Below, in pieces: positions 1-31,200 of a DNA stretch of 31,200 nt; positions within the stretch are counted from its first letter, which is position 1; each line of letters starts with the position of its first letter. The stretch comes from an uncultured Saprospiraceae bacterium (GTDB taxonomy: Bacteria > Bacteroidota > Bacteroidia > Chitinophagales > Saprospiraceae), in contig CAYXKO010000001.1 in the NCBI GenBank assembly GCA_964465435.1, positions 1 to 31,200 of the forward strand, in the 5' to 3' direction. The notes beneath the pieces are model-generated. The model worked only from the letters and a program-made list of their open reading frames with translations. It was not told where the DNA came from and searched no databases. The translations under genes were made by a program, and so were the position numbers.

Positions 1-363
1 GGTTTTCTTTTTGGATCCCTGGATGGTGGTGCGACGGTACACGCCGAGCCTCATTATTCTGAGCCGGGAATCCTTGATCTCTTCCAGAATGTCTGGTGTT
101 TGATCCTCTGACTGATCGTCCACGACAATCAGCTCAAAAAGACCGGATGGGTAGTTTTGATTCAGGATCGAAGTTACACATTCCAAAATATGCTCTTCTT
201 CGTTTCTGGCAGCAACCACCACACTCACCCGGGTGCTTGGTTTTTTTTCTGAATCTGTGGGGTTAAAATAGGGAATCAGGCGCCATTGCCTAAAAATAAT
301 GCCCAAAAGAACTAGGTATGCAAGGCTTAAGGTTCCGGTAAAAATGAAATAGTTGAGCAGCAA
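1..363 (-). CDS. Glycosyltransferase family 2 (GT-A), N-terminal part, runs off the window start
   Basis: Not in the ORF track; my manual translation from TTG at 363 gives LLNYFIFTGTLSLAYLVLLGIIF (TM anchor) ... RVSVVVAARNEEEHILECVTSILNQNYPSGLFELIVVDDQSEDQT, the classic GT2 signature (SVVVAARNE, ELIVVDDxSxD). The frame is open to position 1 and closed upstream by TAA at 373-375. Confidence 0.9.
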   Translation of the reverse strand, partial: MLLNYFIFTGTLSLAYLVLLGIIFRQWRLIPYFNPTDSEKKPSTRVSVVVAARNEEEHILECVTSILNQNYPSGLFELIVVDDQSEDQTPDILEEIKDSRLRIMRLGVYRRTTIQGSKKKT

Positions 364-372
364 AACTGATGG

Positions 373-852
373 TTATTCAAAAAGATCATCGTATGTGGAA
401 AGGAGCTTTTCGCTCTCCTTTCTTCGGATCTCTGCCTGGGGCGGCGTTTCCTTTTTTTCGACGACCTCCTCATACTCGCTATAGCTTTCATTGGCAGGGA
501 TGCTGCCCAGATCATCCTTGAAAGTGCCGAATTTTCTGAAAGCCCAGGCCTTGAATATCAAACCAATAGCCACCATGGGCAGGGCAATGATCTGCAGTCC
601 TACCGTAAGGATGCCCCCGATAAAACTATATTGGAATGACCTTTGGATCACCTTGATGTGGTGGATGATCACCTTGTGGTACAAGACCACAGCGATCAGA
701 AGAAACACAGGACTGAGAAAGTACAACAGGCGGTACACGTGGTAGAACAGGTAGAATAACAACCCTACCACCAGGAGGAGAGAGATCAACCCCAGGAGTC
801 TCTGGAAAATATTCCTTCCGGAGCTCATTACGAAAATTCTGTTTTGGATCAT
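373..852 (-). CDS. Hypothetical membrane protein (about 3 TM helices plus acidic/charged C-tail)
   Basis: ORF 373..894 has hydrophobic segments and ends ...LLSTYDDLFE. Start moved to ATG 852 (or 828) because a Bacteroidota promoter lies at 864-895, inside the ORF-track 5' end. Confidence 0.7.
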   Translation of the reverse strand: MIQNRIFVMSSGRNIFQRLLGLISLLLVVGLLFYLFYHVYRLLYFLSPVFLLIAVVLYHKVIIHHIKVIQRSFQYSFIGGILTVGLQIIALPMVAIGLIFKAWAFRKFGTFKDDLGSIPANESYSEYEEVVEKKETPPQAEIRRKESEKLLSTYDDLFE

Positions 853-863
853 GTTCAGAGGAG

Positions 864-895
864 CAAATTTAGAAATAGAATATATATTAAACAAA
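864..895 (-). promoter_or_regulatory. Bacteroidota housekeeping promoter TTTG-N20-TAAATTTG (-33/-7)
   Basis: Minus strand: TTTG at 895-892, 20-nt spacer, TAAATTTG at 871-864. This matches the TTTG-N19-21-TAnnTTTG consensus in an AT-rich intergenic region. Confidence 0.75.
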
Positions 896-983
896 TAAAT
901 AATGTGTTAATATCCCTTTTGCCCGGAGAAAGACCGATCAATCAAACCTGGACGTATACGAGAAGGATAAAAACAAGCATTAC

Positions 984-2747
984 TTATGCCTGAACATAGT
1001 GAAAATGGGATTCGTACAATTCTTTGAAATAACCATCCGGGATGGATAAAAGTTCCTGTTGGGTACCGCTTTCTTTGATTTCACCCTTTTCGAGGTAAAT
1101 AATCTGGTCTGCGTTGCGGATGGTGGACAGCCGGTGTGCGATGAGGATGGAACTTCGTCCCGCAATTAGTTTGGGAATGGCTTCCTGAATCAGCTTTTCG
1201 GTCTGGGTGTCGATGGAGGAGGTGGCTTCGTCCAGGACCAAAATATCGGGTTCATACACGAGAGCCCTGACAAAAGAGATCAGCTGGCGCTGGCCCATGG
1301 ACAGATTTGCCCCCCTTTCGGCCACCCTGAAGTGGTAGCCACCCGGCAGTTTTTGAATAAATTCGTCAGCGCCAATGGATCGGGCAGCCTTTTGCAAGGT
1401 ATCCAGACTGATTTCCGGATTGTTGAGGCTGATGTTTTCTGCGATGGTACCCTGGAAGAGGAAAACGTCCTGCAGTACGAAACCGATCCTGCTGCGCAGG
1501 ACCGGGAGTGGAAACACCCTCAGATCTTTTCCATCCAGCAGGATTCGGCCGCCTGAGATTTCATACAGACGGTTGAGTATGCTGATGATGCTGGTTTTAC
1601 CGGATCCCGTTGGTCCCACGATGGCCAGGGACTGGCCAGGTTCGACCCTGAAGCTGATTCCTTTCAATACGGGAGTCAATCCGTCATAGGAAAACTCGAC
1701 TTTTTGAAACTCTATTTCGCCTGAAAGGCGTTCCTTCCCCGTGTATTCCCCAACAGCTTCGTTTTCTTCGAGGTCCAAAATGTGAAAGACCCTGCCGGCT
1801 GCGATAAGACCCATTTGAAGGGTATTGAACTTGTCTGCAAGCATGCGCACGGGTTGAAACAAACGGGACAAAAACATGGGAAAGGCAACCAACTGCCCAA
1901 CGGTCACATTTCCCTCCAGAGCCCCCTGCGCACCCCACCAGATCATAAATCCCAGAGAGGCGGCAGAAATGATCTCGACCACCGGAAAAAAGACGGCATA
2001 GGCAAAAATTCCGTCCAGATTGGCCTGGGTATATTCCCGGTTGATTTCCCGAAATTTTTGTGCTACCTTTTTCTCCGCGGCGAAGATCTGAACGATTCTC
2101 ATGCCGCTGATGTGTTCCTGCAGGAAAGAATTCATCCTGGCCACCTCATTTCTTACTCTCTGATAGGAAGCCTTGACTGACTCTTTGAATATATAGCTGG
2201 CGATGAGCAATAGCGGAAAACTGACCAGGGATATCAGGGTCAGCTTGACACTGGTATAAAACATGAGTCCCAGCACCATCACCAGACTCAGAATGTCCGC
2301 CACAATGGTGATGAGGCCTTCAGAAAATACGACCTGCACAGATTCCAGATCGTTGATGGTCCTGGTCGTGTTAGTTCCTACGGCAGTCTTGTCAAAATAG
2401 GCCAACCTGAAAGAGAGAATTTTACTGAACACCCTGATGCGGATGTCGCGCACCACGTATTGTCCGAGGCGGTTGGTCAATATGGCAAAATAGTAACGAA
2501 GCAGGGTGGTAGCCACAAGCACTCCCAGGAAGATCAGGGCCATTCTCTGAAGGCCTGGCAGGTCTGACTTCATGATGTGTTCGTCCACCATCAGGTGGGT
2601 CAGGTAAGGCGTGATCGATCCAAGAGGGGCAAGTGCCAGGGCTAATACGGTGCTGAAGCTCAAGATGCCCAGATAGGGCCCGGTGAAAGCAAAAAGCCTT
2701 TTCAGGATACTGAGGCCAGATGCGGGAGTTGCTGAAGAAACGCTCAT
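984..2747 (-). CDS. ABC transporter, fused permease plus ATP-binding (MdlB/multidrug exporter-like)
   Basis: N-terminal ABC membrane domain, Walker A GPTGSGKT, Q-loop FVLQD, signature LSMGQRQ, Walker B ILVLDEATS, H-loop IAHRLST. Start set at ATG 2747 because the ORF-track TTG at 2756 lies inside the -7 element. Confidence 0.93.
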   Translation of the reverse strand: MSVSSATPASGLSILKRLFAFTGPYLGILSFSTVLALALAPLGSITPYLTHLMVDEHIMKSDLPGLQRMALIFLGVLVATTLLRYYFAILTNRLGQYVVRDIRIRVFSKILSFRLAYFDKTAVGTNTTRTINDLESVQVVFSEGLITIVADILSLVMVLGLMFYTSVKLTLISLVSFPLLLIASYIFKESVKASYQRVRNEVARMNSFLQEHISGMRIVQIFAAEKKVAQKFREINREYTQANLDGIFAYAVFFPVVEIISAASLGFMIWWGAQGALEGNVTVGQLVAFPMFLSRLFQPVRMLADKFNTLQMGLIAAGRVFHILDLEENEAVGEYTGKERLSGEIEFQKVEFSYDGLTPVLKGISFRVEPGQSLAIVGPTGSGKTSIISILNRLYEISGGRILLDGKDLRVFPLPVLRSRIGFVLQDVFLFQGTIAENISLNNPEISLDTLQKAARSIGADEFIQKLPGGYHFRVAERGANLSMGQRQLISFVRALVYEPDILVLDEATSSIDTQTEKLIQEAIPKLIAGRSSILIAHRLSTIRNADQIIYLEKGEIKESGTQQELLSIPDGYFKELYESHFHYVQA

Positions 2748-2753
2748 CTCTTG

Positions 2754-2761
2754 CAAAGGTA
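2754..2761 (-). promoter_or_regulatory. -7 element TACCTTTG upstream of the ABC transporter
   Basis: Exact TAnnTTTG ending 6 nt before ATG 2747. No clear -33 TTTG. Confidence 0.55.
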
Positions 2762-2921
2762 GGCCTAATTTACAATCAGGAGTCCTTAACCTGGCTTATG
2801 AAATTGGGAATAACTCCGGTTTTTTAGGAATAAAAGCTTTTTACATTCAGTACCAAGAGCGCAAAATTCTACGGGTGATTTGGCTCTGATCCTGAAAAGG
2901 AACCGCTCTGATTAATTTCGT

Positions 2922-3620
2922 CTACATTCTCCCCTCGTCGGCATAGCTGTAATAACCGCGATCCGAAATGATCAGGTGGTCCAGGACCCTGATGTCTAAA
3001 GAATCTCCGGCCATTCTTGCCTTACGGGTAATCTCATCATCTGCCTGGCTGGGCTGGAGATTGCCGGAGGGGTGGTTGTGAGACAAAATGATGCCCGTGG
3101 CACCCAGCTCCAAGGCCCTGCGGAAGATAACGCGCACGTCCACTACGGTGCCGGTGAGTCCTCCGCTGCTGATGCGCTCGGTGCAAAGTTCCCCATTTGC
3201 CCGGTTGAGGAAGAGGACCCAGCACTGTTCTTCCCTTAGGTCTTCCAAACGAAATCTCAGGATCTCGTAAGCATCCTTGCTGGTCTTGAGGAAACGGCGC
3301 TCAGGTGACTCACTTTGGGGCCTTCTTCTGGCAAGCTCCAGTGCAGCTTCGATGGTGATTGCCTTTGCCAGGCCCACGCCCCGGAATTGTCTGAGCCGGG
3401 TAAGGCCAAGTTTGGACAGTTCCAGAAGGTTGTTCTGGCAGCTGTCGAGTATTCTCCGGGCAAGGTCTACCGCAGTTTCATGGCGGTTGCCCGATCCAAT
3501 AAGGATGGCAAGCAATTCTGCGTTGCTCAGTGCTTCCTTGCCTTTTGAGGCAAGTTTTTCGCGCGGGCGATCGTCCTCAGCCCATTCCTTGATAGGTTTG
3601 GTGGGTGTAATCAGTGTCAT
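2922..3620 (-). CDS. radC: RadC family protein (HhH N-terminus plus JAB/MPN domain)
   Basis: DDRPREKL..KG.EALSNAELLAILIGSG N-terminus, JAB motif LSHNHPSGNLQPSQAD, and LDHLII; full-length (232 aa) chromosomal type. Confidence 0.95.
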   Translation of the reverse strand: MTLITPTKPIKEWAEDDRPREKLASKGKEALSNAELLAILIGSGNRHETAVDLARRILDSCQNNLLELSKLGLTRLRQFRGVGLAKAITIEAALELARRRPQSESPERRFLKTSKDAYEILRFRLEDLREEQCWVLFLNRANGELCTERISSGGLTGTVVDVRVIFRRALELGATGIILSHNHPSGNLQPSQADDEITRKARMAGDSLDIRVLDHLIISDRGYYSYADEGRM

Positions 3621-3638
3621 AGATCCGGGTGTTAAATT

Positions 3639-5204
3639 TCATCGTATGTGTAATTGGCTTGTAAAGGTTTCCTGGCCCGATACAAGCTGAAGCAGGTATT
3701 GACCGGTTGGCATGGAGGGTAGTTTTATGGTAATTTCCCCGGTTCCGGCGGGTTCCAGAATCCTGGTATGAAACTCCCTGCCCTGAAGGTCCACGATTTT
3801 CAGGATACTTCCCTGCCTTATTGCCTTATTAAGTCGGAGATTCAATTCGTCTTTTGCGGGATTGGGATAAATGATCAGGTCTTGTACGAATGGAGTGGGA
3901 ATATATCCGGAGGGTCCTTCCACCCTGAGTTTATAAAGTTCAACACCCAATTCCGGTGTGTAACGAGAAAATATCAGGTGATTGGGTATGGTGTTCATGA
4001 CAGTAGGTCTGAATCTGCCACCGAAATCAGAAAATTTGCGGGCGGTCAGGCTGTCTTTGTGAAATGTGAAGATCTCCTTGATCTGCGAACTGTTTTCGGT
4101 CAGAAAGTAAATGTAGTCTCCCAGAATTTGGATATTCGTTTCTGAAAGCACGGTGGTTTGCCAACCGGAGACCTTTTTGGTCCCTGCTGGGGTGCCATCC
4201 GTGACACCAAGGAAATTTTGAAGGTTGGTTTCCTTGATGTAATAATAAAATTTGCCATCCGAGGTCTTTGTATCCGTGTTTGCAATGAGGGCTGTGGTCA
4301 GCTGCTCCAGTTTGGAGTTTTTCGGATCGAAGGCATATAAATGACTTCCGCTCTGGATCAGATATTGATTTCCGAGCCTATACAGCTGTAGTCTGTTGAA
4401 TGTGCTAAACTCAGGCAAGGACAGGTTTTTGACCAGTTCGTATTTTTCATTAAGCAAAAGGGTGCTCATCCCTCCCTTTGTATTGGCGCCGGTTACGATC
4501 ATCAGGGAATCCAGGCCGAAGGCTCCGGTTACGGTTGAAAATTCGTCCACATTATTCAGCAGCAGATGATCCAGCAAAGAACGAGTGCCCGAGATTGTGC
4601 CGTCGGTTGCCAGAGGTTCCATCTTGGAATTATTGCTGAAATCGTAGATCAGGGTTTTTCCCTGAAATTCGGAAACCATGTACGTATTGGGGGAACTGGT
4701 GATGAGGTCTCTGATTTTAAAGGTTCCCGCCTGACTGCCATCACTGACCCAAAGCTGATCTGGGGAGCTCAGCATGGCCTGGCTTTTGATGAACATTAAA
4801 ATGCGGTTAGAATCAAGCCTGGCCATCTGGGTGGGGATAATGGATTCCAGCCCGATGATGTTTCGGGTACCTGCCTGGGTGCCGTCCGTTACGTACAAGG
4901 CCTTGACAAAAGTGAATCCCTGAAAAAAAAGCTTTTTGCCGGTATGGGTCAGGAAATCAAAATCCGTAACCAGCGAAAGCCCGGGAAATGGATTGGTACC
5001 TGCATTGCTCCCATCAGAGACCCACAGGGTACCGGCGGTATTGGGTTTATCCACACCATGAAAATAAAGTCTGTCCCGAAAGCTTATGTTTTTGGAAGAA
5101 AGGATGCCGATCTCACTGCCGGCATTGATGTCCTTGACGATTTCCTGAGTCTGCCCGGTGGTCCAGCTTAACCACGCCAGAGCCAATACAATTTGCTTTT
5201 TCAT
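3639..5204 (-). CDS. T9SS type A cargo with ELWxxDGT-like beta-propeller repeats
   Basis: Signal peptide; five S/TDG(S/T)xxGT repeats (LWVSDGSNAGT, LYVTDGTQAGT, LWVSDGSQAGT, LATDGTISGT, LGVTDGTPAGT) plus TPELGVELY; C-terminal IYPNPAKDEL...IVDLQGRE...LPTGQYLLQL T9SS-A sorting domain. Confidence 0.85.
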   Translation of the reverse strand: MKKQIVLALAWLSWTTGQTQEIVKDINAGSEIGILSSKNISFRDRLYFHGVDKPNTAGTLWVSDGSNAGTNPFPGLSLVTDFDFLTHTGKKLFFQGFTFVKALYVTDGTQAGTRNIIGLESIIPTQMARLDSNRILMFIKSQAMLSSPDQLWVSDGSQAGTFKIRDLITSSPNTYMVSEFQGKTLIYDFSNNSKMEPLATDGTISGTRSLLDHLLLNNVDEFSTVTGAFGLDSLMIVTGANTKGGMSTLLLNEKYELVKNLSLPEFSTFNRLQLYRLGNQYLIQSGSHLYAFDPKNSKLEQLTTALIANTDTKTSDGKFYYYIKETNLQNFLGVTDGTPAGTKKVSGWQTTVLSETNIQILGDYIYFLTENSSQIKEIFTFHKDSLTARKFSDFGGRFRPTVMNTIPNHLIFSRYTPELGVELYKLRVEGPSGYIPTPFVQDLIIYPNPAKDELNLRLNKAIRQGSILKIVDLQGREFHTRILEPAGTGEITIKLPSMPTGQYLLQLVSGQETFTSQLHIR

Positions 5205-5208
5205 AAAG

Positions 5209-5216
5209 CAAATCTA
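5209..5216 (-). promoter_or_regulatory. -7 element TAGATTTG, 4 nt before the ATG of the T9SS cargo gene
   Basis: Minus strand reads TAGATTTG-CTTT-ATG within a 22-nt intergenic gap. Confidence 0.5.
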
Positions 5217-5226
5217 AAACAATGGA

Positions 5227-6369
5227 TCAATTTGCCAAAGCCTGGCGCAAATCTTCTATCAGGTCAGAAACGTCTTCAATTCCCACGCTCAGGCGCATCA
5301 GAGAATCTGTCAGGCCGCTTTTTTCGCGTTCTGATTTAGGCAGGGATGCGTGGGTCATCGAAGCCGGGTGGCCGATCAGGGATTCCACCCCGCCCAGGGA
5401 TTCAGCACATGCAAACAGTTTTGTCCTGGAGAGAACTATGCGGGCTTCCTCCTCGCTTCCGCCTTTGAGATCAAAGGATACCATGCCGCCAAAATCGCGC
5501 ATCTGTTTTTTGGCAATTTCGTGACCGGGATGTTCTTTAAATCCCGGATATAAAACCCTGGAAACTCTTGGATGGGACTTTAAAAAGGAAGCGATCTCGC
5601 GGGCATTTTCACAAGCCCTCTGAACCCTGACGTGGAGGGTTTTGATCCCCCTCAGTACCAAAAAGCAATCCATGGGTCCCGGAACGGCTCCGGTGGCATT
5701 CTGGATAAAATAAAGCTGCTGGGCAAGTTCCTTGTTTTGGGTCACCACGGCTCCATGCACGACATCGGAATGTCCGCCCAGGTATTTGGTGGCTGAATGC
5801 AAAACCAGGTCCGCTCCCAGGTCGAGTGGATTTTGCAGATAGGGCGAAGCGAAGGTATTGTCTACACAGACGAGGATGCCTTTTTTGCGGGCGATTTTGC
5901 AAATCGCCTCAATATCAACGATATTCAGCAAAGGATTGGTTGGCGTCTCGACCCAGATAATCCGTGTGTTGGGTTCGATGGACGATTCAACAAAAGCGGG
6001 ATCCTGCATGGGTATCAGCTTGTTGCTGATCCCAAATTGTTTGAACACCCGATCCAGCAGGCGGAAGGAACCACCATACATATCGTTGCTGGCCAGGACC
6101 CCATCCCCTGATTTCAGTAATTTGACAATTGCGTCCATGGCAGCAAGTCCGCTTCCAAAACATATGGCATCCGTGCCATTTTCAAGAGCAGCCAGGCTGG
6201 CCTGCAGGGCAGTGCGCGTGGGATTCTGGGTACGGGCATACTCGTAACCCTTGTGGTGGCCCGGACCATCCTGCACATAGGTGGAGGTCTGAAAAATGGG
6301 CGTCATGATGGCCCCTGTAGACGGATCCGGATCCACACCTGCGTGGATCAATTTGGTATTGAATTTCAT
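5227..6369 (-). CDS. Cystathionine gamma-synthase/gamma-lyase (Cys/Met metabolism PLP enzyme, MetB/MccB-like)
   Basis: [44 protein letters not shown]-lysine motif [21 protein letters not shown]. Synthase and lyase cannot be told apart by eye. Confidence 0.93.
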
Positions 6370-6381
6370 TTGCAGACTAAA

Positions 6382-7338
6382 TTATCTTGAAAGTACTTTT
6401 TTAACGGCCAGCAGCACGTCTTTGACCCCCAGACCATATTTTTCCAGGAGGTCGGTAGGTTTTCCGCTTTCTCCGAAGCGGTCGTTTACGGCCACGTATT
6501 CCATGGGCTTGGGAAGCTGTTGGGCCAGGAGTTGTGCAATGCTGTCACCCAGGCCACCATGTCTCTGGTGTTCTTCGCAGCTGACCACCCGGCCGGTACG
6601 GGATACCGACTCCAAAATGGCCTCGCTGTCCAACGGCTTGATCGTATGAATATTAATCAGCTCGCAATCAATTCCTTCGGATTCCAGTTGCCTGACCGCC
6701 TCCAGGGCTTGCCATAGCATATGTCCTGTGGCAAAAATGCTTACATCCCTTCCTTTTTTGAGGCATATGGCCTTGCCGATCTCAAAGGGCAGATTTTCCA
6801 TAAAAACGGGCCAGTCGGGACGTCCGAACCTGAGGTAAACGGGTCCCTTCCAGTCAGCAATGGCAGCAGCGGCGGCCTTGGTTTGTGCATAATCGGCCGG
6901 ATTGATCACGGTCATACCCGGCAACATTTTCATAAGTCCAATGTCTTCCAGGATCTGATGGGTCGCACCGTCCTCGCCCAGGGTCAGGCCGGCGTGGGAG
7001 GCACAGATCTTGACGTTTTTTTCTGAATAGGCGACGGATTGTCTTATCTGGTCAAAAACCCTGCCCGTTGAAAAATTGGCAAAGGTCCCGGTAAATGGGA
7101 TCAGACCTGTGGTGGCCATTCCTGCTGCGATCCCGATCATGTTGGCTTCTGCCACGCCCACCTGGGTGAAGCGTTCGGGAAACTCATTTTCAAAAAGATC
7201 CATCTTGAGGCTTCCCGCAAGGTCGGCGCAAAGAGCTACGACCTTAGGGTTTTTTCGGGCGGCCTCGAGCAATCCGTCTCCGAAGCCATTTCGGGTGGCT
7301 TTCTTGCCCGTACTTTGATATTTATCCCAGTGACTCAT
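6382..7338 (-). CDS. tkt: Transketolase, C-terminal subunit (pyrimidine-binding plus C domain)
   Basis: [56 protein letters not shown]; immediately follows the N-terminal subunit. Confidence 0.93.
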
Positions 7339-7341
7339 GTT

Positions 7342-8184
7342 CTAAAAATCTCCTAAGGTTTCTTCCAATTGTGACAATGCAAGTGCGGCCTGCTCATCGT
7401 TGGGTGCGACTCCGTGCCATTTGTGGGTACCCATCATAAAGTCAACTCCGAATCCCATTTCAGTTTTCATCAAGATAACAATGGGCTTTCCGTTGCCGGT
7501 CCTGCTGATGGCGGTCTCAAGTACCTTGAGCACTTCCTCCATGCTGTTTCCATTCATATGCAAAACATCCCATCCGAAGGCCCGCCATTTGGCATCCAGA
7601 TCTCCCAGGGACATGACCTTGTCATTGCTGCCGTCAATTTGCTGGCCGTTCCAGTCTACAGTGGCAATGAGTTTATCCAGTTTGTAATGTGCTGCTGCCA
7701 TGATGGCTTCCCAGTTTTGGCCCTCCTGCAATTCCCCATCTCCCGTGAGCACGTAAACCAGGCAGTCATCTTTCTGGGCTCTTTTTCCCAGGGCTGCACC
7801 TACGGCCACGCTGAGTCCTTGACCCAGGGAACCGCTTGCGATCCGCACTCCGGGTAATCCTTCGTGAGTGGCCGGATGCCCCTGCAACCGCGAGTTCAAT
7901 TGCCGGAAAGTGTTTAGCTCTGATACCGGAAAATGGCCGCTCCGGGCAAGAACGCTGTAAAACAAGGGGGAAATATGCCCGTTGGACAAAAAGAACAGGT
8001 CCTCATCCGTGCCTTCCATGCTGAATGGAAGCTTATACCTCATAAACTGAAAATACAGGGCGGTTAGGAAATCGGCACATCCCAGGGACCCGCCCGGATG
8101 ACCGCTTTTGGCCATCCAGGTCTGCCGGATGACATCTCTCCTGACCTGAGCGGCAATTTTTTTGAGTTCGGCTATCGTCTTCAT
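7342..8184 (-). CDS. tkt: Transketolase, N-terminal (ThDP-binding) subunit
   Basis: SGHPGGSLG, FFLSNGHISP, RLQGHP, GSLGQGLSVAVG, ThDP motif GDGELQEG...NGQQIDG. Start ATG 8184 (MKTIAELKK) lies just downstream of a -7 element. Confidence 0.93.
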   Translation of the reverse strand: MKTIAELKKIAAQVRRDVIRQTWMAKSGHPGGSLGCADFLTALYFQFMRYKLPFSMEGTDEDLFFLSNGHISPLFYSVLARSGHFPVSELNTFRQLNSRLQGHPATHEGLPGVRIASGSLGQGLSVAVGAALGKRAQKDDCLVYVLTGDGELQEGQNWEAIMAAAHYKLDKLIATVDWNGQQIDGSNDKVMSLGDLDAKWRAFGWDVLHMNGNSMEEVLKVLETAISRTGNGKPIVILMKTEMGFGVDFMMGTHKWHGVAPNDEQAALALSQLEETLGDF

Positions 8185-8195
8185 AAGATCAGGCC

Positions 8196-8229
8196 CAAAG
8201 GTAGGGATTAAAAAGGCATGGGCTGCAAA
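8196..8229 (-). promoter_or_regulatory. Bacteroidota promoter TTTG-N22-TACCTTTG for the tkt/tkt/cystathionine operon
   Basis: TACCTTTG at 8203-8196 and TTTG at 8229-8226 (spacer slightly long); 11 nt to ATG 8184. Confidence 0.6.
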
Positions 8230-8323
8230 CATATATGAATTTGTTTTCACGCATGCCTTCTGAAACTGACCCTTGCCCTCCTGATTCGGAAAATCAAATT
8301 AATTTCACGCTAAATACAGATTC

Positions 8324-11300
8324 ATGTCGGCAAGCAGAATATTGATTTTATTGATCCTGTTAAACTATCTATCAACTCTGGCAGTGGCCCAGATCACTTT
8401 TCCGTACAATGGGGTGCGGCATCCGGATCAAAGCTGCTTCATTCTGACCAACGCCAGGGTGATAGCCGAATCCAGCCTGCAGCCTGTCGAATCAGACATC
8501 CTGGTTCGGGATGGACGAATCCTCGAGGTTGGGAAAAACATCAAAAGGCCTGCTGATGCCCTGGTGGTGGATTTGCAGGGTTCGATCATTTATCCCGGCT
8601 TCATTGACCTGTTTTCCACCTATGGCATGCCGGCTCTGCCGGACAGACGTGCTCAGGGCCGCGGACAAGCTGAGCGAACCCGGGATGGTGCCTTTGGATG
8701 GAATGAAGCCCTCCGGACCGAGCAAAACGCCGCCGAACTGTTTAAAGTAAAACCGGATGCGGCCAAAGCCCTCAGGGAGAATGGTTTCACCCTGGTAAAT
8801 ACCCATATGCCAGATGGCATCAGCAGGGGAAGTTCCATCCTTGTCTTTGCCGGAGAGGGCAGCGAAAATGAATTGATGCTGCGCGAAAAGATGGCACATC
8901 ATCTGAGTTTCCAAAAGGGGAGCTCCGTCCAGGAGTATCCCGGGAGCCTGATGGGGGTCATAGCACTACTCAGGCAGACCTATTTGGATGGAAAATATTA
9001 CGAATCCGTCATTCGCCCCCGGGAAAAAAATCTTTCACTAGAATATTGGAACCAGCTGCAGAAATTGCCTCAGATCTTTTCAGTGGAGGATCGTCTGGAC
9101 ATATTTCGGGCAGACAAGATCGCTCGGGAATTTGGCCAGAGTTATCTGATACGGGGTACAGGACACGAATACCAGAATCCCGAAATGCTGAAAAAGATCC
9201 AGGCGAAAATGATCGTTCCCCTCAAATTTCCTACGCTTTACGAGGTGGAGGATCCCTATGATGCCGCACAGATCGATCTGACTGATCTGAAACATTGGGA
9301 AATGGCACCCACGAATACGGCCATGCTTGAGAAAAACGGCATTTCCTTCTGCCTCACTGCCGATGGTCTCAAAGACGGAAAAGATTTCTGGTCAAATTTG
9401 AGAAAGGCGGTTTCTGCCGGTCTCAGCAAGACAAAAGCCCTCGAGGCCCTGACGACACTGCCCGCCTCCTGGATGGGGATCGGTCATGAAGCCGGCAGCA
9501 TCGCACCCGGCAAATGGGCCAATTTTGTCATTGCAAACGGAGACTTGTTTTCAGATACAGCCCGGATCCTGGAAACCTGGGTCAAAGGCCGACCCTACGT
9601 AGTTTACGGATACGATCCCAAAAATTTCACCGGCAGGTATCAGCTCAGACTGGGCACCGACAGTTTGATGGTCGATATCCGCAAGAAGGAAAATAAATAC
9701 GACGCAAAAATCATAACGGAGGACAGTACTCCTGTTTCTCTTCAGATCAAGATTGAAAACGATTACCTGAGTGGCAAATACAGAGAAAAGGATCAGCGCG
9801 TGGCCTTGCTGTCAGCCGGCTTATTTGGTAAGATCTGGAAAGGCAAGGCCCTGATGGCCGATGGCAGTGAGCTGCCATTTGTCTTGACTCCTTCCGCTCC
9901 GGGAGGATCATCGGGCGAGGAAAAAAAGGTCAGGGAAGAAGTACAGACGAAGGACTCTTTTCATGTGATCTATCCCTTTACTGCTTATGGACGAACCGAA
10001 AAGCCCGCTCAAAAAAGTTTAATATTTAGAAACGCTACCGTTTGGACCTGCGAAAAAGATGGAATCCTGGAAAAAACGGACGTATGGGTCCTGAATGGAA
10101 AAATTGAAAAGATCGGAAAGGGTCTGAAAGTCCCGGATGCGCAAACCATTGTCGTGGATGCCACCGGCAAGCATCTTACCCCTGGCCTGATCGATGAACA
10201 CAGCCACATTGCGATTTCGCGAGGAGTCAACGAATGCACGGAAGCTTCCACCGCCGAAGTTCGTATTGGCGACGTCATCAATTCTGAAGACATAAACATC
10301 TACCGCCAGCTTGCAGGAGGCCTTACCACGGCGCAACTGCTGCACGGTTCCTGCAATCCGATCGGCGGACAATCGGCCATCATCAAACTGCGCTGGGGAT
10401 CCTCTCCCGATGAAATGAAGTTTGAAGGGGCTGACGGATTTATCAAATTTGCGCTTGGAGAAAACGTGAAGCGTTCCGGAGGGCAATCCAACCAAAGATT
10501 TCCGGATACACGCATGGGCGTAGAACAAGTCTATATGGACTATTTTACGCGAGCCAGAAGGTATCTGGACGAAATTAAGGTGAAAGGCCAGGCCAGTGTA
10601 CGCCGGGACCTCGACCTGGAAGCAGTAGCTGAGATTTTGGAAAAGAAAAGGTTTATCACCTGCCATTCCTACGTACAATCTGAAATCAATATGCTGATGA
10701 AGCTTGCTGAAAAGTTTGGTTTCAGGGTCAATACCTTTACCCATATCCTGGAAGGTTACAAAGTGGCGGACAAGATGAAGGCCCATGGGGCTGGCGGCTC
10801 TTCTTTCTCAGACTGGTGGGCATACAAGTTTGAGGTGTACGAAGCCATTCCTTACAATGGAGCCATTTTGCACCGTCAGGGAGTAACGACCGCTTTCAAC
10901 AGCGATGATGCCGAAATGGCCCGCAGACTAAACCAGGAAGCCGCCAAGGCCGTCAAGTACGGAGGCCTGAGCGAAGAAGAAGCACTGAAATTTGTAACCC
11001 TCAATCCTGCAAAACTATTGCACATCGATCACAGGGTGGGCAGCATCAGGACCGGTAAGGATGCCGATCTGGTTTTGTGGGACCAGCATCCCCTCGCCGT
11101 CTTCAGCAAGCCGGACATGACCCTAGTGGACGGGATCAAATATTTTGACGCAGCCGAACAGGAATCGCTGAAAAAAATGATTGATGCTGAACGGGCAAGA
11201 ATCATACAGAAAATGATAAAGCTCAAGGAAAGCGGTGTAAAATCAAGTCCTTTCAAATCGCAGCGAAGAAGGCTTTACCATTGTGATACCGTAGAGGAGG

Positions 11301-11332
11301 AGGAGGATCACGGACAACACGGTCACCATTAA
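8324..11332 (+). CDS. Secreted tandem amidohydrolase-superfamily protein (two TIM-barrel domains)
   Basis: Signal peptide. Domain 1 has PGFIDLFST (HxH lost) ... GSIAPGKWANFV. Domain 2 has PGLIDEHSH, FIKFALGEN (Lys), TCHSY, FTHILE, FNSDD ... GSIRTGKDADLVLW. Ends in an acidic/His-rich tail. Confidence 0.88.
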   Translation: MSASRILILLILLNYLSTLAVAQITFPYNGVRHPDQSCFILTNARVIAESSLQPVESDILVRDGRILEVGKNIKRPADALVVDLQGSIIYPGFIDLFSTYGMPALPDRRAQGRGQAERTRDGAFGWNEALRTEQNAAELFKVKPDAAKALRENGFTLVNTHMPDGISRGSSILVFAGEGSENELMLREKMAHHLSFQKGSSVQEYPGSLMGVIALLRQTYLDGKYYESVIRPREKNLSLEYWNQLQKLPQIFSVEDRLDIFRADKIAREFGQSYLIRGTGHEYQNPEMLKKIQAKMIVPLKFPTLYEVEDPYDAAQIDLTDLKHWEMAPTNTAMLEKNGISFCLTADGLKDGKDFWSNLRKAVSAGLSKTKALEALTTLPASWMGIGHEAGSIAPGKWANFVIANGDLFSDTARILETWVKGRPYVVYGYDPKNFTGRYQLRLGTDSLMVDIRKKENKYDAKIITEDSTPVSLQIKIENDYLSGKYREKDQRVALLSAGLFGKIWKGKALMADGSELPFVLTPSAPGGSSGEEKKVREEVQTKDSFHVIYPFTAYGRTEKPAQKSLIFRNATVWTCEKDGILEKTDVWVLNGKIEKIGKGLKVPDAQTIVVDATGKHLTPGLIDEHSHIAISRGVNECTEASTAEVRIGDVINSEDINIYRQLAGGLTTAQLLHGSCNPIGGQSAIIKLRWGSSPDEMKFEGADGFIKFALGENVKRSGGQSNQRFPDTRMGVEQVYMDYFTRARRYLDEIKVKGQASVRRDLDLEAVAEILEKKRFITCHSYVQSEINMLMKLAEKFGFRVNTFTHILEGYKVADKMKAHGAGGSSFSDWWAYKFEVYEAIPYNGAILHRQGVTTAFNSDDAEMARRLNQEAAKAVKYGGLSEEEALKFVTLNPAKLLHIDHRVGSIRTGKDADLVLWDQHPLAVFSKPDMTLVDGIKYFDAAEQESLKKMIDAERARIIQKMIKLKESGVKSSPFKSQRRRLYHCDTVEEEEDHGQHGHH

Positions 11333-11377
11333 TTTCTATCATCCATGCCTTTACTCTGGACTAACAATCATCAAAAA

Positions 11378-12691
11378 ATGAAAAACAACAATATTTCGAT
11401 TGGATTAATATTTTTATTAACCCTTGTCATATTATTCATTCCTGGAATTTCCAGTTCACAGGTCCCTTCTTTTCCCCAAAAGAACAAGTCAGCCATTGTA
11501 CATGCCCGCATTCATGTGGGAAATGGAGACATCATCGAAGATGGAACCGTGGTTTTCGACAAGGGCAAGATCGTTTATGTGGGAACGGATGCACAAGCTC
11601 ATCCCGATGCAAAAGAACGGCTGGATGCCAGGGGAGCGGATCTATACCCCGGCTTCATTGCTTTAGGCACCGGTGTGGGACTGGAGGAAATATCTCAGGT
11701 CAAGGCCACCCTTGACATCCGTGAGCTGGGACGCTTTAATCCAAACCTAAGGACGCTTATTGCCTACAATACTGATTCCAGGGTGATCCCTACACTTCGT
11801 TCCAACGGATTGCTTACTGCCCAGGTGGCACCTGAGGGCGGGGTAATCTCCGGACAGTCTTCAGTCTTTAAAATGGATGGCTGGAATTGGGAGGACGCAG
11901 TTGTCAACGGCGATGATGCAATTTGGCTTAACTGGCCGCAAACGCAAAACCAGGCAGGATGGTGGGCTGAGCCGGAGCGATCCAGTCCCAACGATCAGTA
12001 TCGGTCAGAGTTGGAAGCCATTTCAGATTATTTTAAAAGATCAAGGGCCTATCACGAGGGTCGCGATGCTGAAAAACTTGAAACTCACCTTGGTTACGAG
12101 GCCATGAAGGGACTTTGGACCGGACAAAAGAAATTATTCGTCAGGGTTGGAGAGGCCAGGGCCATGATGCAATGCGTCCAGGTATTCGAAGCCCTTGGCT
12201 TGAAACCAGTGCTGTTTGGGGCTGCTGATGCCTGGAAGATAGCCGATTTTCTCAGGGAAAAATCAATTGCGGTAGTTCTTCAGAAAACGCACAGTCTGCC
12301 TTCGCGAACCGATGAAGATGTCTGGCAGCCCTACAAGACTCCGTCCGTTCTTAAGAAGGCGGGTGTACTGTTTGCCATCAGCCAATCCGGTTTCTGGGAA
12401 CAGCGGAATCTTGCATTTCAGGCCGGACACGCGGTCGGATACGGACTCAGTAAGGAGGAGGCCTTGCAGGCCATCGCAATCAATCCTGCCCGCATTCTGG
12501 GTCTTGAGTCGAGCTTGGGCTCTATTGAAACGGGAAAGGATGCCACCTTTTTTATCAGCACCGGAGATGCATTGGACATGAGAACCCAAAACATTACCAG
12601 GGCTTACATTAAGGGTGCTGAATCAGACCTCAATGACATGCACAAGCAGCTGTACAGAAAGTACCAAATGAAATATGGTCACACAAACTAG
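11378..12691 (+). CDS. Secreted amidohydrolase-fold protein with degenerate metal site (partner subunit)
   Basis: Signal peptide after ATG 11378; IVHARIHVGNGDIIEDGTVVFDKGKI; PGFIALGTG in place of PGxIDxHxH; AINPARILG..GSIETGKDATFF. Confidence 0.85.
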   Translation: MKNNNISIGLIFLLTLVILFIPGISSSQVPSFPQKNKSAIVHARIHVGNGDIIEDGTVVFDKGKIVYVGTDAQAHPDAKERLDARGADLYPGFIALGTGVGLEEISQVKATLDIRELGRFNPNLRTLIAYNTDSRVIPTLRSNGLLTAQVAPEGGVISGQSSVFKMDGWNWEDAVVNGDDAIWLNWPQTQNQAGWWAEPERSSPNDQYRSELEAISDYFKRSRAYHEGRDAEKLETHLGYEAMKGLWTGQKKLFVRVGEARAMMQCVQVFEALGLKPVLFGAADAWKIADFLREKSIAVVLQKTHSLPSRTDEDVWQPYKTPSVLKKAGVLFAISQSGFWEQRNLAFQAGHAVGYGLSKEEALQAIAINPARILGLESSLGSIETGKDATFFISTGDALDMRTQNITRAYIKGAESDLNDMHKQLYRKYQMKYGHTN

Positions 12692-12708
12692 AGAACGCTA
12701 GTTAGGGA

Positions 12709-15279
12709 TCACCGGATCAGACTGACGACGCCTTTTCGGACAATGTTCTTGAGGACTCTGTCGCTATCCTCCAGGTACAGGTCGTATTTAAGCTGGTAGA
12801 TATAAGTTTCCATGGGGGCCGGCTGACCTTCATAATCTCCATTCCATCCGGACAAATTCACATCGTTGGACTCATACACTTTTGCGCCCCATCGGTTGTA
12901 GATCCGAAATTCAATTTTATCCACCCTTGCCTTGCATTCTGCCGGGATCACCGGTCGGAAGACCCGGTTTCGGTTGTCCTGATCCAGCGGAGTGAATACA
13001 TTGGGTATTTCCACGCAATCTTCGCAGGGAAGATCCACGATCGTCAGGCTGTAATCTTTGAGCAGACAGCCGGCTGCATCTGTCAACCGGATCGGGTATA
13101 CCCCTGCCTGGGTATAATTCACTCCGTCTATTTGCTTGGCCTCTCCGCACCACAAGGTGTCAAAGCGGGCGTTTTTATCTGTCCGGATCAAAGACAGTCT
13201 GAGTGTGATGTATTCGGTGCAGGCCTCATTATAGATAGTCTGATAATATTCACCGGGAAAAGCGTAAATGCTGTCTCCGAATTTAAAAGTTGTGCCTTCG
13301 CAGAAACTGGTATCCACCGTCCTGTTATTGAATGCAAATACTTTTAAAGTTGCTGTGACCGAATCGCATCCGTTCATATTCACCAAGGAAGGGAAATAGG
13401 TCCCCCCCTTGTCATAGGACAGGTTGAAAAATCGCCTTGACTGCCCGCAGGCAATGGTATCATACACAATACCAAGGTCCGTGTAGGGGTTTGAACTCAG
13501 GGTGAGCACAATCAAGGAATCACAGCCACTGCCATTGGACTTGACTGTATCAGCATAGACACCGGGCACCCTTAATTCACGTCCTCTGAAATTATAAGTC
13601 TGGCCCAGGCAGATTTCTGCGGCGATGTTGGTACTCAGGTAAGGCAGGATCACGATCGGGTGATCATAGGACCGACTTACACAGCCTACCGTCATAATGC
13701 GGGTGACCGTGTAGGTGCCGGGCGCATCAAAGGTGAACGATTTGTTTCCTGCCCCCTCATAGGTTTTTCCATTGACAATCCACATGTGACTGGCCGAGGG
13801 ATCTCCCGTGGACCGGTCCGTAAACAGGACCGGAACGTTGGGGCAGGACTGCCGTGGACCTGAGATCTGCGGGTTCAACTCCACAGTCGTCTCACAGAGT
13901 GTGTTGAAGTAAAGTGCGCTGTCCCGGTAAAGGGAATAATTGCTGATTTGCTGGCCGGAACGAGTTTGAAATTGAAAATCTCTGACTGTCCATGTGGAAG
14001 CCTGCAGCTTGAGTTCATTGGTCACATCGATGTCAAAGCATCCTGAAAGAAAGTCCTCATCCGTTTTGATGAGAAGCCCCTGAAAGTTGACATTGGAGGC
14101 ATAAGCGGTACTGAACCCGGACAAGATCACGCCTCCTAGAGGGCAGGTCCGGACGCGCGTATATTGAGAACCCTTCATATTGTAGATGAATGCCTTTTTT
14201 ATGCTTCCATCCTCCTGGATCACGTAGAGGGCATTTTTATTGGGAGCATTGGGCCCGGAGGCAGCATGCGTCGTAAAAGCGAACGTGCTCACACCGATCG
14301 CGTAAGAGCCATCCGGAAGCAAGGATAGGCCTTCGCCAATAGATCCTGCGTCACTTCCCACCACTACTTCATAAATGTTCATAAATTCTGTTTTGAGTTG
14401 GGAATCGGTGCGGATCAGGTATACGTCGTATTCAGAACTCTGGTGATTGGCTTCGAGGATCGTGGTAGAACCCGTGATCAGGTAGCGGTCTGACCGATCC
14501 ACCAGGAGGTCGTAGCAATAGGTTCTCTGATTGTCAAATCCGAAGGTTTTGAATCCAAGTACGCTTCCGGAAGGATCCGTTTTTAAAATAAAGGCCTTGA
14601 AAGTGCCTTCATCTATGCACCTTCCTGCGACAATGATATTGTCCTTTGAATCGGTCTTGACAGAGAATGCCTCATCGTAGGTGGTCCCTGGATTTCCCAG
14701 GGTCTTGGTCCACTGAATATTCCCATTCCCATCAATTTTGACCAGGTATACGTCCGCAGCCTGGGGGTCCGTTCCATATTGTCCCGTGCTTCCTGCAATG
14801 ATAAACCCTCCATCCGCTGTTTTTGCAATGTCCCTTCCGAATTCGGTGTTGTTTCCGATCCTTTTCATCCAAAGCACCCGGCCTGATGCCGTGATTCTTC
14901 CTGCCAGTATGGATCCCCGGAAAAACCCTGTTCCCAGATTGAAGGAAAAGACAATATCTCCCGAGTCCGCTTCCACAGATCCAAAGTTGGTGTTGGTGGG
15001 AGATCCCGAAACTCCGAGCATCTTTGACCAAAGCGGGGTTCCGAGACAGTCGTATTTGGTGATTATCCCTTCCGATGTATTGAAGGTATCCGTAAGGAAT
15101 CCAAGGGTCACATATCCTCCGTCTGACAAGGGCTCCACATCGTAGAAGTTGGTATGGATGTTTTTGATGCCGGGCGTAAAGTCCTTTAAAAAGTAGGTTT
15201 TTTGGAACTGAATGTTCTGACCGGCAATGCCGCTCATCATGAAGGGAATACAGACCAATGAGATGAAGTAGTTGCGCAT
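12709..15279 (-). CDS. T9SS type B (gliding-motility-associated CTD) cargo: beta-propeller, PKD domain and Cys repeats
   Basis: Signal peptide; about 7 GGxxxxG...xKxDxxGxxxWxKxxG blades; PKD-like FTDRSTG..HMW..FTFDAPGTYTVT; four CxGxx..GxY..GCDS repeats; CTD IPNVFTP..RNRVF..IYNRWGAKVYES..WNG..ETYIY..KGVVSLIR. Confidence 0.88.
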   Translation of the reverse strand: MRNYFISLVCIPFMMSGIAGQNIQFQKTYFLKDFTPGIKNIHTNFYDVEPLSDGGYVTLGFLTDTFNTSEGIITKYDCLGTPLWSKMLGVSGSPTNTNFGSVEADSGDIVFSFNLGTGFFRGSILAGRITASGRVLWMKRIGNNTEFGRDIAKTADGGFIIAGSTGQYGTDPQAADVYLVKIDGNGNIQWTKTLGNPGTTYDEAFSVKTDSKDNIIVAGRCIDEGTFKAFILKTDPSGSVLGFKTFGFDNQRTYCYDLLVDRSDRYLITGSTTILEANHQSSEYDVYLIRTDSQLKTEFMNIYEVVVGSDAGSIGEGLSLLPDGSYAIGVSTFAFTTHAASGPNAPNKNALYVIQEDGSIKKAFIYNMKGSQYTRVRTCPLGGVILSGFSTAYASNVNFQGLLIKTDEDFLSGCFDIDVTNELKLQASTWTVRDFQFQTRSGQQISNYSLYRDSALYFNTLCETTVELNPQISGPRQSCPNVPVLFTDRSTGDPSASHMWIVNGKTYEGAGNKSFTFDAPGTYTVTRIMTVGCVSRSYDHPIVILPYLSTNIAAEICLGQTYNFRGRELRVPGVYADTVKSNGSGCDSLIVLTLSSNPYTDLGIVYDTIACGQSRRFFNLSYDKGGTYFPSLVNMNGCDSVTATLKVFAFNNRTVDTSFCEGTTFKFGDSIYAFPGEYYQTIYNEACTEYITLRLSLIRTDKNARFDTLWCGEAKQIDGVNYTQAGVYPIRLTDAAGCLLKDYSLTIVDLPCEDCVEIPNVFTPLDQDNRNRVFRPVIPAECKARVDKIEFRIYNRWGAKVYESNDVNLSGWNGDYEGQPAPMETYIYQLKYDLYLEDSDRVLKNIVRKGVVSLIR

Positions 15280-15392
15280 ATACAGGGAATTAAAGATCAA
15301 TGCCGGGCTAAGTTATACAGAATTGAAGATTTGATGGTGCTTACTAGGGGTATTATCTTAATTTCGCCACTTGGGTTCCAACCATCTTTGGC

Positions 15393-16859
15393 TTGAAGAA
15401 AGAATTTTTTGTCAACATCTTATTGCTGATTCTGGTAAACGCCCTTGTAAAGCCTGCCTATCTCTTTGGGGTAGACAGGCAGGTACAGGTATTGGTGGGT
15501 ACAGAGGCATTTGGCTACTATGCCAACCTGTTCAATTTTACCCTTATCCTGCAGTTTTTGAACGATTTTGGCCTCCAGCCCCTGATGAACAGGATGGCAG
15601 GTCAGGCCCCGGATCGGGCAAGGTCTGTCTTTGGGGAAGTGATCGGACTTCGACTTGTTTTGGCTCTGGTCTATCTGATGGTCACTCTTTTGTTTGCCTG
15701 GCTTTGGTTTGGACAAGAGATGAGCTCAGCGCTTCTATTGCGACTGGCGGTCAATCAGATCCTGATCAGTACAATACTTTTTCTTCGGGGTAACATTTCC
15801 GGTTTGGGATTGTATAAAACCGACAGCTTTCTGTCGGTGCTGGACCGGCTGATTCTCATCCTGGCCTGCTCGGCATTCCTGTATAGCGGAAGTCTGAATC
15901 AACATGTCAGCATTTCATGGTTTGTAGACATGCAAACTCTTTCCCTTTTGATTTGTACCCTCGTGTGTTTTGCAATTCTGTTCAGACATAATTTCAAATT
16001 CAAACCCACATTTCCAGGCAGGGACAAGGGTCTGGAAATTTTGCGGGCGGGATTTCCCTTTGCGATGGTTTATCTCACCTATGCCGCGCTCACCAAATCA
16101 GACAGCATCTGGCTTGTCAGACTACTGGAAAAAGGAAGTGAAAAGGCAGGGGAATTTACGGCCTCGATGAGGCTTTACGAAGCAGCTTCCATGATCTCTC
16201 TCGCCTTTGCCACATTGCTGTTGTCCATGTTTTCGAGAAGCCACAGGGAGCCCGATAAAATTGTAGTGCTTTTAAAGTCATCCATTGCGCTGCTCCTGTT
16301 TATCTCGGTCAGTTTGTCCGGATCCGTTTATTTTCTGGCTGACAGGATCAACCAGTTCCTTTACCCGGCAGCTACGCCTGAATGGGACATACTTCTGTCC
16401 GTGGTAATGTTTGGATTCATTCCCGCTAGCATAAATTTTATTTTCGGAGCCTATTTTCAGGCAATGCAAAGGGAAAGGGAACTCTGGATGATTTATGGTT
16501 TGGTGCTGGTTTTATCCATTATCCTGAATCTTATTTTTGTTCCGGTTTTCGAGGCCATAGGCTCTGCCTTTATTTTTGCTTTTTTGCAGTTGATCCTGTT
16601 TGTTATCCAGATGTTTCGGACCAGGCTGGATCAAAGGGACTTTTTTCCCCTTATCAGGTCCGCCCTGTTTTTTTGTTTTTTTGCCGGAGGCACGGTATTG
16701 ATAATCATGAATTTTGCCTCTGAAACTTCAGACTGGACCAGGGTCCTCATCTTTTTGGCCGCAACGTCGTGTATGGCAATGCTGAGCGGCTTATTCATCA
16801 TTTCAGACTGGACTAAGCTGATCAGACTGTTGAGGAAGAAAAACGAACCGGTGGTTTGA
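15393..16859 (+). CDS. Oligosaccharide flippase (Wzx/MOP family polysaccharide biosynthesis protein)
   Basis: About 12-14 TM segments; N-terminal FFVNILLLILVNALVKP, GTEAFGYYA...FLNDFGL; GEFTASMRLYEA; TTG start. Confidence 0.85.
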   Translation: MKKEFFVNILLLILVNALVKPAYLFGVDRQVQVLVGTEAFGYYANLFNFTLILQFLNDFGLQPLMNRMAGQAPDRARSVFGEVIGLRLVLALVYLMVTLLFAWLWFGQEMSSALLLRLAVNQILISTILFLRGNISGLGLYKTDSFLSVLDRLILILACSAFLYSGSLNQHVSISWFVDMQTLSLLICTLVCFAILFRHNFKFKPTFPGRDKGLEILRAGFPFAMVYLTYAALTKSDSIWLVRLLEKGSEKAGEFTASMRLYEAASMISLAFATLLLSMFSRSHREPDKIVVLLKSSIALLLFISVSLSGSVYFLADRINQFLYPAATPEWDILLSVVMFGFIPASINFIFGAYFQAMQRERELWMIYGLVLVLSIILNLIFVPVFEAIGSAFIFAFLQLILFVIQMFRTRLDQRDFFPLIRSALFFCFFAGGTVLIIMNFASETSDWTRVLIFLAATSCMAMLSGLFIISDWTKLIRLLRKKNEPVV

Positions 16860-16866
16860 CCAGGGA

Positions 16867-17409
16867 TCAATCCAGTTTTCTTCCGGTGGGCACGCGCGTG
16901 TTTTTCTCGATCACCCGGGATTGCTTTAAATTGATCAGCAAGCCTGAAAATGCAGATCCCGATGAAGTGCTATACTCCTTGCCGTTGTAGGTGACGATGC
17001 CGCTGTGCCGGTCCCATTCCTTTCCAAGGAGCACATAGCGGTTGTCAAACTTTGGATTGGGTCCAAACATGAGATAGGCATCCTGACCCTCCTGTTCAAA
17101 ACCAATGGCCAGACGATTTTCTTTGGGCGAAAACAGCAGGACACCCGGAGTGCCTCTTTCGAAAATGACTTCCTCAATCTTTTCTCCATTGACGTACCGG
17201 ATTTTTCCGTTTCTGATGGAAGTTTGGGCAGATTCCGCCTGCCTTCTCAATACAATGTCCTGGGACAAATAAAATTGTATTCGCTTCAATTCTGTCGGTC
17301 CCCAGTTATTGTTGTCAATGATTCTCTGGTCCAATGGGGTAAGTCGCGGACTGCAGGAATATCCGAGTGCTCCAATTACAAAAAGGAGCATGAGGTGGCT
17401 AAATTTCAT
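16867..17409 (-). CDS. Hypothetical lipoprotein
   Basis: MKFSHLMLLFVIGALGYSC lipobox followed by a beta-rich soluble domain. Start moved from 17454 to ATG 17409. Confidence 0.7.
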   Translation of the reverse strand: MKFSHLMLLFVIGALGYSCSPRLTPLDQRIIDNNNWGPTELKRIQFYLSQDIVLRRQAESAQTSIRNGKIRYVNGEKIEEVIFERGTPGVLLFSPKENRLAIGFEQEGQDAYLMFGPNPKFDNRYVLLGKEWDRHSGIVTYNGKEYSTSSGSAFSGLLINLKQSRVIEKNTRVPTGRKLD

Positions 17410-17536
17410 AGGCCATATTTTTTCACGAATGTAACGTGAGCCTGGGAAAACCATTTCATCTTTAAATAATCTTTAACCATGCCGGGCGCGTTTTATCACA
17501 ATCTTAACCTCCAAAGGCAGGGCACGCCTTTTTGTC

Positions 17537-17544
17537 TAACTTTG
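17537..17544 (+). promoter_or_regulatory. -7 element TAACTTTG of the ybeY-ATL gene
   Basis: Exact TAnnTTTG(CG), 21 nt upstream of TTG 17566 in a divergent intergenic region. Confidence 0.65.
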
Positions 17545-17565
17545 CGACAGTAAAATCAGAACCAA

Positions 17566-18309
17566 TTGGTAGAGTTCCATTATCAAAAGGAGGGCCTGTC
17601 CCTGGATGAGCACAGGATCGCGGACTGGATCCGCAAGGTTGCGGAGGATCACGGAAGGAAGCTGGGCATGTACAGTATGGTCTTTTGTGACAGGGATTTC
17701 CTCATGGATTATAACCGGAAATACCTTGGACACGATTACCACACAGACATCATTACATTTCCCCTTCAGGAGGATCCTATTTCTGCGGAGGTCTATATCA
17801 GCTTAGACAGGGTATATGAGCAAGCTGACGAGCTGGGCGAATCCCGGGACCGGGAATTGCTGCGCGTGATCATCCATGGCTTGCTGCACATGGTGGGTTA
17901 CGGAGATAAGACCGAAGAGGAGGTCCAAAGGATGCGCGAGGCTGAATCCCTGGCCCTGGACCAATACAGACAATCGGGAAGGCCACCCACCCACTTCTAC
18001 GAGCAGGTCTATGATTTGGTCAGGATGATTCCGCAAGGTCGTGTAAGCACTTACGGTGCAATCGCCGCTTTTCTCGGTCTTGGTTCTGCCAGGATGGTGG
18101 GTTGGGCGCTTAATCAGCTCAAAGGCAGGAGAGGAGACATTCCTGCCCACCGGGTGATCAATGCCCGGGGGGTGCTCAGCGGCAAAAGCTTTTTTGAACC
18201 CGGGGAAATGGAATCCAGCCTTCAGGCAGAAGGGATCCTCGTGGTCAATGACCAGGTCCAGGATTTTGACAAATTGTTTTGGGATCCCTCGCTGGAACTC
18301 GATTTATGA
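17566..18309 (+). CDS. ybeY: rRNA maturation RNase YbeY fused to an alkyltransferase-like (ATL/MGMT-family) domain
   Basis: aa 1-135: YbeY motifs N.KYLGHDYHTDIITF, EVYISLD, RVIIHGLLHMVGYGDK. aa 143-247: FYEQVYDLVRMIPQGRVSTYGAIA, ARMVGWAL, IPAHRVINARG. One frame, no stop between them. Confidence 0.9.
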   Translation: MVEFHYQKEGLSLDEHRIADWIRKVAEDHGRKLGMYSMVFCDRDFLMDYNRKYLGHDYHTDIITFPLQEDPISAEVYISLDRVYEQADELGESRDRELLRVIIHGLLHMVGYGDKTEEEVQRMREAESLALDQYRQSGRPPTHFYEQVYDLVRMIPQGRVSTYGAIAAFLGLGSARMVGWALNQLKGRRGDIPAHRVINARGVLSGKSFFEPGEMESSLQAEGILVVNDQVQDFDKLFWDPSLELDL

Positions 18310-18374
18310 CAAATCAATTTTATGCGCTGAACCCAGGGATTATTCATTTGTTTATCTGGCTTAAATTACGATTT

Positions 18375-18809
18375 ATGCAAATTTCAAAATTCCTGATCCT
18401 CTTGTTCTTTTTTGCTTCATGGGTTTCATTAAGTGCTCAGAACAATTCAGTGCTGGGCGTCTGGAGAACCATCGATGATGCCACCGGCCAGCCCAAGTCC
18501 CACGTCGAACTGTATATGAAATCCGGGAAAATGTTTGGAAGGGTGGTGGAATTGTTGCCCGCGGCAACCACCCGGGTCTGCAATAATTGTCCCGGCGAAA
18601 AAAACGGGAAATCCCTGATTGGAATGGATGTACTCTGGAACATGGTCCCGGATGCTGAAGAATGGGAGGGCGGACAGATCGTAGATCCGAAAAATGGCAA
18701 GATCTACTCCTGCGTGCTTTCCACCGATGGTCCCGATAAACTGAGTGTCAGGGGTTATATAGGCATTTCTCTGCTGGGCAGAACCCAGACCTGGCATCGG
18801 GTAAAATAA
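18375..18809 (+). CDS. DUF2147 domain protein (secreted/periplasmic)
   Basis: Signal peptide MQISKFLILLFFFASWVSLSAQ; GVWRTIDD, GEKNGKSLIGMDVL, WEGGQIVDPKNGKIYSC, LSVRGYIGISLLGRTQTWHR are typical of DUF2147. Confidence 0.88.
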   Translation: MQISKFLILLFFFASWVSLSAQNNSVLGVWRTIDDATGQPKSHVELYMKSGKMFGRVVELLPAATTRVCNNCPGEKNGKSLIGMDVLWNMVPDAEEWEGGQIVDPKNGKIYSCVLSTDGPDKLSVRGYIGISLLGRTQTWHRVK

Positions 18810-18880
18810 TCCTGGCTTGCACAATAGGGGCACGGTGCGCTTCGTTTGAAGCTCATAACCACATAAATTGATTGCCGCCT

Positions 18881-19099
18881 ATGGTCGATACTTTTACACT
18901 TCACACGCTGGTGCGCCATACTTATTTTGAATGTGATCCCGAGGAAAACCAAATCCTCGAGGAGATGGCCGCTTCAGATCCTGAGCTTCGCGAAGAAATG
19001 CGCCAGTTGAGCAACGCCCGCAGAGCCTTGCCGAGGGTGACTTTTTACCCCAAAGACTGCACGATCAACAAGGTATTAAAATACAGCAGGTCTCGCTGA
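18881..19099 (+). CDS. Small hypothetical protein, anti-sigma-domain-like
   Basis: MVDTFTLHTLVRHTYFECDPEENQILEE...DPELREE...PKDCTINKVLKYSR; ATG 18881 preferred over TTG 18872. It fills the gap between convergent genes and resembles a small conserved Bacteroidota family I recall. Confidence 0.65.
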   Translation: MVDTFTLHTLVRHTYFECDPEENQILEEMAASDPELREEMRQLSNARRALPRVTFYPKDCTINKVLKYSRSR

Positions 19100-19160
19100 G
19101 TTTTCCAGCCTGGCGGGCTGCTGTCTGACCCCGGATCGAAAGCAGATGGACTCTTCCTCT

Positions 19161-19988
19161 TCAGGTCCTGATGTAAATCAGGTTTCCTGAATTGCTGATA
19201 AACGGATGACTTTGCGTACCCCTCCAAAGTTTGAAACCCGCCTTTGTCAAGATGGCGTGGCATCCATCAAAATTACCCTGATGAAATTCCAGGATTACGA
19301 GTTTTAATTTCTCATATCCGAGTGTGGATATTGCACCCTGCAAAATTTCAACCTCGGATCCTTCGGCATCTATCTTGACGGCTGCCGGCGGGGGCAGGTC
19401 GTTCAATTGATCCAATTTTCTGATTTCCACTTTTTTTGTTTTCCCGCCAGAGGAAATTCTGTTGTTGATTCCAAGTTGGGTGCTGAAATCCACTTGTCCC
19501 TCCCTGTTACCAAGAGCCACAGGAAGAAACATATGGTTTTTTTGCAAATGGTTGAGCTCGGCAATTCTTCTGCTTAGTTTTTGGGAATCCCCGTCAGGTT
19601 CAAATTGGACACAGTAAACGTTTTTGTGTGCCGCCAAATAGTGACTGTAAATCCCCGTGTTGGCGCCGATATCGTAAAATGCATCTCCGGGGTTGAGTTT
19701 TTCAGAGAGGAGTTCAAATTCAACTTTCTCGGTGATGCCATAGTACCAGGGATTTTTTGAGGACTGAAAGTTCCTGTGAGCGATCCACAGTAACCGGTCT
19801 GTCCATCTGAATATCTGTTCTTTTCGCAGGCAATTAATCCATAGGCCTTTCAGGATGTAAATGAAAAAGCCGGAATGGGAGGATCCGTACCGACGATAAA
19901 GCCTTAGTTTTTCACGGACACGATCAATAAGATGATTCAGTTTACTGAGCTTCAAATTCACTCCAGGCATTTGCAAAATCCTTTCCAA
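19161..19988 (-). CDS. FkbM family SAM-dependent methyltransferase
   Basis: FYDIGANTGIYS (SAM motif), FEPD, VALGNREG, RKLD, VKIDAEGSEVEILQGA, LEFH. The true start is probably near 19950-19965, overlapping the upstream stop. Confidence 0.88.
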   Translation of the reverse strand: MERILQMPGVNLKLSKLNHLIDRVREKLRLYRRYGSSHSGFFIYILKGLWINCLRKEQIFRWTDRLLWIAHRNFQSSKNPWYYGITEKVEFELLSEKLNPGDAFYDIGANTGIYSHYLAAHKNVYCVQFEPDGDSQKLSRRIAELNHLQKNHMFLPVALGNREGQVDFSTQLGINNRISSGGKTKKVEIRKLDQLNDLPPPAAVKIDAEGSEVEILQGAISTLGYEKLKLVILEFHQGNFDGCHAILTKAGFKLWRGTQSHPFISNSGNLIYIRT

Positions 19989-20958
19989 TGAGATTCTTTT
20001 TAAAACGGGAAGGACCGGATCGGATCCTGTCCATCAGTATGCATTGCCCGGGCGATAAATAGGATTCCGGAGGTCTGCCTTCGCCCAGTGCGGCATTCAC
20101 TCTGGCTGCCTGCAGTCTGGTCATGGGAAGAAACCTGTAGTTTGATTTGTACAGGTAATATTTCAACTCAGGATCCTCGCGAAAGGGTCCCTGTCTGCGG
20201 GTTTCGATGGCACCTATGGGAGATTTTTGGTGGATATCGCCGACAAAAAGCCGGTCAGCGTTACCGGACTCCATGCCTCTCCGGAGCAGCTGTTCCAGAC
20301 TGATGCGGTCCGGCCTGTATTCCACTTCGACCACTTCAGACCCTCCCATGAACCCGGCCCGCGTGGATATCACACCCTCGATCCGGCCATAGTGCTTTTC
20401 TCCGCTCCAAAAGCAATACATACCAATGTAGGCTTTTTTAGTTCCCCTTGCATCTGCCCCAAATTCCTCCTCGAGTATTTCCATCCATGCCGGTACCCTT
20501 TTGCCTGATTTGATCAGGGCGGCATTGATCCGGGACATGAGTCCGTGTTTGGTGTAATTGCCTGATATTCTTTCGGTCACAGCTTTTAAATCAGCGTCGA
20601 CGATCCGGATGACCGGGTTGTTCCAGGAAGGCTCTCCAAAAAGGTCCAGGACCCTTTTGTCCTCTCCGGGCTTATTGTTGTGGATGGCCAGCGGAACAAA
20701 ATATTCAGAAATGGCCTCTACTACCAAAGGATGAGACAAAACGTCCGAACCGTAAGTCCGGCAGGTCTGGCATCCCGGGATTTCCTGAAATAAGATCAGG
20801 ATCGGCTTCGAGCTCTTTCGGGCCGTTTGTCGCGCTTCTTCCAGAGACCTGAGCCAGCTGACCCGCCCAAGTTCGATGGGATTTCCCTGCCCGTAAAGGA
20901 AGCCTGGCATGAGAAGCAATGCCATGGCAAGTGGTAAAAAGATTAAATGCTTGATCAT
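19942..20958 (-). CDS. Secreted thioredoxin-like (CxxC) domain fused to a truncated MsrA-like domain
   Basis: Signal peptide; W...EEARQTARKSSKPILILFQEIPGCQTC thioredoxin-like domain; then GMYCFWSGE...GVISTRAGFMGG.EVVEVEYRPDRISLEQLL, matching MsrA (GCFW; T.VGY.GG; EVV.V.YDP..ISY..LL). Confidence 0.8.
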   Translation of the reverse strand: MIKHLIFLPLAMALLLMPGFLYGQGNPIELGRVSWLRSLEEARQTARKSSKPILILFQEIPGCQTCRTYGSDVLSHPLVVEAISEYFVPLAIHNNKPGEDKRVLDLFGEPSWNNPVIRIVDADLKAVTERISGNYTKHGLMSRINAALIKSGKRVPAWMEILEEEFGADARGTKKAYIGMYCFWSGEKHYGRIEGVISTRAGFMGGSEVVEVEYRPDRISLEQLLRRGMESGNADRLFVGDIHQKSPIGAIETRRQGPFREDPELKYYLYKSNYRFLPMTRLQAARVNAALGEGRPPESYLSPGQCILMDRIRSGPSRFKKNLIGKDFANAWSEFEAQ

Positions 20959-20977
20959 AATTCGGATTCCTTAAACC

Positions 20978-20985
20978 CAAATGTA
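20978..20985 (-). promoter_or_regulatory. -7 element TACATTTG for the Trx-MsrA gene
   Basis: Exact TAnnTTTG, 19 nt upstream of ATG 20958. Confidence 0.55.
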
Positions 20986-20986
20986 A

Positions 20987-21011
20987 GGAATTGGTTTTCT
21001 TTGCAGTTGTT
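20987..21011 (+). promoter_or_regulatory. Candidate ECF (SigR/SigH-like) autoregulatory promoter GGAAT-N17-GTT
   Basis: GGAAT at 20987-20991 and GTT at 21009-21011, 11 nt before the sigma ATG. The SigR consensus is GGAAT-N18-GTT, so the spacer here is 1 nt short. Confidence 0.35.
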
Positions 21012-21022
21012 AAGTAAGCGTC

Positions 21023-21604
21023 ATGACCCGCGAAGAAAAATTTGAAGTAGAGCTGCTCCCCCACCTGGAAGCCCTGCACACGTTTGCATTCCACATGACA
21101 GGTCGCGAAGAGGACGCCGAGGACCTGGTTCAGGATACCTACATGAAAGCATTTAAATTCATCGATAAATACGATCAGGGAACTAATGCCAAAGCCTGGT
21201 TGTTTAAAATCCTGAAGAATGTATATATCAACGAGTTCAGGAAGAAGAACCGTCGTCCCAAACAAGTTGATTATGAAGATTCGAGTGGTTTTCACGAAGG
21301 TGAGGATAGCACTCTGTCGAGTTATTATGACCTCCGCGAGGATGTTTTCGACAACATCATGGGGGATGAAGTCAGCGAAGCTTTACAATCGATTCCTGAA
21401 GAATTCAGGACCATTATTTTTTTATGTGACATCGAAGACTTCAGTTACGACGAGATATCCAAGATCCTGGAGATACCCGTGGGTACGGTAAGGAGCCGCT
21501 TGTTTCGTGCCAGGAATATGCTAAAGGAGAAACTCAAGGATTATGCCACCACGGTTGGCATCAGAGACAAGAGAGGACATACGGAGGAATCCGCAGTTGA
21601 ATAA
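21023..21604 (+). CDS. ECF sigma-70 factor, SigR/SigH (ECF12)-like
   Basis: LEALHTFAFHMTG..DAEDLVQDTYMKAF..YDQGTNAKAWLFKILKNVYINEFRKK (region 2); ALQSIPEEFR..LCDIEDFSYDEISKILEIPVGTVRSRLFRAR (region 4). Confidence 0.93.
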   Translation: MTREEKFEVELLPHLEALHTFAFHMTGREEDAEDLVQDTYMKAFKFIDKYDQGTNAKAWLFKILKNVYINEFRKKNRRPKQVDYEDSSGFHEGEDSTLSSYYDLREDVFDNIMGDEVSEALQSIPEEFRTIIFLCDIEDFSYDEISKILEIPVGTVRSRLFRARNMLKEKLKDYATTVGIRDKRGHTEESAVE

Positions 21605-21628
21605 AAAACTAACGTCAATAGAGGAAAT

Positions 21629-21859
21629 ATGGACAAGAATACATTTTCAGAATTCAGGAGGAAGATAAACTCCTATCTTGACCATGAGATGAGCCCCGAA
21701 GATCAAAACACCTTTCTGCAGCAGATCAAGGCCATGCCCGATGTTCAAAACGAGCTAAGGCACGAACGACTGATCCGCAGCAAGCTGCGTGAAAACCTCA
21801 GAAGACCAAACATGTCGCCTGATCTGGCCGACAGGATCAAAAACAATCTCCCCCGCTAA
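21629..21859 (+). CDS. Putative cytoplasmic anti-sigma factor (ZAS/RsrA-like fold, no Zn ligands)
   Basis: 24 nt after the sigma gene; INSYLDHEMSPEDQ..F..I..MP.V..EL..ERLIRSKLR...PDLADRIK parallels the RsrA/RshA pattern YLDGE..(HxxxCxxC)...LxxRI, but has no Cys and no TM segment. Confidence 0.7.
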   Translation: MDKNTFSEFRRKINSYLDHEMSPEDQNTFLQQIKAMPDVQNELRHERLIRSKLRENLRRPNMSPDLADRIKNNLPR

Positions 21860-21904
21860 AGAGCTGTTTGTACCTGCAGTCTGTGGCGTTTTAAACACAT
21901 TACG

Positions 21905-23383
21905 ATGCGATCAATTCTTGTTAAACCTTGGGCCTTGCTGCTTTTGCTTGCGGGGTCTTATCTTTTTTATTCCGGGTGTTCCCGAAATCCGGTGACCGGA
22001 AAGAAGGAATTGTCTCTGATGTCGGAGGCCCAGGAAAAATCCCTTGGACTCGAGTACGACCCCCAAATCAAGGCTGAATATGGGATGTATCCGGATTCAA
22101 GCTGGCAGCGTTACCTGCGCGAAAAGGGGGAGTCCATGGCAAAAATTTCACACAGGCCTAAGCTGCCGTTTCAATTCAGGGTGATAGATTCGGACGTGGT
22201 CAATGCTTTTGCCGTGCCGGGTGGATATATCTATTTTACCCGCGGTATTCTGGCTCACTTTAACAGCGAAGCCCAGCTCATGGGGGTACTGGGTCACGAG
22301 ATAGGACATGTTACTGCCCGTCATGCCAACGAGCAATACACCAAGCAAACGCTGGCGCAGATTGGTCTGATAGCCGGAATGGTCCTGGCTCCCAAGTTCA
22401 GACAATTCAGTGATCTGGCCAGTACCGGCGTGCAGCTCATGTTCCTGAAATTCAGCAGGGACAATGAGTCCCAGTCGGATCAGCTTGGCGTTGATTATGC
22501 AACCAAGGTAGGTTACGATGCTGCGCCCATGGCCGACTTTTTCAAAACGCTGGGCCGTATTTCAGATTCGCATGGGGCAAGGATCCCTTCCTTTTTGAGC
22601 ACCCATCCTGATCCGGGCGACAGATATAACAAGGTGAAATCCATGGCTGCAGCCAAGCAGAAGGAATTGCCCCAGGCCACCAAAATAGAAAGAGAAAGCT
22701 ATCTCAGGAGATTGGAAGGCCTTGTTTATGGCAAGGATCCAAGGCAGGGATTCAGGGAAGGAGAAGTTTTTTACCATCCCGAATTAAAGTTTCAATTCCC
22801 CACTCCCGCAGAAAGCTGGGCATATGAGAACACTCCATCCAAGGTGCAATTTTCCACCAAGGACCAAAAGGCCATTTTGGTATTGGCTCTGGCTCAGGAA
22901 AAGGATCTCAACTCTGCCGCTTCAGCCTTTATCAGCAGCCATAAATTGACTTCGGTGCGTCAGGAGCGAACCACCGTGAATAATCTGCAAGCGATCTATA
23001 CCTTGTCCGATCTGATTCCGGAACAGTCGGCAAACGAGCAGGACAAGGCAAACAATACCATGCGCGTGTCCAATATGTTCATACAGTACAATGGATTGAT
23101 CTACAATTTCACGGGCGTAGCGGCCCTGGGAGATTTCCCCTCATATGACGACGTTTTTCAGAAGGCCATGAGAGGATTTAGGGTGCTTTCTGATCCGGTC
23201 AAACTGGGTGCAAAACCGGAGAAAATTGCCATACAGAAGACCGGTAAGTCCATGAGTTTGAGAGAAGCGCTTACAGGATTCAAGCAGGATCCCAAAAGGT
23301 TTGAAGAACTGGCTGTCCTGAATGGCATGGAAATCAATGAGTCAATTCCATCAGGCACATTGATCAAGACTCTTTCAAGGTGA
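21905..23383 (+). CDS. M48 family Zn metalloprotease lipoprotein (BepA/YfgC-like) with C-terminal extension
   Basis: Lipobox-like YSGC; VNAFAVPGGYIYFTRG, LGHEIGHVTARH (HExxH), FSRDNESQSD, FLSTHP; C-terminal LysM-like ..ELAVLNGM.....PSGTLIK. Confidence 0.9.
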   Translation: MRSILVKPWALLLLLAGSYLFYSGCSRNPVTGKKELSLMSEAQEKSLGLEYDPQIKAEYGMYPDSSWQRYLREKGESMAKISHRPKLPFQFRVIDSDVVNAFAVPGGYIYFTRGILAHFNSEAQLMGVLGHEIGHVTARHANEQYTKQTLAQIGLIAGMVLAPKFRQFSDLASTGVQLMFLKFSRDNESQSDQLGVDYATKVGYDAAPMADFFKTLGRISDSHGARIPSFLSTHPDPGDRYNKVKSMAAAKQKELPQATKIERESYLRRLEGLVYGKDPRQGFREGEVFYHPELKFQFPTPAESWAYENTPSKVQFSTKDQKAILVLALAQEKDLNSAASAFISSHKLTSVRQERTTVNNLQAIYTLSDLIPEQSANEQDKANNTMRVSNMFIQYNGLIYNFTGVAALGDFPSYDDVFQKAMRGFRVLSDPVKLGAKPEKIAIQKTGKSMSLREALTGFKQDPKRFEELAVLNGMEINESIPSGTLIKTLSR

Positions 23384-23479
23384 TCCAAATAATCGAGTAA
23401 AACAGGATTTGGCGCCTGGCCTCAAAGAAAATTCTCTCAGCTTTTAATGAAAAATAATTCTGACCTGAAGTTGTGTCGA

Positions 23480-23866
23480 TCAGACCTCAAACTCTATTGT
23501 CACGGTGCGGCCCTGATCTGAAAAAATAACTTTCTTGCATAACTTCTGCATCAGGAATACACCCCTTCCTCCACAGCGTTCGATGTTTTCTGGCAGTGTA
23601 GGATCCGGAATGGATTCCGGATCGAATCCCCTTCCTTCATCCGAAATACGAAAGGTGATGCAACGGTTTTTGTGCTCTGTATTGATATGCACAAACTTGG
23701 AGGCATCTTCGCGGTTGCCGTGAGTGATCGCATTGTTGACAGCCTCTGTAAGAGCAATCAGTACATTATGGTAATGTTCGGAACTGATGTGGTACTCTTT
23801 GAACACCTGATCGAGGTATTGTTCGATCATGGCAATGTTATGCGGTACAGAGGCGATGCGAATCAT
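23480..23866 (-). CDS. RsbW-like anti-sigma/serine kinase (HATPase_c_2 ATP-binding protein)
   Basis: ALTEAVNNAITHGN (N box), ISDEGRGFDP (G1), GGRGVFLM (G2). ATG 23866 overlaps the upstream TGA (ATGA). Confidence 0.88.
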   Translation of the reverse strand: MIRIASVPHNIAMIEQYLDQVFKEYHISSEHYHNVLIALTEAVNNAITHGNREDASKFVHINTEHKNRCITFRISDEGRGFDPESIPDPTLPENIERCGGRGVFLMQKLCKKVIFSDQGRTVTIEFEV

Positions 23867-26800
23867 CCTTGGATTCTGGATTTGTTGAAATACTCCTCGA
23901 CCAGTTTTTTGTAAAAAGGCCGAAGGTCCGGTGATATGTACTGGAACCATTCTGTTTCTGCCTGGCGTTGTTTTAAGTATTCCTCAAGCCCGGCAGGAAA
24001 CTGTCTTTCAATTTTCGTACCAGTTTCTGATTTCCGTTCTTCTTTATATTCTCTTTCCCTTTCAGAACGCTCAGCCTCAAGGAGTCTGGTTGTGATCTCC
24101 TGCTGGCGTTTGAGGGTTTCGTTGGTCAGTCTTTTGTTTACCAGGTCGCGTTCATTTTTATTCATTTTTTCTATGGCATCGCGGATTTCCTGTGACAGGC
24201 CCTGGCCCTGTTCCTTTTTCTCGTTTTCGAGATCCTGCAGTTGTTTTCTCAGTTTTGCCTGTTGCGCGGCCATTTCGGCGAATTCCTTGCTCATCTGTCC
24301 CTGACCTTTTTTCATTTGTTCGGACATTTTCTTCATCTCCTCTCCCATATTCTTTTGTCCCTCGGAGATCTTGTCCAGGGGAACTTTCCCCTTTTTTCCG
24401 CTGGGTTTCTTTCCCTTGCCGGGTTTCTTGCAAGCCTTGCTTCCAGGCTTATCGCAAGTAGCATTGCTTTGTTGCTGCTTATCGTTCATGGTCTCTGACA
24501 ACATGACGGCAAGGTCATTGACATTTTTCATGATTTTTCCCTGATGGGCAGAGGCCTGGCCCGCGTAGCGGTTCTCTAAAAATCCGAGTGTCTTTTTGAA
24601 GTTGTCATTGATCTCGCTCACTTTTTCTGTCACGTAGCTTTCGATCTCCACAATTCTTTTGCTGAGGGCGTCCAGAGAGTCCTGGATAAGCCTGAAATCA
24701 TTTTGAAGCTTGAATTGGTCCTGAACGAGAGACACATAGGCAGGTGTCTGCACATGGGTTATTTCAAAGGATTTGGTCAGTTTCTCCTGGTCGAATGACA
24801 GCACAACCAGATTTTCCAAAAGCTGCCGCAATGCCTTTACGTCTTCCTCCTGTTCCTCCTGTTCACTTTCCTGCATCTGACCTTCCATCTGGTCTGCCAT
24901 TTCGTTCATCTTGTCAGCGCCTTCTTTCTGTTCCTTTCCGGCGCCCTGGTTGTCCTTCTTGTCGATCTTCTCCTTTGCATCCTTGAGGTTTTTCTTTACC
25001 TCTTCGGCCTTTTCGGACTGGTCATCCAGTTTTTTAGGTCGTTCAAGCTCCTGGTTTTTCTGCTGGATCTCTTCCTGCTGCTTTTTCAGGTCGTCAAACT
25101 TCTTGTTGATCTCATCCTGTTCCTTTTTCAGCTCTTCATTGCTTTCCGTTTTCTTTTCGGTTTTTTCCTTGAGCTCTTCCTGCTTTTCGGCCAGTTCGCG
25201 CAGTTCGTTAATTTGATCCTTGATTTGTTTTTCCAGCTCCAGTTGCTTGAACAACTCAAGCAGCCTGTCCATCTGTTTTTGCATATCCTGCCCCTTGTCC
25301 TCAAACTGTTCGGTCATCTGAATGGCCTGATCCTTGTTGAGTTCCTGCATTAATTGCTGGATCTGATCCATCAATTGCTGCATTTGTTGCTGCATGTTCT
25401 CGTTGAAAAGTTTCTGAAGCTGTTCCTGTTTTTCCTTCAAAGGTTCGTCGGGCTGACTGAACTGTTGTTGTTTCTTCAGGTTTTCATCGTATTTCTTTTT
25501 TGCCTCGTCAAACTTTTTTTGGATCTCCTGCTGCTGGTCCAGCATTTTTTCAAGGTCCTTTTTATTTTGCCATTCGAGGTCTTTTTTCTGTCTCAGCTTA
25601 TCCTTAAAATCCTTGAGTTTGTCCTGCAGCTTTTTGGCGTCCCTGACAGCTTCTTCCAGGTTCTTTTTGATGTCCTCGTTATTTTCCGATTCCTTTTGGG
25701 CCAGTTCTTCCTTGCTTGCCATCCTGTATTCCTGTATGGAACTTTTGGTTGATTTGCTACCGTTTACGCCATCGTTGTCCCAAACTTCAAAATAGTAATT
25801 TATTTTCTCACCCGGCTGAAGTTGGAGACTCTCCATATCGAGGATATGCCTGAACGTAGCGGTTTTTTTCCCTTCTATGCGTATGGCCGTTGTCTGAAGC
25901 GCCTGTGCTTTGCCCGCTTTGTCAATTTTTTGAAAGTGAAAATCGAGGTTTCTGAGGCCATAGTCATCCGCCAGTTCTCCGCCGAAGTAAATGATGGCCT
26001 GATTGGTGCTGTCCTCAAAGGATTCCAGCTGGATCAGGGGGTGCTGGTCAGGAATGACAGATATCTGGTATTGTACCGTATCCGGATTTTTGATTTTTGC
26101 ATTGGTCAGGTACAGGGTATAGTTCATGTCCTTTAAGGCCCTTACGGAGAGGCTGTATTGGTCTTCTCCCCTGCGTTGGGTTTCCCTGGCTTCACCTGCA
26201 TCAGAAAATCTTACGCTGAGCGCGTCGGTGTTTTCTGTTTGGAAGTTCCAGTGGATCCGCGTGCCGGCCGGAACCACAAGTCCACCGGTGTTGCGCAGGG
26301 TTTCAGAGGCCCTGCCCGTATAGGAAGGATATTCCAGCTTAACCTCAAACTCACTGACGAGTGGCTTGAGGATCACGCTCAGTTTAAATTCTTCCGAACT
26401 CACATCTCCGGAAAAAATTCGGAAAGGCAGGTCTTTTTGGACATTGCTGAAAGTATATACGTATTCATCCTGGCTGACCTTGCGGAGGCGGTAACGGAAG
26501 TGATCGTATTCCACGAATACCTCGGCAGGCAGGTATTTTCCCTCGGCTCTTACGTGTAAATCGAAATCTGAATTTTGCAGCGCTTCGAGATTTTCGTTTT
26601 CCAGAACGAAATTGAAGGGAGCGGCTTTGGCAAATTCCTGGTCGTTTTGTATCAGGCGTTTGGTCGGGTCCTTGATCAGGCTGGGGGCCAGGAGCAGGAT
26701 GCTGAAGAGCATGAGAAGAGGCCAGATGGCATATCGAAGATATTTCCGGTTTCTCTGCAGATCCACCGCTTTTACAAAAGGTACGGGTTGAAGTTCTTTG

Positions 26801-27216
26801 GCTTTCTGGGCAATGCTTGCCTCGATCAGCGAACGGTCAGAATAGGCTACGGATTGGGACTTTAACTGGAGTACGTTGAGCAGTTTGTCCTGGACGTCTG
26901 AAAAATGTGTGCCTATGATCCGGGAAGCTTCTTCGTGGCTGATCAACTTGCCCAATCTGAAATAATGGAGCAAAGGTCTGATCATCCAGTAATAAAATGT
27001 ACCCAGGCTTAATCCGATGAAGGAATAGAAGAGGACCTTTCGAACTGCTTTTCCAAAGTAAAAAAAGTTTTCCAGCAGGTTGAAAGCGATGAAAACGGCA
27101 GTCAGCATACCCACGAACCAGATCATCCCCCTCAGAAACTGATTGAGATAATACTTGCGCGTAAACTCGTCGATCTTGAGAATAAGACGATCGTAGTAAC
27201 TGTCCTTCCACTCCAT
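23863..27216 (-). CDS. DUF4175-like large membrane protein (N-terminal TMs, Ig-like region, long Q/E/K coiled coil)
   Basis: 1117 aa; TM segments near aa 28-80 and 160-180; D.PP.I-type beta domains (VIPDQHPLIQL, ADDYGL, YYFEVWDNDGVNGSKSTKS); about 500 aa of coiled coil; RQQEITTRLLEAE near the end. Family name recalled from these motifs. Confidence 0.8.
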   Translation of the reverse strand: MEWKDSYYDRLILKIDEFTRKYYLNQFLRGMIWFVGMLTAVFIAFNLLENFFYFGKAVRKVLFYSFIGLSLGTFYYWMIRPLLHYFRLGKLISHEEASRIIGTHFSDVQDKLLNVLQLKSQSVAYSDRSLIEASIAQKAKELQPVPFVKAVDLQRNRKYLRYAIWPLLMLFSILLLAPSLIKDPTKRLIQNDQEFAKAAPFNFVLENENLEALQNSDFDLHVRAEGKYLPAEVFVEYDHFRYRLRKVSQDEYVYTFSNVQKDLPFRIFSGDVSSEEFKLSVILKPLVSEFEVKLEYPSYTGRASETLRNTGGLVVPAGTRIHWNFQTENTDALSVRFSDAGEARETQRRGEDQYSLSVRALKDMNYTLYLTNAKIKNPDTVQYQISVIPDQHPLIQLESFEDSTNQAIIYFGGELADDYGLRNLDFHFQKIDKAGKAQALQTTAIRIEGKKTATFRHILDMESLQLQPGEKINYYFEVWDNDGVNGSKSTKSSIQEYRMASKEELAQKESENNEDIKKNLEEAVRDAKKLQDKLKDFKDKLRQKKDLEWQNKKDLEKMLDQQQEIQKKFDEAKKKYDENLKKQQQFSQPDEPLKEKQEQLQKLFNENMQQQMQQLMDQIQQLMQELNKDQAIQMTEQFEDKGQDMQKQMDRLLELFKQLELEKQIKDQINELRELAEKQEELKEKTEKKTESNEELKKEQDEINKKFDDLKKQQEEIQQKNQELERPKKLDDQSEKAEEVKKNLKDAKEKIDKKDNQGAGKEQKEGADKMNEMADQMEGQMQESEQEEQEEDVKALRQLLENLVVLSFDQEKLTKSFEITHVQTPAYVSLVQDQFKLQNDFRLIQDSLDALSKRIVEIESYVTEKVSEINDNFKKTLGFLENRYAGQASAHQGKIMKNVNDLAVMLSETMNDKQQQSNATCDKPGSKACKKPGKGKKPSGKKGKVPLDKISEGQKNMGEEMKKMSEQMKKGQGQMSKEFAEMAAQQAKLRKQLQDLENEKKEQGQGLSQEIRDAIEKMNKNERDLVNKRLTNETLKRQQEITTRLLEAERSEREREYKEERKSETGTKIERQFPAGLEEYLKQRQAETEWFQYISPDLRPFYKKLVEEYFNKSRIQG

Positions 27217-27374
27217 ATTCCTGATTTTCGGTATTAATAAACGCTATAATGGAAAAAATAATTTCCTATGGTAAAGCTAATGCATCCTGCCTAATTAACT
27301 TTAACAAGAATATACAGGCATTGGTTTATGGTTTTCCCATGCAGGGTTAATGGATCTGCGCAACAGTCTGAATT

Positions 27375-27382
27375 TACATTTG
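27375..27382 (+). promoter_or_regulatory. Candidate -7 element TACATTTG upstream of the Reeler/T9SS gene
   Basis: Exact TAnnTTTG in the 343-bp AT-rich divergent intergenic region, about 177 nt before ATG 27560; no -33 match. Confidence 0.35.
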
Positions 27383-27559
27383 ACTGAATATCAGCAGAAT
27401 AAAAGAAATTATATCCAAATTTTCTTAAAAATGAAACCCAAAGGCAGTCAAATCACGAAACATTAAAACAGACTTCACTTTTTTTTGTTGTTTTCCAGAG
27501 TACAGCACAAACCATTCTGACTTCTCTATTTTATACCAAATTCAACCATTCACTTAGTT

Positions 27560-28351
27560 ATGAAAATTAACGTTATACTGGTCCTGTTATCAGCTTTTGC
27601 CTTTATTTCTTCGGTAAACACCCCCAGCAACCCTCCGGTAGAGGTCACGGGAGCTCCGGGTGAATCGACCTGTGCCCAATCCGGCTGTCACCGTGGCGGT
27701 AATTTTACGGGTACGGTCAAACTGGAAGGGATCCCGGATACGATCGTGGCTGGCCAAACCTACAAGATCACCATCCGGACCACCACCTCTGCCGCGCGGA
27801 CCGGATTTGAAGCCACTGCAATAGACGGGGATCAGGCCAGGGCAGGTACATTTTTGGCGGGTACCGGTTCTACGGTGGCCATTGGAAGAACCTTCAGCAG
27901 GCAGTACATCCGGCATGCACCTTCCAAACTGACCCGAAACGGAGAGACCACCTGGGATTTTGACTGGACAGCTCCGGCAAGCATCAAAGGAGACAGTGTG
28001 TCTTTTTATTTCGTCAGCCTGACATGCAACAACAATGGTTCAGAGACTGGCGACAATGTGCTGGCAGGCAAAATGAACCGCTATTTTATGAAAGTGACTT
28101 CATCCACAGAAGATGCAGCCAGGACCAGTCCGATCCTGTATCCCAATCCGGTAAGTTCCGAATTGCACGTAGGGGATTTGGAAGGAATGAGGCATCAATT
28201 GTTCATCTACAATGATCAGGGACAAAAGGTGTTCGAACAAAGCGTCGGATCCGGTGAAAACATAGAGATTGGAAGCTGGACGAACGGCATTTATCATTAT
28301 TACCTCCATTCTGAGAAAAGATCTCATTCAGGGAAATTCATCAAATATTGA
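27560..28351 (+). CDS. T9SS type A cargo with Reeler-like (choice-of-anchor V) domain
   Basis: Signal peptide; SNPPVEVTGAPGESTCAQSGCH; GFEATA..AGTF; IRH; WDFDWTAPA..VSFYFVSLTCNNNGSETGD; CTD ILYPNPVSSEL..IYNDQGQKV..WTNGIY. Confidence 0.82.
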   Translation: MKINVILVLLSAFAFISSVNTPSNPPVEVTGAPGESTCAQSGCHRGGNFTGTVKLEGIPDTIVAGQTYKITIRTTTSAARTGFEATAIDGDQARAGTFLAGTGSTVAIGRTFSRQYIRHAPSKLTRNGETTWDFDWTAPASIKGDSVSFYFVSLTCNNNGSETGDNVLAGKMNRYFMKVTSSTEDAARTSPILYPNPVSSELHVGDLEGMRHQLFIYNDQGQKVFEQSVGSGENIEIGSWTNGIYHYYLHSEKRSHSGKFIKY

Positions 28352-28370
28352 CGATTGATTTTGACCGGGT

Positions 28371-29165
28371 CTACCTGTAGATCTGAAATCTTTTTATGCG
28401 TCCGGGAAGTGCCAGGACAAAATAGTCGCGGTTGAGGGCGAAATCCAGGATCTTTTCCGTACCCCTGTAAATTTCACGGATGCCCTTTCCTTCGGGTTTC
28501 CATTCGTAAATGATGTTGTTTTTGAGGTAATACAAACTACCTTCCAGAAAATCCATTTGCAGAATGGCGCTGTCTTCCAAATGTTTTTTCTCCTGCAGGG
28601 ACTCATTGAAGATCCATAATCCGGTGCCCGGTATCAGGAGATATATTGAAATTCCGTCCGAGCTTATCTGACTGACCGGGCCTCCTTTGCGTCTGGAAGT
28701 GACAAGCTCAACGCCGGACCGGATGCTTTGGTCCCGGATGTCGCGGATATGGACCCTCTGGTTTGCAAAGAGTGCATACCGGTTGGGACCAAAATAGCAG
28801 AAAGCGCTTTCGGCATTCAGCTCAGGATAATAGTCATCTGCTATTGTTTCAAGGTTTTCATCCAGGGATTGCACGCTGGAAAATTCCGGATAAAAAAGAT
28901 ACAACTTATCGGGATCATGTACATCCAGAGACATGAATTCACTAAAGAATGGGCTGGAAATCTCCCGGCGTACGCGCAGATCGCCATGGTAGCTGATCAA
29001 TCTGCTGCCATCCGAGCTAATCGCATAGATGTGATTCATCTGGTCTAAGTGCACCGCGCCTGAATTAATTCTAATGCTGTCCTTAAACAGCAGGCTGCCG
29101 ATCTGTGCGCTGGATATTGGGATAGCAGAGAGAAGCAGGATCAGATTAAATGTAAATCGCAACAT
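28371..29165 (-). CDS. Hypothetical exported protein, probable beta-propeller
   Basis: Signal peptide MLRFTFNLILLLSAIPISSAQ at ATG 29165; repeated blade-like units (LDQMNHIYAI, LDVHDPDKLYLFY, SDGISIYLL, MDFLEGSLYYL, DFALNRDYFVLA). The ORF-track extension to 29351 overlaps lpxH and is unlikely to be real. Confidence 0.7.
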   Translation of the reverse strand: MLRFTFNLILLLSAIPISSAQIGSLLFKDSIRINSGAVHLDQMNHIYAISSDGSRLISYHGDLRVRREISSPFFSEFMSLDVHDPDKLYLFYPEFSSVQSLDENLETIADDYYPELNAESAFCYFGPNRYALFANQRVHIRDIRDQSIRSGVELVTSRRKGGPVSQISSDGISIYLLIPGTGLWIFNESLQEKKHLEDSAILQMDFLEGSLYYLKNNIIYEWKPEGKGIREIYRGTEKILDFALNRDYFVLALPGRIKRFQIYR

Positions 29166-29919
29166 CTTCTCTTTCGTAAAACCGGAGTTTAAGGTCTGTG
29201 CCATCAAATTCGGCATAGGATTGAAAACTAAGCCAGTCACCGAGGTTGACATAACGCGACCTTTGGTTGCTGAGTGTGTAATCGATGGGGAGATGTCTGT
29301 GTCCAAAAATAAAATAATCAGCAGGTCTTTGCCTGCACTCCTCTTCGGCAAAAGCTATGAGCCATTCGCGGTCCACCCCCAGAAAATTCTGTACGGGAGC
29401 CTGTGCTTTTCGGCTTTTTCTGGAAAAATAATCTGCCAGTCCGATTCCGACATCCGGATGGATCCACCGGAAAGCAAATTGGGCCAGTGGGTTTCGGAAT
29501 AGTTTTTTCAGTCTTTTGTAACCATGATCTCCCGGTCCCAGACCGTCTCCATGTCCAATATAAAAGATCTTATTCCCGATCGTTCTGGTGATCGGTTCGT
29601 GCAGGATGGGTATGTTCAGTTCCTCGAGGAAATAATCCTTCATCCAAAGATCGTGGTTGCCGGTAAAAAAAAAGATCTCAACACCATCATCCCTGAGTTC
29701 TGCCAGTTTGCCCAGCAAACGGGTGTAACCACGGGGAACTACCCGCCTGTAGTCGAACCAAAAGTCAAACACATCGCCCACCAGAAATAGTTGGTCTGCG
29801 TCTTTGGAAATGTCATTAAGCCATCTGACAATGGTCTTTTCCCGTTCGCGGGAGCTTAGCAATCCCGGTGCACCCAAATGAAAATCTGAAGCGAAATATA
29901 CCTTTCCCAAAGGCCGCAT
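29146..29919 (-). CDS. lpxH: UDP-2,3-diacylglucosamine diphosphatase (lipid A biosynthesis)
   Basis: Metallophosphoesterase motifs YFASDFHLG, LFLVGDVFDFW, TGNHD, HGD, IFGHRH, NLGDW. ATG 29919 overlaps the nbaC stop (TAATG). Confidence 0.92.
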   Translation of the reverse strand: MRPLGKVYFASDFHLGAPGLLSSREREKTIVRWLNDISKDADQLFLVGDVFDFWFDYRRVVPRGYTRLLGKLAELRDDGVEIFFFTGNHDLWMKDYFLEELNIPILHEPITRTIGNKIFYIGHGDGLGPGDHGYKRLKKLFRNPLAQFAFRWIHPDVGIGLADYFSRKSRKAQAPVQNFLGVDREWLIAFAEEECRQRPADYFIFGHRHLPIDYTLSNQRSRYVNLGDWLSFQSYAEFDGTDLKLRFYEREDVAIYI

Positions 29920-30449
29920 TAATTGATGAATCTCGGATCCGCCTCCATCACATGGCCGCAGTTGGGGCAAGTTCGCATGGACTCGGATGTATAAAAATCG
30001 CGGAATCTGGGAATGAAATCTTTTTCGATATTGGTCAATGGAAAATAGCTTTCGTGCAGCTTGGTGTTGCATTTTTCACAAAACCAAAGCAAGCCATCCT
30101 GCTCACCCGGTTTTCTTTTGCATTCAATGACCAGCCCTATGGTTCCTGCCGGACGAATGGGGCTGTGGGGTGTATTGGCAGGCAGCAGGAAGATCTCTCC
30201 CTGGCGAATGGGAATATCCACGGGTTTTCCATCTTCCTGTATCCGGACGGTCACATCCCCCTCGATCTGGTAATACCACTCCTCTGTTTCGTTAAAATGG
30301 TAATCCTTGCGGGCGTTGGGGCCGGCAACGATCATCACGATGTAATCCTCGGATTCGTGATAGAGGTTGCGGTTGCCTACAGGAGGCTTAAGTTCCTCAC
30401 GATGCTCCTCGATCCAATGGTGCAGGTTGAAGGGTCTGCGAATGGCCAT
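29919..30449 (-). CDS. nbaC: 3-hydroxyanthranilate 3,4-dioxygenase (kynurenine route to quinolinate/NAD)
   Basis: LKPPVGN, VAGPNARKDYH.NETEEW.YQIEG, LLPANTPHSP.R; rubredoxin-like WFCEKC and TCPNC. Confidence 0.96.
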   Translation of the reverse strand: MAIRRPFNLHHWIEEHREELKPPVGNRNLYHESEDYIVMIVAGPNARKDYHFNETEEWYYQIEGDVTVRIQEDGKPVDIPIRQGEIFLLPANTPHSPIRPAGTIGLVIECKRKPGEQDGLLWFCEKCNTKLHESYFPLTNIEKDFIPRFRDFYTSESMRTCPNCGHVMEADPRFIN

Positions 30450-30480
30450 AATTAGTTCGGTTTATGGGAATAAAGGTAGC

Positions 30481-30999
30481 TCATTTTTTGTTTTCCTCCA
30501 CCGGCTTGTATTTATTGAGCCCGGCATAATAAATGAGGTTCCAGCCATCGCCGGATTTGGCAAACCGTCTGATAACCACCAATCCATACTTTTTCTCCGT
30601 AATTTTCTCTTCGATGAGGATATCAGCCAGATTGGAATAAACGGCATCATAGTCCTTGCTTTGTCTAAAATCTGATTTTTGATAGACCCATTGGTCCTGT
30701 GACCAATAATAAGGCTCGTCTCCGATGAACTCTGGATCGGCGTGCTCAGGCAATCCTTCCAGGGGAAAGTGAATGTGTTCCATTTGAAAAACACTGTCCT
30801 GATGAAATTTCTCATAGAATGCTGCAAAGTCGGCAGGAAGATCGGCAAAACCCAGGTCCGGGCCTGTCCGGGCATTAGATTCGCTATCAGACATTTTCAC
30901 CGGGTCCGGAGATGATTTGCATCCGGTCAAAAGAAATGTCACACTGAGAACGATGAGGATCTCAGTCCTGAAGTATTGCCAAAAGCCACAAAAATTCAT
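30481..30999 (-). CDS. DUF4348-like lipoprotein
   Basis: Lipobox LLTGC; DFAAFYEKFHQDSVFQMEHIHFPL and RF...GDGWNLIYY, typical of this family. Start at 30999 or 31011. Confidence 0.7.
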   Translation of the reverse strand: MNFCGFWQYFRTEILIVLSVTFLLTGCKSSPDPVKMSDSESNARTGPDLGFADLPADFAAFYEKFHQDSVFQMEHIHFPLEGLPEHADPEFIGDEPYYWSQDQWVYQKSDFRQSKDYDAVYSNLADILIEEKITEKKYGLVVIRRFAKSGDGWNLIYYAGLNKYKPVEENKK

Positions 31000-31200
31000 C
31001 TCTAAACTCATATTTGATCCGGTAGTGCTTGATTTGATCTGGTAAAGATAAGGATGCCTCCGAAATGAGGCTTTTATTGGGATCCTGCCGGATGTTCAGA
31101 TGGATTTGCCTGCTGAAAAGTATGCCCCGTTTGCCATGGGCCTTGTAAACGGCTTCCTTGGCACACAAGACTAAGGTGCCTGTTCGGATTGCATCTTGCC
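30962..31200 (-). CDS. 4'-phosphopantetheinyl transferase superfamily protein, C-terminal part (runs off the window end)
   Basis: Frame open to the window edge: ...QDAIRTGTLVLCAKEAVYKAHGK; the xCAKEAxYK motif corresponds to the PPTase WxxKEAxxK motif. Confidence 0.75.
   Translation of the reverse strand, partial: QDAIRTGTLVLCAKEAVYKAHGKRGILFSRQIHLNIRQDPNKSLISEASLSLPDQIKHYRIKYEFRDEFLWLLAILQD

Follow-up and report, generated by a model that had tools for sequence, protein, structure and literature searches.

A YbeY ribonuclease and an alkyltransferase-like domain joined in one reading frame in a genus-level group of Saprospiraceae

We found that a gene of an uncultured Saprospiraceae bacterium encodes a complete YbeY genuinely fused in frame to a complete alkyltransferase-like (ATL) domain that lacks the acceptor cysteine. 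The gene, ybeY-atl, lies at 17566-18309 on the forward strand of the window, by which we mean the whole stretch of DNA analysed (31,200 nucleotides of contig CAYXKO010000001.1). It represents a new domain architecture assembled from two known families. YbeY and ATL proteins have been well studied, but always as separate proteins, the former in ribosome biogenesis and the latter in DNA alkylation repair. YbeY is a single-strand RNA endonuclease that acts in 16S rRNA 3'-end maturation and in ribosome quality control. ATL proteins, such as E. coli YbaZ/Atl and S. pombe Atl1, bind O6-alkylguanine without repairing it and pass the lesion to nucleotide excision repair (NER). A sequence-only reading of this DNA knew of no characterised YbeY-ATL fusion, and our searches for YbeY with alkyltransferase-like, methylguanine or fused domain architecture likewise returned no publication on one.

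The gene is a single 247-aa ORF with a TTG start and a TGA stop. An upstream stop is followed by four sense codons and then the TTG, a start position that homologues share. In Pfam, PF02130 (YbeY) matches aa 18-133 (E 1.3e-23, 83.7 bits against a cut-off of 25) and PF01035 (DNA_binding_1, MGMT C-terminal) matches aa 144-223 (E 4.2e-18, 65.4 bits against a cut-off of 27), and the NCBIfam equivalog model for YbeY, TIGR00043, scores 90.8 bits against a cut-off of 45. Methyltransf_1N had no Pfam match in the fusion; YbeY sequence precedes the ATL domain instead. Profiles, AlphaFold and Foldseek place the YbeY domain at aa 1-137 (17566-17976), and Pfam, the alignment and Foldseek place the ATL domain at aa 144-247 (17995-18306). 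Between them is a linker of aa 138-143 (GRPPTH, 17977-17994), delimited by AlphaFold and by the alignment of fusions, in which it is nearly constant in length and variable in sequence; the stretch QSGRPPT corresponds to aa 136-142. Thus, the profile matches, the coordinates and the conserved full-length homologues agree with the earlier description of a complete YbeY (HGLLH at aa 104-108), a short linker and a complete ATL domain in one 247-aa ORF. The claim that no start codon lies at the junction also stood. A separate ATL product made from an internal start was considered and rejected, since there is no in-frame ATG or other plausible start between M122 and M153, nor a sensible GTG or TTG from M122 as far as helix 1 of ATL.

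The N-terminal 137 aa share the fold of YbeY from E. coli (1XM5), S. aureus (7Y7O), A. aeolicus (1OZ9) and T. maritima (1TVI). In the AlphaFold model, pLDDT exceeds 90 throughout this half (aa 1-137), whose last segment is a long C-terminal helix (aa 117-137), and Foldseek gives it TM-scores, by target length, of 0.77 to 1OZ9, 0.74 to 7Y7O and 0.73 to 1XM5. Like known YbeY proteins, the window protein passes the equivalog model, keeps the first two metal histidines and is the sole copy in its genome, but it has Asp114, Leu54 and a 110-aa C-terminal ATL appendage. The metal-site motif, H104-G-L-L-H108-x5-D114, is encoded at 17875-17907 and was identified from the alignment of 43 fusions and from alignment with TM1509 and AQ_1354. 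H104, G105, H108 and D114 are invariant in the 43 fusions, whose identity falls to 41%. Within the pattern HxxxHxxxxxH the first two histidines are retained (H104 and H108), whereas the third, a His in TM1509 and AQ_1354, is Asp114. Aspartate is in principle able to bind metal. The Arg of the FRGxD-PT motif of TM1509 and AQ_1354, which we take to be R59 of E. coli YbeY, aligns with an invariant Leu54 in the fusions, where the motif reads YLGHDYHTD. A Leu at this position is common to Bacteroidota YbeY, fused or unfused, and the Asp at the third metal position also occurs in unfused Bacteroidota YbeY. As both replacements are found in unfused proteins, they mark a variant at the level of the subfamily or phylum that is unrelated to the fusion; Leu54 is a subfamily variant and not a defect of the window gene.

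The Bacteroidota YbeY motifs can be written YLGHDY(H/Y)TD and HGxLHxxGxxD, and in the window they fall at 17725-17760 and 17875-17907 (aa 54-65 and 104-114). His56 is invariant and might take over a role. We found no discussion of this Leu/Asp variant in the literature searched.

The C-terminal 104 aa have the MGMT C-terminal fold without the N-terminal AGT domain and, as in known ATLs, the domain keeps the Tyr and the Arg finger and lacks the acceptor Cys. We compared it with the characterised ATLs of S. pombe (Atl1; 3GVA, 3GX4), V. parahaemolyticus (2KIF), E. coli (YbaZ/eAtl) and T. thermophilus (TTHA1564). In Foldseek, TM-scores by target length were 0.74-0.77 to S. pombe Atl1 and V. parahaemolyticus Atl, and 0.40-0.47 to AGTs. 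Sequence matches in the PDB followed the same order (Atl1, E 2e-14; vpAtl, E 3e-10; OGTs, E ~1e-4). A helix-turn-helix with Y163 and the Arg finger R176 is present in this half, as is a C-terminal FWDP motif (W239, P241) that is conserved in the Bacteroidota subfamily to which the window ATL belongs. By phmmer, Y163, R176 and N199 (the phosphate-contact Tyr, the Arg finger and the Asn hinge) align with their equivalents in Atl1. In place of the alkyltransferase motif PCHRV, the protein has PAHRV at aa 193-197 (18142-18156), as had been noted from the letters, so that Ala194 stands where a catalytic alkyltransferase has its Cys. Across the 43 aligned fusions the acceptor position is Ala in 42, Ser in one and Cys in none. 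P193, R196, V197 and N199 are invariant in this set, and Y163, R176, A194 and H195 are at least 90% conserved. Atl1 and Vibrio Atl have a Trp at the Cys position, whereas the window ATL has Ala; Ala is also found there in the Thermus ATL. The window domain further differs from known ATLs in being covalently joined to an RNase. Both halves are thus complete and under strong purifying selection.

A catalytic Ogt is encoded elsewhere in the window's genome (G000) by a separate gene for 183 aa with IPCHRV (contig C7, L001:1187-1738, reverse strand). It is adjoined divergently by uvrA (C7:1868-4624, forward strand; UvrA match of 1300 bits). A second UvrA-like gene of this genome is split over contigs C182 and C494. 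Stand-alone atl genes in the family have varied, non-RNA neighbours. Among stand-alone Bacteroidota ATLs (P0264, P0165, P0053, P0057), Lys-rich tails are frequent, and in some a tail of ~30 aa extends the N terminus. One protein ends in a C-terminal tail of ~90 aa, rich in Ala, Lys and Pro and similar to histone H1, which recalls the histone-like domain of C. elegans AGT-2.

For the whole protein, AlphaFold2 run on the 43-sequence alignment gave a mean pLDDT of 91.4 and a pTM of 0.57, with linker residues 139-141 below a pLDDT of 50. The fusion is thus predicted to consist of two confident domains, connected by a short and flexible linker, whose orientation to each other is not confidently predicted. 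The single-chain model contained no fixed inter-domain interface, which is weak negative evidence. Foldseek returned no solved structure spanning both domains; each half matches the fold of its own family.

The fusion is not peculiar to one genome. A search of 5.8 billion proteins returned ~44 protein clusters with both domains, 247-259 aa long and down to 40-45% identical, beyond which further matches were single-domain YbeY or ATL proteins only. A HMMER search of 1.84 billion cluster representatives gave one representative of the fusion family among the best 150 matches. The window's genus-level group comprises 36 genomes, of which 28 are fused, three have the two genes adjacent (G336, G404, G418), three have them unlinked (G002, G531, G542; loci ~20 kb apart or on other contigs), one has YbeY only (77% complete) and one has no match (56% complete). 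The 28 take in the window's own genome, G537, where the match is partial and lies at a contig end, G524, in which a TGA falls inside the match, and G534, which is unpublished; without G534, which supports no other claim made here and was left out of the tree below, the count is 27 of 35. All six genomes with split genes retain both ybeY and atl. The fusion is therefore conserved within Saprospiraceae, and the ~44 clusters and the 28 fused genomes rule out a one-off event, although six relatives carry two separate genes.

Outside this group the arrangement was absent. In 150 other genera of the family there were no fusions and no ybeY-atl linkage, and YbeY and ATL were separate in all. Among 401 genomes of the order the fusion was restricted to the window's genus-level group and absent from the ~345 genomes elsewhere, and 80 Bacteroidia ybeY loci with 3-kb flanks showed no ybeY-atl linkage. 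These same three surveys reject a widespread ybeY-atl or ybeY-ogt synteny as a trivial cause of the fusion. In five complete fusion genomes and in the window's genome, the fusion is the only PF02130 match and the only other PF01035 match is a frame of the size of Ogt. Thus, in complete fusion genomes the fusion is the only YbeY and the only ATL, and the Cys-bearing Ogt is separate. A fusion that is the sole copy of both proteins in dozens of species, with relatives in which the genes are split, constitutes a natural experiment.

The neighbouring genes indicate how the fusion arose. Directly downstream is a DUF2147 gene (18366-18809, forward strand). In the family, stand-alone atl is usually followed by DUF2147, and the 3' side of the fusion is therefore the old atl locus. 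Upstream is a divergent gene for a hypothetical protein of 195 aa (16867-17454, reverse strand), which precedes ybeY in the fused G000 and G318, in the adjacent-gene genomes G336, G404 and G418, and in G002, where the genes are separate. The order flippase, divergent 195-aa gene, ybeY, atl, DUF2147 is common to the window, G318, G336, G404 and G418. In G002, flippase, 195-aa gene and ybeY are found at one site and NUDIX, atl and DUF2147 ~20 kb away. Where the two genes are adjacent, stop and start overlap as TAATG in G336, and gaps of 34 nt and 56 nt separate the genes in G418 and G404, respectively. The synteny of split, adjacent and fused loci places the origin of the fusion where the ybeY and atl-DUF2147 loci were joined. 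As adjacent and unlinked relatives occur in one clade, the fusion came from gene juxtaposition and its two parts are separable.

An RsbW-like HATPase_c_2 gene is the immediate upstream neighbour of ybeY both in unfused members of the family and in the main fused clade, and this neighbourhood is the ancestral state in the family. In the window it lies at 23480-23950 on the reverse strand. A large DUF4175-like protein precedes the HATPase_c_2 gene across the family (L005, L007, L008, L011-L013, L017-L022) and is found at 23863-27216 (reverse strand) in the window, where an inversion has left the pair ~5 kb from ybeY and on the other strand. No anti-sigma partner of the RsbW-like gene was visible at the loci compared.

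In an RpoB tree rooted with five family members, the genus-level group is monophyletic (100/100). The six unfused genomes form one clade (100/100) beside three fused clades, whose fused proteins are 40-55% identical to one another, and the backbone of the tree is unresolved. In the best tree the unfused genomes group with the window's clade (support 66/96), in line with the upstream synteny that they share. Monophyly of the fused genomes is not rejected on RpoB (p-AU 0.47). Trees of the ATL domain (109 columns) and the YbeY domain (137 columns) have too little resolution to order the events. The evidence tilts towards a single old fusion that later underwent fission; a single fusion, to which the split clade is sister, is also possible. 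Whichever history holds, ybeY and atl can be unlinked without loss of either.

AGT-superfamily domains have been joined to RNA enzymes more than once. In two proteins that share 40% identity, P0144 (L035:3583-4584) and P0288 (L037:3445-4503), YbeY is joined to an AGT that is full-length and has PCHRV. Both come from one metagenome sample and have a common synteny of PdxA, SpoU-methylase and M23-peptidase. Their YbeY halves are nearest to Rikenellaceae, and no AGT or ATL was found within 3 kb of ybeY at 80 loci related to them. They are known from these two contigs only and, unlike the window fusion, have both the N-terminal AGT domain and the Cys of PCHRV. The YbeY-AGT fusion is independent of that in Saprospiraceae. 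A third architecture is P0207, in which TrmB (the tRNA m7G46 methyltransferase) is joined to an ATL of the Ala type with 53% identity to the window ATL; it forms ~70 clusters from Bacteroidales MAGs. Its partner is a methyltransferase, whereas that in YbeY-ATL is a nuclease, but the ATL is of the same Ala-type subfamily. No full-length TrmB-ATL fusion appeared among the matches listed in a scan of 400 genomes of the phylum. Additionally, atl is downstream of trmB in four of six class-level trmB loci, one of which is an operon of trmB, a gene for a 211-aa membrane protein and atl, with 4-nt overlaps. The link between TrmB and ATL, by fusion or by operon, was noted at L036:5001-6002 and L158:1492-3136. 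The link with TrmB suggests a tie between Bacteroidota ATL biology and RNA housekeeping operons. Like the window fusion, YbeY-AGT and TrmB-ATL carry an AGT-superfamily domain on a housekeeping enzyme that processes or modifies RNA, and none of these has been characterised.

Nuclease partners are known from Archaea. AGT-EndoV of Ferroplasma acidarmanus and the archaeal ATL-EndoV resemble the window protein in that a lesion-binding module of the AGT superfamily is fused to an endonuclease, and a review credits the AGTendoV protein with the repair of both O6-alkylguanine and other lesions (PMC10779285). The EndoV fusions are archaeal and have a DNA/inosine repair nuclease as partner, whereas the window fusion is bacterial and its partner is a ribosome-maturation RNase.

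Based on these results, we propose, with moderate confidence, that YbeY-ATL is a bifunctional protein in which each domain acts independently. Our data show how the protein is built, that this architecture is conserved, that it arose from adjacent genes, that the motifs are intact and that the model has no confident interface; we infer the two activities and their independence from the known biology of the families. Under this model, atl was brought, together with the DUF2147 gene that follows it, to a position immediately downstream of ybeY, and the intervening stop was lost. The product would be two separately folding domains on a linker of ~6 residues. The YbeY domain, as the cell's only one, would carry out 16S rRNA 3'-end maturation and ribosome quality control. 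The ATL domain, as the only Cys-less one in the cell, would flip out O6-alkylguanine in DNA without removing the alkyl group, and the lesion that it holds may then be handed to UvrABC. What the fusion would gain is a fixed 1:1 co-expression and no new chemistry. The AGT-EndoV and ATL-EndoV fusions provide a precedent (PMC10779285). Even if the domains are independent, this is a clean and datable case in which an essential gene was fused through loss of a stop and may afterwards have been split again.

Several of our results fit this model less well. The fusion has persisted in 28 of 36 genomes, spread over three deeply diverged RpoB clades, and a neutral accident might be expected to break more often. 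YbeY has been separately fused to a full-length, Cys-bearing AGT in the two Rikenellaceae-like contigs, and TrmB has an ATL of the same Ala-type subfamily as its fusion partner or operon neighbour; three independent links between the AGT superfamily and RNA enzymes exceed what would be expected of an arbitrary partner. The short, length-conserved linker also forces the active sites close together.

The same results speak for a surveillance of RNA damage, in which the ATL domain would recognise O6-alkylguanine or another modified guanine in rRNA, tRNA or mRNA and would position the tethered YbeY so that it cuts the damaged RNA or marks damaged ribosomes for decay. We consider this possible but on the whole unlikely. 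In its favour are the three independent joinings in Bacteroidota (YbeY-ATL, YbeY-AGT and TrmB-ATL), the trmB-X-atl operon with its 4-nt overlaps, the short linker of constant length and the retention of the fusion across a long divergence. Alkylated mRNA stalls ribosomes, and YbeY already takes part in ribosome quality control. However, the DNA-contact residues of the ATL domain (Y163, R176 and the recognition helix ARMVGWA) are identical in fused and stand-alone relatives, no inter-domain interface is predicted, and a sister or nested clade is viable with split and even unlinked genes. The varied, non-RNA neighbours of stand-alone atl also argue against it. To our knowledge, no ATL or AGT acts on RNA. 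The literature searched yielded nothing relevant on ATL or AGT action on O6-methylguanine in RNA, nor any dedicated sensor of RNA damage of the O6-methylguanine type. The YbeY-AGT and TrmB-ATL fusions keep the Rosetta-stone idea alive, as a minority hypothesis. In its boldest form, which we regard as speculative and rather improbable, the Ala-type ATL of Bacteroidota would sense lesions in DNA but would also read guanine that is alkylated or modified in RNA and work with RNA enzymes, and YbeY-ATL would be a ribonuclease guided by lesions. Such an enzyme would remove alkylated rRNA or mRNA, or ribosomes stalled on such RNA, and YbeY-AGT and TrmB-ATL would be other forms of the same RNA-directed partnership.

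A different connection, and in our judgement a distinctly improbable one, would couple the sensing of alkylation to ribosome production or to transcription. In one version, ATL bound to a lesion would trap the cell's sole YbeY; sequestration of YbeY at DNA lesions would then slow 30S maturation under alkylation stress. In another, the RNase would be brought to a stalled polymerase and would clear the nascent RNA where RNA polymerase is arrested by an ATL-lesion complex, in transcription-coupled repair. The first version draws on the fusion being the only YbeY in the cell, so that a trapped ATL means a trapped YbeY, and the second on the view that ATL-lesion complexes stall RNA polymerase and trigger transcription-coupled NER (PMC10779285). 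Similarly, in YbeY-AGT a suicide Cys would bind the fate of YbeY to alkyl transfer. Against this, the argument is inferential throughout, lesions are probably far fewer than copies of YbeY, and there would be no such coupling in the split-gene relatives.

By analogy with the archaeal ATL-EndoV and AGT-EndoV, the metallo-hydrolase of YbeY might instead nick DNA beside an O6-alkylguanine held by ATL. These ATL/AGT-endonuclease fusions are a precedent (PMC10779285), and the two domains are closely tethered in the predicted structure. This idea is very improbable, however, as YbeY has been characterised as a single-strand RNA endonuclease and the fusion must still supply the housekeeping YbeY function. 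UvrA is present in the genome and provides the normal NER route, and the YbeY half has no fusion-specific change relative to unfused Bacteroidota YbeY.

The possibility that two separate genes were merged by an error of sequencing or assembly, through loss of a stop or a frameshift, is effectively refuted: short 'MGMT family protein' calls (94-138 aa) among MAG records of the same 90% clusters, and the TGA within the fusion match of G524, would fit it, but the same open junction was assembled in four independent studies, the fusion is intact in ~44 clusters and 28 genomes, many of them complete, and the split calls more likely reflect frameshift errors of long-read MAGs. The sequence-only reading had proposed to look for a lost stop in raw reads; assembled contigs speak for the fusion. 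The junction (17660-18100) is covered by Logan contigs from four runs, each of a different study, which show substitutions only and zero indels, and all are open, without a stop or frameshift. Read in frame, the substitutions nearest to the junction, at 17951 and 17976, are one Leu>Arg and one synonymous change. The window's organism is present in activated-sludge and wastewater metagenomes of at least a dozen studies. Fused proteins of at least 90% identity are recorded in NCBI, JGI, ENA and Logan, with one sequence on up to 97 contigs. Their source annotation is 'rRNA maturation RNase YbeY [Saprospiraceae bacterium]', a label that hides the repair domain in database records.

The short 'MGMT family protein' fragments (P0270, P0271, P0276 and P0278; 94-138 aa, at least 90% identical to the fusion) come from some long-read Saprospiraceae MAGs, one of which is named Candidatus Vicinibacter proximus. 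The fusion of G524 that contains the TGA lies at G524:C3:250104-250829. These fragments and the TGA are probably frameshift or base errors; recent fissions are possible. A further gene of the window was observed at 19942-20958 on the reverse strand. This 338-aa ORF has a thioredoxin-like domain and matches the profile of methionine sulfoxide reductase A over no more than its first ~33 positions, and it overlaps an ORF for an FkbM-type methyltransferase by 47 nt.
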